From Spirochaetia bacterium (GTDB lineage Bacteria > Spirochaetota > Spirochaetia > UBA9216), in NCBI GenBank assembly GCA_963675665.1, contig OY776510.1, positions 2,720,001 through 2,784,000 on the forward strand: a stretch of 64,000 bases of DNA, read 5' to 3'. Numbering within the stretch: position 1 is the stretch's first letter; each line of letters begins with the position of its first letter. This document shows positions 1-64,000 of the stretch, one piece after another. The notes beneath the pieces are model-generated. The model was not told where the DNA came from. It ran no database searches and saw only the letters and a program-made list of their open reading frames with translations. A program made the position numbers and the translations under genes.

Positions 1-1
1 C

Positions 2-70
2 CCGGATGTAATCGGAAGACTTGTGAAGGAGACAGCAGAGCAGATTTCAAAAAGGCTGGGCTGGATATAA
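2..70 (+). CDS. C-terminal end of a probable IclR-family regulator (5' part outside window)
   Basis: Frame 2 reads PDVIGRLVKETAEQISKRLGWI*, resembling the IclR C-terminal 'vkeaAeeISrrLG' helix. Confidence 0.55.
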   Translation, partial: PDVIGRLVKETAEQISKRLGWI

Positions 71-102
71 CAACCGATAACAAACAGAAACAAGGGACAA
101 AG

Positions 103-957
103 TTGGAAGAAACAATATCATTCATCACTGAAAATCTTAACAGTAAAAGGCTTGAGGAGATTACTACTGCAGTAATTAATGCTTACAGGAATGAGGACGA
201 GTCTGCTCTTAGAACATATGCCGGGGTACTGAATATTAATAAAGATGCCGGACGCAGAAAGATGTTTTATGCAATTGTTCAGAGGCTGCATCCTGATCGC
301 CTGCCGGTTCTTAAAGATGAATTCAAAAAGGCGAAATCCTGCTGTGATATTGAAGTCCTCTCAAATATGAAAAAACTGTTGCAGGTCAAAGTAAGCGCTG
401 CTGCGCTAAAGGCTGAGAGATTTGAATACGAGCATCATGAAACATGGAATACCGGATTTGACGAAACGGATTTTGACGATTATGTCGAAGGTGCTGATGT
501 ATTTGAAGATGAAGAGGCTGATTCGGATTTTTATAAAGCGGTTAAGGATGTTATTTTCGGCAACCATGATTTCAGCATTGCGCCTTCCGATCTTGGTCAG
601 ATTGACGGCGGGCTTGATCTTGGATACTGCGGCCTTGAGGATATCGATGGGATAGAATTCTGCCGGAATGTAAGAAGTTTGAATATTTCCGGGAACAGTA
701 TATCCAATATCTATGATCTTCAACATCTTTCCCAGCTTGAAGAGCTGTATGCTGCAGATAATTTAATCAGGGATATCGATTCTATTATGAACCTTGAATG
801 GCTGGAAATAATTGATTTGTCGGGCAATGAAATTGAAGATATCACTCCTCTTCTTAACATGAGCAACCTGAAATTTGTAAACATAATGAAAAATCCTGTT
901 TCCGATCGGACAATAATAGAAAAACTTGAAGCTGACGGGGTTATTGTGCTGCGCTGA
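103..957 (+). CDS. Leucine-rich repeat protein with N-terminal J-domain-like (HPD) helical region and acidic linker
   Basis: C-terminal internalin-type LRRs (LNISGNSISNI, LYAADNLIRDI, IDLSGNEIEDI); 'FYAIVQRLHPDR' in N-terminus; TTG start after AAGGGA. Confidence 0.8.
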   Translation: MEETISFITENLNSKRLEEITTAVINAYRNEDESALRTYAGVLNINKDAGRRKMFYAIVQRLHPDRLPVLKDEFKKAKSCCDIEVLSNMKKLLQVKVSAAALKAERFEYEHHETWNTGFDETDFDDYVEGADVFEDEEADSDFYKAVKDVIFGNHDFSIAPSDLGQIDGGLDLGYCGLEDIDGIEFCRNVRSLNISGNSISNIYDLQHLSQLEELYAADNLIRDIDSIMNLEWLEIIDLSGNEIEDITPLLNMSNLKFVNIMKNPVSDRTIIEKLEADGVIVLR

Positions 958-959
958 GT

Positions 960-2174
960 TCAGGAAGCTGCTTTCAGTAAAAAGCCGATAAATCTCCAGA
1001 CGGAATTCAGTTTTGCTGTTGTTCCGAAAGTGCGAAACATAAGCCGTTCAAATACCGTAATGAGTTTAAATGAATTTTTGATATAGCGGTAGAATTTCCA
1101 GCTGTTCTGCTGTTTAAGGTAACCTGCCGATAATTCCGCGGTCCATATTACATTGGTGCCGGACATCCTTTCGGCAAGCATCTTAACCCATCCTGCAGAC
1201 TGTGCCATTGCATAATAAATTCCGGCGGAACCGTTGGCATCAACCATTCCGACAGCGTCGCCGAGAAGCACGGCTCCTCCGTTCCCCATAATATTATTTT
1301 CAATAAATTTCCTGTTCTGGATAGAAGTGAGCTTTTCGTATTCGGTAGAGCTGTCCGTAAAAAAACCGCTGAATCCCGGAAGGCTCTTTTTAACTTCTTC
1401 CCAGGCCGTTAACATTTCCTTATCCGACGGCATTCTGACTTTCTTGAGTTTTTCAAACTGGCTTAGCCTGAGCATAAGCCCGGCTTCAAACTTGTCGCTG
1501 CCGAGCGGAAATGCAAACGCAAATGCCGGCGGAATGCCTGAAACGGATTTAAGACTGTCCGGTAGTATTGTATAAAACTGAAGATCGGTAGAACCGGAAG
1601 GCAGTTTTACTGATGCAGGCAGGCCGCTGTTGAGACGTCCCCTGTATTTTATTGTGGGACAGGCAGCGGCGTCAGTATCAATACCGTAGTGCGCAGCAAC
1701 GGGGCAGGTGCGTCCTCCGCAGCCCAGTACAGTTTTTGCATCGATGGTTTGCTTTGAGTTATCAGTAATGTATTCAAGACCGTAAGCAAGACCGGAATCA
1801 TTTACAAGAACGCCTGATACTTCTGCATTAAAAATGAATTCAGCGCCGAGGCTTATCGCCTTTTTATAAAGGGGCTCGATGAAATCACGCCACTCGAAAA
1901 AATAGTAAGGTTCCTTAACTTTTACCAGAGTGCTTTTCCTGCTTTCGGGACTATGGAACCTGCGGGTTTCAGATTTAAAACCGCTGATTTCTTCCAAAAA
2001 CCCCGGATACATGAGTTTGTCGAGTAATACATGATGCGGCATACTCTCTCCGCGGGGTTCCGGGCCTGCAAGCGGTCCCTTTTCAAGAACGGTTACGGAT
2101 CTTCCGAGAGATGCGGCTGTTATCGCAGCTGCAAGCCCGGCAGGCCCGGCGCCTGCAACAACGAAATCGTACAT
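960..2174 (-). CDS. FAD-dependent oxidoreductase, geranylgeranyl-reductase-like family
   Basis: N-terminal GAGPAG Rossmann motif; 'LLGDAVGMVDANGSAGI' matches the GDAAG..P..G.GI motif. Confidence 0.8.
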   Translation of the reverse strand: MYDFVVAGAGPAGLAAAITAASLGRSVTVLEKGPLAGPEPRGESMPHHVLLDKLMYPGFLEEISGFKSETRRFHSPESRKSTLVKVKEPYYFFEWRDFIEPLYKKAISLGAEFIFNAEVSGVLVNDSGLAYGLEYITDNSKQTIDAKTVLGCGGRTCPVAAHYGIDTDAAACPTIKYRGRLNSGLPASVKLPSGSTDLQFYTILPDSLKSVSGIPPAFAFAFPLGSDKFEAGLMLRLSQFEKLKKVRMPSDKEMLTAWEEVKKSLPGFSGFFTDSSTEYEKLTSIQNRKFIENNIMGNGGAVLLGDAVGMVDANGSAGIYYAMAQSAGWVKMLAERMSGTNVIWTAELSAGYLKQQNSWKFYRYIKNSFKLITVFERLMFRTFGTTAKLNSVWRFIGFLLKAAS

Positions 2175-2175
2175 T

Positions 2176-3225
2176 TTACAGTTTTATTACGTCAAGCGCA
2201 GGAATTGACGACAACAGCGGAACAGTATCAATACTGCAGGCGCCGTGCTTGATTAGTTCATAACGGACTTTTGCCAGGGGCAGTTCGGGACTGTCGGTTT
2301 CAACCTGGATTGAATACTGCGCAAAACTTTTTCCCGGGTTAATAGTCGGCTCTTCGGCATAGAGGTTATATTCCGTCAGGTACTTTTCAACCATATCCTT
2401 CTTACTGACAGGAACATTGAAAAGAAGCATAACCCTGTTCTCTGCGTTTATAGTCCCATGAAGGTTGAGAAGGAGCATTTTAAGAAGCTCTGTTTTTTCA
2501 GGATTGTCTTTAACTGAAGGGTTAATCCAGATTCCTGTTTCGCTTTTCATTATTTCATCAATAATCTTGAGTCCGTAGTTTTTCAGGGCGCTTCCCGATT
2601 GTGTAATTTCCACTCCGATATCCGCACCGCCGTTTTTAACCTTTGCCTCGGTTTTTCCCCAGGTTTCGTAAACTACAATGCCGGTATCGTTTTTCGGCGG
2701 AGTTTTATATTTCTGTACGGACCAGGCGCTGTATTCGTCATACTTTCCTATTTTTTTCAATGCCGACTGAAGCCATTCAATTGCCATGTAAGGCATTTCC
2801 GATACTACCGTTATCAGCTTTTTTTCAGCCGTAAGCACTCGAAGTCTGTCTTCAATATTATCTGAACTGTCCGACTCATCGGTTATACCGACGATACGGA
2901 CGCCTCCGCGCTGCAGCGAAAGAACTTTTTCAAGGTCAAGATTTTTTCCGTATTCAATCCTGAGTTCCACTATACGCTCATGGATCCAGTCGTCTCCGGC
3001 TATGGCCACATCAAGTTCGCCCAGCATCATCTGTGAGCCGAACTCCTGGGGCCGTCCGTCCCAGCCGAACAGAAAATTGACTGTCTGAAAGGTCGTCGGG
3101 CCTCCGTTCTCATATCCCCTTGTTTTAAATCCGGCGTTATCGAGCAGATTAATAAGATTCCCGCCTCTGTTCGGATTAGCAAGTGAGCCGGCAGGCATTC
3201 CGATAGTTAATCCGGTGTTATTCAT
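2176..3225 (-). CDS. hisG: ATP phosphoribosyltransferase (long form)
   Basis: 'IGMPAGSL', 'RPQE', 'DVAIAGDDW', 'TWGKTEAKV', 'ADIGVEITQSGSALKNYGL' and C-terminal regulatory domain; directly downstream of hisI. Confidence 0.8.
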   Translation of the reverse strand: MNNTGLTIGMPAGSLANPNRGGNLINLLDNAGFKTRGYENGGPTTFQTVNFLFGWDGRPQEFGSQMMLGELDVAIAGDDWIHERIVELRIEYGKNLDLEKVLSLQRGGVRIVGITDESDSSDNIEDRLRVLTAEKKLITVVSEMPYMAIEWLQSALKKIGKYDEYSAWSVQKYKTPPKNDTGIVVYETWGKTEAKVKNGGADIGVEITQSGSALKNYGLKIIDEIMKSETGIWINPSVKDNPEKTELLKMLLLNLHGTINAENRVMLLFNVPVSKKDMVEKYLTEYNLYAEEPTINPGKSFAQYSIQVETDSPELPLAKVRYELIKHGACSIDTVPLLSSIPALDVIKL

Positions 3226-3611
3226 TTCTCTATAAACTCCAGTTTTCCGTCTTCGGTAATTTTTCGGTAATAACAGGAGGTGTGCGGCTTACCGTTATCG
3301 CATTTTGCGTGGCAGGCGCCATTCCCCTGGGGTACAACCAGGTACACAAGTGAATTCTGTTCACAGTTTATTCTGATCTCCTCAACCTTAAGCATGTCTC
3401 CGCTTGTCATGCCTTTTTTCCATAGTTCGGATCTGCTGCGGCTCCAGTACGTGGCATATCCGCTTTTTCTTGTTTCGTCGAAAGCCTGTTTGTTCGCAAA
3501 TGCAAGTATAAGTACTTCTTTAGTGTTAATGTCCTGGGTTACAACAGGAACAAGAGTATTTCCGTTTTCTCCGAAATCCAGTAATAATTCTTCAGTATAT
3601 TCTTTGCTCAT
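3222..3611 (-). CDS. hisI: Phosphoribosyl-AMP cyclohydrolase (start revised to ATG at 3611)
   Basis: 'LVPVVTQD', 'YWSRSRSELWKKGMTSG', 'NCEQNSL', 'ACH...SCYY' motifs. Confidence 0.9.
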   Translation of the reverse strand: MSKEYTEELLLDFGENGNTLVPVVTQDINTKEVLILAFANKQAFDETRKSGYATYWSRSRSELWKKGMTSGDMLKVEEIRINCEQNSLVYLVVPQGNGACHAKCDNGKPHTSCYYRKITEDGKLEFIEK

Positions 3612-3676
3612 AATAAATTGATTGTACCCTATTTGCTGTTGCAATACACTAGTTTTTCTGTAAAAATACATTCAGA

Positions 3677-5560
3677 ATGAATAGAAACTTATTCCGCAAA
3701 GTAGTCACGACACTGATTTTTTTATCTCTTTTTCTTCAGATCGCAGCTGCATCAGAGGTCGGTACAATTGATTCACGTTTCCTGAATATAACAAGGACGG
3801 TTCAGACTTCTACGGGAATCAAATACGCGGCAGCAGTTAACGACGGTTTCCTGGTGTCTTTCGATGAAGGACGGCACTGGAGCCGGCGTAATAACGGGTT
3901 ACCGCAGAAGATTGTGTATCCGTTTCTAAATGAAGAAATAGAAACAATTACTTCAATTGGTTTTGACCCTCTGGATGAAACAAGACTTGTCTGCACAACA
4001 GCTTCCAGTCTTTTTGTTTCCGAAAATTCCGGGAGGAACTGGTCTGAAATAGCGGTAAAGTCGCCGGTCAGCAAATCAAATATTCTGACGGGTGCAGCGC
4101 CTTCTCCTTTTGATAAAAAAACATTTCTTATAGCAACATCTTTCAGCGGAATTTTCGAAACTGTCGACGGAGGGCAAAGCTGGACGGAGATTGCAGAAAA
4201 GACAATTCTCTACCGGGGTGCCGGGTTTAACGAAGAAATCGCGGCTGTGGTATATTCACCTGCAGACCCCGAAGTAATTTATATTGCATATTCGTTCGGC
4301 AACGGTTTATACAGAAGCAATCCCGAACGAAGTTCATGGATTAAAATCAGGGGATTATCTGAAAATAACAGTATCAGAACAATTCAATTTGAAGACGGCC
4401 TGCTGAATGTTGAGTTCATTAACGGAACGGCTGATTATTCACCTTCGACAGGCGTATGGTCGGAGATGAAACATAATACAGATCTGCTAACCTCTGCGGT
4501 AGAACAGGCTTCTGCAAGATCAAAACGGCTTGAAGCCGCTGCCGATCATCAGGGAATGTATATAGGACCATGGCACGCAAGCGGAGAAAGATTGAAAGCC
4601 CACCTTGATTTTATGGAAGAGAACGGTCTTGAATCTATTGTAGTGGATATAAAGGATGATTTCGGTTTTTTGACATATGACTCCAAACTTGAACTGCCAA
4701 ACCGGATTGGAGCTGTCAACGATCGTCTGCACATAAAAAACCTGATTGAAGAAGCCCACTCACGGGATATATACGTAATCGGCAGAATTGTTGTATTCAA
4801 GGACAAGCAGCTTTTTCACTACAATGATAACGAATACGCGCTGAAAGACAAGTATTCCGGTGAACCGTGGCGGTACATGATAAAAACGGAAGACTCCGAA
4901 ACCGGCGATGTGAAATGGGAACAGCGTGAGTTCTGGGTCGACCCGTTCAGTCAGGCAGTCTGGGAATACAATGCAGATATCGCGGAAGAACTTCAGGAGC
5001 TGGGTGTTGATGAAATTCAGTTTGACTATATCAGGTTCCCGTCGGACGGCGACACTGAAAGGATAGCTTTCAGTAGTACTTACCCGGGGATGTCCAGGAT
5101 AAACGCGCTGGAATCATTTTTCAGGCTGGTCAGGGAGCGTGTTCATATACCTATCAGTACGGATCTTTACGGTTTTAATTCATACTACAGGATGGGTAAC
5201 TGGATAGGGCAGAATATCGAGATGCTGGCTGAATATGTCGACGTAATCTGCCCCATGTATTATCCGTCTCATTTTCCAAGGAATTTCATGAAGGAAGTTC
5301 CGTATCTTGAGAGAGCGGGGGAGATTTATCGTGAAGGCACAATACGGGCCGCCGAGATTGTCGCCGGCCGCAGTCTGATAAGACCTTATGTTCAGGCGTT
5401 TCTTTTACCGTCAGAGTACTATATGGAAGAGGCTGAATATCAGGAGTATCTTATGCAGCAGCTTCGCGGATGCCGGGATGCCGGTTCTTCAGGCTGGACT
5501 TTATGGAACATGTCCAACAAATACTATATGGTACCGGTACCGCTTTATGAGAAATACTGA
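3677..5560 (+). CDS. Exported protein: BNR/Asp-box beta-propeller plus putative glycoside hydrolase (DUF4015-like) TIM barrel
   Basis: Signal peptide; SxDxGxxW repeats; 'VVDIKDDFG', 'RIVVFKD', 'GVDEIQFDYIRFP', 'CPMYYPSH'. Confidence 0.8.
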   Translation: MNRNLFRKVVTTLIFLSLFLQIAAASEVGTIDSRFLNITRTVQTSTGIKYAAAVNDGFLVSFDEGRHWSRRNNGLPQKIVYPFLNEEIETITSIGFDPLDETRLVCTTASSLFVSENSGRNWSEIAVKSPVSKSNILTGAAPSPFDKKTFLIATSFSGIFETVDGGQSWTEIAEKTILYRGAGFNEEIAAVVYSPADPEVIYIAYSFGNGLYRSNPERSSWIKIRGLSENNSIRTIQFEDGLLNVEFINGTADYSPSTGVWSEMKHNTDLLTSAVEQASARSKRLEAAADHQGMYIGPWHASGERLKAHLDFMEENGLESIVVDIKDDFGFLTYDSKLELPNRIGAVNDRLHIKNLIEEAHSRDIYVIGRIVVFKDKQLFHYNDNEYALKDKYSGEPWRYMIKTEDSETGDVKWEQREFWVDPFSQAVWEYNADIAEELQELGVDEIQFDYIRFPSDGDTERIAFSSTYPGMSRINALESFFRLVRERVHIPISTDLYGFNSYYRMGNWIGQNIEMLAEYVDVICPMYYPSHFPRNFMKEVPYLERAGEIYREGTIRAAEIVAGRSLIRPYVQAFLLPSEYYMEEAEYQEYLMQQLRGCRDAGSSGWTLWNMSNKYYMVPVPLYEKY

Positions 5561-5587
5561 CGGGCGTAATTAAAAACCTGGAACGGA

Positions 5588-6787
5588 TTATTCTTTTTTT
5601 GGTTTTATCTCATTATCAAGAAGACTGGCTTTTGTAATTACTTCGCCCCTGTTTTTTAATTTGAATACTGTTTTTTCAACTTTGTTTTTTTTTTCATATT
5701 GATCTCCGAATAATTCATGCTGTTCAGGATTATCTGCGCTCTCAAGCGACAGAAGGCCCGTTCCTATCAGTCTTATCGATGAGGCGCCGTTCCATCTGCT
5801 GTTCAGAAGTTCAATGCTGTGAGTATATATTTCCTCTGCAGAATGTATATAATGACTGAATGTTCGCTGGGCTGTTGTGGAAGTAAAATCGGAATACCTT
5901 ATCTTGATACAGATGCTTTTACTTTTTTTATTTTCTTTCATTGTTCTGAACATGACATGATGTGAAAGTTCAAGCAGTACACGTTCCAGAATATCGCGGT
6001 CATTAATATCTTCCTGGAACGTTGTTTCGTTGCTTATTGAATTACTTCTTGTCTCTGTGTTGTACATGCTGATATCGATACCCCTGCAGGCCCTGAAAAG
6101 AAAGCTGCCTCCGGATTGTCCGAAAATTGTTTTTAAAGAATTTTCGCTGAATCCCCTCAGTTCATTTACTGTCCGGATGTTTAAGTCCTGAAGCCTTTCA
6201 AGGGTCTTCTTCCCAAGGCCCCAGATATCTTTCAAATCAAGCTTATCGAGAAAACTGAGTTCATCACCGGCGTTGACTATATAAAGTCCGTCAGGTTTTC
6301 CGAAGTCTGATGCAAGTTTGGCCAGAAAACGCGTAGGAGCTGCCCCGATAGATATTGTCAGGCCGGATTTTTCCTTAACACGTTTCTTTATCAACTGACC
6401 TGTTTCCTTTATACTGCCGAACAGTCTGTCGGTGCCTGTCATATCCAGAAATGCTTCATCTATCGAGATTTGACAAATTTCGGGGGTGAACTCTCCGAAC
6501 AATTCCATAATACCTGCCGAGACTTCCTGGTAAAGTTTCATTCTGACCGGCAGAAATACTGCGTCAGGACAAAGCCTTTGGGCCGTTGATATTGGCATGG
6601 CTGAATGAATCCCGAATTTCCGTGCTTCATAACTGCATGCGGACACAACACCTCTTTTGCCGGGAGAAGCACCGATAACAACCGGTTTCCCTATGTATTC
6701 AGGATTCTCATGCTGCTCAACCGCTGCATAGAAGGCATCAAGATCAACATGAAAAATTCTGGGATTAAATTCGGTATTTTTACTCAT
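5588..6787 (-). CDS. dinB: DNA polymerase IV
   Basis: 'HVDLDAFYAAVE', 'SYEARKFGIHSAMP', 'SIDEAFLD', 'LAKLASDFGKPDG'. Confidence 0.95.
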   Translation of the reverse strand: MSKNTEFNPRIFHVDLDAFYAAVEQHENPEYIGKPVVIGASPGKRGVVSACSYEARKFGIHSAMPISTAQRLCPDAVFLPVRMKLYQEVSAGIMELFGEFTPEICQISIDEAFLDMTGTDRLFGSIKETGQLIKKRVKEKSGLTISIGAAPTRFLAKLASDFGKPDGLYIVNAGDELSFLDKLDLKDIWGLGKKTLERLQDLNIRTVNELRGFSENSLKTIFGQSGGSFLFRACRGIDISMYNTETRSNSISNETTFQEDINDRDILERVLLELSHHVMFRTMKENKKSKSICIKIRYSDFTSTTAQRTFSHYIHSAEEIYTHSIELLNSRWNGASSIRLIGTGLLSLESADNPEQHELFGDQYEKKNKVEKTVFKLKNRGEVITKASLLDNEIKPKKE

Positions 6788-8852
6788 AAATATAATTTTT
6801 CTTTGCTGTCAGGTAGCGGCTTATACTGTAGTATTTATCGTTAATCGTGCTGAATTCTGTTTCAACGGGATAGTCGGCTGTTATGCTGAAATTAAGGGGG
6901 GCATTTCTGTTAAGAGTAAGCGAAAGAATAAGCGGTACAGGAGGGTTTTTCCCGATAAATATTTCCAGTCTGCCCTGTGATGGCAGCCACTCAGCGGGGA
7001 AATTGCTTTCATAAATAGTTATGGGGGTATCCGACAACAGAGATATTCGGATTCGTTCAGGCGGTGAAACGGTATCGATTGTTGTTTTAACAATTTTCCT
7101 GTTAAGGAAAGCCCTGGTCTCTACCCCGATTGTAATATCATTATCATCCCCGGCTGCTTCGATCTTTTCTGAAAGAAGGCTTTCCGTAATATTATCATCA
7201 AGTTTCCACGGACTATTAACCGTTACATTTTTTATATCTGTGTTTTCATCGACTGTCTCGTAGAGCTGTACAGGTTGCGGATTGTCTGTACTGAACGGTG
7301 AATAATAGATTATAAAAATAAATAATCCGACTGAACACAAGGCGGATAATAACGGCAGCAGTCTGGTAAATTTCTTTGAGGGCGGCGAAAGCATTTCCAG
7401 CCTGATTGCTGCAAGAATGAACGGCAGCAGAATCAGTGCCGAAAGCAGATTTCCCTTTACAGGTGATATTGTAATCATTCTGATAACGGAGAATGACGGG
7501 AGGGCGAAAATTTCATAAACGCTGAAAGAGATTAATACAGAAGATAATATCAGCATTACAAGTTTTACGCCCGACTTTTTAAAAACCGTAAAAAGGAATA
7601 TGAAGAATAGCGGCCATAATGCAAAAAACGAAAGCGACAAATTAACCCATGTCAGAAAAAACAGGACGATAACAAGAAAGAATATTGCGGTAATCGAATA
7701 AAAACTTCCGCGTTTTGAATAAGGAAGCCTGGAGATTAACTTAAAAGCGAGTGTATAAATAAACATTGCCGTAGATATTTTGAACATAAAAACAGCTACA
7801 GGATTGTATTTCCATAGTTCAGTAAACTCCAGCCTGCTGAGGATGAATGTCGTGAGTACAGTACCGAGGAATAAAACCAGGAATACAGAACCGAAAAGTA
7901 CAGGAATGAACCACAGGTTTCGTAACAGGGTTTTCATGTACCAGCCGAAGTGGCGTCTTCTGAATATCGGAAACACCATCAACATGGCAGCCAGGATAAT
8001 ATATACAAAAAGGTAAATCTGTTCGCTTATCCCAAAAAGATAATGGCTGTCCCATTCTGCTGGAATGCCGGCTGAAAAATGATTAAGCAGGCCGTTATAA
8101 AATCCAATCACAGCTTCTTCGCTTATTATTTCATTATCATTAAAAGCTGTTGAGTAATCGGTAAGTTCTAATGCCGGGTAAGATTCAGCGAGGTATGGTT
8201 TAAGCATACTGGTTGTCCCCGCGGCCGAAAGCCTGAATAAAAGCGATTCTGTTGTTGAGTGAAAAACAGGAATTGCTGCATCTTTTAAAGAGGTTGCTGT
8301 TGCATGATACAGCATAAAGGGACTGGTATAGCCGTCGGCACCTGAAATGATACGGACTGATGAGGGTGCAGTTTTAAAATTCAGATAGATAAATACAGAT
8401 GCCTGCTCAGGATAATAATGTTCCAGAAAGTTTTTTGATCCCAGCGCATTGTTCTCATCATTTTCCGCCCCCAGAAAAAGGAATTTCATTGATAATTCAG
8501 GCTGGCTGGAAATAAAATATTCGGCAAGCAAAAGCCCTGCAGCAATATCAAAATTATTCCCGACGGGTATAATGGTTATAAGAGTTTCCTCTTTACGACC
8601 TTTAATATCTGCTTCGAGATAAGAAGAAAAAGAATGATATCCTTTGGTTTCCTGGAAAGAGTATTCCCGGTTTTCAATACCGAGTTCATCAAGCCTGATC
8701 TTTATTTGTCTGATAGACTCTTTTTCATTCTCTGAACCTTCACTTCTTGGAAAAAGCTTGGAAAAATTGTTAATATCGTTTATTATAGAATTTGTATATG
8801 CGTAAGAAATAATTGCTGAAAATAACAGAAGAAAGGAAACAAATCTTTTCAT
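6780..8852 (-). CDS. Multi-pass membrane protein with N-terminal M28-peptidase-like domain (probable start MKRFV at 8852)
   Basis: Signal peptide, 'PRSEGSENE', 'FLFLGAE', 'GSKNF' M28-like segments then about 9 hydrophobic segments; metal ligands look degenerate. Confidence 0.55.
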   Translation of the reverse strand: MKRFVSFLLLFSAIISYAYTNSIINDINNFSKLFPRSEGSENEKESIRQIKIRLDELGIENREYSFQETKGYHSFSSYLEADIKGRKEETLITIIPVGNNFDIAAGLLLAEYFISSQPELSMKFLFLGAENDENNALGSKNFLEHYYPEQASVFIYLNFKTAPSSVRIISGADGYTSPFMLYHATATSLKDAAIPVFHSTTESLLFRLSAAGTTSMLKPYLAESYPALELTDYSTAFNDNEIISEEAVIGFYNGLLNHFSAGIPAEWDSHYLFGISEQIYLFVYIILAAMLMVFPIFRRRHFGWYMKTLLRNLWFIPVLFGSVFLVLFLGTVLTTFILSRLEFTELWKYNPVAVFMFKISTAMFIYTLAFKLISRLPYSKRGSFYSITAIFFLVIVLFFLTWVNLSLSFFALWPLFFIFLFTVFKKSGVKLVMLILSSVLISFSVYEIFALPSFSVIRMITISPVKGNLLSALILLPFILAAIRLEMLSPPSKKFTRLLPLLSALCSVGLFIFIIYYSPFSTDNPQPVQLYETVDENTDIKNVTVNSPWKLDDNITESLLSEKIEAAGDDNDITIGVETRAFLNRKIVKTTIDTVSPPERIRISLLSDTPITIYESNFPAEWLPSQGRLEIFIGKNPPVPLILSLTLNRNAPLNFSITADYPVETEFSTINDKYYSISRYLTAKKNYIYE

Positions 8853-8878
8853 TAAATATAACAATAAGGGAAATCGTT

Positions 8879-9418
8879 ATGGTTGGTCAAGATTTAAAAA
8901 ACAGTCTGCTGCCCGCAATTGAATTGTATCAGACCATTCGTGACTTCAGCGACCGAAAGGTTGATGAAGAAACGATCAATTTAATTCTTGAAGCGGGAAG
9001 ACGGGCTCCTTCGGCTAAAAACAGACAACCCTGGCGTTTCGTTCTTGTAACTGATGAAGGTATAAAAAACCGCCTTGAGTCAGCAGCCTATGGTCAGGAG
9101 CATATAGGAAACGCCTCTTTTGTTGTAGCTCTCGGCACTACAAATGTTGATTACCGTATGCCCAACGGCCAGTTGTCATATCCGGTTGATTTGAGTTTCG
9201 CCGCCTCTTTTATGGTTGTTCAGGCGGCATCGGCTGATGTTGGAAGCTGTATTGTTACCACCTATGATGAACTTGAAGTAAAGGAGATTCTGACTGTTCC
9301 TTATTCAATGAGAATTGTAATGCTTATTGCATTCGGGTATGCCGACGAACAGCTGGGAGCAAAGAATATTACCAACAGAAAGGGTCTTTCTTCGATAATG
9401 TCGCGTAATCACTGGTGA
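8879..9418 (+). CDS. Nitroreductase family protein (probable start ATG 8879)
   Basis: 'RRAPSAKNRQPWRF', 'IAFGY' motifs; AAGGGA upstream of 8879. Confidence 0.88.
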   Translation: MVGQDLKNSLLPAIELYQTIRDFSDRKVDEETINLILEAGRRAPSAKNRQPWRFVLVTDEGIKNRLESAAYGQEHIGNASFVVALGTTNVDYRMPNGQLSYPVDLSFAASFMVVQAASADVGSCIVTTYDELEVKEILTVPYSMRIVMLIAFGYADEQLGAKNITNRKGLSSIMSRNHW

Positions 9419-9487
9419 GTTAATAATATCTTATTTCTGCAAAGTAAAACGACGACACCCCTGCACGAATGCAAAACTGCTGTATAG

Positions 9488-10579
9488 TTAGAGACTGAAA
9501 TCAAGTTTGTTGCGTGTTTTAAACCGTTCTTCGCCGAGTTCAATCAGTAAATCAAGCATCTCTGAATAGGGTAGTCCGCCGGCTTCGCACATCTTCGAAA
9601 ACATACTGATATTGGTAAATCCCGGTATTGTATTTATCTCGTTCAGAAGCAGTTTTTCTGTTTTTCGGTCGATAAAAAAATCCACCCTGGCCATTCCTTC
9701 AATACCTGCAACAGTATATGCTTTAACGGCTGTGGTTTTGACTTCTTCGATCATTTTCGGAGCAAGTTTAGCCGGTATCAGCAATGCGGCCCCATTTTCA
9801 TCTATATATTTGGCTTCATAGTCGTAAAATTCATGTGTAGGCGCAATTTCACCCGGCAGGTAGGCTACGGCTGTCATGTTGCCTGTTACAGAACACTCAA
9901 TTTCCCTGGCATCGACAGCGGGTTCAACCATAATTCTATTGTCGAATTTAAACGCTTTATGCACTGCCGCCATGAATTCTTCATTATTTGCGGCTTTGCT
10001 TATTCCTACTGAAGAGCCGGCGCGAACAGGCTTTATGAAAACAGGAAAACCGAATTTTTGTTTTGTTTCTTCTGCAAAATTTTCAAGTGAAAAATCTTTA
10101 TCATTCAGCTGCTCGGAATTCATAGACAAAAAAGGAACTGTATCAAGCCCTTCGGAGACCCATATTTTCTTTATTATCTCCTTGTCCATGCCGACGGAGC
10201 TTCCGAGTACGCCTGCTCCGGCATAGGGTATTTCCAGCAGTTCTATCAGTCCCTGCACAGTTCCGTCTTCTCCGAAAGTCCCGTGCAGAACAGGAAAAAT
10301 AAAATCTATTTCAAGTTTTAAATGGCCGGAAAAGAACCCCTGATTTGGTACTATATTGATAAGTTGCGATTTGTCAGATTTTAACGGCAGCAGTCCTGAT
10401 TTCTCCAGATCTTTTTCAGCATCCGGTTGAAGATACCATCCGCCTTTTTTATCTATACCGATGAGTATTTTGTTATATTTCTGATTATCGAGTTTGGTTA
10501 CTACCGAAGATGCAGAACGAATGGATACTTCATGTTCTCCGGATTTACCGCCGTACAGTATGCAAATATTTTTTTTCAT
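9488..10579 (-). CDS. ddl: D-alanine--D-alanine ligase
   Basis: 'GGKSGEHEVS', 'LHGTFGEDG', 'GSSVG', 'FYDYEAKY', 'NEINTIPGFT'. Confidence 0.95.
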   Translation of the reverse strand: MKKNICILYGGKSGEHEVSIRSASSVVTKLDNQKYNKILIGIDKKGGWYLQPDAEKDLEKSGLLPLKSDKSQLINIVPNQGFFSGHLKLEIDFIFPVLHGTFGEDGTVQGLIELLEIPYAGAGVLGSSVGMDKEIIKKIWVSEGLDTVPFLSMNSEQLNDKDFSLENFAEETKQKFGFPVFIKPVRAGSSVGISKAANNEEFMAAVHKAFKFDNRIMVEPAVDAREIECSVTGNMTAVAYLPGEIAPTHEFYDYEAKYIDENGAALLIPAKLAPKMIEEVKTTAVKAYTVAGIEGMARVDFFIDRKTEKLLLNEINTIPGFTNISMFSKMCEAGGLPYSEMLDLLIELGEERFKTRNKLDFSL

Positions 10580-10632
10580 TCTGATGCCTTCTTTTATAGG
10601 TAAATCAGTAGTATTATAATGCGTAACGGAGG

Positions 10633-11700
10633 TTGTTGCAATTGAAGAAACCGATTCTGCCTGAAAAGAGAATTGATCCGGCCACCTGGATATTTTTGTT
10701 ATATTTTGCTTTTTTGATTATTGTTTACAGGATTTCTCCGGTTATCATAGGTGCTGTAGTGCTGGGATTGTATCTTTCCATGATAATCATGGTGCCGGCC
10801 AGAATTCTAATGAAAATAAAATGGATAAAACGCGGAGCAGCTGTAACGATTTCAGCGATACTCGTGTTTGCGCTTTTATCAGTGACGATAATCATGATTT
10901 TCCCGATTTTGATAGACGAAGCTTCCAAGCTTTTTACAAGCCTGTCATCCGGTACAGTTTCAATTGATTCCATTTTTAACAGTCTCCCTGATTTTATGAA
11001 GAATCTGAAAGATAATACCCAAGTTCTGAGTTTCCTTCAGGATTTGGGAGAAAGCATTATTTCTGCATTTTCCTCTTTCGGTATGAGGTTGTTAAATACA
11101 ATTGTAAGCCGGATTCCTGATACCTTAACAGCCGTTATTATTTTCATTATTGCCTCGGCATACCTTACGGCACTTATGCCCATTTTCAAAAAAAACCTCT
11201 GGAGATTTTTCCCGGGGTCAACAAGAGCAAAATCAATCAGGTTCATAGAGAATTATTATTCAACCATCAAGTCTTTTATTGGCGGGCAGCTGATTATAGC
11301 AGCGGCCGTCGGGCTTATAATCGGGGTCGGTTTCAGGATAGCCGGAATACCGTATTCAGTTTTTCTGGGATTTCTTTCGTTTATTACGAATTTCATACCT
11401 TTTTTCGGAGTAATTATCGCTGCTGTTCCCGCGATTTTCCTGGGGCTGTCAAATTACGGCGTCATGGGGTTGGTCAGGGTAGGTGTTGTGCTATTGCTTG
11501 CAAACCAGATTGAGTCATGGGTACTGCAACCCAGGATTCAGGGAGACAGGATGGAGCTTAACTGGTTTGTAATCCTGATTGGTATCCTGCTGTTCGGCAG
11601 TATGTTCGGTTTTATTGGGGTCTTGTTCGCGGTACCCATTATGGTTTTTATAAAGGAGTTCTGGATATCCTACGTTCAGGAAGCGTTCAAAAGAAGGTGA
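10633..11700 (+). CDS. AI-2E (UPF0118/PerM) family transporter
   Basis: Hydrophobic profile; 'NFIPFFG', 'QIESWVLQPRIQG', 'FGFIGVLFAVP'. Confidence 0.9.
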   Translation: MLQLKKPILPEKRIDPATWIFLLYFAFLIIVYRISPVIIGAVVLGLYLSMIIMVPARILMKIKWIKRGAAVTISAILVFALLSVTIIMIFPILIDEASKLFTSLSSGTVSIDSIFNSLPDFMKNLKDNTQVLSFLQDLGESIISAFSSFGMRLLNTIVSRIPDTLTAVIIFIIASAYLTALMPIFKKNLWRFFPGSTRAKSIRFIENYYSTIKSFIGGQLIIAAAVGLIIGVGFRIAGIPYSVFLGFLSFITNFIPFFGVIIAAVPAIFLGLSNYGVMGLVRVGVVLLLANQIESWVLQPRIQGDRMELNWFVILIGILLFGSMFGFIGVLFAVPIMVFIKEFWISYVQEAFKRR

Positions 11701-11713
11701 ACAGCCTGGAAAT

Positions 11714-13273
11714 TTAATTTGATTCCCTTAAAACTTCTTCAGCAACTGCCTGCTCATCCCATGGAATCGGACCGTCGGCGTAGATAATGCTGCTCTCATG
11801 CCCCTTTCCGAGAAGTATCACGGTATCGTCTGCTCCGGCAAGAGCAAAGGCTTTGGAAATTGCAGCCCTGCGGTCGGGAACAAGTAGCAGGTTTTTATTA
11901 TTCTGAAGCGGAAGCATTACTCCCCTCGGGGCTTTCATCGCTCCCGCGGCAATCTCTTTTATAATCGTCATGCCGTCCTCTCCGCGCGGGTCTTCATCGG
12001 TCAGAACGAGTATGTCCGCGTATTCAGCGGCAATCTGTCCCTGTTCGGGACGTTTGTCAACATCGCGCTCGCCGGCTGAGCCAAAAACGGCAATCAGCCT
12101 GCCGCAAGTCTGTTTGCGCATGTCAGGAAACAGCCTGAGAAATGCGCCCGGCGTATGCGCATAATCAACAATTACTGTAAACGGTTGACCGCAGTTGATT
12201 ACCTTCATGCGCCCTTTGACCGCCGACAGTTTTGGAAGCAGTTCCGAAATTTTTTCCGGGGAGTTCCCAGTCAGCCTGTAGACTGCCGCGAAAGATTCAA
12301 GAGCGTTCTCAATATTAAAAAGTCCGGGTAGTTTTATAGATGTTTTTATCGTATGCGGAACACCGTCAGCCGATGCTTCCGCGTTTATATTTATCCTGAA
12401 TGAAGAGCCGTCTGATGAAGTATTGATTTTGTCGGCAAAGAAATCAGCAGAGGATTCTTTCAGACTGCATGTGTAAACCCTGACAGGTGCTTCGTCGATG
12501 AAATATTGAGCATTCGAATCATCAAGATTCACAACACCGAAACCCGTTGGTTTCAGTTTTCGGAAGAGATTAGCTTTATCATCTCTGTATTGTTCAAGTG
12601 TTCCGTGAAACTCCAGGTGCTCATGGCTGAGGTTTGTAAAAACTGCCGCGTCAAATTTTATTTCACCCAGTCGGTTGTTTTTTTTCGACAGCCCGTGGGA
12701 TGTGGTTTCAATAACGGTATGTGTTTTAGCGTTTCCAATCATCTGAAACAACATCATGTTAATTTCAACTGCTTCAGGGGTAGACTGCCGGTAGGGATTT
12801 TTTTCTATCAGCGCTCCGCTTTTGCACGCTGCTGTTGAAATAAAACCGCTTTTTAACCCGCAGAGTTCAAGCAGCTGATCCAGAAAATATACAGTTGAGG
12901 TTTTGCCGTCAGTGCCGGTAACCCCTATTGTTGTCAGTTTTTCAGAAGGTTTGTCGTAGAATGCTGCAGCTATCGCCGCCATTGCAGTTCTTGTATTTGT
13001 CGTACGGACAAAGACTGCATCATTCCTGTCTTCAAATTCAGTATCTTTTTCAGGGTCGGAGTAGAGCACTGCCGCGGCCCCTGCAGCAATAGCCCTGTCG
13101 ATAAAGTTGTGCCCGTCAACATGTATACCGGGCAGGGCAATAAAAAGGTGTCCGGGTTTTACCAGTCGGGAATCATACGCTATGCCGCTTATGACCGGAT
13201 CTGAGTTGCCTGATATAATTATATTGATATTGGCGGTTAAAGCTGATAATCTTTTCAGCGGACTGTTTTTCAT
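11714..13273 (-). CDS. murE: UDP-N-acetylmuramoyl-tripeptide synthetase (start revised to ATG at 13273; the longer ORF overlaps queD)
   Basis: 'YDSRLVKPG', 'GVTGTDGKTS', 'STPEA', 'FTNLSHEHLEFHG', 'VDYAHTP', 'TDEDPR', 'GKGHE'. Confidence 0.93.
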   Translation of the reverse strand: MKNSPLKRLSALTANINIIISGNSDPVISGIAYDSRLVKPGHLFIALPGIHVDGHNFIDRAIAAGAAAVLYSDPEKDTEFEDRNDAVFVRTTNTRTAMAAIAAAFYDKPSEKLTTIGVTGTDGKTSTVYFLDQLLELCGLKSGFISTAACKSGALIEKNPYRQSTPEAVEINMMLFQMIGNAKTHTVIETTSHGLSKKNNRLGEIKFDAAVFTNLSHEHLEFHGTLEQYRDDKANLFRKLKPTGFGVVNLDDSNAQYFIDEAPVRVYTCSLKESSADFFADKINTSSDGSSFRININAEASADGVPHTIKTSIKLPGLFNIENALESFAAVYRLTGNSPEKISELLPKLSAVKGRMKVINCGQPFTVIVDYAHTPGAFLRLFPDMRKQTCGRLIAVFGSAGERDVDKRPEQGQIAAEYADILVLTDEDPRGEDGMTIIKEIAAGAMKAPRGVMLPLQNNKNLLLVPDRRAAISKAFALAGADDTVILLGKGHESSIIYADGPIPWDEQAVAEEVLRESN

Positions 13274-13303
13274 TTGAACTGTATTATAGCCAACGGAGGA
13301 AAG

Positions 13304-13669
13304 ATGTTTCAAGTAAGAGTTGAAGATAATTTTGCTGCGGCTCATTTTCTTGTCAATTATCACGGTAAGTGCGAAAACCTTCATGGACATAATTACCGGG
13401 TAAGGGTATTCGCAGAAGGTCGTGAGCTTGATGAAGGCGGAATGCTGCTTGATTTTGGAGTGCTGAAGAAGAAGCTGAAGGAAGTTCTCGACAAGATTGA
13501 CCACAGCCTTCTTAATGAGAATAAATACTTCAACGAGCATGAACCAAGCGCAGAACTGATCGCTTTTCATATTTATAAATCACTTAAAGCCGAACTGCCG
13601 GGGGCACCGGTTTCAAGGGTTGAGGTTTTTGAAACCGAAAAAAATATGGCAGCCTATATTCCGGATTAA
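13304..13669 (+). CDS. queD: 6-carboxy-5,6,7,8-tetrahydropterin synthase (start ATG 13304 after GGAGG)
   Basis: 'FAAAHFL', 'CENLHGHNY', 'LDFG', 'DHSLLN', 'PSAE', 'ETE' motifs. Confidence 0.92.
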   Translation: MFQVRVEDNFAAAHFLVNYHGKCENLHGHNYRVRVFAEGRELDEGGMLLDFGVLKKKLKEVLDKIDHSLLNENKYFNEHEPSAELIAFHIYKSLKAELPGAPVSRVEVFETEKNMAAYIPD

Positions 13670-13672
13670 GAT

Positions 13673-15460
13673 TTGAAAGTCCTGTTGCCCGATCCGGAAA
13701 ATCCATACATAAAAAATCAACTGATTGCCTATATAGGCAATAAAAGAAGGCTGCTTGGATTTCTCGGCGAGGTGTTTTCCGAACTTGCCGATCGTTGTCC
13801 CGGCAGCGGGATACTACGCTTCGGCGACTGCTTTTCAGGAAGCGGTTCGGTTTCCAGACTCGCAAAGCTTATGGGATTCAGCGTAGCATCAAACGATTGG
13901 GAATTATATTCGAAAATTATAAATACGGTACATATAGGATTGTCGGTCGGAGAACTGGACGGATTGTTCTCTGCCGAAAAAAGTGTGAACCGCCGGTATC
14001 CCGGGGGCTTCAAAGAACTTCTATGTGAACTGAACGGTTTATCGCAGCCGGCTGAATCCGAACGTTATATAAGCCGTTTTTATGCTCCGCAACAGACCGT
14101 TTCGGCGGATTACCGCTACGAGAGGTTGTTTTATACAAGCGAGAATGCTCTTTTCATAGACGCGGTCAGGAACCGGATAGAGAAGTGGTTCCCCGGCTGG
14201 GACCTGCCTGCAGAGGATTTTACCCGTAAATGCGCCCTTCTTGCGCCGCTGTTATACCAGGCCGCAACCCATGCGAATACAAACGGTGTTTTCAAGGCGT
14301 ATCATAAAGGCTTCGGCGGGCACGGAGGAGACGCGTTAACCAGGATTATGGCCCCGATGAAGCTGCAGGCGCCGCTTCTGGCAGATGCTGTATCAGGGCG
14401 GCGCTATGATGTTGAATGCACGGATGCGGTTGAATTTGCTGCTGCTTATACTGGAAGGAAAAGTTTTGATATTTGTTACCTTGACCCTCCGTATAATCAG
14501 CACCAATACGGCAGCAATTATTTCATGCTCAATACAATAGCGCTCTGGGACAAACCAGATGTTCCAATGGAGCGCGATACGGACGGCAAGCTGAGGATAA
14601 AAGCCGGAATAAGACCTGACTGGACTGAAACAAAATCAGGGTTCTGTTACAGAAAAACAGCTCCTTCAGAACTTAAACGCCTTCTTGAAAATATTGATGC
14701 CCGGTTTATTGTGTTAAGCTACAACACGGAAGGAATAATACCTTTCAATGAGTTATTTGAGATTCTGAACAGTTCAGGAAAGACTGAGATTTTCTGTCGC
14801 GATTACATTATCTATCGGGGAGGGAAACAAAGTCTGGGCCGTTCCAACAGGAACGTTGAGTTTCAGCTTGTGCTTTCAAGAAAGGAACAGCCCGGCAAGT
14901 CGGACCGTGAAGCAGTTATCAGAATCCTGTTGATTCGCTCTGTTATTTCTCTGATGAATGAAGCCTTCGTTCCGGCAAGGCTTATAAAGGAATTCAGCTG
15001 TATAGACGGTAATGTTGAGCTTGTGCGTTCAGTATCCGGAAAAACATCAGGAATATCAGCTGATACTGAAATGTATTACAGATTTATCAATATTCCCGAA
15101 ATTAAAAATCTTGAGTCTCTTTCTTTAAGTGAAATAAAAAGACTTCATGATAAGCTGGAAAAATGCCGCTGTACCGACAGAAGGGAAGAAGCTTCAGTTT
15201 TAATTAGTATGATCAGAAGTTGTTCCGTCGGAGGAAATGAACTGACGTTGGGAAGATACATGAGGCTCTGGAATAGTCTTTTCAGAATTGTAAGAAAATT
15301 TGCATTCAGGAAATACCGAAAAACCTTTGAGGATGTTTTAATCGAAATAAAACGGCTTGTTGCTGAAGAAGAGGCCGCCGGTAAAATTTCAAACCGGAAA
15401 ACACTGGAAAGAAAAGTTTGTGAACTGGAAAAAGTTGCTCAGCTGAGGTTTTGGGGATAG
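13673..15460 (+). CDS. Orphan N6-adenine DNA methyltransferase (D12/alpha class) with ~190 aa C-terminal extension
   Basis: 'YIGNKRRLL', SAM-binding 'DCFSGSGSVS', catalytic 'YLDPPY'; no adjacent endonuclease. Confidence 0.88.
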   Translation: MKVLLPDPENPYIKNQLIAYIGNKRRLLGFLGEVFSELADRCPGSGILRFGDCFSGSGSVSRLAKLMGFSVASNDWELYSKIINTVHIGLSVGELDGLFSAEKSVNRRYPGGFKELLCELNGLSQPAESERYISRFYAPQQTVSADYRYERLFYTSENALFIDAVRNRIEKWFPGWDLPAEDFTRKCALLAPLLYQAATHANTNGVFKAYHKGFGGHGGDALTRIMAPMKLQAPLLADAVSGRRYDVECTDAVEFAAAYTGRKSFDICYLDPPYNQHQYGSNYFMLNTIALWDKPDVPMERDTDGKLRIKAGIRPDWTETKSGFCYRKTAPSELKRLLENIDARFIVLSYNTEGIIPFNELFEILNSSGKTEIFCRDYIIYRGGKQSLGRSNRNVEFQLVLSRKEQPGKSDREAVIRILLIRSVISLMNEAFVPARLIKEFSCIDGNVELVRSVSGKTSGISADTEMYYRFINIPEIKNLESLSLSEIKRLHDKLEKCRCTDRREEASVLISMIRSCSVGGNELTLGRYMRLWNSLFRIVRKFAFRKYRKTFEDVLIEIKRLVAEEEAAGKISNRKTLERKVCELEKVAQLRFWG

Positions 15461-15480
15461 CAGGGGGTTGCTTTTTCAGT

Positions 15481-15960
15481 TTATACCGTTCTGTTTATAT
15501 AGGATGAATAATCTTTCAATACAGGTTTATAATCCGACTTGAAAAGAGGCGATGAAATTATATAATCAGCTGTAGCCCGGTTGTTTGCTATAGGCACATT
15601 GTAAAGTACTGCTATCCTTGACAGGGCTTTTACATCTACATCGTGCGGTTGGGGCTGCATCGGGTCCCACAGGAAAATCATCATGTCGATTTTCCCCTCG
15701 GATATCAGCGCCCCAAGCTGCTGGTCTCCGCCGAGCGGTCCCGATTTCATCTTTTCAAGATGCAGATCCTTTTCCGTGTATTTATTTGTATCGCTGTGGC
15801 GAGCTATTTTTGCAAGGATTGCCTGCTCTATCATTCCGCCTGTAGTACCGGTACAGTAAAGTTTGTGGGGGATAAGGTTTTCCCAATTGTATTCAACCCA
15901 TTCAATGAGGTCTTTTTTTCTATTATCATGCGCAACCAGGGCAATTCTTTTCTGTTTCAT
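15481..15960 (-). CDS. mgsA: Methylglyoxal synthase
   Basis: 'IALVAHDNRK', 'TGTTG', 'SGPLGGDQQ', 'QPHDVDVKAL'. Confidence 0.96.
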   Translation of the reverse strand: MKQKRIALVAHDNRKKDLIEWVEYNWENLIPHKLYCTGTTGGMIEQAILAKIARHSDTNKYTEKDLHLEKMKSGPLGGDQQLGALISEGKIDMMIFLWDPMQPQPHDVDVKALSRIAVLYNVPIANNRATADYIISSPLFKSDYKPVLKDYSSYINRTV

Positions 15961-16048
15961 GCTGTGATGATAATCTTTTTAGATATTTAGCTCAATATAA
16001 TGCTATTATTAATGTTATCATTATTCAGCTTTGCATAGGAGAGCATAT

Positions 16049-16459
16049 ATGAAATTGAACGAAAATCTTACAGGATTTCAACATCTTGGGATTCCTGTTT
16101 CCAACATCGAAAAATCCATCGAGTTTTATTCCACGATAGGTTTTAATGTTTTGAGCAGGTATGAGCTGCAGGAAAACGGCGGAACGACATTTGTCGCTTT
16201 TATCGATCTGAACGGGTTCTGTATTGAAATATTCCAGCCGGCCGGAGGCTTCGAGAAGGGAAGGGGAGAAACGGGTCCGATAGACCATCTTGCGCTGAAT
16301 GTTAACGATATAGATGAAGCATTTACCGCTGTAAAGGATATGGGATTTGCACCGATGAGCGACTCTCCGATTTTTTTGCCGCTTCAAAAAAACGGAGTGA
16401 AGTTTTTTATCATTCAGGGTCCTGACGGAGAGAAGGTGGAATTTAACCAGATGCTTTAA
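16049..16459 (+). CDS. VOC/glyoxalase family protein (start ATG 16049 after AGGAGAG)
   Basis: 'QHLGIPV', 'IEIFQ', 'IDHLALNV', 'GPDGEKVEF' give the H/E/H/E metal ligand set. Confidence 0.9.
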   Translation: MKLNENLTGFQHLGIPVSNIEKSIEFYSTIGFNVLSRYELQENGGTTFVAFIDLNGFCIEIFQPAGGFEKGRGETGPIDHLALNVNDIDEAFTAVKDMGFAPMSDSPIFLPLQKNGVKFFIIQGPDGEKVEFNQML

Positions 16460-16488
16460 CAAATGGACATCAGATGTCCATTTGTTAA
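16456..16488. repeat. Perfect 16-bp inverted repeat with 1-nt centre between convergent genes
   Basis: TTAACAAATGGACATC-A-GATGTCCATTTGTTAA. Confidence 0.9.
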
Positions 16489-16516
16489 TAAAAGAAGCTG
16501 TTAAAAATTTCAGGCT

Positions 16517-17230
16517 TTATTCAATCTCAAATTTGACTGTAACTTGGGCATCGATTATTTTTTCGCCGGGAGCGGTAATCAGACTGTTGGATGTTTTCAG
16601 ACCGCCGAAGCCTTCGGAATACATCGGCATGCCTCCGTACCATGGAGTCTCCTCAATACTGATAATTCTTCCCAAAGACACGCCCGCCATTTCTGCAGTC
16701 TCAAGAGCAAGGGTTTTTGCATCTTCAACAGCAAGTTTTCGGGCATCCTTTCTTAACGGATCCGGTTCGCTGACAGCATATTCAAGTCCGTAAAACTGGT
16801 TTGCCCCGGCATCAAGTGCGTCCTGAATAAAGTTCCCGATTTTTTCAATGTCCCTGAGCGTGATGAAAATGTTATTATTAACATTATAAACTCCGTTTTC
16901 AGGCGACTGCTCGGGGTTATAAGGCTGCTGATAATAAACTGAAAAATTTGATGTACTGAAATCGGCAGCATCTATTTCGTATTTTTCTATCACTTCAATA
17001 ATAAGATTAATGCGGGAATTGTTGTCTTCAATTGCCGCACTCAGGTTTGAATTCATGCTTTGAACCCCAAGATTCAGTCTAACTATATCCGGTGCGGCTG
17101 AAACAGAACCTTCGCCCCTGACTGTTATTGATCGCTGCGGGATCTCTATTTCACCTTCAGCTGCTGCGGACTGAACTGCAAAAAAAAAGGATGAAATTAT
17201 TAACAGGAAGACAATAGTCTTTTTATTCAT
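16517..17230 (-). CDS. SIMPL (DUF541) domain periplasmic protein
   Basis: Signal peptide; 'ITVRGEGSVSAAPD', 'AGAN', 'AVEDAK..A..AG..LG', 'PGE...V.V.F'. Confidence 0.92.
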   Translation of the reverse strand: MNKKTIVFLLIISSFFFAVQSAAAEGEIEIPQRSITVRGEGSVSAAPDIVRLNLGVQSMNSNLSAAIEDNNSRINLIIEVIEKYEIDAADFSTSNFSVYYQQPYNPEQSPENGVYNVNNNIFITLRDIEKIGNFIQDALDAGANQFYGLEYAVSEPDPLRKDARKLAVEDAKTLALETAEMAGVSLGRIISIEETPWYGGMPMYSEGFGGLKTSNSLITAPGEKIIDAQVTVKFEIE

Positions 17231-17365
17231 TTTTTTCCTCCGGAAACAAGTATATTCCGTATAAACAGGAAATTCCAGAAAGAACGGTTTTTGAGTGAAC
17301 AGTTTTTAAGGCGACATGCTGCTGTGGTTCTGCAAATGCTTTACAGCAAATGCTTTTAAGCATAA

Positions 17366-17394
17366 TTGACTTAAGCCCATCAATCCTGTAGGAT
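17366..17394 (+). promoter_or_regulatory. Sigma70-type promoter of DEAD-box helicase (about 100 nt 5' UTR)
   Basis: TTGACT-N17-TAGGAT. Confidence 0.6.
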
Positions 17395-17502
17395 ATGGAC
17401 ACCTTCTAAAATTGATTTTAAATAACAAAATCAATAATGCACTTCCGAACATAAAGAAGCTTTTAGAAACAACATCCCTGGACCTGTAAAACGTTCAGAA
17501 GG

Positions 17503-19206
17503 ATGAATAAGGAATATATATTGAAATTTACAGAACTTAATCTGGACTCCCGGGTACAAAAGGCTATCGAAGAGCTTGGCTTCGAGTATCCTACGCCAAT
17601 ACAGGAAAAAGTAATTCCCAGGATTATTGAAAATACCGGAGATATTATCGGATTGGCTCAAACCGGAACCGGGAAAACTGCAGCATTCAGTTTACCGGTG
17701 CTGGAAAAAATTGAGACGGAAACCCGTGGGGTTCAGGCTCTTGTTCTCTGCCCGACAAGGGAGCTTTGCCTGCAGATAGCGCGCGATGTTGAGAGTTATA
17801 CAAAGTACATTCGTGGATTCCGGGTTGCAACTGTTTACGGCGGTGCAGCTTACGGTCCCCAGATTAAGGACCTGAAAGCAGGCGCCCAGTTTGTGATTGC
17901 CACCCCCGGCCGTCTTGCTGATCTTATAAATAAGGACCATGTTGATTTTTCCGCGCTGAAATATCTTGTTCTTGATGAAGCTGACATTATGTTGAATATG
18001 GGATTCAAGGATGAGCTCGATGCCATTGTTGAGGCCCTGCCGTTTAATCGCATAAGCCTTCTGTTTTCAGCGACCATGCCGCATGAAGTGGATGAAATTG
18101 CACGCAGATACATGCATGATGCGGAGGAAGTGTCGGTAGGAAAAAAGAACGCCGGAGCTGAAACGGTTACACATTTATATTATACGGTCCATGCAAGGGA
18201 AAAATTCCAGGCGTTGAAGCGGCTTGTTGACTATTACCCGGGAATATACGGGATTGTCTTCTGTAAAACCCGGGCATCAGCACGTGATATTGCTGAAAAG
18301 ATGATCAAGGAAGGCTACAGCGCCGATGCGCTTCACGGCGATTTATCACAGGAGCAGCGTGAGTATATTATGGGTAAATTCCGCGAACGCGGATTGCAAC
18401 TGCTGATTGCTACAGATGTTGCTGCCCGCGGACTTGACGTAAAAGACCTCACGCATGTAATTAACTATGATCTTCCCGATGAAATTGAAATTTATAATCA
18501 CCGCAGCGGACGGACCGGCAGAGCGGGCAGCACGGGGATCTCGCTTGCCATAATAAACATGAAAGAGCGCGGTAGAATCAGAAGAATAGAGCAAAACCTG
18601 GGCCGCAAAATTACAGAATCACAGGTGCCTGGCAAACAGGAGATTTGTGAGGCGCAGCTTCTGGCGCTGATAGAAAAAGTTCAGAATGTTAATGTAGACG
18701 AAAAACTGATTGCCCCTTATATGGATGTAATTGAGCAGAAGCTTGCCGGTTTTACCGGCGAAGAACTTGTAAAGAAGTTTGTATCGCTTGAATTCAACCG
18801 GTTTCTGGATTTTTATAAAAACCTTGAAGATATGAAACCTGTAAAACGCGGCTCCGAGCTGAGCCGTGATGCCAACAGGAAATATTCAAGAGAAAGGCGA
18901 GACGACCGCGGATATAAAGGCCATCGGGGTTCAGACGGAAATCCCCGCGGACGCAGGAAAGACAGTCGAGGGGCCGACGGAGATTATCAGTGGTTGAAGA
19001 TAAACCTTGGAAAACGCGATGGAATATCCGCCCCGGAGCTTATGAAAATTATTAATCAGAACACACGTGGGAAATCGGTTGATCTCGGCCGTATTGATAT
19101 TCAGCCGTCGAGCACACGCTTCCAGGTAGAAAAAGGGGCGGCGGAATTCCTTTCATCGGTATTACGCAGGAAGGTCTACAACGGCCGCCGGCTAAGAATA
19201 GACTAG
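17503..19206 (+). CDS. DEAD-box RNA helicase with C-terminal DbpA-type RNA-binding domain (DeaD/CsdA-like)
   Basis: 'AQTGTGKT', 'PTREL', 'DEAD', 'SAT', 'HRSGRTGRAG', C-terminal 'INLGKRDG'. Confidence 0.95.
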   Translation: MNKEYILKFTELNLDSRVQKAIEELGFEYPTPIQEKVIPRIIENTGDIIGLAQTGTGKTAAFSLPVLEKIETETRGVQALVLCPTRELCLQIARDVESYTKYIRGFRVATVYGGAAYGPQIKDLKAGAQFVIATPGRLADLINKDHVDFSALKYLVLDEADIMLNMGFKDELDAIVEALPFNRISLLFSATMPHEVDEIARRYMHDAEEVSVGKKNAGAETVTHLYYTVHAREKFQALKRLVDYYPGIYGIVFCKTRASARDIAEKMIKEGYSADALHGDLSQEQREYIMGKFRERGLQLLIATDVAARGLDVKDLTHVINYDLPDEIEIYNHRSGRTGRAGSTGISLAIINMKERGRIRRIEQNLGRKITESQVPGKQEICEAQLLALIEKVQNVNVDEKLIAPYMDVIEQKLAGFTGEELVKKFVSLEFNRFLDFYKNLEDMKPVKRGSELSRDANRKYSRERRDDRGYKGHRGSDGNPRGRRKDSRGADGDYQWLKINLGKRDGISAPELMKIINQNTRGKSVDLGRIDIQPSSTRFQVEKGAAEFLSSVLRRKVYNGRRLRID

Positions 19207-19211
19207 GACAT

Positions 19212-19254
19212 AAAAAAGCCCCGGCAATTTCCAAGTTGGGAAACGACCGGAGCC
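19212..19254 (-). terminator. Intrinsic terminator after hflC
   Basis: Minus strand GGCTCCGG...CCGGGGC hairpin followed by a T run. Confidence 0.7.
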
Positions 19255-19299
19255 TCCATATATTAAACATCCGGAAGGGTATTCCGGATATATTCGAAC

Positions 19300-20280
19300 C
19301 TACCGCCCTGTCTGTTCGTACAGATAATTGAAGTACTCCATATCTGTAGTGAGCGTTTTACTGAATTTTGGAAGTACAGTCCTGTACGATTCAATAGACC
19401 TCCAGAACTCAAAAAATTCAGGATCGGCTTTATACGATTCGGAATAAATCCTTGTTGCCTCGGCATCTGCTGTACCCTTGATGCTTTCTGATTTCTCATA
19501 CGCTTCTGAAAGAATTGAACGCTTATTATTATCAAGCTTGCCAAGCCATTCTGCTTTCTGTCCTTCACCAAAGGAACGGAATGCCTGCGCAACCTGATTT
19601 CTTTCTTTGATCATTCTGTTATAAACAGACTGGGTTAAATCGTCCGAATATCGAATCTGCCTGATGATTATATCCTTTAATTCAATTCCGAACTGCGGCA
19701 CTATGATTTTAGCGCTTGTATACATTTCATCTGAAAGTTTTTCACGTCCCTTTTCAATGCTTTCAAGTTGAGTTTCGGTTACCGTCAGGTTTCTGAGCGC
19801 CTTTGAGCTTTCCTCATCCTCTATCTGAATATTTTCCTCAATTACATTTTCATTTATATAATTTGAGTTTCGTACAGCTTCACGCAGAAGGTTTCCGGCA
19901 ATTACCGTTCTGACGGATGAGTCTATAACATCATCCATTCTGGCATAGGCCTGCTCAAGGGTTGTGACGGACTCATAAAATTTAACAGGGTCTGTGATCA
20001 GCCATCTTGCAGTTGCATCAACCCAGATAAACTGGTTTTCGGCAGTCGGTATTCTCTGGGCATCACCATCCCATGACAGCATTTTTTTTGGGTATTTTAC
20101 AACATTGTCCACAAAGGGCATTTTAAATTTCAATCCGGCTTCAACATTTGAGTCGATTATAGCTCCGAACCGGGTGACTACGGCCTGTTCACCTTCATTC
20201 AGTACATAAAAAGGACCGGCCGCGAAAACAATGATTAAGATTACAGCAATTATTACGATGTTACGCACTAACTTGTTCAT
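19300..20280 (-). CDS. hflC: FtsH modulator HflC
   Basis: SPFH domain, 'GLKFKMPF', 'NRMIKER', 'DPEFFEFWRS'; follows hflK. Confidence 0.95.
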   Translation of the reverse strand: MNKLVRNIVIIAVILIIVFAAGPFYVLNEGEQAVVTRFGAIIDSNVEAGLKFKMPFVDNVVKYPKKMLSWDGDAQRIPTAENQFIWVDATARWLITDPVKFYESVTTLEQAYARMDDVIDSSVRTVIAGNLLREAVRNSNYINENVIEENIQIEDEESSKALRNLTVTETQLESIEKGREKLSDEMYTSAKIIVPQFGIELKDIIIRQIRYSDDLTQSVYNRMIKERNQVAQAFRSFGEGQKAEWLGKLDNNKRSILSEAYEKSESIKGTADAEATRIYSESYKADPEFFEFWRSIESYRTVLPKFSKTLTTDMEYFNYLYEQTGR

Positions 20281-21251
20281 TGGACACCTCCCTGAAGCGA
20301 TTTAAGCGGAAGGAAGTTGTCAAGGTTTTTATCAATAATATCAGTGCCTTCATCATTTCCGAAAACATCTTCAATCATTTCTATATAAAGCCTTGAACGT
20401 GTAACGTCTTTGCTTTTCTGATATTCGGCAAGAACGGAATTGAATCTTGCAACATTTCCTTTTGCCTCGTTTACACGCTCTGTAGCATAACCCTCTGCAA
20501 CCTGTATCATCTGGGCTGCCTGGCCCTGTGCAAGAGGTATTTCGTTATTGTATGCTTCTTTTCCCTCGTTGATGAACTTTTCCATATCCTGAATAGCCAT
20601 GTTAACGTCTTCGTATGCGTCCTGAACTTCTCCCATCGGCGGGACGATATTTTTAAGCTGAACGGTGGTTACAGTAATTCCGAGATCATAATTATTGAAG
20701 ATCGAGTTCATCTCTTCCTGCGCCTGCAGTGATATTGTGGTACGTTCAGAGCCCATAACGTTCAGAATGGCGCGGTCTCCGACAAGCATGTTTATAACCG
20801 ACTGGGATATGTCCCGAATAGTCTTGGTCCTGTTTTCCACTTTGAAGAGCCATTTGTATGGATCAACAATTCTGTACTGAATGACCCATTCGACATCAAC
20901 AATATTAAGATCCCCGGTAAGCATTATCGATTCTTCCGGATAATCCGACTTGTCATAGATAGTTGATACGCCCGCCTGCTGGGTTCTGAATCCGAAAGGC
21001 ATTGTTTGTACTACTTGAGTTGGAACATTGAAATTCTTTTCTATTCCGAACGGCATTTTTCCGTGCAGTCCGGGGCCTGTGATACGGTTGTATCGGCCAA
21101 AGAGCAGAATTACAGACTGTTCCGTCTGATCGACCATATAAAAACTGGTCAGAATTCCGGCAAGCACAATAACTACAATAAGTACGATTGCAATCATTTT
21201 CGGTTTGACTCTGAAACTGCGCTTGTCAGGTCCGACGTTTCTTTCTGACAT
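20277..21251 (-). CDS. hflK: FtsH modulator HflK
   Basis: 'MLTGDLNIVDV', 'QYRIVDP', 'AEGYA', 'RLYIE'. Confidence 0.95.
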   Translation of the reverse strand: MSERNVGPDKRSFRVKPKMIAIVLIVVIVLAGILTSFYMVDQTEQSVILLFGRYNRITGPGLHGKMPFGIEKNFNVPTQVVQTMPFGFRTQQAGVSTIYDKSDYPEESIMLTGDLNIVDVEWVIQYRIVDPYKWLFKVENRTKTIRDISQSVINMLVGDRAILNVMGSERTTISLQAQEEMNSIFNNYDLGITVTTVQLKNIVPPMGEVQDAYEDVNMAIQDMEKFINEGKEAYNNEIPLAQGQAAQMIQVAEGYATERVNEAKGNVARFNSVLAEYQKSKDVTRSRLYIEMIEDVFGNDEGTDIIDKNLDNFLPLKSLQGGVQ

Positions 21252-21428
21252 ATTTCCTCCTGTTTAATTGAAGCATTTTGATTTAGCTCCTTATTTAGAG
21301 GTTACTCATGAACAGAAGCCTAGTCAAGGAAAAAAAGGGCCGTCGGAGACAATGCGGTAATAAAATTGTCTCAATAAAATGAATGTGTTCCGTGAATAAA
21401 ACATAAAATCTGATCGTGTGGTCTCTCG

Positions 21429-21463
21429 TTGACTCACCTTTGTGAAAAAGCTAAAATGCGTCC
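21429..21463 (+). promoter_or_regulatory. Sigma70 promoter implying a leaderless metG transcript
   Basis: TTGACT-N17-TAAAAT-N6-ATG, no Shine-Dalgarno. Confidence 0.7.
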
Positions 21464-23677
21464 ATGAAGAAGAGACTTGTTACCTCGGCACTGCCATATG
21501 TTAATAATATTCCTCACTTGGGGAACCTGATTCAGGTTCTTTCAGCCGATGTTTTTGCGCGGTTCTGCCGCCTCCGCGGTTATGAAACGTTATATGTCTG
21601 CGGCACCGACGAATACGGAACAGCAACCGAAACAAAAGCGCTTGAAGAAGGTGTCAGTCCCCGTGAGCTTTGTGATCATTATCATGCAATACATACTGAA
21701 ATTTATGAGTGGTTCAATATTGCTTTTGATAAATGGGGCAGAACCTCAACGCCCGAGCAAACCGAGGTTACGCAGCATATATTTACAAAACTTGATGAAG
21801 CCGGCTATATCAAGGAAAAAACCGATACCCAGCTGTTTTGCGACAGCTGCGACCGGTTTCTTGCAGACCGGTATGTTCTCGGTACATGCCCGCACTGCGG
21901 ATATGAAGAAGCCCGCGGTGATCAGTGTGAGAATTGCGGAAAACTGCTTGATCCGGCGGAGCTTGAAAAGCCCAGGTGCGGTACATGCGGCAATACACCG
22001 CATGAAAGGGACACTAATCATCTTTATATTGATCTTCCGGGCATTCTTCCGCTTCTTGAGAAATGGATGAAGGAAACCTCGGTGCGCGGCCGCTGGGCAA
22101 ACAATGCAATTCAGATGACAAAGAGCTGGATCCGCGACGGTCTTCATGAACGTTGCATTACCCGCGATTTAAAGTGGGGAATACCCGTTCCCAGGGACGG
22201 TTACCGGGATAAGGTTTTTTATGTCTGGTTTGATGCGCCGATCGGATATATTTCAATAACCGCGACCCATACCGAAAAATGGAAAGACTGGTGGATGAAT
22301 CCTGATGAGGTAGATTTGTTTCAATTCATCGGCAAGGACAATATTCCGTTTCACACGGTTATTTTTCCGTCGTCGCTTTTGGGGTCGGGAGAAAACTGGA
22401 CCAAGCTTTATCACATGTCGTCGTCGGAATACCTTAACTATGAAGACGGTAAATTCTCGAAAAGCAAGGGAGTAGGTGTGTTCGGCACCGATGCCCGTGA
22501 TACCGGAATTCCTGCTGACGTATGGCGGTTCTACATTTATTACAACCGGCCTGAAAAGGCTGATGTTCAATTTACCTGGAAGGATTTTCAGGAAAAAGTC
22601 AATTCCGAGTTGATCGGCAACCTGGGTAACCTTGTTAACCGAACTCTTACTTTTTTAAAGAAACAGTTCGATGGAAAGGTTCCGGCTGCTGCAGAAGAAA
22701 GTCAGTTTACAAAAGATGCGAAGGCAAAAATTTCCGAAATAACCGAGCATCTGGAATGGGCTGAACTTCGCGACGGAATAAGAAAGACCTTTGAGCTCGC
22801 GGATATGGGAAACAAGGCCTTTCAGGCGGGCGAGCCCTGGAAAATAATAAAAGAGGACAGGGACGCAGCCGGTGTTCTCCTGCATGAGCTTGTTTACCTG
22901 GTTCGGGATCTGGGAATCCTGATTTCTCCGTATCTTCCGGCAACCTCAGAGAAAATAGCCGGTTTCCTTGGTAATCCGGAGATGAACTGGGCAAGTCTGG
23001 GCCGACGGGACGACCTTGTCGAAATCGGAAAACCGAGTCTGCTTTTTAAAAAACTTGAAGATGATGAGATTGATGCGTTCAGATTGAAATTTGCCGGCAG
23101 CCAGAAAGAAAGGGAAGCCGAAGAGAAAAAAGCGGCGGATAAGGCGGCGCAGGACGCCAGTGAAGAATTGACTCCCGAACAGTTGTTCCGCAGTCGCATA
23201 GATTTGCGGGTTGCAAAGATTGTGGAAGTTGAGCGTCACCCTGAAGCCGATAAACTTTTTATTATACAGCTTGACGACGGTACTGATGAACCGCGACAAA
23301 TTGTGTCCAGCATTGTGCCTTACTATAAAGAAGAGGAACTTCAGGATCGCAACCTGATTGTTGTTTCAAATTTGAAGCCGGCCAAATTCAGGGGAACAAA
23401 GAGTTTCGGAATGCTTCTTGCCGCGGAAGGACCGACTGCCGACGGCAGCGAAACCTGCGAAGTTATTTTTGCCGACGATCTTGCTCCGGGAACGCGCATT
23501 CATCTTGAAGGCGACGACCCGGCTGATCTGCCGGATTGTCCCGGGATAAAAGCCGACAAATTCTTTGCCGTCCCAATGAAAACGGAAGACGGCAGGGTCA
23601 AGGTCGGTAATACCCCGATAGGTGCGGGCAACACCAGGCTTATGACCGGAACAGTTCTTAACGCCGAGGTCGGCTGA
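21464..23677 (+). CDS. metG: Methionyl-tRNA synthetase with C-terminal tRNA-binding domain
   Basis: 'PHLGN' (HIGH), zinc knuckles, 'YVWFDAPIGY', 'KFSKS' (KMSKS), C-terminal EMAP/Trbp111 domain. Confidence 0.97.
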   Translation: MKKRLVTSALPYVNNIPHLGNLIQVLSADVFARFCRLRGYETLYVCGTDEYGTATETKALEEGVSPRELCDHYHAIHTEIYEWFNIAFDKWGRTSTPEQTEVTQHIFTKLDEAGYIKEKTDTQLFCDSCDRFLADRYVLGTCPHCGYEEARGDQCENCGKLLDPAELEKPRCGTCGNTPHERDTNHLYIDLPGILPLLEKWMKETSVRGRWANNAIQMTKSWIRDGLHERCITRDLKWGIPVPRDGYRDKVFYVWFDAPIGYISITATHTEKWKDWWMNPDEVDLFQFIGKDNIPFHTVIFPSSLLGSGENWTKLYHMSSSEYLNYEDGKFSKSKGVGVFGTDARDTGIPADVWRFYIYYNRPEKADVQFTWKDFQEKVNSELIGNLGNLVNRTLTFLKKQFDGKVPAAAEESQFTKDAKAKISEITEHLEWAELRDGIRKTFELADMGNKAFQAGEPWKIIKEDRDAAGVLLHELVYLVRDLGILISPYLPATSEKIAGFLGNPEMNWASLGRRDDLVEIGKPSLLFKKLEDDEIDAFRLKFAGSQKEREAEEKKAADKAAQDASEELTPEQLFRSRIDLRVAKIVEVERHPEADKLFIIQLDDGTDEPRQIVSSIVPYYKEEELQDRNLIVVSNLKPAKFRGTKSFGMLLAAEGPTADGSETCEVIFADDLAPGTRIHLEGDDPADLPDCPGIKADKFFAVPMKTEDGRVKVGNTPIGAGNTRLMTGTVLNAEVG

Positions 23678-23684
23678 TACCGAT

Positions 23685-24833
23685 ATGACAAAGATCTCCC
23701 TCGACCGGATTGAGCTGCAGGAAATCGGGCTGCATGATAATATGCTTCAATCCGCTTTCTGGGGGAAGCTTAAATCGGAATTCGGCTGGAACGCTCTGGC
23801 GTTCAGGCACGGCTGTGAAACAGCTGAATCAGCAGGTTCGTGTTATCTTCTTGTGCTTGTCCGCGAACTGGCAGCAGGGCTATCGCTGGCGTATATTCCT
23901 CACGGCCCCATGACAGGTCGGTTCGACGGGACAGCAGATATAAAGGAGCAATGGGATTTTGCTGCTGAACTTGCGGTTTTGTTGCGTCCGCATCTGCCTG
24001 GCGGCTGTATGTTTGTCCGTTTTGATCCGCCGTGGGGAGTCCTTGGTGATTCTTCCGGGGGAACCCCCGCAGACTATCCCGCCGAGAAATTGTCGCCCCG
24101 GAATATATCAAACCCTGCAGCTAAATCTTTCCGCAAAGCCGCCATGGATATCCAGCCGCCGAGTACAGTTATTCTTGATTTAAGTAAAACCGAAGAAGAA
24201 CTTCTTGCCGGCATGAAATCAAAAACACGTTATAACATACGTCTCGCTGCAAAAAAAGGCGTAACGGTTAAAATCACCGGAATTGAAGACTTGCCTGAAT
24301 GGTACGATCTTTACCGGATTACTGCCGAGCGGGATAAAATTGCTCTGCACAGCTACGATTATTATGAAAGAATATTCAATCTCGCTGCCGAACAGTCCGA
24401 AGCTGAATCGGGAGATGAAATAAAGAAAACTCCGGCATTACAGTTACTACAGGCTGTTATAGACGGTACGGCTGAAGCCGGTATTATTACTTCCAGGCAG
24501 GGAGCACGGGGGGCTGATTGCCGCGCAATATATCTGTATGGAGCGTCGTCAAACAACAAGCGTAACCATATGCCGTCGTATGCTCTGCAATGGGAAGCGA
24601 TTAAACAGGCCTCAGCCGCCGGCTGTACAAGTTATGATTTTTTCGGCATACCGCCTGTTGATAACCCGGAACACCCGATGTATGGACTCTACCGTTTCAA
24701 AACAGGTTTCGGTGGGAACATCCTTCACAGACCCGGTTGCTGGGATTTTCCCTATCATAAAGCTGCCTATGCTGCCTACAGTGCCGCTGAAAAGCTGCGG
24801 TACTATTATTATAAGAAACTTCGCAAGAAGTGA
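23685..24833 (+). CDS. FemABX/FemX-family peptidoglycan bridge aminoacyltransferase
   Basis: 'LQSAFWG.LK..FGW', 'MKSKTRYNIRLA.KKGV', 'YLYGAS', 'YDFFG', 'GLYRFKTGFGG'. Confidence 0.92.
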   Translation: MTKISLDRIELQEIGLHDNMLQSAFWGKLKSEFGWNALAFRHGCETAESAGSCYLLVLVRELAAGLSLAYIPHGPMTGRFDGTADIKEQWDFAAELAVLLRPHLPGGCMFVRFDPPWGVLGDSSGGTPADYPAEKLSPRNISNPAAKSFRKAAMDIQPPSTVILDLSKTEEELLAGMKSKTRYNIRLAAKKGVTVKITGIEDLPEWYDLYRITAERDKIALHSYDYYERIFNLAAEQSEAESGDEIKKTPALQLLQAVIDGTAEAGIITSRQGARGADCRAIYLYGASSNNKRNHMPSYALQWEAIKQASAAGCTSYDFFGIPPVDNPEHPMYGLYRFKTGFGGNILHRPGCWDFPYHKAAYAAYSAAEKLRYYYYKKLRKK

Positions 24834-24914
24834 TCTTCCCGCCGATAAAAACCTTCAATATACCTGTCAGCCGTCTTTACAAAGCTGTATAAATATTTCA
24901 TAAGTTTAAGTTAT

Positions 24915-24998
24915 ATGATGAAACGCACAATAATTTTATTTCCGGCGGGCTTTGAAAAGCCGCAAAAGAAACTTGATATGGATCATAACAAAAGGTAA
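24915..24998 (+). CDS. 27-aa leader ORF duplicating the N-terminus of the downstream MFS transporter
   Basis: MMKRTIILFPAGFEKPQKKLDMDHNKR*; its TAA abuts the MFS ATG in the same frame. Confidence 0.5.
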   Translation: MMKRTIILFPAGFEKPQKKLDMDHNKR

Positions 24999-26219
24999 AT
25001 GATGAAACGCACAATAATCTTATTTCCAGCGGCTTTTTTGATGAACATGAGTCTGCAGATGATAAATTTTGCAGTGATCTTTTTTCTAAGGGACTTTGTC
25101 GGGATATCTCCATCTTCAATCGGCTGGTTTTTTGCCGCCGGCTCTGGATGTTATGCTGCCGGTTGTATCCTTCTAAGACCGGTGCAGAATAAGTTGATAC
25201 CCCCGGTATCGATGTTTATTGCTCTTGCCATGACGGTTTTTTCTCTTTTTATGATAAAAGGATCTACTACTCCCGCTTCAGTGCTTGTTTATTTTCTGAT
25301 TTTTTCAACTGCGCCCGCTTTTTTCTGGCCGCAGGTAATGGGCTGGTTTTCATACGGCCTCAGCAACAGGGAACTAAGCAAGTCGATATCCCGTTTTAAT
25401 ATCTCCTGGTCAAGCGGGGCTCTGTGCGGTCCCTTTCTCGGCGGGATCCTTGCCGAGCGAAATATAATGATGTCATTCTACATCGATATAGCTGTAATAA
25501 CAGGAATGGGTGTTCTAATACTGCTGGGACTGGTATTCCTCAAGGATATGCGAAGGTTTCCGGTACTCAGTAAACCGGCGCCGTCTGGTCCCGCCACTCA
25601 CGAGGCTGGTCTCGAACAAAAAGCTGAAAGCGCTGATGAACTTCTAAACGACGGCAAGGGCACAATCCTGAGATTCGCCGGCTGGATCGGGGTATTTTCA
25701 GCTTATATCGTGCTGGGTCTTATAAATAATATTTTCCCGTTATTCATAAGAGACACACTCGGTTTTGGAGAAAGTGTTGCCGGGAATATACTTTTTGTCA
25801 GGGGAATCCTGTCTGCCGTCGGTTTTTTTCTTCTTGGAAAGGTTGTCTTCTGGCATTTTAACAAAAGAGTTATGCTGATAACACAAACAGCTGTCGCTTC
25901 AGTAATGATTCTGTTAATTTTCATTAAGGCTGTTCCCGGTTTTTATTTGTTATTTATAATTTTCGGATTACTTTTTTCAATGTCTTATTCCAATGGTATT
26001 TTTCATGGTTCAGCCGGGACATTTGACAGGGGCAGGCGAATGGCCCTGTTTGAAGCCTTTCTGACAATCGGTGTAATACTGGGATCGGTCAGCGGGGGGT
26101 ATCTCTTTCAATACTATTCCATTCATACGGCTTTTATTTTCAGTGCGGCAGTAATTGCCGGAGGGCTGATTGTACAGATGCTGATCTTTGCTGTTGCGGC
26201 ACGGAAGGGTCTGAGATAA
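24999..26219 (+). CDS. MFS transporter
   Basis: Two 6-TM bundles with hydrophilic central loop; 'GALCGPFLGG', 'GSVSGG'. Confidence 0.88.
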   Translation: MMKRTIILFPAAFLMNMSLQMINFAVIFFLRDFVGISPSSIGWFFAAGSGCYAAGCILLRPVQNKLIPPVSMFIALAMTVFSLFMIKGSTTPASVLVYFLIFSTAPAFFWPQVMGWFSYGLSNRELSKSISRFNISWSSGALCGPFLGGILAERNIMMSFYIDIAVITGMGVLILLGLVFLKDMRRFPVLSKPAPSGPATHEAGLEQKAESADELLNDGKGTILRFAGWIGVFSAYIVLGLINNIFPLFIRDTLGFGESVAGNILFVRGILSAVGFFLLGKVVFWHFNKRVMLITQTAVASVMILLIFIKAVPGFYLLFIIFGLLFSMSYSNGIFHGSAGTFDRGRRMALFEAFLTIGVILGSVSGGYLFQYYSIHTAFIFSAAVIAGGLIVQMLIFAVAARKGLR

Positions 26220-26298
26220 AAAATATTTCTACAAAAAGAACATAAATCGTGTTACGATTTTATCGCTAATACGTAATATTTAAAAAGAGAGGACTGAA

Positions 26299-28191
26299 AT
26301 GAAGAGTAGAAATATTCTGAGACTTATTCCGATTATTATGGTTTTTTTATTAATTGTATCCTGTGCATCGAAACCTGCGGAAAAAAGCGATGTAGCCGTG
26401 GGTTTAACCGAAATAAATGAAATTGAGAAAGAGCCTGATAAAAGGGATGCAGAACCTGCTGAAGAAGGCGGTATAATTGATGATGCTGATTACGGCGTCA
26501 GGGAATCAGAGATAACCGCTGCTGAAAAGATGATGCCGATGATGATTGAAGAGACAGATGTCGGATTAGACGGTTCCTTCGCCATGAAAAGTGCTGTTCC
26601 GGGTACAATTGCCTCCGGTTCAGCGTCCGGAGTTCCTGGGCAATCCGGGCTCAAAGCCGGTTACGAAGATGACAATCGGCAGTACAGCTATTTCCTGAAA
26701 TTTCTTGAAGATTTCAGGGAAAATGTTACCGCCCTGGATCTTGATGTTTCGGAACGTATTACCCTGAAGTTTCTGGATGCTGAAGGCAAAACAGTTCCGG
26801 GCGCATTGGTGCGAGCGTCGGCAGGAAAGAATGTTGTCGGAGGATTTACCCTGGCCGACGGAAGTTTCCAGATAAATCCGTCCGAAATCTTCCCGTCTGA
26901 TTCGGATGAAAACCGGACTTTGAAGATAGAAATAGACGGAGGTCCGGCGATGCCCGGGTTTTCGGAGAAACTTGATATTTTACGAAACGGTGAAAGAGCC
27001 GTTGAGATTACCTCAGACAGGCTTCGTGTCATTCCCGAGCCGGTTCCTCTTGATGTCGTTTTTGTTATGGATACGACCGGCAGCATGGGAGAAGAGATCA
27101 GCCGTTTAAAGAATACCATACAGATAATACATATGAATCTGAGTACTCTGTCGGTTGCGGCCGACGTCAGGTTCGGTATGGTTCTGTACAGGGATGTAGG
27201 CGATGAATACAGAACGAGCGTAATACCGCTGACCGGTGATATTGATGAATTTCAGATTGCTCTGAATGAGGTTGAGGCTTCCGGAGGTGGCGATATGCCT
27301 GAAGATCTTGAAGCTGCGCTTGAAGATCTGGTTAAGTCCATGAAATGGAACAACAGCGGCATAAAACTGGCCTACGTTATTACCGATGCGCCTCCCCATC
27401 TTGATTACAATAGTATGTATACCTGCTCCGATGCTGTACGTGATGCCCGAAGGAAGGGGATAAAGATATATGGCATCGGTACCGGCGGACTTGATCTGCA
27501 GGGAGAATACAACCTTCGGCAGATTGCACAATATACATCCGCACGGTATATTTTCCTTACCTACGGCAGCGAAACCGGCGAATCAGAGGGAGGCGCGCCG
27601 GGCAGCGTAAGTCATCACACAGGCGCAAACTGGAGTTCGGACAAGCTTGAATCAATAATAATCAGGTTTACACGTGAAGAGCTTTCCTATCTCACTGATT
27701 CTCCTCTTCTTGATGAAGACCCCTGGTTTGAAGCCGGCATGACAGATACGGAAGAAGCCGAAGAAACCCTCGCGTCGCTTTTCAGCCAGGCTCTTGAGCA
27801 GCTGATTGATTTTTCATCCATACCCCTGAGTACGGAGAACGCTCTTGCAGTACTGCCGTTTCAGTTTGAGGGAGTAAATGCCGCTGATGCAGAATACTTT
27901 AATGAACATCTTGTCCTTGCTGCAGGCGGTAATAAAAGAATCAGGCTTGCCGAGCGAAAAGACATAGGGCAGCTGTTAAACGAGATAGAGTTTCAGAATA
28001 TCGGGGTAACTGATGATGATACAGTTGTCGAGATAGGAGAATTCCTGAATGCGGATATCCTTTTAAGCGGAAATCTGTTTATGAAAGACGGGAAATATGA
28101 GCTTTTTCTCAAACTGCTGCGGGTTGAAACTGCCGAGATTTTGTCGGTTACGCGTGCAGTAATTGACGTTAAGCTGGGTTTGCTTGAATAA
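26299..28191 (+). CDS. Lipoprotein with von Willebrand A domain and C-terminal CsgG/FlgO-like domain
   Basis: Lipobox 'IVSC'; MIDAS 'DTTGSM', 'GGGDMPE', 'ITDAPPH'; C-terminal 'ERKDI..LLNEIEFQ..G', 'LLRVETAEI'. Confidence 0.85.
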   Translation: MKSRNILRLIPIIMVFLLIVSCASKPAEKSDVAVGLTEINEIEKEPDKRDAEPAEEGGIIDDADYGVRESEITAAEKMMPMMIEETDVGLDGSFAMKSAVPGTIASGSASGVPGQSGLKAGYEDDNRQYSYFLKFLEDFRENVTALDLDVSERITLKFLDAEGKTVPGALVRASAGKNVVGGFTLADGSFQINPSEIFPSDSDENRTLKIEIDGGPAMPGFSEKLDILRNGERAVEITSDRLRVIPEPVPLDVVFVMDTTGSMGEEISRLKNTIQIIHMNLSTLSVAADVRFGMVLYRDVGDEYRTSVIPLTGDIDEFQIALNEVEASGGGDMPEDLEAALEDLVKSMKWNNSGIKLAYVITDAPPHLDYNSMYTCSDAVRDARRKGIKIYGIGTGGLDLQGEYNLRQIAQYTSARYIFLTYGSETGESEGGAPGSVSHHTGANWSSDKLESIIIRFTREELSYLTDSPLLDEDPWFEAGMTDTEEAEETLASLFSQALEQLIDFSSIPLSTENALAVLPFQFEGVNAADAEYFNEHLVLAAGGNKRIRLAERKDIGQLLNEIEFQNIGVTDDDTVVEIGEFLNADILLSGNLFMKDGKYELFLKLLRVETAEILSVTRAVIDVKLGLLE

Positions 28192-28281
28192 AAAACAGAC
28201 AGGATCTTCACGTTATTGTCTTTTTTTTAAAGTTAAATCTTTATATAGTATATAAGGAATAACTTGAAAAGGGATCATCAG

Positions 28282-29793
28282 ATGCAGGAATATGTTATAG
28301 GACTGGATAACGGCGGCACAATGAGTAAAGCCGCTTTATTTGATTTAAACGGAAATCAGATAAAGGTGGCTTCAAGGCAGACTCCCGTTATTACCCCCCA
28401 ACCGGGGTATACAGAAAGAGATATGGAAGCGCTCTGGCTGGGTAATTGCGATTGTATAAAGGAAGTGCTGATAAAATCCGGAATCAGCCAGGATTCTGTT
28501 ATCGGGATTGCTGTTTGCGGACATGGCAAAGGTTTATATCCCTGGGGTTACGATAACAAACCGGCATATAACGGTATTGTTTCGACTGATAACAGGGCGT
28601 GGGAATATCCTGAGAGATGGAATAAAGACGGAACGGCTGCGAAATTATATCCCCGGTTATGTCAGCAGCTTCTGGCATGTCAGCAGGTTTCGCTGCTTGC
28701 CTGGATGAAAGAGAACAACCGAAAGATTTATGACGACATCAAGTGGGTTTTTTCAGTTAAGGATTATATAAGGTTCCGGCTTACCGGCGAAGCTTACTGT
28801 GAGGCCACCGATATTTCCGGTTCAGGTTTGATGGATGTCCGGCATGCTCGTTTTGATTCGAAACTACTTGAAGAACTTGGAATTCCCGAGGTTTTCGACA
28901 AGCTTGCCCCCCTGAAATATTCATCGGATTTTTGCGGTTCCGTTACGAAAGAGTCTGCAGCCTTAACCGGATTGAAAGCAGGCACACCGGTAGCCGGGGG
29001 GATGTTTGATATCGATGCCTGCGCTATCGCAATGGATATTACCACCCCGGAACAATTGTGTTCGATTACAGGAACATGGAGCATCAATGAATTTATTTCG
29101 GAAAAACCTGTTACCGGAACAGCTATTGCCATGAATTCGCTTTTTGCCATTCCGGGTTATTATCTGATAGAAGAATGCAGCGCTACAAGCGCCGGCAACC
29201 TGGACTGGGTTTTGGGAAACTGTATTAATACCGGTGCAAAACCGGACGACGTTTCAGTTTACGAATATGCCGGAGGACTGGTTGATACTGTTTCTCCGAA
29301 GGAAACCGATGTATTTTATCTGCCTTTTTTATACGGTTCCAATGCGCACCCTCTGGCAAAAGCTTCTTTTATCGGGTTGACCATGTATCATTCCTCGGCC
29401 CATATGTTAAGAGCGGTGTTTGAGGGAGTTGCCTATTCACATAAAATGCATATAGACAAACTTCTTTCAGTGCGTGAAGCTCCGGAAGTGATCCGAATGG
29501 CCGGCGGAGCAGTCAAATCTCCGGTATGGACGCAGATCTTTGCCGATGTATTCGGAATTCCTGTTGAAACTGTTGCCGGGGTTTCCGAACTGGGAGCTTT
29601 GGGCGCCGCAATGTCGGCGGCTGTAGCCTGCGGTAAATATTCAGATTACAGGGAAGCTGCATCGGCAATGGTAAAGATTAACAAACCGGTATTTCCGGAT
29701 TCCGCCGAAACAAAAATCTATCATGAAAAATATATGAAATACAGGGAAGTTGTAAAAGCACTCGACGGAATATGGGAGAAATTCAAGGTTTAG
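28282..29793 (+). CDS. FGGY carbohydrate kinase, L-xylulose/3-keto-L-gulonate kinase-like (probable start 28282)
   Basis: 'GLDNGGT', 'GHGKG', 'KDYIRFRLTG', 'FDIDACA', 'GTWSINE', 'FEG'. Confidence 0.88.
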   Translation: MQEYVIGLDNGGTMSKAALFDLNGNQIKVASRQTPVITPQPGYTERDMEALWLGNCDCIKEVLIKSGISQDSVIGIAVCGHGKGLYPWGYDNKPAYNGIVSTDNRAWEYPERWNKDGTAAKLYPRLCQQLLACQQVSLLAWMKENNRKIYDDIKWVFSVKDYIRFRLTGEAYCEATDISGSGLMDVRHARFDSKLLEELGIPEVFDKLAPLKYSSDFCGSVTKESAALTGLKAGTPVAGGMFDIDACAIAMDITTPEQLCSITGTWSINEFISEKPVTGTAIAMNSLFAIPGYYLIEECSATSAGNLDWVLGNCINTGAKPDDVSVYEYAGGLVDTVSPKETDVFYLPFLYGSNAHPLAKASFIGLTMYHSSAHMLRAVFEGVAYSHKMHIDKLLSVREAPEVIRMAGGAVKSPVWTQIFADVFGIPVETVAGVSELGALGAAMSAAVACGKYSDYREAASAMVKINKPVFPDSAETKIYHEKYMKYREVVKALDGIWEKFKV

Positions 29794-29813
29794 AAAAGGC
29801 TTCGGCAGTTAAA

Positions 29814-31250
29814 CTACAGCTTTTTTACCAGTTCGCGAAACTGATCTCCGCGGTCAAATTCGTTTTTAAACATTCCGAAAGAGGCGCAACCTGGCGATAG
29901 TACAGCTGCCGGACGATCATTTGAGTCAGCTCCGGATTTCCTGCTTTTTTCACGCCTGACAGTATTCTCCACGGCGGCGGCAAGGCTGTCGAAAGGTCCG
30001 TCAAAATTGATGCTGCGGGCTTTAAACTGGTCAATAAGTTTTTCGGTTCCGCTGCCGGCAAGCAGCGATATTGAAACAGGCGGTGCCCCGGGACAGCCTG
30101 CAGCTCCTTCTGCCAGCGGCGAAAAATCAAGCTCCTTGTCTGTGCCGCCGGTTATGAGGTGCAGCGGACTGTCGAAACTCGCTATTGCGGCGGCTGCAGC
30201 CTCGGGAATGGTTGCCGCAGAATCATTGTACCAGTCAATACCTGCCGCATTTCGTACAAACTCCAGTCTGTGCGCTATTCCCGGGAAATTCGACAGGCCG
30301 CTTCGGATCTGGTCCGGATCAATGCCGAATTTAAACAGGAGCGCCGCGGCTGTAAGCATATTTACCCGGTTGTGGGCGCCTTTTACTGCAAGACTGCTGT
30401 CAAGAATCCGGGTTCTTGCCCCGTTTTCAAGCCAGAATCCGCTGCCGTCGGTTAAAAGACAGGCGCCTTCTGCGGCAGCAGGGAGCTCGTGAACCGGGCG
30501 GCTGTGAAAGTAAAATACCCTGGAGCGGGCGGATTTGGCAAACTGTGCTGAATAACCGGATTCGGCATCAAGAATAAGCACATCCTCTTTTGTCTGAGAT
30601 TCAAATATTACAGCCTTGTCGGCCGCATAGTCCTCCATTGAATGATAGCGATCCTGATGATCATGCATGATGTTTGTGATTGCGCATACCGAAGGCTTCA
30701 GCAGCCCCCGGCCGGCTATGTCGGCAAGCTGCCAGGATGATAATTCAAGGATTACAGGAGCATTGCTGTTGTTTTTTTGATCGTTGCAGAAAGTCAGAGG
30801 AGAAACTGTAATATTACCTCCGAGATCGGTTAACGGATTAAGTCCTTTGAGTACATGAAAAATTGCGGATACGGTAGTTGACTTGCCCTTGCTTCCTGTT
30901 ACTGCTATCAGTGGTCTGCTGTTATTCTGCAGAAAGATCGAAATATCAGTTTCTATCGAAGCCCCGGATTCCATGGCGGCAGAAAGATAGGGTGAGCCGG
31001 GTTTAACAGCCGGATTTTTAATAACGATATCGGCGTTCCTGAAATCGTCAATATCATGTTTTTCCAGAACAAATCGTATATCAAGATCGGAAAGCTCCTG
31101 TATTGACGATGAAAGCGTTTCGCTGCTGCGCAGATCGGTAACGGTTACCAGCGCGCCGGCTTCGGCAAAGAACCTTGCTGATGCGCTTCCTCCGCCGTGC
31201 AGGCCGAGGCCCATTATGGTGACCCTTTTATTTTGGAAACTGGTATTCAA
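29814..31250 (-). CDS. murD: UDP-N-acetylmuramoyl-L-alanine--D-glutamate ligase
   Basis: 'MGLGLHGGG', 'VTGSKGKST', 'ELSSWQL', 'HRLE', 'YNDSAAT', 'LSPGCASFG.F.N..RG'. Confidence 0.95.
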   Translation of the reverse strand: MNTSFQNKRVTIMGLGLHGGGSASARFFAEAGALVTVTDLRSSETLSSSIQELSDLDIRFVLEKHDIDDFRNADIVIKNPAVKPGSPYLSAAMESGASIETDISIFLQNNSRPLIAVTGSKGKSTTVSAIFHVLKGLNPLTDLGGNITVSPLTFCNDQKNNSNAPVILELSSWQLADIAGRGLLKPSVCAITNIMHDHQDRYHSMEDYAADKAVIFESQTKEDVLILDAESGYSAQFAKSARSRVFYFHSRPVHELPAAAEGACLLTDGSGFWLENGARTRILDSSLAVKGAHNRVNMLTAAALLFKFGIDPDQIRSGLSNFPGIAHRLEFVRNAAGIDWYNDSAATIPEAAAAAIASFDSPLHLITGGTDKELDFSPLAEGAAGCPGAPPVSISLLAGSGTEKLIDQFKARSINFDGPFDSLAAAVENTVRREKSRKSGADSNDRPAAVLSPGCASFGMFKNEFDRGDQFRELVKKL

Positions 31251-32181
31251 GACTGTATTCCCTCATATCATTCTCATTGAGATAGGGTTTGATTTTAAGA
31301 GAAGTCCAGATTTTTGTCCACTCGGGTGTGAAGTTCTTTTTCAGTTTGATGTATAAAGGATGAGTTTTACTGTATTGTTCATTTTTAATCCCTTCTTCAA
31401 TTTCAGGAAGAGAAGGTTCGATAAGAGGCAGTGCCTTGTGCATATAAGAAAGAAAGTTTTTCCGACCCCTGGGAGATATATCGGCGGGAAAGAAGCAGAC
31501 TGTGTTAAAATCGCATCTGAAAGGGTAGTATGGATATATTTTATGGCCTTCAGGCAGATAAAGCGCGCTCAGCATTTTTGTTAATTCGCGATCGATCCAT
31601 TGTCCGTTGATATGATAGCCTGTTCCTGATTCCCCAACCCATGTTGAGCGGAAAAGACGCTTAATGGGAATTTGTCCTCCTGATGTCGTGATATCAGGTT
31701 TGCTGATTGGTATAAAAAGGCTTTCAAAATAAAGTTTATCGGTTTCAAATTCAGCTGTTGCATCATTTGTAGATTGTCTGATAATGCTGCTGTCAGATAT
31801 CCTGATATTAAAATCCGGGCGGAACAGGTATAGGTAATAACTCTCTTCAACCCTGAACACCTGAATAAAGCAGGGCCTTAATATTTCAGCCGGATCAAAA
31901 AAATACCTGGTGCTTAAGAAAATATCCGGAAATTCATTAATAAGAACGGCGGTAAGAGTTCTTAATGAATTCAGATACTGTTCTGATGGTTTAATGTCCT
32001 GAACATTATGGTGTACCGGGAAGGTGGGAACCCTGAAGCTTTTACCGCATTCAATAAAAGCATCCTCATTCTGATTAAACCGTATACTGTAGCCGGTTTT
32101 CTGATCACTGATGTCTGCAAGCAATGCTGAAATCTCCGGATCAGAATACTTAAAATTTATAGTATCAAGCAACTTTTCCAT
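31228..32181 (-). CDS. Hypothetical protein overlapping murD start (probable start MEKLL at 32181)
   Basis: Long ORF with no recognisable motif; 23-bp overlap with murD suggests an operon. Confidence 0.65.
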   Translation of the reverse strand: MEKLLDTINFKYSDPEISALLADISDQKTGYSIRFNQNEDAFIECGKSFRVPTFPVHHNVQDIKPSEQYLNSLRTLTAVLINEFPDIFLSTRYFFDPAEILRPCFIQVFRVEESYYLYLFRPDFNIRISDSSIIRQSTNDATAEFETDKLYFESLFIPISKPDITTSGGQIPIKRLFRSTWVGESGTGYHINGQWIDRELTKMLSALYLPEGHKIYPYYPFRCDFNTVCFFPADISPRGRKNFLSYMHKALPLIEPSLPEIEEGIKNEQYSKTHPLYIKLKKNFTPEWTKIWTSLKIKPYLNENDMREYSLEYQFPK

Positions 32182-32323
32182 ATATAGATCAAAAATATAC
32201 AACCATACTGAATTGAAATCAAGCCTGCTTTTAGTACTTGAAACAATTGATGTTTTCATGCATAATCGGACAACTACTTTTAACATTAATTTGGTTAACT
32301 ATATCATTTTAAAGGAGCTCAGG

Positions 32324-32413
32324 GTGCCCTGCGGAAGAAAACGAAAAAGACACAAGATAGCCACTCATAAAAGAAAGAAGAAACTGAGAAAGAACAGACA
32401 CAAGAAGAAATAG
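32324..32413 (+). CDS. 29-aa basic protein, AURKAIP1/COX24-domain ribosomal protein bS22-like
   Basis: AAAGGAG SD then GTG: MPCGRKRKRHKIATHKRKKKLRKNRHKKK*. Confidence 0.9.
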   Translation: MPCGRKRKRHKIATHKRKKKLRKNRHKKK

Positions 32414-32445
32414 TTTTTAATATACTTTTTTAATGAAACTTTCAG

Positions 32446-32474
32446 TTGACATGTAGGTATTTGAGTACTATTAT
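32446..32474 (+). promoter_or_regulatory. Sigma70 promoter of ferredoxin
   Basis: TTGACA-N17-TATTAT. Confidence 0.7.
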
Positions 32475-32505
32475 TCTGTTGAAATCTAATGTGGAGGGAC
32501 AGTAA

Positions 32506-32676
32506 ATGGCCTATAAAATCACAGATGAATGTTCCAATTGTGGCGCCTGCGAAGCAGAATGCCCAATGGAAGCAATCAGCGAAAAAGACGATATCAGATG
32601 GATTGATCCTGATGTATGTACCAGTTGTGGTGCCTGCGCGGATGTTTGTCCTGTAGATGCAATCCTCGCTGACTAA
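32506..32676 (+). CDS. 56-aa 2[4Fe-4S] clostridial-type ferredoxin (absent from ORF track)
   Basis: MAYKITDECSNCGACEAECP...CTSCGACADVCPVDAILAD*; two CxxCxxCxxxCP motifs; GGAGG SD. Confidence 0.95.
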   Translation: MAYKITDECSNCGACEAECPMEAISEKDDIRWIDPDVCTSCGACADVCPVDAILAD

Positions 32677-32710
32677 TCCCAATCAGGCCCTTTACGGGTC
32701 ATAAATTATA

Positions 32711-32757
32711 GAGCTGCCTATGCAATACTTTAAGTAATGCTTCAGGCGGCTTTTTTT
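32711..32757 (+). terminator. Intrinsic terminator after ferredoxin
   Basis: GAGCTGCCT...AGGCGGCT followed by a T run. Confidence 0.75.
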
Positions 32758-32805
32758 ATTAACAATGAAAAATTATAAAAAATGATTCTGATACAGTGCT
32801 GATGA

Positions 32806-33696
32806 TTAATCAGCGGTCTGAAGCTTTTTTAGAAGACGGTTGAAAGCTTCTGAACAGCTGAAAGTCAATATAAAGTACAGCCCGGTTATGACAATCCAAG
32901 TTTCAAATGTAGCATAGGTAGAAGCCATAACCTGCATTCCCTGGAAAGAAAGTTCCGGCACCGATATTACGGATACAATCGCCGAATCCTTTATTGTTGA
33001 GATAAATTGCCCGGAAAGGGGCGGAAGAACATTTTTAAGGGCCTGGGGCAGAATAATATGCCTGAACTGGCACATCCTGGATAATCCTATTGAGTGGGCG
33101 GCTTCCCACTGGCCGCGCGGAATACTTTCAATACCCGATCTGACAATCTCGGTTATATAAGCGCCTTCATAGATGGCTATGCTTAATACTGCCGATGTAA
33201 ATTCATTTAACAGCTGCGGACGAATAAAAACAATTTTTATGAAGACCTGAAAGGCCGGGCCGGATCTGAGCACAGCTTCTTCAATTCCGAGATTATCAAG
33301 TATCTGGCTGCTGAAAAAAAAGTAAAATATAAATACAAGAACCAGAGGCGGTATGTTTCTGATAGAATTGACATACAGTCTTGCTATAAATCTTCCGAAG
33401 ACCCCGTTGTGCACCCGGAGAATCCCCATAAAGATGCCGAAAACACTGCCTGTGATGATTCCCCAGATGCTGAGTTTTATCGTCATCAGAAATCCGTTTA
33501 TGATTGCAGAAGAGGCAAGTCTGCCGGTTTTACTGTCAATACGGAACAGGTATTTGGGAATAATATCCCAGGACCATTCATAACGGATGTTTACCCTTAC
33601 CCTGTAAACGATGTAAATAATTGCAGCGGTAATACAGGCGATAATAATGAGGTCGATTAATTTAAACTGCTTTTTTTTTATTTGAGTCATGTACAC
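32806..33696 (-). CDS. Polar amino-acid ABC transporter permease
   Basis: 'RNIPPLV', 'AYITEIVRSGIESIPRGQWEAA', 'IKDSA'. Confidence 0.93.
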   Translation of the reverse strand: MYMTQIKKKQFKLIDLIIIACITAAIIYIVYRVRVNIRYEWSWDIIPKYLFRIDSKTGRLASSAIINGFLMTIKLSIWGIITGSVFGIFMGILRVHNGVFGRFIARLYVNSIRNIPPLVLVFIFYFFFSSQILDNLGIEEAVLRSGPAFQVFIKIVFIRPQLLNEFTSAVLSIAIYEGAYITEIVRSGIESIPRGQWEAAHSIGLSRMCQFRHIILPQALKNVLPPLSGQFISTIKDSAIVSVISVPELSFQGMQVMASTYATFETWIVITGLYFILTFSCSEAFNRLLKKLQTAD

Positions 33697-33726
33697 CGCT
33701 TTCCGTATTGATACGGTTGTTATTAT

Positions 33727-34605
33727 CTAATCTGAGCCCAGATCTACCTGGTCCATCCAGTCTTCTCCCATGAACCAGTAGCGGTACCGGGAATCAAGAA
33801 AGCTGTCGGCCCATTTAAGCTGGATCCAGTTGTTCAGGAAATTCATAAAATCGTGCTCTCCCTTTCTGACGGCAAAAGCGATCGGCTCATTCCTGAAGAT
33901 TTCCGGATCGATTGGAATATAAAGCTTGTCAGGGTATTTTTCGGCCTGAAGCTGCGGGAAAGGAAAAGACGATACCCATGCATCGACGCGGCCGTTAAGA
34001 AGCTCCTGAATGCCCTGCGGTTCATCCTCAAAGAGCCTTACTTCGGCATTGGGCATAAACTGTTCTATGGCTACAGCTCCGGTGCTTCCTGTTCGTGTCG
34101 CAAGTATAATATCTTTCCTGTTAAAATCATCAAGCGATGAAAGCCCTCCTGCCCGATCTTTATTTGCAACAATCGATTGCCCGCTGTATTCATATGCATC
34201 GGAGAAATTTACCGAAATATTGCGCTCCGGCGTTATCGACATTCCGCCGATGATGATATCGAATTTTCCCGTCAGAAGGGCGGGGATTATTCCCGACCAT
34301 TTTGTCTGAATAAATTCTATCTCAACACCCATGTCCGCGGCAAGCTGTTTTGCAACGTCAACCTCAAAGCCGATCAAATCACCGTTTTTATCGATCATTG
34401 CCCAGGGAACAAATGTGGAGAGGCCTACCTTCAGAGTGCCCCTCCTTATGATATCATCAAGCTGACCAACCGCAGCATTTTCCGCGTTGCCGTTTTTTTC
34501 GACGGTTTCCGTATCGGACTTTCCGCCGCATGACATAAATACAGCAATGAATACCATTGCAAGAAATAGAGCCGTAAATTTAAATATTGTTTTTTTCATT
34601 AACAA
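33727..34605 (-). CDS. Polar amino-acid ABC transporter substrate-binding lipoprotein (family 3)
   Basis: Lipobox 'FMSC'; 'GFEVDVA', '[13 protein letters not shown]', 'SITPER'. Confidence 0.93.
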
Positions 34606-35366
34606 CCTCCGTTATCAAGAATTTTACTTAAAAACAGCCTAGTCCGTTCCTTTTCAGGATTTTCAAAGAAGCGGTCAACACTGTTCTGTTCTACAATTTT
34701 ACCTTCATCCATAAAAATTATTCGATCTCCGACTTCGCGGGCAAACCCCATCTCATGGGTGACGACAAGCATTGTCATGCCTTCATGGGCAAGTTCCTTC
34801 ATGACCTCAAGGACCTCTCCGACCATTTCAGGATCAAGCGCGCTTGTTGGTTCGTCAAACATCATTACAAGGGGTTTCATTGCAAGCGCCCTTGCAATGG
34901 CGACTCGCTGCTGCTGTCCTCCGCTTAACTGACGCGGGTAGGCATCGATTTTATCCATGATTCCCACTTTTTCGAGCAGCTGTCCGATATGTTTGTCTAT
35001 ATCGGCAAGTTCCTGCTTTCTGGCATACCTTGGGCCTGTTCTGATATTGTCGCGTACAGTCATATGAGGAAAAAGGTTGAAATTCTGAAATACCATTCCA
35101 ACTTCGGTACGGATTTTCAGCCTGTTGCGTGCATGCTCATCGAGGGGAGTATTATCAATTACTATTTTGCCGCTGTCTGTTTCTTCGAGTCCGTTAAGGC
35201 AACGCAGCAGGGTTGATTTGCCTGAACCCGACGGACCGATTATTACGACAACTTCTTTTTGTTTTATCTCCAGAGAAAAATCCTGGAGGGCCCTGATGTT
35301 TTTACCATATGTTTTATTGATTGAGTCTATACTGATGATAGTTTTACCAAGGACTTTTTTTATCAT
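34599..35366 (-). CDS. Polar amino-acid ABC transporter ATP-binding protein
   Basis: Walker [28 protein letters not shown]. Confidence 0.95.
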
Positions 35367-36208
35367 ATTTCAACCTTTTTGAGGTTAATTTCGATTTTTT
35401 GAATTATTATTGAAAGCACTATATTAACTATAAGATAAACTGCTGCAACAGTAAACCAGATTTCAAAAGTCAGGAAGGTTTTTGCTATTGCAACCTGCCC
35501 CCGCATGGTCAGTTCGTAGATTGCTATTGTGGAAACGAGAGCTGAATCCTTTACAAGCGAAATCGCCTGGCTTGCAAGCATCGGTAAAACCTGCCTGAAA
35601 GCCTGCGGCAGAATGATCTGCTGATATGTCTGTCGGCGGCTGAGTCCTATGCTGTATGCAGCTTCCCACTGGCCCTTGTCTATTGAGATAATGCCGGAAC
35701 GGATAATCTCGGATGCATATGCACCCTCAAAAAGGCTTAAAGCCAGTACTGCTGATGCTATTCTACCTGTCCCGAGAATCGGTGCGATTACAAAATAGAT
35801 AAGAAAAAGCTGGATTAACAGCGGTGTGTTTCTGATAATTTCAAGATAAAATCTTGATACAAGGTTTGCCGTTACTGAATCTGAAAGCCTGAAGATAGCG
35901 GTAATAAAACCGAAAATTATCGCTAACACAAGAGAAACGGCTGATATGGCAAGCGTAACTGCAAGTCCGGTCAAGAGAGGTCCCGGCTTTATTCCTGATT
36001 TATCAAGAACTATCAGGTAGTCGGGAATCCTGTACCATTGCCAGCGATATTTTAATCCTTGTATTCCGTTGGAAACAAGAATTATAATTATCAAAGAAAA
36101 AACAAGGAATTTAACTGTTTCAAAAATTGCGGGATTTTTTATTCTCAGCACATGGAGTTTGTGCCTGAAGATTTCCACTTTTTCAGATATAATCTGAATC
36201 AAGATCAT
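35363..36208 (-). CDS. Polar amino-acid ABC transporter permease
   Basis: 'RNTPLLIQL', '[20 protein letters not shown]', 'KDSAL'. Confidence 0.93.
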
Positions 36209-36280
36209 AAAGAAATAGTAAATAAGCAGACTGTTTTAGTCAAGCTTTTATAATGCTAAATTATTACGGGACATTTATTT

Positions 36281-37627
36281 ATGTTAATGAAAGTACTGAG
36301 CAATGAAAACAGCAGCCGTATTTTTGATACTGCCTGTAAAATCCTCCATCTAAAAGGGATCCGGGTTGATAATCATGAAACAACGGAAAGGCTGAAAAGC
36401 GAAGGATGCAGGCTTTCAGAAAAAGGAAGGCTGCTTTTCCACGAAGGCCTTGTGCATAGGGTGATAGAAACGGTTCCATCGGAGATTGTTTTACACAACA
36501 GCAGCGGAAATCCAGCAGCCAGGATAAAAAAAAGGTGCGGCGATGCAGACTCCCGGTGTGAGCGGAGATATCTTGCCGCAGGACTGAATTGCATTGATAT
36601 GTACGACCGGCATGACGGAAGCCGTCGCCCCGGCACGCTCTTCGATGTGGCTGAAGCTGCGACAGTCTGTGAGAGTCTGGATCGTATTGATATTGCCGCG
36701 CCTCTGTGCACACCTTCTGACATCCCCCCGGACCTGCAGGCCCTGGAGGCGGTGAAGGCTGTAACACGTAATACCGGCAAGCCTGTGGCTTTTACTGCGC
36801 ACGATAATTCCGAGGCGGAATCAATATGGCGGCATCTTGCTGATGAAGCCGGCGGAATGTCCGCCCTGTCAGTCAAACCCTGCGGGCTGGATTTAACCGG
36901 ACCTACATCTCCTCTTTATATCGGGGAAGAAGCTGTTCTTCGCCTCCGGTTTGCCGCACGGCATAATCTGCCTGTAGTCTGTTACCCCGGAATAATTCCC
37001 GGCGCCGCTTCGCCTGTAACCCTTTCAGGGGCGCTTGCGCAGTCTGGAGCGGAAATACTTGCCGGCATTGTAATCCACCAGCTGGAAAATCCCGGCGCCC
37101 CGGTAATGTCCGGTTCGGCGATACTCCCGATGGATATGCGTACAGGCTCTATAACATACGGTTCGCCGGAGTATGCGCTTGCATGTGCTGCGGCAGTAGA
37201 CTTTTTCTCGTTTATTGGGATTCCGTCCTGGACCGGCGGCGGCTGTTCCGATTCGGCTTTGCCGGACGCCCGGGCTGCAGCCGAAGCCCAGCTGACAATG
37301 AATGCGGCGGTTTTCTCGGATACAACCCTTATTCATAATGCCGGATACCTGGCGTCGGGTCGGTGCGGGTCTCTAGAGATGCTTGTGCTTGCCGACGAAC
37401 TGATTAAATTGAACGAAAGAATGGAAACAGGAATTGACTGTTCTGAAAATGCAATAGGGTTTGATTTGATAATGAGCGCAGAATGCGGTGATGATTATAT
37501 GGGCAGCGGGCATACAATAGAGCGAATGCGCTCTGAAATGTATTATTCACCGTTTTTCACCAGGGGGACGGCAGAAAGCCCGGATATCTGGAAAAAGGCA
37601 GTAGAAAAGCTTGAGTCTATTCTTTGA
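36281..37627 (+). CDS. Trimethylamine methyltransferase (MttB) superfamily protein, no pyrrolysine
   Basis: 'TSPL', 'GAASPVTLSGALAQ', 'QLENPGAP', 'MDMRTG', 'GSPE', 'HNAGYL'; no in-frame TAG. Confidence 0.88.
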   Translation: MLMKVLSNENSSRIFDTACKILHLKGIRVDNHETTERLKSEGCRLSEKGRLLFHEGLVHRVIETVPSEIVLHNSSGNPAARIKKRCGDADSRCERRYLAAGLNCIDMYDRHDGSRRPGTLFDVAEAATVCESLDRIDIAAPLCTPSDIPPDLQALEAVKAVTRNTGKPVAFTAHDNSEAESIWRHLADEAGGMSALSVKPCGLDLTGPTSPLYIGEEAVLRLRFAARHNLPVVCYPGIIPGAASPVTLSGALAQSGAEILAGIVIHQLENPGAPVMSGSAILPMDMRTGSITYGSPEYALACAAAVDFFSFIGIPSWTGGGCSDSALPDARAAAEAQLTMNAAVFSDTTLIHNAGYLASGRCGSLEMLVLADELIKLNERMETGIDCSENAIGFDLIMSAECGDDYMGSGHTIERMRSEMYYSPFFTRGTAESPDIWKKAVEKLESIL

Positions 37628-38474
37628 GTTGCGCCGGATTTAGCCTGTCAACCGGGCCGCGGTAAGGAACTTCTCTTCCACCGGTTTTCGGCCTGAAAGG
37701 TTTTGAGTTATACATTATTGCCTGGGTTGGGCAGAAATTATAGCAGCGCATACAGAAATTACAGCTGTCCTGAAACTCCGGAAAACCGCCGCAGTCTTCA
37801 TTGCCGAAAATTATATTTTCTACCGGGCAGAGTTTAATACATTGCCCGCATCGGGTACATTTATCTGGGGCAATGCTGAAGAGGTTCTGATACGCCGGCA
37901 GCATCTTTCGAAAGGGCGCTCGCTGCATCAGTCCCAAAAGATTCGACACAAAGGACGTGCCCTGCAGAAACTGCCTGTTTCGGGATACCATCCCGGCCAG
38001 TGTTTCAAGCCTTGATTCTGAACGGTTCAGAGTTTTTGAGAGTTTGGCGGTATTATTTGAAAAACTGAAAATAAAACCCGGGACGGATATATTGTTCGGC
38101 ATCTTAAGATGAAGAGCCCAGTTGATTTTATATCCCCTGTTTTCTATTAACTGGTGTTCCATCCATGCCCCGTCTCCTGAGAAGAGCAATTGAGTACATA
38201 CTATTCCGAATTGTTTTGGTCCGGATTCTTTCGGAACATCGGGTAGTCTGCTTATAAATTCTTTTATAATTTCCGGCCTGTCTGAACCGTATATTGGATA
38301 GAACAGGAAAATAATATCTGATTTCGCGCAAGTATCTGCTGTCAGTTCCTGTTTATGCTCTACTGATATCGTCTTAACACTGAATCCTGCACCGGCCAGT
38401 TTTCCGGCAAACCTGTTTGCAGCCCACCAGGTGTTTCCTGTTCCCGAGAAATAGAAAATTGATATATTTTTCAT
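37617..38474 (-). CDS. EFR1-family flavodoxin-ferredoxin fusion
   Basis: 'YFSGTGNT', 'MPNN', two CxxCxxCxxxCP motifs. Confidence 0.92.
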   Translation of the reverse strand: MKNISIFYFSGTGNTWWAANRFAGKLAGAGFSVKTISVEHKQELTADTCAKSDIIFLFYPIYGSDRPEIIKEFISRLPDVPKESGPKQFGIVCTQLLFSGDGAWMEHQLIENRGYKINWALHLKMPNNISVPGFIFSFSNNTAKLSKTLNRSESRLETLAGMVSRNRQFLQGTSFVSNLLGLMQRAPFRKMLPAYQNLFSIAPDKCTRCGQCIKLCPVENIIFGNEDCGGFPEFQDSCNFCMRCYNFCPTQAIMYNSKPFRPKTGGREVPYRGPVDRLNPAQLKE

Positions 38475-38536
38475 AATGTAAGCTTACCATGGAAAACTCA
38501 TAATGGTATATTAGTAAAGTACAAGGAATTATAATT

Positions 38537-39973
38537 ATGAGAGGTGCTATGAAAAAGCAGACAAAGATTGTTGCGACAATCTCGGACAGGCATTGTGATA
38601 TTGAATTTATCAGAAAGCTGGTTGAAAGGGGAGTGGATGTCTTCAGGCTTAATACGGCACATCAAAGCCCTGATGATTCGATAAAGGTTATAAAAAATAT
38701 CCGGGCAGTATCGGATTTTACCGGTATATTAATTGATACGAAGGGGCCGGAGGTTAGAACGTCCGGAATATCTAAAGAGATAGAGGTGAAAACCGGAGAC
38801 AGGGTAGTGTTTACTGCATCGGAAATTCAGACTTTAAATGATGATTCAACTGATGCCCATATACCTGTTTCATACGAAAGAATTGCCGAAGATGTGCCGC
38901 CGGGCTCGACAATTCTTATTGATGACGGAGATATTGCTTTCAGTGTTACAGAAAAAATAAACAGCAGATTATATGCAACAGCGGAAAATGACGGAACGGT
39001 TAAAAACAGGAAAAGCGTCAATATTCCGGGGGTACATTTGAATCTGCCTGCACTTACCGAAAAGGACAGGGAGTACATCAGGTTTGCCGCTGAAAACGGG
39101 GTGGATTTTGTAGCTCATTCGTTTGTCAGAAATGCTGAAGATGTTAAAGAAATCAGGGAAATTCTTGATGCATACAACAGTACTGTGAAGATTATTGCAA
39201 AAATTGAAAACCGGGAAGGTGTTGATAATGCGAAGAGTATTCTCAAAGTCTGTCGCGGACTAATGGTTGCCCGTGGAGATCTCGGAATAGAGATTCCGGC
39301 GGAAGAAGTTCCGGCCATACAGAAAAGACTGATCAAATATTGTGTAAAAAGGGCGAAGCCGGTAATTACAGCTACCCAGATGCTGCAATCGATGATTGAT
39401 AACCCTCGTCCTACCAGGGCTGAGGTAAGCGATGTCGCAAATGCTGTTCTGGACGGCAGTGCGGCGTTGATGTTGAGCGGCGAGACCGCCTACGGTAAAT
39501 ACCCGCTTGAAGCGGTAGAAACAATGGTAAAGGTGGCTCAGGCTGCAGAGAACAGTCGTAAAGGATTATGGAAGCATGATCTTGTTGAGAAGTCCGGAAC
39601 AGTCAGGAAATTTCTTGTTCACTCGGCAATCGAGGCATCGGAGCAGCTTCCGATTAAGGCAATTATTGTTCATACCTATTCAGGGCTGACGGCAAGGCTG
39701 ATTTCATCATTCAGGGGCCGTATCCCCATCTTTGTCCGTTGTCATGAACAGAGAATCGCGCGGGAACTTTCACTTTCCTACGGCTTGTATCCTGAAATAA
39801 TAGAACTGCCGGAATCAACTGATGATCTGATTTCAAGTTCGGTCAGCCCTCTGCTTGAAAAAAAAGTGCTTGAAGGTGATGATATGATTGTTGTTCTTGC
39901 AGGAAGTCCCCCGCTTAACACAAACGAATCAAATATGATTGAGATAAACACCGTCTCAAATTTTATTTTATAG
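38537..39973 (+). CDS. pyk: Pyruvate kinase
   Basis: 'TKIVAT', 'DTKGPEVRT', 'IAKIEN', 'MVARGDLG', 'ATQMLQSM', 'MLSGETA.GKYP'. Confidence 0.97.
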   Translation: MRGAMKKQTKIVATISDRHCDIEFIRKLVERGVDVFRLNTAHQSPDDSIKVIKNIRAVSDFTGILIDTKGPEVRTSGISKEIEVKTGDRVVFTASEIQTLNDDSTDAHIPVSYERIAEDVPPGSTILIDDGDIAFSVTEKINSRLYATAENDGTVKNRKSVNIPGVHLNLPALTEKDREYIRFAAENGVDFVAHSFVRNAEDVKEIREILDAYNSTVKIIAKIENREGVDNAKSILKVCRGLMVARGDLGIEIPAEEVPAIQKRLIKYCVKRAKPVITATQMLQSMIDNPRPTRAEVSDVANAVLDGSAALMLSGETAYGKYPLEAVETMVKVAQAAENSRKGLWKHDLVEKSGTVRKFLVHSAIEASEQLPIKAIIVHTYSGLTARLISSFRGRIPIFVRCHEQRIARELSLSYGLYPEIIELPESTDDLISSSVSPLLEKKVLEGDDMIVVLAGSPPLNTNESNMIEINTVSNFIL

Positions 39974-40000
39974 AAGATGTGAATTTACAGGAGGCATATT

Positions 40001-40975
40001 ATGAAAAAACTAAATTGGGGTGTTCTCGGTATCAGCAATCATTACAGGTTGAGAATCCACCTGCCGCTTTCCGGGTATGACGGTGCCCTGCTTTATGGAA
40101 TTGCGTCCCGCGACGGTAAGCGTGCCGCTGAAGCGGCAGAAAAACTCGGTTTCAGCCGTGCTTTCAGCAGCTACCAGCAATTGCTTGATGACGACAACAT
40201 AGACGCTGTATACCTGCCGCTTCCGAATCATCTGCACCTCGAATGGATTAAAAAGGCTGCTGATGCGGGGAAACATGTTATATGCGAAAAACCGCTATGC
40301 CTTTCTGCAGAAGAGGTCGATGAAGCCTTTGCATATTGTGCCGACAGGGAAGTGTTTCTTATAGAAGCTTTCATGTTCAGGTTTCATCCTCAATGGGAAA
40401 GGGTTAAAGATATAATTAATACCGGAGAAATAGGAACTGTTAAATCGATTCAATGTATTTTTTCATATAATAATACAGATCCCGGGAATATCCGGAACCA
40501 GGCAGCTGCCGGAGGAGGTGCATTGCGTGATATAGGCTGTTATGGAATAGCAGTTTCCCGATTTGTAATGGATCGGGAACCGTCAGGGGTACAGAGCCTG
40601 ATTGTCAGGGATCCTGTTTTTAAAACCGATGAACTGACGTCTTTCATGCTTGATTATGGTAACTGTCACAGCCTTGTCACGGTTTCAACCCAGCTTAATT
40701 CGGCCCAGAATGTCCGGATCACCGGTACCGGCGGCAGTATAGAGGTCATGATTCCGTTCAACATTTATAATGATGTTCCGGCCGAAGTAAAGGTCATAAC
40801 AGGTGTGGGCGAGAGGATTGTCCGTACTGAAGCAGTCGATCAGTATCGTTGTGAGTTTGAGAATTTCACAAACGCAGTATTGAAAAACGACACTGGTTTT
40901 TTTTCCATGATGGAAACATTCTCAAAGCAAATTCAAAGTATAATGGATTCTGTTTTTAAAGCCGGAAAACAGTGA
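40001..40975 (+). CDS. Gfo/Idh/MocA family oxidoreductase
   Basis: 'GKHVICEKP', 'EAFMFRFHPQ', 'GGGALRDIGCY'. Confidence 0.92.
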   Translation: MKKLNWGVLGISNHYRLRIHLPLSGYDGALLYGIASRDGKRAAEAAEKLGFSRAFSSYQQLLDDDNIDAVYLPLPNHLHLEWIKKAADAGKHVICEKPLCLSAEEVDEAFAYCADREVFLIEAFMFRFHPQWERVKDIINTGEIGTVKSIQCIFSYNNTDPGNIRNQAAAGGGALRDIGCYGIAVSRFVMDREPSGVQSLIVRDPVFKTDELTSFMLDYGNCHSLVTVSTQLNSAQNVRITGTGGSIEVMIPFNIYNDVPAEVKVITGVGERIVRTEAVDQYRCEFENFTNAVLKNDTGFFSMMETFSKQIQSIMDSVFKAGKQ

Positions 40976-41910
40976 TAGAGAAGAATTTACTATCCAAAAT
41001 TGCTTATTATTATTATAAACTTGAACTGACGCAGAATGAAATAGCAGCAAAGCTTGGAATGTCCAGACAAAGGGTAAACAGGCTGCTAAAACGGTGCCGT
41101 GATGAAGGTATTGTGGAGATTCGGATTTCAGGGTTTAACGAGAGCTATATCGAACTTGAAGGCAGAATAGAGACAGTTTACGGTTTAAAACAGGTGATAA
41201 TTACTCCCGAGGCTGAACCCGGTCAGCTTTATGATGTTCTGGGAGTTGCCGCTGCCGGCTATATACGTCAATCTGTCGGCAGCCAGAAGATAATCGGGAT
41301 ATCCTGGGGCAGAACAATGTATTCGATGGCCCAGCATCTGCCTGAGACGGCAGGAGTCTTTCCTGAACTGAAGGTGGTGCAGCTTGTCGGCAACATGGGG
41401 TCGCTCAATCGTGACGTCCAGCCTGATGAGGTTACAAGATTGCTGGCTGCAAAGCTTGGCGCTGTTCCGGTTTTGCTTTACGCTCCGGTTTATATGAAAA
41501 ACAAGGTCGCCAAATTTACGCTGGTTCATGAAGAGAGTATTAAATCCGTACTTGATCTGATGCCGCAATGCGAGTCCATGTTCTGCAGTGTGTCGGGAAT
41601 TGATCACAATTACCGGTGGCTAAACCAGACAGTAATAGAAGAAAGTTTTATTGAGGAACTGCAGTCAAAAAATGCAGTGGGCAATATATGTTTGAGATAT
41701 TTCGATATAAACGGAAACTGTATTGATTCCGAACTTCACAGGCTTGAAGTAGGAATAGACGGACAGACAATAAAGAGTATTCCGAATGTTGTATGCGCCG
41801 CCGGCGGGCCTGAAAAACGGCAGGCGATCCTGTCCGCGATCAGGGGCGGTTTCATTGATACGCTGATAACCGACAAGGGTACAGCCGATTTTCTTGTTAA
41901 GCAGGGTTAA
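40972..41910 (+). CDS. SorC/DeoR(Bacillus)-type sugar-binding transcriptional regulator
   Basis: N-terminal 'YYY..LTQNEIA..LGMSR..VNRLL' HTH; 'GISWGRT', 'AAGG.EK', 'LITD'. Confidence 0.92.
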   Translation: MIEKNLLSKIAYYYYKLELTQNEIAAKLGMSRQRVNRLLKRCRDEGIVEIRISGFNESYIELEGRIETVYGLKQVIITPEAEPGQLYDVLGVAAAGYIRQSVGSQKIIGISWGRTMYSMAQHLPETAGVFPELKVVQLVGNMGSLNRDVQPDEVTRLLAAKLGAVPVLLYAPVYMKNKVAKFTLVHEESIKSVLDLMPQCESMFCSVSGIDHNYRWLNQTVIEESFIEELQSKNAVGNICLRYFDINGNCIDSELHRLEVGIDGQTIKSIPNVVCAAGGPEKRQAILSAIRGGFIDTLITDKGTADFLVKQG

Positions 41911-41938
41911 AAAAGCTGCCCGGCTTCCGCCGGGCAGC
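41909..41938 (-). terminator. Intrinsic terminator at end of PTS operon (possibly bidirectional)
   Basis: GCTGCCCGG/CCGGGCAGC stem with A6 on the plus-strand 5' side. Confidence 0.75.
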
Positions 41939-41964
41939 ACTGGTTTTGCAACAAAGTCGGGGAA

Positions 41965-42249
41965 TCAGATTTTTACAGCTTCATTGATTTTTTCAAAATC
42001 TGATTCGATTAAAAGCTTCAGTTCTTCTATCGCCGCATCCTCATCGGCGCCTTCTGCGGAAATTCTGATCGTATCATTCTGAGACACATTCAGAAGTATC
42101 ACCTTGATAATGTTTTTGGCATTAGCTGTTTTTTCATCTTTTGATATCTTTATGTCGGATTCAAAGAGTTTTGCAGTTCTGACAAAAACATCTGCAGGCC
42201 GGGAATGCAGGCCTGTTTCGTTTTTGACCGTTATTTCAAGTTCTTTCAT
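41965..42249 (-). CDS. ptsH: HPr phosphocarrier protein
   Basis: 'GLHSRPA' (His15), 'ANAKNI', 'AEGADE'. Confidence 0.92.
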   Translation of the reverse strand: MKELEITVKNETGLHSRPADVFVRTAKLFESDIKISKDEKTANAKNIIKVILLNVSQNDTIRISAEGADEDAAIEELKLLIESDFEKINEAVKI

Positions 42250-42252
42250 TCA

Positions 42253-42423
42253 TTATTTCTCCTGTAAATCGGCAGCACGCTTTTTTTTCCGCCTGTTAAT
42301 AACAATCATGACTATTCCCCAGGCAACCACCGCGATACTGATTATCAGCTGGTGACTGAGTATAAAATTCAGTAATACTGAGCCCCAGTCTCCCAGCAGT
42401 TCCTTTATAATATTTTCAAACAT
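42253..42423 (-). CDS. 56-aa single-pass membrane protein within PTS operon (absent from ORF track)
   Basis: MFENIIKELLGDWGSVLLNFILSHQLIISIAVVAWGIVMIVINRRKKKRAADLQEK*; fills the DeoR-HPr gap with 3-nt spacers. Confidence 0.75.
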   Translation of the reverse strand: MFENIIKELLGDWGSVLLNFILSHQLIISIAVVAWGIVMIVINRRKKKRAADLQEK

Positions 42424-42426
42424 ATT

Positions 42427-43194
42427 TCATACCGTTATAATTTCAATTCCACTGGAAACAAATGATTTCTTAACGCTTTTACTGATTTTGTCGTCAGTGA
42501 TTATTTTTGTTATTTTGGAAATGTCGTCCAGATAGTTAAAACAGACGTTTCCGAATTTTGTCGAATCAGCAATCAGATAAGTTTCTTTTGCAATTTCCAT
42601 CATCGCTTTAATTACCGGAACGTTTGATGCTTCGTAATATGTCAGTCCGTATTCGGCATCAATTCCGTCTGCCGTCATAAACAGCTTGTCGGCATATTGA
42701 ATACCTGACAGAGGATCCCGGTTGAAATTACGTATTGTTGAATACTGCTTTTCAATCTCTCCGCCCAGCATGAAAAGGCTGATATTATCAAGTTCGGAAA
42801 GTTCAAGAGCCAGGGAGAGCGAATTTGTTATAACCCTGAATTCAAAATCAAGTCCGCTGAAGATTCGTCCTGCCAGCATTGTGATTACGCCCGGGCCTAT
42901 CAGGATTGTTTCTTTTTTTTGAACCAAAGTTGAGCAGTATTCTGCAATCCTGATCTTTTCATTTATAGCTTTACTGAGCAGCGCTTCACGGGTAGGTCCG
43001 GGATAATCCTTTTTATAAAAGACCTCGCCGCCCTTGCCCTGTAGTACTTGTCCTGAATCTTCGAGAAGCTTGATGTCTCTCCGGATTGTGGCTGTAGAAA
43101 CCTTGAATTTTGCAGAAAGTTTTTTTAGAGTTGTTTTTTCTTTCAATCGCAGAATTTCAGTGATTCCTGCCAGCCGCTCTCTCTTGTTTTTCAT
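42427..43194 (-). CDS. DeoR/GlpR family transcriptional regulator
   Basis: 'F.VS.ATIRRD' HTH, 'VITNSL', 'LGG', 'ADSTKF'. Confidence 0.93.
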   Translation of the reverse strand: MKNKRERLAGITEILRLKEKTTLKKLSAKFKVSTATIRRDIKLLEDSGQVLQGKGGEVFYKKDYPGPTREALLSKAINEKIRIAEYCSTLVQKKETILIGPGVITMLAGRIFSGLDFEFRVITNSLSLALELSELDNISLFMLGGEIEKQYSTIRNFNRDPLSGIQYADKLFMTADGIDAEYGLTYYEASNVPVIKAMMEIAKETYLIADSTKFGNVCFNYLDDISKITKIITDDKISKSVKKSFVSSGIEIITV

Positions 43195-43213
43195 GCTGTA
43201 TACCGGAGGCTGC

Positions 43214-43549
43214 TTAAAGCAGGTGAAAAAGCCCTACTGTTTTCTTTTTAGGCAGGTATTTGTTGAAAATCTCAGCAGCTTTTTCTGTTTTTTCAATAAA
43301 AACCTCAATGCCTTTTTCTTTAAGTGCGTGAACCGCCGAATCGCTTATTTTTATTGGCATCATAAAGCCGAGGCCGACTACAACAACTTCGGGTTCAGCT
43401 TTGAAAACATCATCCAGATCTCCCGGTTCTATGCTGTTGCGGCTTTCAATCCACCATTTTGTATTCATATGATCGCTGTAAACAATAGTGTCGGAGCGCG
43501 AGACCTTGCCCCGAAACAAAAGCTTTCCCAGAGATACTGATTCTATCAT
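43214..43549 (-). CDS. Mth938-like (DUF498/AAMDC) domain protein
   Basis: 'PEVVVVGLG', 'LKEKGIEV...T..AA..FN', C-terminal 'GLFHL'. Confidence 0.8.
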   Translation of the reverse strand: MIESVSLGKLLFRGKVSRSDTIVYSDHMNTKWWIESRNSIEPGDLDDVFKAEPEVVVVGLGFMMPIKISDSAVHALKEKGIEVFIEKTEKAAEIFNKYLPKKKTVGLFHLL

Positions 43550-43552
43550 TAA

Positions 43553-43834
43553 TTATTCCTTAACATATGAAATTATTTTCTCCATGTCGGCTTCCATTCC
43601 GATTCCTGTAAGAAAGGAAAGAGTTTGAATTACCGGTATGTCTCCGACATCGCCGACAGGAGTTGTTGTAACTATCAGATCCACACCGTCAAGTTTTGAC
43701 GGGACTTCAGCCGCTTTGCACTGAATAAGATTGACTTTAATTCCTTTCTCCTCGAGATGTTCTTCAATTTTCCTCAAAACTACAGTTGACGTCGCCACTG
43801 CTGTTCCGCATGAAACAAGAATTTTTTTTGCCAT
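43553..43834 (-). CDS. PTS galactitol-family EIIB
   Basis: 'ILVSCGTAVATST' phosphorylation loop. Confidence 0.93.
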   Translation of the reverse strand: MAKKILVSCGTAVATSTVVLRKIEEHLEEKGIKVNLIQCKAAEVPSKLDGVDLIVTTTPVGDVGDIPVIQTLSFLTGIGMEADMEKIISYVKE

Positions 43835-43896
43835 TTAACACTCCTATAAAAAGTCAACCACAAGCTAAAAATATAAGCTTATGATCTAGTCGGATA

Positions 43897-45009
43897 TCAA
43901 CCGACCATTACAGCTTCCCATGCTGCTGCCTGCATTTCCCTGTATTCTTTTCTAAAAGCCATTTTCATCGGATCAAACGGCTCTCTGGTTTTTAAAATTG
44001 TATATACCAAAGTGCTCATCTTGCGGGCGGCAGCTATTACACTCTTACCCGAGCCTTTCTGCTTCTTCATCGCTGCATACTTCGTCATTATTCGGTACGT
44101 CCCGGTCTTCTTTTGCATACGAACCATTCCCATCACCATCTGTACGAAGGCTGTCCTCAGTTCTACAGGCCCACGCTTTGTTATATGTCCATGATGTATT
44201 GTCATATTTGAGTTCTGCACCCATGGCACAAGCCCGGCGTTTGCTGCATATTTCTTCGCACTATCATATCTGCCGATATCGTCTGTATAGGCTCTTACTG
44301 TTGCTGCTGTTATTAGACCCACGCCTGGTATTGTCTGCAGAAGCTCAACATCTTCATCGTCCTCCACAAGCTCAGCCAAAACCTTTTCAAGCTGCTTGAC
44401 TTGCGATGCCTGATTATCTATCATATCCAGTAACGGTATTACCGTTTTGGCAGCGCTTCCGTAAAAGTCGTGGTCCTCGAGACCGTTCAGGATTCGCTGC
44501 CTTTCTTTTTTACTCTGCAGCTGTCCGCGTTTGGTCTCTATTCCATAACCAAGTAATAAGCCATGCACCTGGTTCTTTAACGACACAACAGATTTTACCA
44601 GTATCGACCTGGATTTCAGCACCCTTCGAATATCCTCACTCTCTTGGGAACATAATATCGATTCAGGCAGCATGTCTTTCTCAAGAAACTCCGCCAGGGT
44701 GCGTGCATCATGTTTGTCTGTCTTTTTTACAGATTCATTCACTACCTTGAATTTCAAAGTATTCACTACAACCACTTCGACTCCAGCCTTTAACAGTTTA
44801 TTGCGGAAATAACGGGCATTCCCGGTTGTTTCCACCGCTGCTCTCAACTCATATTCCTCTTCACAATATTCATCCAGCATTTTCAGAAATGCTCCATAAC
44901 CATTTCCGCTGGTCGGATACATTCCCAATTGATCAATTTTTCGGTCTTCACTTAAAAGGCATACTGTAAACTGCGTTTTGTGAAGATCCACGCCAATACT
45001 CATCTTCAT
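43897..45009 (-). CDS. IS110-family DEDD transposase/recombinase
   Basis: 'GVDLHK', 'AVETTG', 'KTDKHDA' (DEDD RuvC-like); 'TIPGVG', 'AGLVP..QNS', 'AAARK'. Confidence 0.95.
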   Translation of the reverse strand: MKMSIGVDLHKTQFTVCLLSEDRKIDQLGMYPTSGNGYGAFLKMLDEYCEEEYELRAAVETTGNARYFRNKLLKAGVEVVVVNTLKFKVVNESVKKTDKHDARTLAEFLEKDMLPESILCSQESEDIRRVLKSRSILVKSVVSLKNQVHGLLLGYGIETKRGQLQSKKERQRILNGLEDHDFYGSAAKTVIPLLDMIDNQASQVKQLEKVLAELVEDDEDVELLQTIPGVGLITAATVRAYTDDIGRYDSAKKYAANAGLVPWVQNSNMTIHHGHITKRGPVELRTAFVQMVMGMVRMQKKTGTYRIMTKYAAMKKQKGSGKSVIAAARKMSTLVYTILKTREPFDPMKMAFRKEYREMQAAAWEAVMVG

Positions 45010-45039
45010 GTTCTATCTCCAATAGTTTGAAGCAGTGCC

Positions 45040-45200
45040 TATACGGTGAATTGTTCCATTCTCCTATCCGGTCTCGCAGACCATTGAATGTTTCGGTTAC
45101 GGCTCTTCAATCTCCTAAACGGTCTCGCGGACCAGTAAAAATGTCGAACAGTAACCTTACTGCCTCAATTAAAGTTAAGGCAGTATATCAATTCACCAGC
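45040..45200 (-). ncRNA. Candidate bridge RNA (seekRNA) in the IS110 non-coding end
   Basis: Closing stem GGTGAATTG/CAATTCACC, 5' hairpin TACTGCCT..AGGCAGTA, two repeated modules TGGTC(C/T)GCGAGACCG-NNTAGGAG-A(T/A)TG with guides matching junction sequences. Confidence 0.75.
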
Positions 45201-45296
45201 TCATGAAGACTTTTTATCATTCCTCCTATAAAAGTTTACCGCCAAAAAGCTGCAAAGCAGCCCGGATGGCGGGGATTGCATCCTGATGATATATCA

Positions 45297-47033
45297 TCAT
45301 TGTACATCTGCATACTTTTGAAGAAAAGACTTAATTTCTTCTTCTGTCTTAAATTTTAAAATATCATCAGCTGCTTTTTTACAATCCTGATAACTGACGG
45401 ACCTGATAATTGAAACAGCTTCCGGCAGCATTTGTCCACTCATGCTTAATTCATTGATACCAAGTCCGATTAAAGCGGGAATTGCAGCCGGAATACCCCC
45501 GAGCTCGCCGCAGATTCCCGCCCATCTGTTATTTTTATGAGCATTATCGACAGCAGTTTTTAATGAACGAAATACTGCCGGGCTGAAGAGCCTGTAATAT
45601 TCTGAAACATTCTCATTGATACGGTCCGCGCAGAGGGTGTACTGCGTAAGATCGTTTGTTCCAATGCTGATGAAATCACATTCTTCCGTAAGGATGTCGG
45701 AAATCATGACTGCAGCAGGGGTTTCTACCATAACGCCGACTTCGATATCACCGTTAAAAACAGCGTTCTCATTTTCCAGTTCAGAAATGCATTCGGATAT
45801 TACTGCCCTGGCGGCACGAAATTCCGTTACGTCAGCTACCATCGGGAACATGATCTTTATATTGCCGAAGGCCGCCGCCCTTAGTATTGCCCTAAGCTGA
45901 GTCTTGAAAATATTCCTGTATTTAAGAGAAACTCTGAGTCCCCTTAACCCAAGGAACGGATTATCTTCTTCAGGAAGATTAAAACATTTTACTTCTTTAT
46001 CTCCTCCGATATCAAGAGTCCTGATAATCACCATCCCGGGGTTAAGCTGTTCAGCTACTTTTTTATAGAAATAATATTGCTTTTCTTCATCCGGTAAATT
46101 AACTGTATCAAGAAAAAAGAATTCTGTTCTGAGCAGTCCGACGCTCCGGGCACCGCAGCCGACTGCATTCTGAAGATCCTCAAGCGACCCTATATTTGCT
46201 GATAATTCAATCGTTCGTCCGTCGATTGTAACCGGCTCAAGGTTTCTGACTGCATTAAGGTGTTCTGTTCTCAGGCGGTATTTTTCTTTTTCAGTCATGA
46301 ATTCTGATCTTTCATCATCATTCGGTGAAATCCAGATTTTGGCCGTTTCAAAATCACGGGTGTCGAGAAGAACCTCTGATTTCGGTTCCGTTTTACTCAG
46401 GGCTCCTGCAGCACCGACCACCGCCGGGATGCCGAGCGTTTTAGCCAGAATGGCGACATGCGAGGTCACTCCGCCCTGTTCGGTGATTAATCCTTTTACG
46501 TTATTTTTATTCATCAGGGCCGTATCGGAAGGCATGAGATCCGCTGCAATTACAATAGAATTTTCAGGTATGTTCGAAAGATCCCGGCTTTCCATCCCCA
46601 GCAGGTTTCTGAGAATTCTATTGTATACATCGGTAAGATCAAGAAGCCTTTGCCGGTTGTAATCGTCCTCACCGAGCGCGGTAAAAAGATCGGCGTAGCC
46701 GGTGAAAACTGTCTTTAAAGCTTCTTCGGCACAGACTTGTTTGTCTTTGATTATCTCCCTGATTTCAGTTGAGAACTCCTCATCTTCAATCATCGTCATC
46801 TGAGCCCTGAAGATGTGCCCGAATTCCTTACCGAGAGCACCGGAAAGATTGCTTTTTAAATTTTCAAGTTCCGATCTCGCTGCTTTAAATGCAGCTTCAA
46901 TCCTGTTGTATTCAGCTTCACTGTTTTCAGTTTTTTTACTGCTGAATGAAAGATCCTGTTCCTGGTAGATGAAGGCATAACCGTAACTGATGCCGGGAGA
47001 AGCGCTTCGACCTGTTAGCTGTCCCATACTCAT
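45297..47033 (-). CDS. ptsI: PTS enzyme I
   Basis: 'GGVTSHVAILA', 'VGLLRTEF', 'RTLDIGGDK', 'NPFLGLRG', 'SIGTNDLTQY', 'CGE'. Confidence 0.96.
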   Translation of the reverse strand: MSMGQLTGRSASPGISYGYAFIYQEQDLSFSSKKTENSEAEYNRIEAAFKAARSELENLKSNLSGALGKEFGHIFRAQMTMIEDEEFSTEIREIIKDKQVCAEEALKTVFTGYADLFTALGEDDYNRQRLLDLTDVYNRILRNLLGMESRDLSNIPENSIVIAADLMPSDTALMNKNNVKGLITEQGGVTSHVAILAKTLGIPAVVGAAGALSKTEPKSEVLLDTRDFETAKIWISPNDDERSEFMTEKEKYRLRTEHLNAVRNLEPVTIDGRTIELSANIGSLEDLQNAVGCGARSVGLLRTEFFFLDTVNLPDEEKQYYFYKKVAEQLNPGMVIIRTLDIGGDKEVKCFNLPEEDNPFLGLRGLRVSLKYRNIFKTQLRAILRAAAFGNIKIMFPMVADVTEFRAARAVISECISELENENAVFNGDIEVGVMVETPAAVMISDILTEECDFISIGTNDLTQYTLCADRINENVSEYYRLFSPAVFRSLKTAVDNAHKNNRWAGICGELGGIPAAIPALIGLGINELSMSGQMLPEAVSIIRSVSYQDCKKAADDILKFKTEEEIKSFLQKYADVQ

Positions 47034-47509
47034 ACCCTGAGATTTTTCCCGACATTATCACGGAGGATATTATAAACTTCATTTTCATCTTCCGCGTAAA
47101 GGAGAGCTTTCAGAACTTCATTATCCTGATATGTTGTAATCAGGGTTTCCAGAAGATCTCCTATTTTCTTCTTTTCTTTCAGGGCAAACATGGAAATAAG
47201 TTGAACAGGGATTTTTTCTTCGGGAGCTCCCATAACCGAGAATTCAACAGAGTCGGACAGTCGGGCAAAACAGATAACCGATTGGTTTACATGATCTGCA
47301 TCGGTGTGGGGTATGGCGATTTTCAGATCTTCCATCGGGAGCCCGGAAGGGTAACTTGATTCTCTGTCCTGAATTGCCTGGATATAGGATTTTTTAACAT
47401 AACCAAGGTCGTAAAGTCTTTCCGCCATAACTTGCAGGGCGGTTTCTTTTGAAGCAGCATCAATGTTGATAAGGATGCATTCAGTCTTAAGTATGTCTTC
47501 AATTTTCAT
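47030..47509 (-). CDS. PTS EIIA (galactitol/fructose-type)
   Basis: 'RESSYPSGL', 'IAIPHTD'. Confidence 0.93.
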   Translation of the reverse strand: MKIEDILKTECILINIDAASKETALQVMAERLYDLGYVKKSYIQAIQDRESSYPSGLPMEDLKIAIPHTDADHVNQSVICFARLSDSVEFSVMGAPEEKIPVQLISMFALKEKKKIGDLLETLITTYQDNEVLKALLYAEDENEVYNILRDNVGKNLRV

Positions 47510-47530
47510 GTGATGTTTTCCTTTTGATTA

Positions 47531-47565
47531 TTTATTTCCCGGACAGGTTATGTCCGGGAAATAAA
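47531..47565. repeat. Perfect 15-bp-stem intercistronic hairpin between EIIC and EIIA
   Basis: TTTATTTCCCGGACA-GGTTA-TGTCCGGGAAATAAA. Confidence 0.85.
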
Positions 47566-47571
47566 AACTAA

Positions 47572-48972
47572 TTATTTCTCAGCATTTTCCGGTTTGTAAC
47601 CAGCTACCTTATGCCATGCTTCCGGGTTTTTCTTGAACAGAATCCAGAGTACGGCAATTACCACTGCAACAATTATATTCCCGAGCCAGAAGTTTTCTGA
47701 TATTTTCAGGAACATCGCAGGAATCCAGTTTCCTCCGTCGCAAATTGACGTAATAAGATTTGCGCCTTCCGGTAGTGCAAAATCAGCTGCAAGAGCTGCC
47801 GCTGTTGTACCTTCGGCGAGGAAATTCATGATGTAAAGCGACGGAATCATAAATATCGTTGAGATTACAATCGATCTGAAGACGTTAGCTTTAACAATCG
47901 GAATAACTATTGCAACAAGGAAAGGAATTACTGCGAGATCGCCGAAAGGAATTACCTTGTTTCCGGGAAGAATTATTGCAAGAATAAGGGTGATCGGCAC
48001 CATTACAAGACCGGTTGCAATTGCCGTGGGATGCCCTACAAGAATTGCCGAGTCGAGACCGATGTATATTTCCCGATCGCCTGCTTTTTTCTGCAGGAAG
48101 TCGCGGGCCGCGTCCGAAAGAGGAATAAGTCCTTCCATTAAAAGCGAAACCATTCTCGGCATAAGTACCATAACTGCGCCGAGAGAAATAGCCGTCGACA
48201 GCATCTTGCCGAGCCAGCTGGTCCATGGCCCGTCGCCGATGTAAGCTACTGCAGCAAGAATTAAACCGATAACTACACCCATTATAAGCGGTTCGCCCAT
48301 AAGACCGAATTTTTTCTTTACGGTGTCGGGGTCCCCTTCAATATTCTTTATTCCGGGTATTAAATCGATAACTTTGTTGATGATGATTGCGAACGGAACC
48401 GGTGCTGCTGAAAAGCCGTGGGGGATTGAGATACCCGGAAGCCCCATGGTCTGCTGGATTGCAGGGCCTGTCCAGTCTGCAAAGAACAGCATTGCTGCTG
48501 CAAACAGGAGTGCAGAAATGAGTCCGTACCAGATATTGCCTGTTGCCCATTGAACAAGTCCTCCTACAAAAGCGAAATGCCAGAAATTCCAGATATCGAT
48601 GTTTATCGTTTTTGTGACTCTGGTGAACAGCAGAAGAAGGTTGAGCAGAATTCCTGCCGGAATAATAAGGGTGGAAAGCCTGGACCCGAACGCAATGGAA
48701 GCGCAAGCCGGCCAGCCTACGTCTATTATATCCAGCTGAAGGCCGAACCTTTCTACCATCGCCTGTGATACCGGACCTATGTTACTGGATAATACGCCGA
48801 TAACAAGATTCAGACCGATGAATCCAACGCCGAACATCAGCGAGGATCTGAGTGCCTTTCCCGGTTTTGCTCCAAATATCAGTGAGAGTATAAAGAGTAT
48901 AATCGGGAGAAGGACTGATGCGCCCAAGCCGAGAAAAAAATCTACGACTGATTGTAATACACCAAGTTCCAT
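47572..48972 (-). CDS. PTS galactitol-family EIIC (start revised to ATG 48972)
   Basis: 'IDVGWP', 'TKTINIDIWNFWH', 'YIGLD', 'LPGN...PFGDL'; AAAGGAG SD before 48972. Confidence 0.95.
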   Translation of the reverse strand: MELGVLQSVVDFFLGLGASVLLPIILFILSLIFGAKPGKALRSSLMFGVGFIGLNLVIGVLSSNIGPVSQAMVERFGLQLDIIDVGWPACASIAFGSRLSTLIIPAGILLNLLLLFTRVTKTINIDIWNFWHFAFVGGLVQWATGNIWYGLISALLFAAAMLFFADWTGPAIQQTMGLPGISIPHGFSAAPVPFAIIINKVIDLIPGIKNIEGDPDTVKKKFGLMGEPLIMGVVIGLILAAVAYIGDGPWTSWLGKMLSTAISLGAVMVLMPRMVSLLMEGLIPLSDAARDFLQKKAGDREIYIGLDSAILVGHPTAIATGLVMVPITLILAIILPGNKVIPFGDLAVIPFLVAIVIPIVKANVFRSIVISTIFMIPSLYIMNFLAEGTTAAALAADFALPEGANLITSICDGGNWIPAMFLKISENFWLGNIIVAVVIAVLWILFKKNPEAWHKVAGYKPENAEK

Positions 48973-49001
48973 AATTTCTCCTTTTCCAATAATTTTGCAT
49001 A

Positions 49002-49030
49002 AGAATATAACAAAATATGCCACTTGTCAA
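49002..49030 (-). promoter_or_regulatory. Sigma70 promoter of the PTS operon
   Basis: TTGACA-N17-TATTCT on minus strand. Confidence 0.65.
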
Positions 49031-49159
49031 AATAAAAATGAAAATATATTATTAAAAAATGCAAAAAATTTGCAAAAAAACCATGCTGTTAAAATTTGTT
49101 CGCAGAGTATTATCAATATAAGGAATAATGTGTAGAACTAAGGTATACCGGAGTTGTAA

Positions 49160-50155
49160 ATGAAGAAATTTAAATGGGGTATTATCGGGACCGGAAAAAT
49201 AGCAAACCGTTTTGCATCGGCTCTTAATAATATTTCTGCGGAAGCAGAGCTTTATGCGATTGGTTCCCGCAGCAGAAATAAGGCTGAAGATTTTGCAGCC
49301 AGATACAATGCTGAAAAAGCTTATGAAGGTTATTCAAGGCTTATGGCTGATCCCGGGATTGATATTGTTTACATAGGCACACCTGGAAAATGTCATCATG
49401 ATGATGTTGTAATGGCTCTTAATGCGGGAAAACATGTTCTTTGTGAGAAAACTCTTACATCCAATGCCACGGAAGCGGAAGATCTGATCAGTCTTGCGCG
49501 GGAAAAGAATCTTTTTTTAATGGAAGCAATGTGGACAAGGTTTTTCCCTTTGCATGTGCGAATTCGTGAATTGACAGAAAACGGAGCAATAGGCGATGTG
49601 CGCGGGCTTGTTGCAAATTTCAGCGCGACAGCACCCGGGAGCTCCTCTGATAAAAACCGCTTCTGGGATGTTGATATGGGGGCAAGCGCGCTTCTGGATA
49701 TAGGCGCCTACGGAGTATCGTTTGCTTCAAGCCTTTTCGGCAAGCCTGAAGAAATTTCCGGTACTGCATACATGGGCAGCGCCGGTTTTGATTATCAGAA
49801 CTCCTGTTCGATAAGATATTCCGGCGGAAGAATAGCAACAATCATGTCGTCACAGGTTTCATATGATGTAAAAGAATGTGTTGTATTCGGAACAGGCGGG
49901 AAGATAGAGATAGAAGACCCCTGGTATAAACCTGTTGCAATGACTGTGACCCAGGCGGGAAAAGAAGCCCAAAGACTGGAATTTCCGCTGAACAGATTCA
50001 ACGGGTATGAATATGAAATCAGGGAAGTGATGAGCAGAATAGAAAAAGGCGAGAAGGAATCACCGGTAATGCCGCTGGATGAAACACTTCAGGTTATTCG
50101 AACAATGGATGAGTTGAGAGCTCAATGGGGATTTAAATTCCCTTATGAGGTTTAG
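49160..50155 (+). CDS. Gfo/Idh/MocA family oxidoreductase
   Basis: 'WGIIGTGKIA', 'GKHVLCEK', 'MEAMWTRF', 'LLDIGAY'. Confidence 0.92.
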   Translation: MKKFKWGIIGTGKIANRFASALNNISAEAELYAIGSRSRNKAEDFAARYNAEKAYEGYSRLMADPGIDIVYIGTPGKCHHDDVVMALNAGKHVLCEKTLTSNATEAEDLISLAREKNLFLMEAMWTRFFPLHVRIRELTENGAIGDVRGLVANFSATAPGSSSDKNRFWDVDMGASALLDIGAYGVSFASSLFGKPEEISGTAYMGSAGFDYQNSCSIRYSGGRIATIMSSQVSYDVKECVVFGTGGKIEIEDPWYKPVAMTVTQAGKEAQRLEFPLNRFNGYEYEIREVMSRIEKGEKESPVMPLDETLQVIRTMDELRAQWGFKFPYEV

Positions 50156-50163
50156 GACTGATT

Positions 50164-50907
50164 ATGAGTTTGGCAGAAAGAGTAATTGATTCAAAAAAAC
50201 TCGGAAAACGTAACAGCGTAAGGATTTTTATTCCGGATTCAGGCGGCACCAGGTTTCCCGTTGTTTATTTCCATCATGGGTTGGGATACGACAGCCTGAC
50301 ACCCTGGGCAAAAACAGATTTCCCTGTTATTGCTGAAAACTACAATATTATCATAGTAACTTCCGATGCATACGACAGCTGGTTTGTTAACGACATAACC
50401 ACCGGACGGTTATGGGAAGATTATTTTGCCAATGAGCTTCCTGATTATATAGAAAAAGAATTTCCTGCCGCTTCAGGACGGACGGCCAGGGGACAATGCG
50501 GTTTCAGCATGGGCGGATACGGAGCTATGATGCTGACGTTGCTTCATCCTGATCGTTTCTGTGCTGTTTCAACCCACAGCGGCTCCTTTGTTTTCGGTCA
50601 TGAGTACAGAAAGGACAGACCCGAGAGAGCGGTGTATATGAAAGCGGTTGCGCCTCCGGGCGGACGGTACGATTTGTTCAGACATATAAAGGATTTTCCG
50701 TGGAATGAAGATAATCTTCCTGCTATCCGTCTCGATATCGGTAAGGATGATTACCTTATTGACCAGAATCGGAGATTCCATTCCTGCCTCAGTGAAAACG
50801 GGATAAAACATTATTATTCAGAAAACAGCGGAACGCACTCCTGGGATTATGTAAATGAGCATCTGAAAGACAGTCTCGATTTTTTTTCAGCGCAGCTATC
50901 CTGCTGA
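50164..50907 (+). CDS. Alpha/beta-hydrolase esterase (putative esterase family)
   Basis: 'PVVYFHHG', nucleophile 'GFSMGGYGA', 'GKDDYL', 'GTHSW'. Confidence 0.88.
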   Translation: MSLAERVIDSKKLGKRNSVRIFIPDSGGTRFPVVYFHHGLGYDSLTPWAKTDFPVIAENYNIIIVTSDAYDSWFVNDITTGRLWEDYFANELPDYIEKEFPAASGRTARGQCGFSMGGYGAMMLTLLHPDRFCAVSTHSGSFVFGHEYRKDRPERAVYMKAVAPPGGRYDLFRHIKDFPWNEDNLPAIRLDIGKDDYLIDQNRRFHSCLSENGIKHYYSENSGTHSWDYVNEHLKDSLDFFSAQLSC

Positions 50908-51018
50908 AAAAGAGGCTGCATGATTACGGGATTGAAACGCTCTTGACGTAAGAATTAAACTATGATACTTTATATATACTAAAGTAGCTTAAATATAATT
51001 AAATATACAGGGGGAAAT

Positions 51019-52101
51019 ATGGCTAATACTTATAAAATTGCGGTTATACCTGGAGACGGCACCGGCCCGGAGGTAGTTGCTGAGGGTAAAAAGGTTCTTG
51101 ACGTTGCTGCAAGGAAATTCGGTTTCAAACTGGATATGCATGATTTTGATTACGGTGGCGACCGTTTCCTGAAAACGGGTGAAGTGCTTCCCGATAGTGC
51201 ATCGGAAGAACTCAAACAGTTTGATTCGATATATCTGGGAGCCATAGGACATCCGGATGTTAAGCCCGGTATCCTTGAAAAAGGGATTCTGCTTCGGCTT
51301 CGTTTTGAGCTTGATCAGTATATTAACCTCAGACCTGTGAAGCTGTATCCCGGTGTTGAGACGCCGCTGAAAGATAAAGGCCCTGAGCAGATTGATTATG
51401 TAGTAGTTCGTGAAAACACCGGAGGTATATATACCGGAACCGGAGGATTTTCAATGAAAGGAACCGAACATGAAGTTGCTACCCAAAGCATGGTTTACAG
51501 CAGGCACCAGGTTGATCGCTGTTTAAAGTATGCATTTGAATATGCTCAGAGACATGGTAAGAAAGCAAGAGGCAAGGGAGATGCCAATACCCTCGGCCTG
51601 GTTGGAAAGACGAATGTTCTTACCTATGTATTTGATCTCTGGGAACGGGCTTTCCATGAGATCGGAGCAGAAAAGTATGCGGATGTTAAACGTGAATACT
51701 ATCATGTTGATGCAACTTGTATGTGGATGGTTAAAAGTCCGGAATGGTTTGATGTTCTTGTAACCAGTAACATGTTTGGAGATATAATAACGGATCTCGG
51801 TGCTATTACCCAGGGCGGTATGGGAATAGCTGCCGGCGGAAACATCAACCCCGAAGGCGTATCCATGTTTGAGCCGATAGGCGGTTCAGCTCCGAAATAT
51901 ACAGGACAGGGCATTATTAATCCGCTTGCATCGATTGTTGCCGGTTCGATGATGCTCGATACGCTGGGAGAAGCCGAGGCCGCAGTAGCTATTGAAAATG
52001 CAGTTATGGAAGTCACCGGCAAAAAACTGAAAAGCCTTTCTGCCGGAAATATGGGTTATTCGACAAGTGAAGTTGGCGATCTGGTTGCAGAATTGCTATA
52101 G
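51019..52101 (+). CDS. leuB: 3-isopropylmalate dehydrogenase
   Basis: 'PGDGTGPEV', 'NLRP', 'VRENTGG.Y', 'NMFGDIITD', 'FEPIGGSAP'. Confidence 0.88.
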   Translation: MANTYKIAVIPGDGTGPEVVAEGKKVLDVAARKFGFKLDMHDFDYGGDRFLKTGEVLPDSASEELKQFDSIYLGAIGHPDVKPGILEKGILLRLRFELDQYINLRPVKLYPGVETPLKDKGPEQIDYVVVRENTGGIYTGTGGFSMKGTEHEVATQSMVYSRHQVDRCLKYAFEYAQRHGKKARGKGDANTLGLVGKTNVLTYVFDLWERAFHEIGAEKYADVKREYYHVDATCMWMVKSPEWFDVLVTSNMFGDIITDLGAITQGGMGIAAGGNINPEGVSMFEPIGGSAPKYTGQGIINPLASIVAGSMMLDTLGEAEAAVAIENAVMEVTGKKLKSLSAGNMGYSTSEVGDLVAELL

Positions 52102-52240
52102 CTCTGGATTTAATTCAGTAAATGTGATATATTATCAATAAGATAAGTTTTTCGGTAACAGTTATACTGTTTTTATCTGCAGAGATTGCCGGAAAATATA
52201 AAATTGTTTACATCGGTTGGATTTTTCCACTGATATTATT

Positions 52241-52268
52241 GCCCCGGACAGAGGTTTCGGGGTTTTTT
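52241..52268 (+). terminator. Intrinsic terminator
   Basis: GCCCCGGA...TTCGGGGT then T run. Confidence 0.75.
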
Positions 52269-52536
52269 ATTTGATTCAATATATAAATTGTACATACAAA
52301 CAAAAAAACTTGCACAGAATTGAATTCGGCATTAAACTATATGCGAATTTACTGAACTGATTGTTGAATTGATCATTTTTCAATCGGTTTTGAGGTTCTC
52401 TTTTACTGTTTCAGCAGATTGAGGGCTCTCGCAAATCGGCCATACGGGATTCCGGGGGTTTCCAGGGAGGATGATGGAAAATAACTTCACCATAAATATT
52501 CTAAATTATTATTAAAATTTTCAGGGAGAATAAATT

Positions 52537-53763
52537 ATGAAAAGAATACTGATTCTTGGTTCCGGAGCTCAGGGAAGTACGGTTGCCAAGCGAATGGATG
52601 AAGAACCCGATGTTGCCGAAATTATTTGCGCAGATTACGATAGAAAGGCTGTCGATGATTTGACCGGGATGCTTAAAAAGGCCAGACCACTTCAGATAGA
52701 TGCCCAAAAAGTTGAAAATATTGTAAAAGCTGCAGCAGGAGTTGATCTTATAGTTAATGCCTTGCCGATGGCTTTCGGCCGAATAGTGTTAGAAGCTGCA
52801 CTGCAGGCAAAGACTAATTATCAGGATTTTGCTGCAGCGGATGATCCGGCAATTGACTGGGTAGAGGGTATCCGGGTAATGCTGACGGAAACATCTGAAA
52901 GATTCAAAGCAATCGGGAAAACTGCCCTTATCAGCACCGGATCCGCTCCGGGGATTATCTGTGTAACTGCCCGGGATGCAATGCGCTCTCTCGACTCCTG
53001 TGAAACCATAAGCATGTTTGTATGGGAAGGGGTTAAGGCAAAACGGTTTCTGCCGTTCTGGTGGTCGCCGGAAGTCGCCTATGCGGATATGGCTGATGAA
53101 GCTTTTCCATACATTAACGGACAGATTGTTGCCTCGCAACCGTTTGAGCTTCCTGTCACCCGCAGGATAAAGGGTACTGATCGCGAAATCCGTTTTGTAG
53201 AGCATGCCCATGATGAGACAGTCCTGATGGGGTTGAATTCCGGGAGATTCTTTAAGGGTGTTAAAAATGTATTTTTCAAATATGGCGGGTACGGTGTGGA
53301 TTTTGCAGAAAATCTGTATCGGATGGGCCTGCTTTCCGAGATTCCGATAGAGGTTGACGGCCAGATGATCGTTCCCCGCAGGGTGGCGCTCAGGCTGACT
53401 CCGCCTGCGCCGAAATATCATGACGAGATTAAGGAGATACTCGATGAAGGTCTTCTTGATGATTCAGGCGCAATGATAGTTGAGGCTGTCGGAACGAGCG
53501 GCGGGAAAAAGGTTAAAGTGGAATCCTGTGTAAATGCTCCCGGATGCGTTGAAGCTTTTCAGAAATCCGGACTGACCGGGGAAACCTATTTTACCGGTCA
53601 GGGCGGAGCGCTTTTTACCAAACTGTTTGTTAACGATAAAATCTACCAGAAAGGGCTAATCTCTTCCGATATGCTGGAATATGATCAGGTTGATTATTAT
53701 CTGCAGGAAGCTGCAAAGCTTGGGATTACAATAGACACAGTTATCGAGGAATTTAAACCTTAA
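52537..53763 (+). CDS. Saccharopine dehydrogenase-family NAD(P)-dependent oxidoreductase
   Basis: 'ILGSGAQG', 'VNALP', 'NYQD', 'GSAPG', 'WWSP', 'HDE'. Confidence 0.82.
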   Translation: MKRILILGSGAQGSTVAKRMDEEPDVAEIICADYDRKAVDDLTGMLKKARPLQIDAQKVENIVKAAAGVDLIVNALPMAFGRIVLEAALQAKTNYQDFAAADDPAIDWVEGIRVMLTETSERFKAIGKTALISTGSAPGIICVTARDAMRSLDSCETISMFVWEGVKAKRFLPFWWSPEVAYADMADEAFPYINGQIVASQPFELPVTRRIKGTDREIRFVEHAHDETVLMGLNSGRFFKGVKNVFFKYGGYGVDFAENLYRMGLLSEIPIEVDGQMIVPRRVALRLTPPAPKYHDEIKEILDEGLLDDSGAMIVEAVGTSGGKKVKVESCVNAPGCVEAFQKSGLTGETYFTGQGGALFTKLFVNDKIYQKGLISSDMLEYDQVDYYLQEAAKLGITIDTVIEEFKP

Positions 53764-53775
53764 TAATACGGTTCA

Positions 53776-53807
53776 GCGGCCGGTAAGCAGCCGGCCGCCT
53801 TTTTTTT
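53776..53807 (+). terminator. Intrinsic terminator
   Basis: GCGGCCGG/CCGGCCGC stem then T8. Confidence 0.85.
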
Positions 53808-53859
53808 CATAAATTTTGATATTTGACATACTATCTTTGAGTTATTATACTCCGTGTAA

Positions 53860-55611
53860 ATGCATGGAAAAATCAGTATAAAGCGAATTTCCGGCCTCCT
53901 TCCTATGTTGATATTGCTCCTGATACTTGTCAATCTGGCAGCCATTTCGTTTATAGGGGTTATTTATTACAGAATTGACATGTTCGAAAATGCCACAGGC
54001 AATTATTTCAGAATGATTAATGAATATGCCATTAGTGTTCTAAACAGCGACGGAAATATATCTGCATTGCTGGAAGAGAAATATACCAATTTGGAAAATG
54101 AGTTTAACAGGATGAATAAGCTGCTGCGCAACGGGACGGTTTTAAAGCCGCCTGAGTTTACATCAGTTGCAGAAGTTGAAGTTTACAGGGCCCATATCAG
54201 GGAGAATGCGTCAATTGTCCGGACTAATCTTTCGAATGTGATACAGAGGTCCTATATTCATATCGGATTTATGCTTGCAATTTCTGCGGGAGCGAGTATA
54301 TTTCTCCTTTTATCCATTCTTGCCGGCAGGTATGCAATCAGGAAATACGGAAAGGAAATTACTGCAGGTCTTGAATACATGGAGAAGATTCTGAAGTTTG
54401 AAATGCACCCGGATTTTGTAAAAACAGATACAAATATTGTAGAAATCGAACAGCTTCAGAATTCCCTGCTTAATCTGTCGAGCGACGTACTGTTTAATCG
54501 AAAGCTGATTGAAAAGGGTGTTCACGGTAATCTGGATATCCTGTTGTCCGAGATAATGGACAGTTTCAGAAAAAGGATGCCGTGTGAAAGGATCGCGCTG
54601 TCTTTTCTTTCGCCGACAGGTAATCTTGTTGCTGAAACTGCTGTTACCACATATAAAACCATATTCCTTAATCCCGGGTTTACAGAACCGATAGCCAGCA
54701 CGAGTCTTGCCGATGTTATCAAAAGCGGAGAACCAAGAATAATCAATGATTTAGATTCTTATTCGCTGAATAAAAGAATATCAAGATCCACTTATTTTGT
54801 TCTCAAGGAAGGTATTAAATCGAGTATTACTATTCCCATGCTGTTCAACGGAAAATGTCTTGGATTCTTTTTTGTCTCAAGCAGGCAGAAAAACGCATTT
54901 ACTATGGAAATGATGCATTATTCTCACAGAATTCTGAACCTGCTTAAACAGAAGTTTTATATTGAGTATCTTTTACAGCAGGTAGTTTCTGAAACATCAA
55001 ATGCGTTTATTTTACTTATGGAGGAAAAGGATAACGAAACATCAGCTCATATTGCACGAATGTCGCGGTATTCATATACGACCGCAATGTTTTACCATGA
55101 CAATGTAAAACCGCTTGAACCGAGATTCATGAGAGAGATTTTATGGTATTCTCCTTTGCATGATATCGGGAAAGTCGGAATTCCCGATTCAATTCTTTTA
55201 AAAGAAGGGCCTCTCTCCCCGGATGAAATGCAGGTGATGAAGAATCACGTAAATATCGGTTCTCGTGTTATGGAAAAAATGAACGCCAGTCTTCTCGAAA
55301 GAGTATCTTTTCCATTAATGCAGACTGCGGTGGAGATTATAAAGGGACATCATGAAAAATATGACGGAAGCGGATACCCTGAAGGCTTAAGCGGCGAAGG
55401 TATTCCTCTCGCAGGCCGAATTGTTGCTGTGGCTGATGTTTTTGATGCGCTCACATCACGACGACCGTACAAGCGGGCGCTGCCTGTAGAGGAAGCATTG
55501 AATATTATGGAGAATGATATGGTCGATAGTTTTGATCCTGAAGTTATGATGGCTTTTAAATCAGGATTTCCTGAAATATTGAAGACTTTTGAAGAATTGA
55601 AGGAAATATAA
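53860..55611 (+). CDS. Membrane-anchored GAF + HD-GYP cyclic-dinucleotide phosphodiesterase
   Basis: Two TM segments, GAF, 'LHDIGKVGIPD', 'HHEKYDGSGYP', 'ADVFDALTS.RPYK'. Confidence 0.92.
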   Translation: MHGKISIKRISGLLPMLILLLILVNLAAISFIGVIYYRIDMFENATGNYFRMINEYAISVLNSDGNISALLEEKYTNLENEFNRMNKLLRNGTVLKPPEFTSVAEVEVYRAHIRENASIVRTNLSNVIQRSYIHIGFMLAISAGASIFLLLSILAGRYAIRKYGKEITAGLEYMEKILKFEMHPDFVKTDTNIVEIEQLQNSLLNLSSDVLFNRKLIEKGVHGNLDILLSEIMDSFRKRMPCERIALSFLSPTGNLVAETAVTTYKTIFLNPGFTEPIASTSLADVIKSGEPRIINDLDSYSLNKRISRSTYFVLKEGIKSSITIPMLFNGKCLGFFFVSSRQKNAFTMEMMHYSHRILNLLKQKFYIEYLLQQVVSETSNAFILLMEEKDNETSAHIARMSRYSYTTAMFYHDNVKPLEPRFMREILWYSPLHDIGKVGIPDSILLKEGPLSPDEMQVMKNHVNIGSRVMEKMNASLLERVSFPLMQTAVEIIKGHHEKYDGSGYPEGLSGEGIPLAGRIVAVADVFDALTSRRPYKRALPVEEALNIMENDMVDSFDPEVMMAFKSGFPEILKTFEELKEI

Positions 55612-55625
55612 ACCGGGAGATTTCG

Positions 55626-56318
55626 GTGATTAATAATCAGGTATTTGAAAAGTTAACAAAGTCGGAGCTTTTCAACGGAGTTTTGCATAATGTAATTTCG
55701 GACTATCTGGAGAAAAAACGTTTCAAGGTACGATGTTATCCTGCAGGCAAGCTGATAATGCTCAGGGGTGAAGTTATTGATTCACTGATGCTTCTGATTG
55801 AAGGAAGATTACAGGCCCAAATACAGGGCGGCGGAGGCAAAACTTTACGTATTGAAGTACTGAAAGCACCGCAGGCAGTAGCGGCAGGGGTGCTTTTTTC
55901 TCAGGATAATCGTCTTCCTGTCAGTTTGTGTTCACTTGTTGATGTAAGTATTGTTTTTATTCCGAAAAATGATGTTTTTATGCTTTGCTCCCAGGACAGC
56001 AGATTTATGCAGAATTATTTTACCGATATGGGCGACAAGATTTCGATTCTGGCCGAGAAGATAAGACTATACCAGTTCAACACAATAAAGCAAAAACTTG
56101 CCGGTTATATACTTGGATTATCAGGGGATATGAAGCTTAGAACGGTTAAACTTGTTTACAGCAAAGAAGTTTTGTCGGAAATTATGGGCGTCGCCCGTCC
56201 CTCATTGTCAAGGGAGTTCTCAAACCTTGTATCATACGGATATATTGAAACCTCAGGGAAAACAATACGTATCATAAACCGCAATGCCATGGAGGAAATT
56301 CTCAAAAATGGTGATTAA
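55626..56318 (+). CDS. Crp/Fnr family regulator (HcpR-like)
   Basis: cNMP-binding fold then HTH 'GVARPSLSR', the RPSLSR helix typical of the HcpR2 subgroup. Confidence 0.85.
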   Translation: MINNQVFEKLTKSELFNGVLHNVISDYLEKKRFKVRCYPAGKLIMLRGEVIDSLMLLIEGRLQAQIQGGGGKTLRIEVLKAPQAVAAGVLFSQDNRLPVSLCSLVDVSIVFIPKNDVFMLCSQDSRFMQNYFTDMGDKISILAEKIRLYQFNTIKQKLAGYILGLSGDMKLRTVKLVYSKEVLSEIMGVARPSLSREFSNLVSYGYIETSGKTIRIINRNAMEEILKNGD

Positions 56319-56408
56319 GAAGCCGGAAATTACTAATCTTGATTTTGCGGAAGCGTTAAATTTCGAAATGGTGTTTTTTATCTTTTTGAAAAATTACTGT
56401 AACGGAGG

Positions 56409-56996
56409 GTGTGTATGAACCTGGAAATCCAGAAGCTGTCGAAAAAAAATGTTGATGATTTCCTGAATTTCTTTGATGAGCGGGCATTCTGCGACAATCC
56501 CGACTGGGCGGACTGTTATTGCCGTTTTTTTTATTTCTCTGATGAGCGAAAATGGGAAGCCTGTACGTCGGAGCAGAACCGTGCCGAAGCAGCCTCTGAA
56601 ATTACCTTCGGACGTATGAATGGTTATCTTGCATATGAAAACGGCAGAACTGTCGGATGGTGCAATGCAGACGATATTATGAATTATTCACGTATTCTGG
56701 CTGATGAGGATATTCCAAATGAAAAAGGAATAAAAAAAGCGGCTGTAGTGTGTTTTGTTATAGATCCCGATTTCCGGAGAAGGGGTGTTGCTTCCGGGCT
56801 TCTGACTGCTGTATGCAATGATTTTGCCGGGACTGGTTATGACTATATTGAGGCATATCCGCAGAAGCATGCAGACAGTAACGCGGGAAACTATCATGGT
56901 CATCTGAAAATGTACCAATCCGCCGGGTTTGAAATATCCGGCGAGACGAATGATTTTTACATTGTCGGAAAAAAACTGCAGCAGGCTGCAATATAA
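56409..56996 (+). CDS. GNAT acetyltransferase
   Basis: 'CYC', 'VGWCN', 'CFVIDPDFRRRGVA', 'EAYP', 'MY..AGF'. Confidence 0.9.
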   Translation: MCMNLEIQKLSKKNVDDFLNFFDERAFCDNPDWADCYCRFFYFSDERKWEACTSEQNRAEAASEITFGRMNGYLAYENGRTVGWCNADDIMNYSRILADEDIPNEKGIKKAAVVCFVIDPDFRRRGVASGLLTAVCNDFAGTGYDYIEAYPQKHADSNAGNYHGHLKMYQSAGFEISGETNDFYIVGKKLQQAAI

Positions 56997-57013
56997 AAGG
57001 AGGAACTGAACTG

Positions 57014-57478
57014 ATGCAAAAATACAATATCAAAGTAACCGACGGACAGGATCATGATTTTATTGATCTATGCAGACTGCTTGATTTCAATCTCGATGAA
57101 ATTGTCGGAGAGACTTTTCAGCGAGAAAAATATCAACAGTACAACACACTGGATGATATTCATGATGTAATTATGATTTACCAGGATCGGTTGCCAGTCG
57201 CCTGCGGAGGTTTTAAATATTATGATGATCTGACTGCCGAAATAAAACGTGTTTTTGTGAAAAAGGAACTTCGAAGGCACGGTCTGGCAAAAATTCTTAT
57301 GAGAGAACTTGAGAACAGGGCTATTGAGAAGGGCTTCTCCAGATTGATTCTTGAGACCGGCGAGCCGCTGAAAGCCTCAATGGGATTATACAGAAGTATC
57401 GGCTTTACGATAATTGCCAACTACGGCCAATACCGAGAGATGAAAGAATCAATCTGCATGGAAAAGATCCTTGCTTAA
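57014..57478 (+). CDS. GNAT acetyltransferase
   Basis: 'ACGG', 'AEIKRVFV...RRHGLA', 'LETG', 'LY.SIGF', 'NYGQY'. Confidence 0.92.
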   Translation: MQKYNIKVTDGQDHDFIDLCRLLDFNLDEIVGETFQREKYQQYNTLDDIHDVIMIYQDRLPVACGGFKYYDDLTAEIKRVFVKKELRRHGLAKILMRELENRAIEKGFSRLILETGEPLKASMGLYRSIGFTIIANYGQYREMKESICMEKILA

Positions 57479-57492
57479 AATTACAGCTATAA

Positions 57493-59220
57493 TTATTTAA
57501 TCGAATACAATGTAATCGGTTTGGATTTTCCCCTTACAATAACCGGATCATTTTTTAATGTTTTTATACTGCCGATGAATTTTTGATCAAGTTGGCTGTA
57601 AGTTGATTCGCTTATCAGAATATCAGTTTCATATACCTTTGTCTGGCTTTCAATTCTTGATGCAAGGTTAACTGTATCCCCGATTACCGTGTATTCCTTT
57701 CGGTCTTCAGACCCGACATTTCCCGCGATCAGAAAACCCGTATGAATTCCTATTCCATGGCGTATCGGCGGATATTTTGCTGCAGCATTGAAATCATCAA
57801 GCTCCTTTCTCATTTCAAGCGCGGCCTTCACAGCAGCTTCTGCATGATTTTCAAGTCCGAACACCGGAGAAAAAACAGCCATTATGCAGTCGCCGATAAA
57901 TTTGTTGATAACGCCCTGATGAAGCGATATAGGTTTGACCATATATGAAAAATAATCATTAAGGAACTCGATAAGCTCGCGCGGGGTGTACCCTTCGCTG
58001 ATTGTGGTAAAACTTCGTATATCGGCGAACATTACAGTTGTTTCAATTTCCTCGCCGGCGAGATCAATTTCATGAGTATCAATAAGTTTTTTGGCTATTT
58101 CGATTGAAACAAATTTTCCAAAGGTATCACGAAGCTTTTCCCTTTCCTCAAGTCCCTCAACCATGGTGTTAAAATGTCCTTTCAGTTTTCCTATTTCATC
58201 TGACGACAGTACGGACGACCTGGTTGTAAAATCACCCTTTGCAACGTCCTGCATTCTCTCTATGAGTATGTTCAGGGGACCCTGGATGTTTTTTCGGAAA
58301 GAGAAAATCGAAAACAGCTGTGCCGTCAGGAAGAACAGGCTGACTATGGTAGTAATAAGCAAGGGACCGAAAATCTGACCCACAGTTACTATATCCAGTT
58401 CCTCTCCGGCTGCCAGGGATTTGAACATCCATGAGTTGAATACAGCCGGAATATAGATACTCAGAAGCAGCGGAATCATGCCGATCGAGATAATCATCAG
58501 CAGAATTCTTGCTGTAAGGTTCATTGTAACCCCGTTTTTTAGGGAGTAAAGTTTGTATTCACGAAAAATCTGGCGTGCTATACCGTTATTAATATATCGG
58601 GTTGTGTACCATGAATTAATAAACCCGGCCAGACTGCCGTACATAAGGAAAGAAGCTATAAGATTGGCTGTAAGCTTTCCGGTTATTTCGATACCGTCAA
58701 TGTCGCGAACCAGCAGTTTTAAGAATAATCCCCAGAGTCCTCCCGCCCAGGGGAGAATGAATATGAATACGGGAAGGTTAAGTACCCGTTTGATTGTTTT
58801 ATCATCGGGTTCATTTTTTCCTTTAAAATTGAATCTGTACACAGGTACAAGGTAAATTATGATGGCAAGAAGCATGAAGAAAGCGGGATTACGCGTGCTG
58901 TAAATCCAGTATTTTTCCTGAAGCCGTTCATCCCATGATTTATCATCTTCAAAACCGAACTTTATTTTAAGTTCATTTTCAAGCTGAAGTTCGGATTTCC
59001 GTATTTCCCCGTGGAACCCCCTGTCTTTTTCCTGGTTTATATCATTTACAAACGGTTGAAGTTTATCGGAATTATCTCTTACAAATTGCACAAGTTCTTC
59101 AAACGGCATGTTTGAATAATGTTCAAATGCTCCTGAAAGGAATGAGCTTGCAATAATTGACAATAGAAAAAAAATGTACAAAGGAATAAACAGTTTCTTC
59201 AGGAATATTTTAATTTTCAT
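57493..59220 (-). CDS. Membrane HAMP-domain class III adenylate/guanylate cyclase
   Basis: Multiple TMs, HAMP 'DEIGKL', 'FADIRSFT', 'KFIGD', 'YTVIGDTVNLASR'. Confidence 0.93.
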   Translation of the reverse strand: MKIKIFLKKLFIPLYIFFLLSIIASSFLSGAFEHYSNMPFEELVQFVRDNSDKLQPFVNDINQEKDRGFHGEIRKSELQLENELKIKFGFEDDKSWDERLQEKYWIYSTRNPAFFMLLAIIIYLVPVYRFNFKGKNEPDDKTIKRVLNLPVFIFILPWAGGLWGLFLKLLVRDIDGIEITGKLTANLIASFLMYGSLAGFINSWYTTRYINNGIARQIFREYKLYSLKNGVTMNLTARILLMIISIGMIPLLLSIYIPAVFNSWMFKSLAAGEELDIVTVGQIFGPLLITTIVSLFFLTAQLFSIFSFRKNIQGPLNILIERMQDVAKGDFTTRSSVLSSDEIGKLKGHFNTMVEGLEEREKLRDTFGKFVSIEIAKKLIDTHEIDLAGEEIETTVMFADIRSFTTISEGYTPRELIEFLNDYFSYMVKPISLHQGVINKFIGDCIMAVFSPVFGLENHAEAAVKAALEMRKELDDFNAAAKYPPIRHGIGIHTGFLIAGNVGSEDRKEYTVIGDTVNLASRIESQTKVYETDILISESTYSQLDQKFIGSIKTLKNDPVIVRGKSKPITLYSIK

Positions 59221-59427
59221 TCAGTTATCGACCTCATTGAGTAATATTATAGACTGTAAAACTATTTAACGACAATAACAAAAACTCTGTCGCCTGCAAG
59301 GCTGAAGTCTGCAGGCGCAAAGTTTCAGGACCGGTCGATAAAGCGTTTATCTAAAATGGTCAAATAATATTTTCAAAGTATAATATCGCTTTTTTATGGT
59401 ATAATGGGCTTAAAATAACAGGAAATA

Positions 59428-60975
59428 ATGGAAATAAAAAAATTATTAAAAGAAGATGTTTCAAATGCCATGGAACTTGTCTCTGAAGCTGCAGCGGCTT
59501 TGTCTGAATCGGGTATTGATCAATGGGATGAGCAATACCCCTCAAATACGGATATAGAATCTGATATCGTAAACGGAGAAGCTTTCGGTCTTTTTGAAAG
59601 CGGAAGGTTGACATCTTACATGGTTTTAAACCAATACAATGACCCACAGTATATTGATATAAAGTTTAAGAGTGATGATACTGGAGCGCTGACCATGCAC
59701 CGTCTGGCCGTGGCTCCTGACAGGCAGCGGCAGGGGCTGGCCGACCGGATGATAAATTTTGCCGAGGATTATGCACGCTCAAACGGTTATGTCAGTATCA
59801 GGCTTGATGCGTTCAGTCTCAACCCGGCAGCGCTCGGATTGTATGAAAAACACAATTATCAGCAGGTGGGGACTGTTTTATTTCGCAAGGGAAGTTTTCA
59901 TATATTTGAAAAGATACTCTCTGAAATAGAATACCGCGATATGTGTGAAGAGGAATCTTCTGTTGTCTTAAAACTTGCCAGATCGGTTTTCCCTTTCTTT
60001 TACCGCCTGTTTATGCGGCATTTCAAAAATGCTGTAATTGCAGTTGAAAACGGCCGGATTATCGGGGGGGCTGTCTGGCACAGGTTCCGGGCTGGAAAAA
60101 ATATTTTCGGATATCTTGATTTTGGTTTCACCGAGAAAGGTCAGCAGGGCCGGGGTATAGGACGGGAAACATATACCCGGGCCATTAATAAAATGAAAGC
60201 GGAAAAATGTAAAACTCTGGGGGCCCTGGTTCTTTGTGATAACACATCATCATGGAAACTGCTTGCCGATAGAGGTTTTGTACGGGCTGACAGAAAAACC
60301 CTGGTAGAAAGACACGGTTGGACCGGTGCAATAAAAATCTTTTTTGAAACCGCATTTGCTTTCTCTCCGGGGGCGGACATCTGGATAACCGAGGCGGAGG
60401 AAAAGAAAAGGTCTTCCGTTTCCGAGATGATGTTACTGGTATTATTGTCCGCATTTATTGCGCTGGCACAGGGACTGTATCTTTACAGGCAGTCCGCCTT
60501 TTACACAGCTGCGGCTGTTTTGACCGTTTATGCTTTCAGGATTTTGCTGTCATATCTTTTTTCGATAAAAATCAGGAAGAACCTGACTTTCCGTTTCTGG
60601 CGAAGCGGCTTGCTGATAACTGCAATTGTCTTTTTTGCCGGGGGCGTATACCCGCCGGGTGGAGATTTCTATCCGTCGGACGTGCGCTGGAGCTATAGTA
60701 AGCACAGAAAACAGCTGGGGCTGATCGGTTTAGGCGGATGGCTTGCAGTGATAATTCTTGCGGCTGTTTTCCTGACAACGGAAAAACTGTTTCCCGGCTT
60801 CAGCCTGATGGTTTCCGGAGTCGAAAAATGGCTTTACATGTTGCTGATAATTAACTGTGTTCCGTTTATAATGGAATCATGGTCCGGGGCCCGCGTCTGG
60901 AAGTGGAATAAAATTGTATTTACAGCTATGGCTTCGGTTTCAATTGTTTTGCTTATCTTCATTTTTACAAACTGA
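59428..60975 (+). CDS. Tandem GNAT domains fused to a C-terminal multi-pass membrane domain
   Basis: GNAT1 'HRLAVAP..QRQG', GNAT2 'QQGRGIG'; C-terminal hydrophobic domain. Confidence 0.8.
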   Translation: MEIKKLLKEDVSNAMELVSEAAAALSESGIDQWDEQYPSNTDIESDIVNGEAFGLFESGRLTSYMVLNQYNDPQYIDIKFKSDDTGALTMHRLAVAPDRQRQGLADRMINFAEDYARSNGYVSIRLDAFSLNPAALGLYEKHNYQQVGTVLFRKGSFHIFEKILSEIEYRDMCEEESSVVLKLARSVFPFFYRLFMRHFKNAVIAVENGRIIGGAVWHRFRAGKNIFGYLDFGFTEKGQQGRGIGRETYTRAINKMKAEKCKTLGALVLCDNTSSWKLLADRGFVRADRKTLVERHGWTGAIKIFFETAFAFSPGADIWITEAEEKKRSSVSEMMLLVLLSAFIALAQGLYLYRQSAFYTAAAVLTVYAFRILLSYLFSIKIRKNLTFRFWRSGLLITAIVFFAGGVYPPGGDFYPSDVRWSYSKHRKQLGLIGLGGWLAVIILAAVFLTTEKLFPGFSLMVSGVEKWLYMLLIINCVPFIMESWSGARVWKWNKIVFTAMASVSIVLLIFIFTN

Positions 60976-61687
60976 GCTCCTGGGCTGATAACCGGGCAGT
61001 TTTTCGGTATTTCAGCAGATTGGCGGCAATATTTAAATGCCATATAACAGTAAAAGGCGCTGCGAATACTATTGCCAGGTATCTTAATTCACCGATAACC
61101 AGTCCGGCAGGAAAATACAGCAGGCCGGTAATGTTGGTAAGCAAACCGAAAGCAAAGGTGTACCCTGAGAAAATATTCAGCCGCCTCATTATGATTGTTA
61201 TAAACAGGCCGAATGAATAAAGCAGCAATACTGAAATCTCGCCTAGAATGAAACAGAAATCCGATCTCAGCAGAATTAAATTCAATTGGTCAATATTTTC
61301 GCGGCCAAAAAACAGGGCCAGGGTCTGGTTGGACGCAATATAAAAACAAAAGCAGCCGGCAATAAGAAGCGCTCCGGTTATGCCGGCCCGTTTATCATGT
61401 TTGTAACAGAAATATAAAACCGGAATGAACATAATCGTAATTAATGCTACGTTTATAATATCAAAGAAATCAAAATATATGAAACCTGCAAGCGGGTTGC
61501 TGAAAAGATCGGTTACAACTGTAGCCGAAACCGGTGCATTAAGCACTTCCTTTGAGATATATCCGAAATACCCGAGCATTGAAGCTTCAGCTGCCAGATT
61601 TCTGCGGAATACAAAAACGGCAATTATTCCGGCGATAGCGCCAGCCATTAAAACTGGTTTAAATTTCTTTCCATGTATATCCATCAA
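60965..61687 (-). CDS. Integral membrane protein (DUF4386-like)
   Basis: Six or more hydrophobic segments; no catalytic motif recognised. Confidence 0.6.
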   Translation of the reverse strand: MMDIHGKKFKPVLMAGAIAGIIAVFVFRRNLAAEASMLGYFGYISKEVLNAPVSATVVTDLFSNPLAGFIYFDFFDIINVALITIMFIPVLYFCYKHDKRAGITGALLIAGCFCFYIASNQTLALFFGRENIDQLNLILLRSDFCFILGEISVLLLYSFGLFITIIMRRLNIFSGYTFAFGLLTNITGLLYFPAGLVIGELRYLAIVFAAPFTVIWHLNIAANLLKYRKTARLSAQELSL

Positions 61688-61717
61688 TATCCCTCAAGGC
61701 TGACAGGTTGAAATTAA

Positions 61718-61918
61718 CTATTCGGTAATTATAAGTTTTGCATAACCCTCGGAAAGGATTATAGCTCCCGGGTCTGTTTCTGCACCGCTGAATGTCGCTC
61801 TAAAATTGTCACCTGCATCTCCGAATTCGGTTATTGTAAACATCAGTTCAAATTCTATAATGGTTTCTTCGGAATAATCAGAGAATGTAAACTCGCCACT
61901 TTGTTTCTCCCCACCTTT
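61718..61918 (-). pseudogene. 5'-truncated gene remnant
   Basis: 66 sense codons (KGGEKQSGEFTFSD...TITEFGDAGDNFRATFSG...KLIITE*) preceded by in-frame TAA, no start/SD. Confidence 0.4.
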
Positions 61919-61992
61919 TTATTAATTTATCATATCATTAATTATGTAATGGGGCTTTCCAAAAACTGCAGTTTTTAGATATTCCCTATAAT

Positions 61993-62022
61993 AAAAAAGC
62001 CGCATCCGAAACCGGAAGCGGC
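61993..62022 (-). terminator. Intrinsic terminator after hcp
   Basis: Minus strand GCCGCTTCCG-GTTT-CGGATGCGGC followed by a T run. Confidence 0.8.
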
Positions 62023-62071
62023 CCGTATCGGCACTTGCCTTAACGTATGTAAAATCCTGTCTGCGGCAGAG

Positions 62072-63715
62072 TTATGCACCCATAAACATCTTAATATCAT
62101 CTTCAACGTTGCCGATTCCGGCAATACCGAAGTTTTCGACAAGGATCTTTGCCACGCCCGGGCTGAGGAAAGCAGGGAGCGTGGGTCCAAGGTGAATGTC
62201 TTTTACACCGAGGTACAAAAGCGCAAGCAGTACTATTACAGCCTTCTGTTCATACCATGCAATATTATATGAAATCGGCAACTCGTTAATATCGTTAAGC
62301 CCGAACACTTCTTTCAGTTTAAGCGCGATGACGGCAAGCGAATATGAATCGTTGCACTGTCCGGCATCAAGAACTCTTGGAATGCCTCCTATATCGTCGA
62401 GCTGAAGCTTGTTGTAGCGGTATTTGGCACATCCTGCAGTCAGTATAATGGTATCGGCAGGAAGTTGTTCTGCAAAATCGGTGTAATAATCCCGGCTTTT
62501 TATCCTGCCGTCGCAGCCTGCCATTACAAAAAATCGTTTGATTGCTCCGGATTTTACTGCGTCAACAACCTTGTCGGCAAGCGCAAGTACCTGGGCGTGC
62601 GCAAACCCGCCTATAATTTCTCCCGATTCAATTTCTAACGGGGGTTCACAGGTTTTGGCCATCTCTATAATTGCGCTGAAGTCCTTTTTGCCCGGTTCGC
62701 CCTGGATATGTTTAACTCCCTCAAACCCTGAAGCTCCGGTTGTAAAAACCCGGTCTTTATAGCTTTCTTTAGGCGGGGTGATGCAGTTTGTTGTAAAAAG
62801 GACAGGCCCGTTAAATGATTCAAACTCTGTATTCTGTTTCCACCAGGCATTGCCGTAATTCCCGATAAAGTGTGTGTAGTTTTTAAAGGCGGGATAATAG
62901 TTGGCAGGCAACATTTCCGAATGGGTATACACATCCACACCTGTTCCCTCAGTCTGCTCGAGCAGTTGTTCCATATCCTTCAGGTCATGACCGCTGATAA
63001 GTATACCGGGATTTTTACCGGTGCCTATATTGACATTTGTTATTTCGGGGTTGCCGTATGTTGCGGTATTTGCCTTGTCCAGCAATGCCATTACATCAAC
63101 CCCGTATTTTCCGCATTCAAGAACAAGAGCCGTCAAATTGTCGGCGTCAAGACTGTCGTCAACCGTGGATGCCAGTCCCCGGTATATAAATCTGAAAATA
63201 TCAGGGTTTTCATAACCGAGGTTTGCGGCATGTTCAGCATAGGCAGCAATTCCCTTAAGGCCGTAAGTCAACAGCTCTCTCAGGGATCTAACATCCTCAT
63301 TTTCTGTTGCAAGAACGCCTACTGTTGCTGCTTTTATATCATATTCAGCTTCAGAACCGGCAGTCCATACTGCGCAATCAGGCAGCCGTTTGCTGAAGTC
63401 GGCTCCGGCATCGACAACACTTTTTTTTAATTTGTCACGAAGCTTGAGCCCTTCGGTGATGTCCTTTACAAAAACGCTTTTATCAAAGTTCGCGTTTGTT
63501 ATAGTTCTGAATAGCCCGTTATATACAAACCTGTCCATATCATCGGTTTTAACCCCGGTTTTTTCGGCTTCAACGGCATAATATGAAATACCCTTAAGCA
63601 CGAAAATTAAAAGATCCTGCATTCCTGCAACATCATCTTTTTTACCGCAGATACCGACTTTGGTACAACCGGTACCTTTTGCAGCTTCCTGACATTGAAA
63701 ACAAAACATCGACAT
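62072..63715 (-). CDS. hcp: Hybrid cluster protein (hydroxylamine/NO reductase)
   Basis: N-terminal 'MFCFQCQE...GCT..GICGK', 'SGHDL', 'YTHSEMLP', 'AGCDG', 'GQCNDS', 'WYEQKA'. Confidence 0.97.
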
Positions 63716-63797
63716 GAATTATTCTCCCTGAATAAAATTTTTGTTTCATCCCTGAACAAGGATATATCCAGGGTAATCATTATTTGCAGAAAAATCG

Positions 63798-63811
63798 GTA
63801 ACATATGTTAC
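63798..63811. promoter_or_regulatory. Putative HcpR-type operator upstream of hcp
   Basis: Perfect palindrome GTAAC-ATAT-GTTAC about 85 bp upstream of hcp start. Confidence 0.7.
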
Positions 63812-63876
63812 AGAAGGTGAAAATTATTTTTTTAAAAAAAGGCGCCTTATATTATTCAAAGGACTTGACACTAAAA

Positions 63877-63893
63877 GTATAACGCTGTTATAC
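63877..63893. promoter_or_regulatory. Putative TetR autoregulatory operator overlapping promoter
   Basis: GTATAAC-GCT-GTTATAC between TTGACA (63865) and the ATG at 63901. Confidence 0.65.
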
Positions 63894-63900
63894 ATGACTA

Positions 63901-64000
63901 ATGAAACGTGAGGTTAAAGCGCAGCAGATAAAGAACTCATTTATTGCAGAGGCGTTCGATATGATCCGGCGGAACGGTCCGGAAAGCGTATCCGCCCGTA
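63901..64000 (+). CDS. TetR/AcrR family regulator, N-terminus (runs off window)
   Basis: MKREVKAQQIKNSFIAEAFDMIRRNGPESVSAR..., typical TetR helix 1 to HTH. Confidence 0.75.
   Translation, partial: MKREVKAQQIKNSFIAEAFDMIRRNGPESVSAR

Follow-up and report, generated by a model that had tools for sequence, protein, structure and literature searches.

An IS110-family element with a putative bridge RNA directed at Shine-Dalgarno sequences

An insertion sequence in the 64,000-nucleotide stretch of Spirochaetia DNA analysed here (the window) lies between the Shine-Dalgarno sequence and the start codon of a PTS EIIB gene, which raises the question of whether such sites are selected by the element itself and, if so, what it reads there. 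A sequence-only reading had proposed that the element is programmed to hit Shine-Dalgarno sites; comparison of its copies and relatives makes it very probable that we are dealing with a bridge-recombinase element of the IS110 family, still active or active until recently, and that its bridge RNA directs recombination to Shine-Dalgarno sequences. The features of the locus are as follows.

45297..47033, minus strand: gene for PTS enzyme I (EI), upstream and co-oriented, with Pfam PEP-utilizers domains.
45228..45296, minus strand: host leader from the EI stop codon to the Shine-Dalgarno sequence; the final 23 nt are similar to a miniature repeat's right end.
45223..45227, minus strand: host AGGAG, the original Shine-Dalgarno sequence, now abutting the left end; the sole sequence common to 15 left flanks.
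43841..45222, minus strand: the whole IS110-family element, 1382 bp including the right-hand AGGAG; the flanks of 15 copies diverge exactly there.
45210..45222, minus strand: left end GAATGATAAAAAG with a TG-N-TAAAAA (-10-like) box, conserved in about 45 relatives.
45094..45156, minus strand: target-binding loop module, from the consensus fold of 26 elements with compensatory pairs; its 3' arm covaries with the left flank.
45040..45096, minus strand: donor-binding loop with 5' arm CAUUCAAU (45083-45090), hairpin (45070-45082) and 3' arm GGAUAGGAG-AAUGG (45056-45069), from the consensus fold and covariation.
43897..45009, minus strand: recombinase gene, 370 aa, with Pfam DEDD_Tnp_IS110 (PF01548) and Transposase_20 (PF02371).
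43841..43859, minus strand: right end GGTTGACTTTTTATAGGAG, whose AGGAG (43841-43845) is the putative ribosome-binding site of the downstream gene, with a -35-like TTGACT; identical in 15/15 copies and in relatives across phyla.
43553..43834, minus strand: PTS EIIB gene (Pfam PTS_IIB; ATG at 43834-43832), the gene whose ribosome-binding site was hit; orthologues 85-96% identical stand directly after EI in seven genomes.

The genome carries 15 near-identical copies of the element (99.4-100% identity), and all 15 lie directly after a host AGGAG and are co-oriented with a downstream ORF (93-729 aa) whose ATG follows 5-7 nt beyond the right end (...TTGACTTTTTATAGGAG). Genome-wide, 611 of 6575 AGGAG sites resemble the occupied ones in having the ATG of an ORF after 5-7 nt. 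In 13 of the 15 downstream ORFs a Pfam domain begins at the N-terminus; PGI, KDPG aldolase, E1-beta, E3 and a PLP decarboxylase are among them. Relatives of 79%, 74%, 56% and 33-35% protein identity, from several phyla, have the same ends and the same type of site: AGGAG terminates 56 of 59 left flanks, and an ATG follows within 3-9 nt at 55 of the 58 sites with a readable right flank, our own copies included. That the element hits Shine-Dalgarno sites in one orientation is thus borne out well beyond the window copy.

Is the sequence to the left of the insertion enough to account for this? The left 7-mers of the occupied sites are SD-like in only 12-25% of their occurrences genome-wide, which gives a probability of about 1e-12 for 15 out of 15, so that the left motif alone cannot explain the location. 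Even among Shine-Dalgarno sites the occupied ones are a non-random subset, with an A-rich spacer, a T-rich upstream region and a spacing of 6 nt to the start codon in 12 of 15 cases against 44% of the background (P = 0.005).

The recombinase matches NCBIfam NF033542 with 216.8 bits (cutoff 140) and aligns with the IS621 and ISCro4 transposases; residues D8/E60/D98/D101/S267, counted by hand from the alignment, stand opposite D11/E60/D102/D105/S241 of IS621. It thus has the make-up of an IS110 bridge recombinase, an N-terminal DEDD RuvC-like domain and a C-terminal Tnp domain with the catalytic serine. It was not found in 10 genomes of the same family.

A two-loop putative bridge RNA is encoded upstream of the recombinase gene, and both guide modules, at 45094-45156 and about 45040-45096, carry CGGTCTCGC(A/G)GACC hairpins. 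RNAalifold run on 26 elements gave a two-loop structure of 28 pairs, 13 of them with compensatory changes; an Rfam scan of the element, including this RNA, matched no family. In the target loop, the 3' arm reads NN-AGGAG in the sense of the mRNA; it therefore pairs with the strand complementary to the mRNA-sense Shine-Dalgarno sequence, specifying that sequence and the two bases before it. Indeed, the arm covaries with these two bases: over 22 elements, arm and left flank agree in 46 of 66 comparisons against a permutation mean of 29.7, a value reached by 0 of 50,000 shuffles, with agreement in 21/22 at position -1 and 17/22 at -2.

The other loop follows the element's own ends. Its 3' arm (AUAGGAG) equals the constant right end ATAGGAG, and its 5' arm CAUUC is complementary to GAATG, the first five bases of the left end; across elements, 53 of 60 pairs between this arm and left-end nucleotides 1-5 are Watson-Crick (p = 0.0003), with the compensatory sets GAATG/CAUUC, GTATG/CAUAC, GCACG/CGUGC and GCATG/CAUGC. 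One loop thus covaries with the target and one with the donor. Taking the two bases that follow each AGGAG arm on its 3' side as handshake guides gave inconsistent pairing, and the idea was dropped.

The target loop also has an invariant CAU followed by a U-rich run in its 5' arm, which probably adds recognition of an A-rich spacer and an ATG 6 nt downstream. That the CAU may read the start codon is supported statistically: with CAU placed for spacing 6, the agreement with the 5' arm's complement is 5.4 of 8 positions at occupied sites against 3.47 at other Shine-Dalgarno sites with the same left 7-mer (p = 3e-5). The variable positions of the arm covary weakly with the spacers (p about 0.001-0.01), a signal confounded by base composition. 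The guide reading proposed from sequence alone therefore stands on its Shine-Dalgarno side, where arm and flank covary, and has statistical backing on the start-codon side; the IS621 register in which it was cast does not fit, since that register, like homology with the donor loop, would place CAU opposite an ATG at spacing 4 and the real sites have 6. The fully extended register, at spacing 6, fits better and leaves two core-adjacent bases without signal.

One might instead suppose that the element recognises only the 7-nt NNAGGAG and that the perfect association with gene starts arose by purging of insertions within genes. The right-hand spacer shows no strong per-position difference in composition between the 15 occupied sites and other Shine-Dalgarno sites, the spacing between Shine-Dalgarno sequence and ATG among relatives ranges from 3 to 9 nt, and CAU could pair with AUG in the loop's own 3' strand, where RNAalifold pairs C-G and A-U in invariant columns that cannot show covariation. 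We nevertheless regard this explanation as unlikely: the rarity of SD-like contexts among the same 7-mers, together with the non-random choice among Shine-Dalgarno sites themselves, speaks against it, and copies that are 99.4-100% identical, with a recombinase not found in 10 genomes of the same family, leave little time for purging.

The surroundings of the copies bring in a second class of sequence, a non-autonomous repeat of about 108 bp present in 72-86 copies in the genome, which starts GAATGATAAAA, ends TTTTTATAGGAG and has no recombinase gene. With the termini and targets of the element, it resembles a MITE-like derivative: 66 of 72 repeat matches end in xGGAG, followed by a start codon in 52 and by another copy in 14, and of 33 well-delimited copies, 22 have a left flank terminating in [AT]GGAG. 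At least 5 of the 15 element copies adjoin the SD-bearing end of such a repeat; the earlier claim that the element targets translation-initiation regions rather than repeats was in this respect half right. The window's host leader gives a weak local nhmmer match to the repeat model (positions 88-110, 23 nt, E = 0.33), and the left flank may possibly be a degenerate miniature repeat.

These neighbours allow for another view, that the element mainly homes to its own right-end copies, the ends of miniature repeats, by a half-match to the donor arm, the association with Shine-Dalgarno sequences being secondary since repeat ends carry one. Ten of the 15 left flanks carry ATAGGAG, in agreement with the donor arm and the right end and not with the target arm (UUAGGAG), and for that reason some insertions may be donor-like 'half-match' events; two further copies, beyond the five that abut a significant repeat match, abut repeat-like leaders, and donor-only recognition is reported for IS621 (bioRxiv 10.64898/2026.08.31.748434). 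As an account of the element's site choice in general it seems to us quite improbable, however, as 8 of the 15 copies occupy ordinary operon-internal Shine-Dalgarno sequences without a repeat, and in relatives it is the target arm, and not the donor arm, that the flanks match (TACAGGAG in 7/10, with ACAGGAG in 8; AAAGGAG in 8/9; TAAGGAG in 5/6).

The junctions themselves are as the sequence-only reading had described them. On the minus strand, the left junction reads GGTAAAC-TTTTATAGGAG and then GAATGATAAAAAG, and the right junction GGTTGAC-TTTTTATAGGAG and then TGTTAA-ATG, with identical 11-mers at 45223-45233 and 43841-43851. An uninterrupted EI-AGGAG-EIIB site, as predicted, occurs in seven related genomes, with a single AGGAG in each; the EI-EIIB leader in relatives is only 10-45 nt long. 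Left flanks vary immediately upstream of AGGAG, the 11-bp identity being peculiar to the window copy and a few others, and AGGAG alone is common to every left flank and right end of the 15 copies, as expected of a short core without target duplication. The identities of 11-14 bp seen at junctions probably arise because those copies sit at miniature-repeat ends. A target-site duplication made by a cut-and-paste transposase, which the two identical 11-mers flanking the window copy might suggest, is refuted by comparison of the 15 left flanks and is to us barely conceivable, since all copies, and relatives of other phyla too, share one right-end TTTTATAGGAG while the left 11-mer is host sequence that varies beyond AGGAG, the empty sites hold one AGGAG, and the enzyme family is described as working by site-specific recombination at a short shared core (PMC11208160).

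Recombination at Shine-Dalgarno sequences would then proceed between a circle junction, ...TATAGGAG|GAATG..., and a host site, ...NNAGGAG|spacer-ATG. The crossover, which we infer to lie within or at the edge of the 5-nt host AGGAG (45223..45227), would fall in the final AG of that sequence, which, read on the opposite strand, is the canonical CT core of the family. The Shine-Dalgarno sequence of the host would go to the left junction and the element's own TTTTATAGGAG would take its original distance from the start codon, so that the hit gene keeps a Shine-Dalgarno sequence and its native spacer. Guide polarity would fix the orientation, with the bridge RNA and recombinase genes pointing the same way as the hit gene, so that host transcription could read through the element into the gene downstream. 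Damage to the hit gene would be low, and read-through may express the element. The 108-bp repeat, with the same two ends, would use the same sites and is probably mobilised in trans.

Much of this recalls IS621: the DEDD and Tnp domains with conserved catalytic residues, a bridge RNA in a long left end whose two internal loops each have two arms addressing opposite strands on either side of a short core, a CT core (here on the complementary strand) and the absence of a target duplication. The order of the arms differs. The 5' arm of IS621 is described as having the same sense as the left target and the right end, with a 3' arm that pairs with the right target and the left end (PMC11208158). 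In our element the 3' arm shares the sense of the left target and the right end, and it is the 5' arm that pairs with the left end. Put differently, the RNA and recombinase genes are encoded on the opposite strand with respect to the polarity of the core, and only when the DNA is read on that strand do the two geometries coincide. The long informative arm is here the 3' arm, of 7 nt including the core, and the natural target is a Shine-Dalgarno sequence, not REP. The arrangement is also not that of IS1111 elements, whose guide RNA lies downstream of the recombinase in the right end: both loops are in the 213-nt left end, and the element continues for only 55 nt past the recombinase stop codon.

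Targeting of ribosome-binding sites by IS110 elements is already known, and the present element is a variant of it. The mycobacterial IS110-family elements IS900 and IS901 are reported to enter, always in one orientation, between a Shine-Dalgarno sequence and its start codon (PMC2942039, citing Doran 1997 and Inglis 2003; the Doran title is also given in PMC8141618), as the element does here. For IS900, the host signals are reported to be used by 'hed', an ORF encoded on the other strand from the transposase (PMC8141618); on that description the IS900 transposase is antisense to the hit gene, whereas our recombinase is co-directional with it. Our literature search found no consensus insertion site for IS900, and nothing on targeting of Shine-Dalgarno or ribosome-binding sites by IS110 bridge RNAs. 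The REP-targeting IS110 elements (ISPpu9, ISPpu10, IS621) likewise use a short, repeated and mostly harmless motif in a fixed orientation; the motif here, in contrast, is functional and is regenerated by the element's end. Natural covariation thus ties an old observation on some IS110 elements, that translation-initiation signals are hit, to the bridge-RNA mechanism, and a naturally occurring bridge RNA whose arms come in reversed order, the 3' one being long, should be useful for understanding and engineering bridge recombinases. The element also stands before housekeeping genes (PGI, KDPG aldolase, dehydrogenase-complex subunits), with a Shine-Dalgarno sequence and spacing left to each.

The miniature repeat matches Rfam TD-2 (RF03162) 33 times, in antisense to the gene; 18 of these matches exceed the gathering score of 48.7 bits (best 67.5), and 14 control genomes gave no match at all. 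TD-2 and TD-1 of Treponema denticola were proposed as possible structured or non-coding RNAs, their function being given as unknown, with TD-1 in 5' configuration to genes and overlapping reverse complements of TD-2 (Weinberg 2007, PMC1950547). The repeat, as known from this genome's copies alone, has instead the termini, flanks and tandem arrays of a non-autonomous IS110 partner, a link to IS110 that our literature search did not find made for TD motifs; this offers a concrete candidate origin for the orphan TD-2 family, as a partner supplying the putative ribosome-binding site of some 50 genes here. A wider reading, which we put forward tentatively and think rather less than even in probability, is that a widespread, cross-phylum IS110 clade takes the translation-initiation region as a composite target, one bridge-RNA arm on the Shine-Dalgarno sequence and the other on spacer and start codon; that its gene polarity is inverted relative to IS621, so that host operon transcription drives the element; and that miniature partners are mobilised by it in trans, namely the orphan 'TD-1/TD-2 RNA motifs' catalogued since 2007, which would be mobile leader-plus-RBS cassettes before dozens of genes.

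Contigs from four sequencing runs show a collapsed high-depth repeat with many alternative flanks, and their loose ends map to 43840/43841 and 45225-45237; none of them bridges an empty site, and the runs gave no circle-junction reads. One contig joins 43860 to 45190 with 6 other letters between, 4 mismatches and short sides, which suggests a tiny derivative made of left end plus right end, although no such derivative was found in the assembled genome at up to 3 mismatches. A 10-codon ORF facing the displaced host Shine-Dalgarno sequence was not considered functional, its ATG standing 2 nt after AGGAG, too short a spacing; this ATG is absent in relatives whose left end starts GCACG. Scanning the element for consensus promoters and terminators gave counts at chance level, with no terminator-like site on its sense strand. 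Counted by hand across the circle junction, the TTGACT at the right end is followed by 17 nt with TG-N as their last bases and then by TAAAAA of the left end, and the joined ends are compatible with a promoter arrangement of -35, 17 nt and extended -10.

The element sits in a minus-strand locus, the coding strand of all its genes:

47033-45297, minus strand: PTS enzyme I (EI) gene, upstream of the element
69 nt between the EI gene and the element, minus strand: leader
45222-43841, minus strand: IS110-family element, 1382 bp
43834-43553, minus strand: PTS EIIB gene, downstream of the element

Its 370-aa protein has both IS110 domains and scores above the cutoff of the NCBIfam 'IS110 family RNA-guided transposase' model (216.8 bits versus 140); its catalytic D, E, D, D and S residues, numbered by hand count from the alignment, align with those of the solved IS621 and ISCro4 transposases. 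At the left junction, host GGTAAAC-TTTTATAGGAG meets the element's GAATGATAAAAAG; at the right, the element's GGTTGAC-TTTTTATAGGAG meets host TGTTAA-ATG, both exactly as in the sequence-only reading.

That reading expected the insertion sites of other copies to show a Shine-Dalgarno (SD) AGGAG closely followed by an ATG, in fixed orientation, and mapping all copies bore this out. The genome (5.15 Mb, one contig) has 15 full copies, 99.4-100% identical and with the same right end, each directly after AGGAG and in one orientation, with an ATG 5-7 nt past the right end (6 nt in 12, 5 nt in 2, 7 nt in 1). The ORFs behind them (93-729 aa) are all co-oriented with the element, and 13 of the 15 have Pfam domains beginning at the N-terminus; among them are phosphoglucose isomerase, KDPG aldolase, a transketolase-like E1-beta, a dihydrolipoamide-dehydrogenase-type flavoprotein and a PLP decarboxylase. 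In 9 of 15 cases the preceding ORF runs in the same direction and stops no more than 85 nt before the insertion. AGGAG occurs 6575 times in the genome, only 611 times ahead of N5-7-ATG opening an ORF of 90 codons or more; given the left-flank 7-mers alone, the probability that all 15 are SD-ATG-ORF sites is ~1e-12. Two copies in the genome's contig (G000:C1:1288549-1289949 and 1296999-1298390) lie ~8 kb apart, one before the E1-beta-like gene and one before the dihydrolipoamide-dehydrogenase-like gene; these two genes may be part of a single dehydrogenase-complex gene cluster.

The reading had set against itself the possibility that the 11-bp repeat is a target duplication. This is ruled out, because the left flanks vary directly 5' of AGGAG (ATAGGAG 10, TTAGGAG 3, AAAGGAG 1, TAAGGAG 1) while the right-end 11-mer is invariant across copies. 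In IS621 a CT core is common to target and element end; here AGGAG is common to host site and element end. The empty site, which that reading proposed to look for in related strains, is present in seven genomes of the same genus and family (EI DNA 66-73%, EIIB protein 85-96% identical). There EIIB directly follows EI, with no element in between, across 10-45 nt that contain one AGGAG or AGGGG at a distance of 6-8 nt from the ATG.

Scanning one genome per species gave 80 loci. Copies from several sources share a left end resembling GAATGATAAAAAG and the right end TTGACTTTTTATAGGAG, and lie after AGGAG and before ATG: 10 loci in an Oceanispirochaeta MAG (79% protein identity), 9 in a Syntrophales MAG (74%), 12 in Marispirochaeta (56%), and singletons labelled Treponema, Leptospira, Desulfobacterales, Dehalococcoidales and Dysgonamonadaceae with the same ends and sites. 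Across 68 sites with pattern-detected guides (25 distinct guide sets, own copies included), AGGAG ends 56 of 59 readable left flanks, and an ATG lies 3-9 nt past the right end in 55 of 58 readable right flanks, 29 of them at 6 nt; loci L028, L047 and L050 are the three without a nearby ATG. At L047, from a Spirochaeta MAG, an apparent second partial right end, not a gene start, follows the right end. Lentisphaeria elements (33-35% identity) have the right end TATCATAGGAG, with ATG 5-9 nt on in 7/8.

Bridge-RNA guidance has been known since 2024. Aligned across 26 different elements, the 213-nt left end forms two internal loops enclosed by stems and each containing a small hairpin, with compensatory changes in 13 of 28 predicted pairs. 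The 3' arm of the first loop is NNN-AGGAG. It agrees with the host flank in 21/22 elements at the base adjoining AGGAG, in 17/22 at the next and in 8/22 at the third, a total reached by none of 50,000 shuffles: arm UACAGGAG accompanies flanks ending TACAGGAG in 7/10 (ACAGGAG in 8/10), arm CAAAGGAG AAAGGAG in 8/9, and arm UUAAGGAG TAAGGAG in 5/6. The 3' arm of the second loop is always (G/A)AUAGGAG, resembling the constant right end, while its 5' arm pairs with left-end bases 1-5 at 53/60 Watson-Crick positions (p = 0.0003), better than with the RNA's own 3' strand (42/60), through the compensatory sets GAATG/CAUUC, GTATG/CAUAC, GCACG/CGUGC and GCATG/CAUGC. Judged by these matches to host flank and element ends respectively, the first is the target loop and the second the donor loop.

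The target loop may also read the start codon. Its 5' arm begins with CAU in 26/26 elements and is U-rich in our element (CAUUUUUACU). In the IS621 register adopted by the sequence-only reading, which donor-loop homology also gives, CAU faces an ATG 4 nt past AGGAG; real sites have 6, a difference that corresponds to the 2-nt shift which that reading had noticed. Extending the arm all the way to the hairpin places CAU opposite an ATG at spacing 6, and in this register the 15 occupied sites match at 5.4 of 8 positions, compared with 3.47 at 252 further SD-like sites sharing the left 7-mers (p = 3e-5). A spacing of 6 is also commoner at occupied sites (12/15 versus 44%, P = 0.005), and their spacers are more A-rich than the comparison set. 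Counting against it, per-position spacer signals are weak, SD-ATG spacing differs among relatives, and covariation of the variable 5'-arm positions is modest and confounded by composition. We put the chance that this arm reads ATG at about even.

Through unoccupied TTTATAGGAG sites we found a miniature repeat of ~108 bp (a first model detects 72 copies, a full-length model 86), which begins GAATGATAAAA, resembles the element's left end over up to 24 nt and finishes with TTTTTATAGGAG. Copies outside the window, such as those at G000:C1:2525956-2526065, 2400739-2400848 and 738796-738905 and at locus L008:1402-1495, follow a host AGGAG and precede a gene's ATG. xGGAG ends 66 of 72 matches; after such repeats come a start codon opening an ORF of 60 codons or more in 52, another copy or the IS itself in 14, and neither in 1. 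Head-to-tail arrays of up to five units (G000:C1:1652349-1652894, 2973137-2973369, 4576612-4576830, 836249-836456 and 4279413-4279640) are as expected if each right end recreates the target for the next unit. Among 33 well-delimited copies, [AT]GGAG precedes 22, while GAATG occurs together with ATAGGAG in 12; these are the two sequences that the donor loop reads.

The repeat's opposite strand is Rfam TD-2 (RF03162; 33 matches, 18 over the gathering score). TD-2 is an orphan motif described in Treponema denticola, and its sister motif TD-1 was reported to lie 5' of genes (PMC1950547). TD-2 matches occur in 5/5 congeners searched (loci L108-L112), and a search of 10 same-family genomes at E <= 1e-40 yielded no IS recombinase. 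The repeat is therefore older in this lineage than the IS, and the full element appears to have entered recently and multiplied since. Of three TD-2 loci from other species checked for gene sense, two were flanked as GGAG ... AGGAG-ATG and the third had GGGGG(T) in place of GGAG on the left. Five of the 15 IS copies adjoin a significant repeat match, which probably accounts for left flanks identical to the IS right end over 11-14 nt. Only the last 23 nt of the window copy's leader resemble the repeat (E = 0.33), so its left flank may derive from the repeat.

Site choice, orientation, conserved ends, RNA fold and two covariations are direct observations, around which we propose that the element would form a circle whose junction creates a candidate promoter (TTGACT, 17 nt ending TG-N, TAAAAA), that crossover would fall in the last AG of AGGAG, and that read-through from host operons would express the element while the downstream gene would still be translated from the element-borne SD. 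A consensus scan found no terminator-like site on the element's sense strand and housekeeping genes are intact behind copies, both lending indirect support.

In the text of PMC11208160 and PMC11208158, the 5' arm of the IS621 RNA has the sense of left target and right end, whereas its 3' arm complements the right target and the left end; transcription of this RNA proceeds from the junction into the left end. Compared with that description, arm order is reversed here and becomes IS621-like only with the DNA read on the other strand, where the core is the canonical CT (opposite the final AG of AGGAG) and the target is CAT-spacer-CT-CCTNN. RNA and recombinase genes appear inverted relative to core polarity, and this inversion would account for their sharing the direction of the gene that is hit. 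We do not claim reversed arm order as unreported, because many bridge-RNA models depart from the IS621 structure according to a 2026 preprint (10.64898/2026.10.21.760802). The SD-targeting element is a real and well-supported feature. Insertion between SD and start codon is already known in the IS110 family: PMC2942039 cites Doran 1997 and Inglis 2003 for it in IS900 and IS901, and IS900 'hed' lies on the strand opposite to the transposase, according to PMC8141618. Our literature search, which covered mainly the main text of papers outside subscription journals, found no paper joining SD-targeting IS110 insertion with bridge-RNA guidance, no description of this IS110 clade and no link between a TD motif and IS110.

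Opposite the displaced host SD there is now a 10-codon ORF (window 45217-45187, minus strand) that starts 2 nt past AGGAG; relatives with a left end beginning GCACG do not conserve it. In sequencing runs X1 and X3 a contig joins ~36 nt of left end to ~21 nt of right end (window 43860/45190) across six other letters, with 4 mismatches. A search of the assembled genome allowing up to 3 mismatches did not recover this joint, which may reflect a very small derivative formed by deletion. The window copy also differs at position 43888, carrying A in place of the G read in collapsed repeat contigs of X1, X3 and X4, a copy-specific difference within the 55-nt right end.

Follow-up and report, generated by a model that had tools for sequence, protein, structure and literature searches.

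IS900, IS901 and IS902 of Mycobacterium avium, which belong to the IS110 family, are reported to insert into host genes in one orientation, behind the ribosome-binding site and ahead of the start codon; they represent a different clade and host from the element described below, and their orientation is opposite to that of the target gene. Our literature search did not recover a statement of this IS900-type targeting, and a search for bridge RNAs directed to Shine-Dalgarno (SD) sequences, of limited coverage, found no report of one. Bridge or seek RNAs of IS110-family elements have been catalogued, as stated in one preprint, in tens of thousands of loci (bioRxiv 10.64898/2026.10.21.760802). In published bridge RNAs a linker with G is followed by a 9-nt guide, which a single linking U connects to a stem-loop (PMC11208158). 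In IS621 the bottom strand is read by the 5' side and the top strand by the 3' side (PMC11208160; PMC11208158), and the rule given for IS1111-type seekRNAs is that the complement of the top strand lies 5' of the match to the bottom strand (PMC11187229). That account of IS1111 also mentions "a few" IS1111-like elements with an upstream non-coding region, whose RNAs it does not describe (PMC11187229). ISPpu9 of Pseudomonas putida is an IS110-family element with a short non-autonomous partner, MITEPpu9, that bears its end sequences (PMC12288879).

Here we analyse an IS110-family element in the genome of a Spirochaetia bacterium (one contig, 5.15 Mb), located in a window of 64,000 nucleotides, which is the whole stretch of DNA that was studied. 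We propose, with a probability of roughly 0.85, that its left end encodes a bridge/seek RNA that would guide the recombinase, module 1 of this RNA binding the target and module 2 the donor. The element, its ends and the target at this copy are as follows:

45222..43841, minus strand: whole IS110-family element, 1,382 bp, one of 15 copies with different flanks
45010..45222, minus strand: non-coding left end, 213 nt, predicted from its fold z-score and 67 orthologues to encode the bridge/seek RNA
43897..45009, minus strand: gene of the DEDD/Ser recombinase, 370 aa (PF01548 and PF02371)
45218..45222, minus strand: left-end start GAATG, the right donor half-site according to the flanks of the copies and guide covariation
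43841..43847, minus strand: right-end terminus ATAGGAG, the left donor half-site, the same in 15/15 copies and in nearly all orthologues
45208..45217, minus strand: left arm of the subterminal inverted repeat, ATAAAAAGTC, reverse complement of 43855..43846
43846..43855, minus strand: right arm of the subterminal inverted repeat, GACTTTTTAT, from the sequence and the orthologues
45223..45229, minus strand: left half of the target at this copy, ATAGGAG, identical to the guide at 6/7 positions
43832..43840, minus strand: right half of the target at this copy, in which a 6-nt spacer leads to the ATG of the PTS IIB gene

The left end is followed by the 370-aa ORF (45009..43897) and a 55-nt right end, and the 15 copies in the genome have 0-1 differences each. 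A T/C difference at element position 1335 (about window position 43888) divides them 6 to 9, and contigs of the sequencing runs have the other letter at 43888. The boundaries are defined by the flanks: on the left, variable DNA ending in AGGAG is followed by GAATGATAAAAAGTC, and on the right the element closes with GACTTTTTATAGGAG, beyond which the DNA is again variable. By the convention used here, the left end begins past the AGGAG of the target and the right end closes with the AGGAG of the element itself; this pentamer, carried by target and element alike, is all that the flanks of the 15 copies have in common. Consistent with the IS110 family, the 15 copies have neither terminal inverted repeats nor a target duplication beyond the common core. 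The subterminal inverted repeat (GACTTTTTAT / ATAAAAAGTC) is 10 bp long, its arms stand 10 nt apart when the ends are abutted, and it is conserved in orthologues, the core of the left arm, ATAAAAAG, being invariant in all 67. At L044:2598-2680 the right end is partly duplicated, and its last ~30 nt, including TGACTTTTTATAGGAG, are found twice in tandem.

The element lies in a PTS operon (window 42427-47033) with the order ptsI (578 aa), IS, lactose/cellobiose-type IIB (93 aa), followed downstream by a DeoR-like regulator and an HPr-like ORF. It is absent from the ptsI-IIB junction in all seven relatives that have this locus, in which a short spacer and a Shine-Dalgarno, for example TATAGGAG or ACAGGAG, separate the two genes; because ptsI and PTS-IIB are adjacent in 7/7 relatives, the element is an insertion at this locus. 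The original prediction had located TATAGGAG at both junctions. The sequence is present at 45230..45223 and at 43848..43841, the left occurrence being target DNA rather than a part of the element, and in other copies the left-hand site reads TTAGGAG, TAAGGAG or AAAGGAG. Contigs from four sequencing runs, which break at the element ends, contained no circle junction and no empty site; the sole contig joint (43860 to 45190, with 6 other letters between) has the appearance of a short MITE-like copy and not of a circle.

The gene had been called a DEDD recombinase at first, and a Pfam search agrees, as DEDD_Tnp_IS110 (PF01548, 9.3e-18) and Transposase_20 (PF02371, 1.4e-17) both exceed the curated cut-offs. 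Residues D8, E60, D98, D101 and S267 are invariant across 25 relatives, an alignment with ISCro4 matches the serine and the motifs IGVD and KTDxxDA, and by analogy the five residues would be equivalent to D11, E60, D102, D105 and S241 of IS621. ISCro4 and IS621 are the only solved relatives, and the similarity to them (E ~1e-15) lies chiefly in the C-terminal domain. A tblastn search against plasmids returned one spirochaete plasmid at 77% and otherwise matches below 30% identity, and identity to an ISEc11-family transposase was only ~23%. Distant relatives (32-41% protein identity) are found in Lentisphaeria, Victivallales and Clostridia contigs (L077-L098), most of which have the donor-module motif ATAGGAGANTGG upstream of the gene; the donor end sequence thus seems to be conserved far outside the spirochaete clade.

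The proposed bridge (seek) RNA would be ~160 nt long, with an outer stem that encloses a 5' hairpin, a target stem-loop and a donor module placed in the multiloop. Its parts are:

45197..45189, minus strand: outer stem, 5' strand, GGTGAATTG (also written GGUGAAUUG), helix 1
45053..45045, minus strand: outer stem, 3' strand, CAATTCACC (also written CAAUUCACC), helix 1
45185..45158, minus strand: 5' stem-loop, in the MFE fold, with a hairpin at this place in all orthologues read
45095..45156, minus strand: span of module 1 inside the basal stems GGUUAC/GUAACC and GUUC/GAGC, helix 2
45143..45135, minus strand: module 1 (target-binding) 5' guide, CATTTTTAC (also written CAUUUUUAC), from orthologue comparison
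45134..45120, minus strand: module 1 capping hairpin, TGGTCCGCGAGACCG, helix 3
45119..45112, minus strand: module 1 3' guide, (U)UUAGGAG, TTTAGGAG, followed by ATTG, from left-flank identity
45092..45084, minus strand: module 2 (donor-binding) 5' guide, AACATTCAA (also written AACAUUCAA), from left-end covariation
45083..45069, minus strand: module 2 capping hairpin, TGGTCTGCGAGACCG, helix 4
45068..45061, minus strand: module 2 3' guide, (G)AUAGGAG, GATAGGAG, followed by AATG, from right-end identity

Both modules consist of a CGN linker, a 9-nt 5' segment, a U, a GGUC/GACC hairpin, a G and an 8-nt 3' segment, an architecture that agrees with the one described for published bridge RNAs (PMC11208158). 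The 216-nt leader folds at -65.2 kcal/mol, compared with -46.6 +/- 4.0 for shuffled sequences (z = -4.6; 0/200 equal). We gathered relatives from genome and metagenome contigs, aligned 67 distinct leaders and counted pairs in four helices (the outer stem, the basal stems of module 1 and the two capping hairpins), leaving out the 5' stem-loop, where the alignment is gappy. Over these leaders 94.9% of cells are paired and 17/29 pairs are compensatory, with both sides changed; the observed values were reached by 0/500 shuffles, and slid controls were only 23-42% paired, with the proviso that the orthologue sets are mutually related, so that the shuffle tests here and below overstate independence. 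In the outer stem 87.6% of cells are paired and 7/9 pairs have changed on both sides, the basal stems of module 1 are 96.4% paired with 3 compensatory pairs, and both capping hairpins are 100% paired, that of module 1 with 4/5 compensatory pairs and that of module 2 with two pairs changed on both sides in 27 and 18 sequences. All the motifs named in the original prediction are found where it had put them on the minus strand, and the check that it proposed, alignment, folding and covariation in orthologues, returned a fold and a conservation beyond chance, with the structure kept, compensatory changes and covariation between guides and DNA. A scan of 43700..45400 against Rfam, with E values up to 10, gave only chance-level snoRNA and lncRNA matches.

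Other pairings within the leader were also considered. The alternative folds ATTGAA/TTCAAT and TGTTC/GAACA, which had been suggested together with the bridge RNA, were rejected as conserved structure after the comparison (80.9% paired vs 80.4% in shuffles), the ATTGAA/TTCAAT helix having 0 compensatory pairs. A pairing in the RNA between the CAU of module 1 and a downstream AUG was discarded as well, since AAUGA(A/G)G is retained where CAU is lost. RNAalifold pairs the 3' strand of the 5' hairpin with a segment before the transposase RBS (columns 87-90 with 219-222; 4 pairs, with 16-24 sequences changed on both sides), and the segment past the outer stem (~45025-45040) repeats the 5' strand of the 5' hairpin, whose 3' strand lies at ~45158-45170 (minus strand). 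This may represent an alternative pairing, or a pseudoknot that couples the RNA to transposase expression.

The guides were parsed with a fixed pattern, 14/141 loci that failed the parse being left out, and loci without a recognisable end were excluded from the corresponding counts. Module 2 corresponds to the ends of the element itself. Within its 5' guide, CAUUC (45090..45086) pairs with the left-end start GAATG, and the two vary in step: over 20 distinct guide/end types with 7 different pentamers, which include the pairs GAATG/CAUUC, GCACG/CGUGC, GTATG/CAUAC, GCATG/CAUGC, GAACG/CGUUC and GAGTG/CACUC, the Watson-Crick fraction is 0.94 vs 0.81 in shuffled pairings (0/2000). Of the resemblance first noted between the segment AACATTC and the element end, a pairing is shown only for the five nucleotides CAUUC. 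The 3' guide, AUAGGAG, matches the right end ATAGGAG in 61/65 types in which the right end was read; one of the remaining types has AUAGAAG with ATAGAAG, and three are mismatched.

Being of the same sense as the left target, the 3' guide of module 1 pairs with the bottom strand. Its identity to the flanking DNA on the left, calculated over 96 guide-flank pairs from 23 guides, is 0.30, 0.80, 0.95, 0.96, 0.99, 1, 1 and 1 at successive positions, and for the first four positions together it is 0.753 vs 0.512 in shuffled pairings (0/2000). Because identity is 0.30 at the first position and 0.80-1 thereafter, the working target guide is 7 nt long, and the 3' guides of 8 nt given originally have to be shortened to an effective 7. 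Examples are the guide UACAGGAG with TACAGGAG targets and the guide CAAAGGAG with (C/A)AAAGGAG targets. The assignment of module 1 to the target and of module 2 to the donor, made at first from a single sequence, is borne out by this covariation of guides and DNA across orthologues. A clade from termite-gut and other metagenome contigs (L153, L157, L158, L162-L165, L173, L176-L178) has an unchanged donor module and a target module that reads sequences of the CACGGAG / CACAGAG type; its flanks carry direct repeats of such a heptamer, with no start codon nearby, and in L153 two IS copies are only 8 bp apart.

All 15 copies are located between an AGGAG and an ATG that follows 5-7 nt further downstream and opens an ORF of 93-729 aa, with which each copy is co-oriented, and in 12/15 sites the ATG occupies positions +7..+9; among the orthologues the spacer is 6 nt at 38/86 sites. 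The 5' guide of module 1 is variable among orthologues except for CAU, which opens the target 5' segment in every parsed AGGAG-type guide save that of L110 and in 0/9 parsed non-AGGAG guides, whose flanks have no nearby ATG. We give about even odds to a pairing of CAU with the ATG at +7..+9, and go no higher because the non-AGGAG guides come from few lineages, perhaps 2-3 independent events. For the remainder of this guide, the match to the right flank in the SD-type majority is weak (0.40-0.47 vs 0.37-0.44 shuffled). It amounts to 0.455 vs 0.401 shuffled (2/2000) over +1..+6 of the sites with a 6-nt spacer, and when G-U pairs are allowed at these sites it is no better than shuffles (205/2000). 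A single fixed register was rejected, as offsets 0, +1 and +2 each slightly beat the shuffles and none is clean. The register also differs between modules, since position -3 of the donor guide pairs with +1 and position -3 of the target guide with +2 or +3; the donor 5' guide pairs from the first base past AGGAG, and the target 5' guide seemingly 1-2 bases further out.

To summarise the observations, the orthologues conserve the RNA structure and show covariation in three of the four relations between guide and DNA, and the insertion sites follow a clear pattern; from these we infer production of the RNA and its binding by the recombinase. The mechanism that we propose would begin with an excised copy whose ends abut, so that the donor module reads the junction of right end and left end. 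This junction would also join the two parts of a candidate split promoter, both read in the sequence:

43852..43857, minus strand: TTGACT, candidate -35 box, in the right end
45219..45211, minus strand: TGaTAAAAA, left-end part of the candidate junction promoter

The spacing of 17 nt was counted by hand, with 11 nt up to the right end and a further 6 nt in the left end, and a junction promoter is plausible, with a -10 box that does not have the usual final T; a promoter scan of the integrated copy found none upstream of the RNA on the minus strand. The RNA would then bind the recombinase, its target module would read the SD, the spacer and the ATG, and the DEDD/Ser recombinase would exchange strands inside the common AGGAG. 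Given an IS621-like geometry, the final two letters of AGGAG (AG, or CT on the bottom strand) most likely form the core, with 3' guides of 5 nt plus the core AG; we place it there because this is the geometry of IS621 viewed from the other strand, and the placement agrees with the 7 + 3 convention as well. The 3' guides close with AG, which is complementary to CT, and the 5' guides have at the core position two nucleotides that are variable and non-complementary to the core. The element would land between the SD and the start codon, co-oriented with the gene, and its right end would bring a new AGGAG at the old distance.

Because the right end closes with TTTTTATAGGAG, the gene downstream still has a Shine-Dalgarno, spaced as before the insertion. 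A search for terminator-like sites inside the element found none, and transcription running on from the host operon could serve both the expression of the element and the continued translation of the gene downstream. The genome also contains a MITE of ~100-160 nt with the ends of the IS, GAATGATAAAA at its start and TTTTATAGGAG at its finish, and three hairpins. There are 88 nhmmer matches to it genome-wide, 39 of them full length, with examples outside the window at G000:C1:2973058-2973366 and 1652333-1652891, and it forms head-to-tail arrays of 3 and 5 copies. When the right end is reached (n=63), it is followed in 48 cases by a start codon with an ORF of 60 aa or more and in 15 by the left end of another element; 5/15 IS copies directly abut a MITE right end. 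At the present locus, the stretch from the ptsI stop to the IS (window 45223-45300, minus strand) measures ~80 nt compared with 30-50 nt in relatives, and has MITE-like features (a GATGATATATCATC palindrome, a GC hairpin and an ending AAACTTTTATAGGAG) that fall under the nhmmer threshold; it is possibly a decayed MITE.

Explanations other than a fully RNA-guided insertion have to be weighed against these data. The leader could be a cis-regulatory 5' UTR of the transposase mRNA, with the recombinase binding the repeated AGGAG sites on the DNA and using no RNA guide. Its position immediately before the transposase gene, from which no terminator separates it, is compatible with this, the RNAalifold pairing of the 5' hairpin with the pre-RBS segment looks regulatory, and the 10-bp subterminal inverted repeat could be a protein-binding site. 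However, recognition by protein alone predicts neither the joint change of five RNA-loop nucleotides and the left-end start, seen in 7 variants, nor the agreement of the variable triplet that precedes AGGAG in module 1 with the insertion sites of each lineage, and the solved relatives in the family use exactly such guide loops; we regard this explanation as very improbable. An unlikely but more restricted alternative is that the RNA guides the donor and the SD half of the target only, the spacer and ATG being unread and the position of insertions resulting from where AGGAG occurs and from harmless survival. The right-flank match of SD-type guides, which barely exceeds that of shuffled pairings, and the lack of complementarity at +1 and +2 speak for it, as does the fact that 6 nt is the commonest natural spacing (27%). 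Nevertheless, a 6-nt spacer is found at 12/15 sites compared with 27% of the 951 AGGAG-ATG gene starts of the genome (binomial 2.9e-5), and 15/15 insertions precede an ATG although only ~1,271 of the 6,609 AGGAG pentamers in the genome precede one within 4-9 nt. Moreover, in the non-SD clade, where the guides are high in information, the 5' guide fits the right flank at 8/9 positions in L163 and 7/9 in L176 (L169 and L173 have 5 contiguous matches), and the loss of CAU coincides exactly with targets other than gene starts.

It is also conceivable, if rather doubtful, that the insertions flanked by ATAGGAG arose when the donor module recognised the right end of an existing MITE or IS, in end-to-end "half-match" events such as a 2026 preprint reports for bridge recombinases. 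Nine of the 15 left flanks read ATAGGAG, identical to the donor 3' guide and fitted better by it than by the target guide, and four of these are MITE ends; the IS copies that abut MITE right ends and the head-to-tail arrays point the same way. On the other hand, ATAGGAG departs from the target guide at only 1/7 positions, four naive sites fit the target guide 7/7, and relatives without the element have TATAGGAG as a natural Shine-Dalgarno at this locus.

Taking the results together, our joint reading, held tentatively and at somewhat less than even odds, is that the element represents a lineage intermediate between IS110 and IS1111 whose RNA reads the translation-initiation signal, the SD by the 3' guide and the ATG by CAU. 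If this were so, every well-formed gene start would be a potential landing site, the spare Shine-Dalgarno of the right end would keep insertions translationally neutral while the host operon transcribes them, and the same machinery would spread the ~100-nt MITE that stacks in arrays before genes. The guide set would be tuned to a degenerate signal present genome-wide (SD plus ATG) instead of one unique site, the replacement SD and the co-orientation with the gene suggest how the element limits harm, and the companion MITE would depend on the end sequences only. As judged from sequence, the bridge RNA appears real but largely expected for this recently described class, and it is the choice of target that is unusual. 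The known mechanism is unchanged, and the element adds to it a useful and testable variant, with no new principle. Bridge and seek RNA recombinases are being developed as programmable genome-writing tools, for which natural diversity is the design space, and the relatives collected here provide a large natural set of guides and targets, with about 90 distinct RNAs.

Comparison with the described systems places the element between two of them. Like IS621 and ISCro4, it has a DEDD + Ser recombinase and an RNA in the left end, upstream of the gene as is distinctive of the IS110 group, with a 5' stem-loop followed by the target loop and then the donor loop; each loop has a 5' guide of ~9 nt, a capping hairpin and a shorter 3' guide ending in AG, and the RNA reads target and donor DNA on both strands. 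A promoter whose parts lie in the two ends, here a candidate, has been described for IS621 and ISEc21. Unlike in IS621 and ISCro4, the 5' side reads the top strand on the left-end / right-target side, the donor module lies in a multiloop closed by the outer stem and not by a stem of its own, the subterminal inverted repeat is of 10 bp instead of 2-3 bp, and the protein similarity, at E ~1e-15, is mainly confined to the C-terminal domain; in addition, the 5' guides do not pair with the core as those of IS621 do. The order of the guides is reversed relative to IS621, as the original prediction had recognised when it read the sites on the opposite strand; since this order has been published for IS1111-type seekRNAs, it is not a new mechanism.

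The likeness to IS1111-type elements (ISEc11, ISPa11, ISKpn4) accordingly includes the complement of the top strand preceding the match to the bottom strand in the RNA (PMC11187229). It extends to long subterminal inverted repeats (10 bp here; the criterion is ~7-17 bp) and to the 10 nt between the abutted repeat arms, equal to the published 7 + 3 terminal extensions (PMC11187229), and the donor-binding nucleotides are in a multiloop, as described for many IS1111 RNAs (PMC11208160). Unlike in IS1111-type elements, the non-coding region and the RNA are upstream of the transposase gene instead of downstream (left 213 nt, right 55 nt). Its accompaniment by a MITE with its end sequences resembles the pair ISPpu9 and MITEPpu9, although the MITE here is ~100 nt long, has three hairpins and ~88 matches, forms arrays and always ends in an SD before a gene, whereas MITEPpu9 carries an sRNA gene and targets REP sequences. 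The element thus fails one defining feature of the IS110 type and one of the IS1111 type and mixes the rest, and as a compact natural example that combines two published layouts it is relevant to the suggestion that, in evolution, the RNA changed from one element end to the other (PMC11208160).
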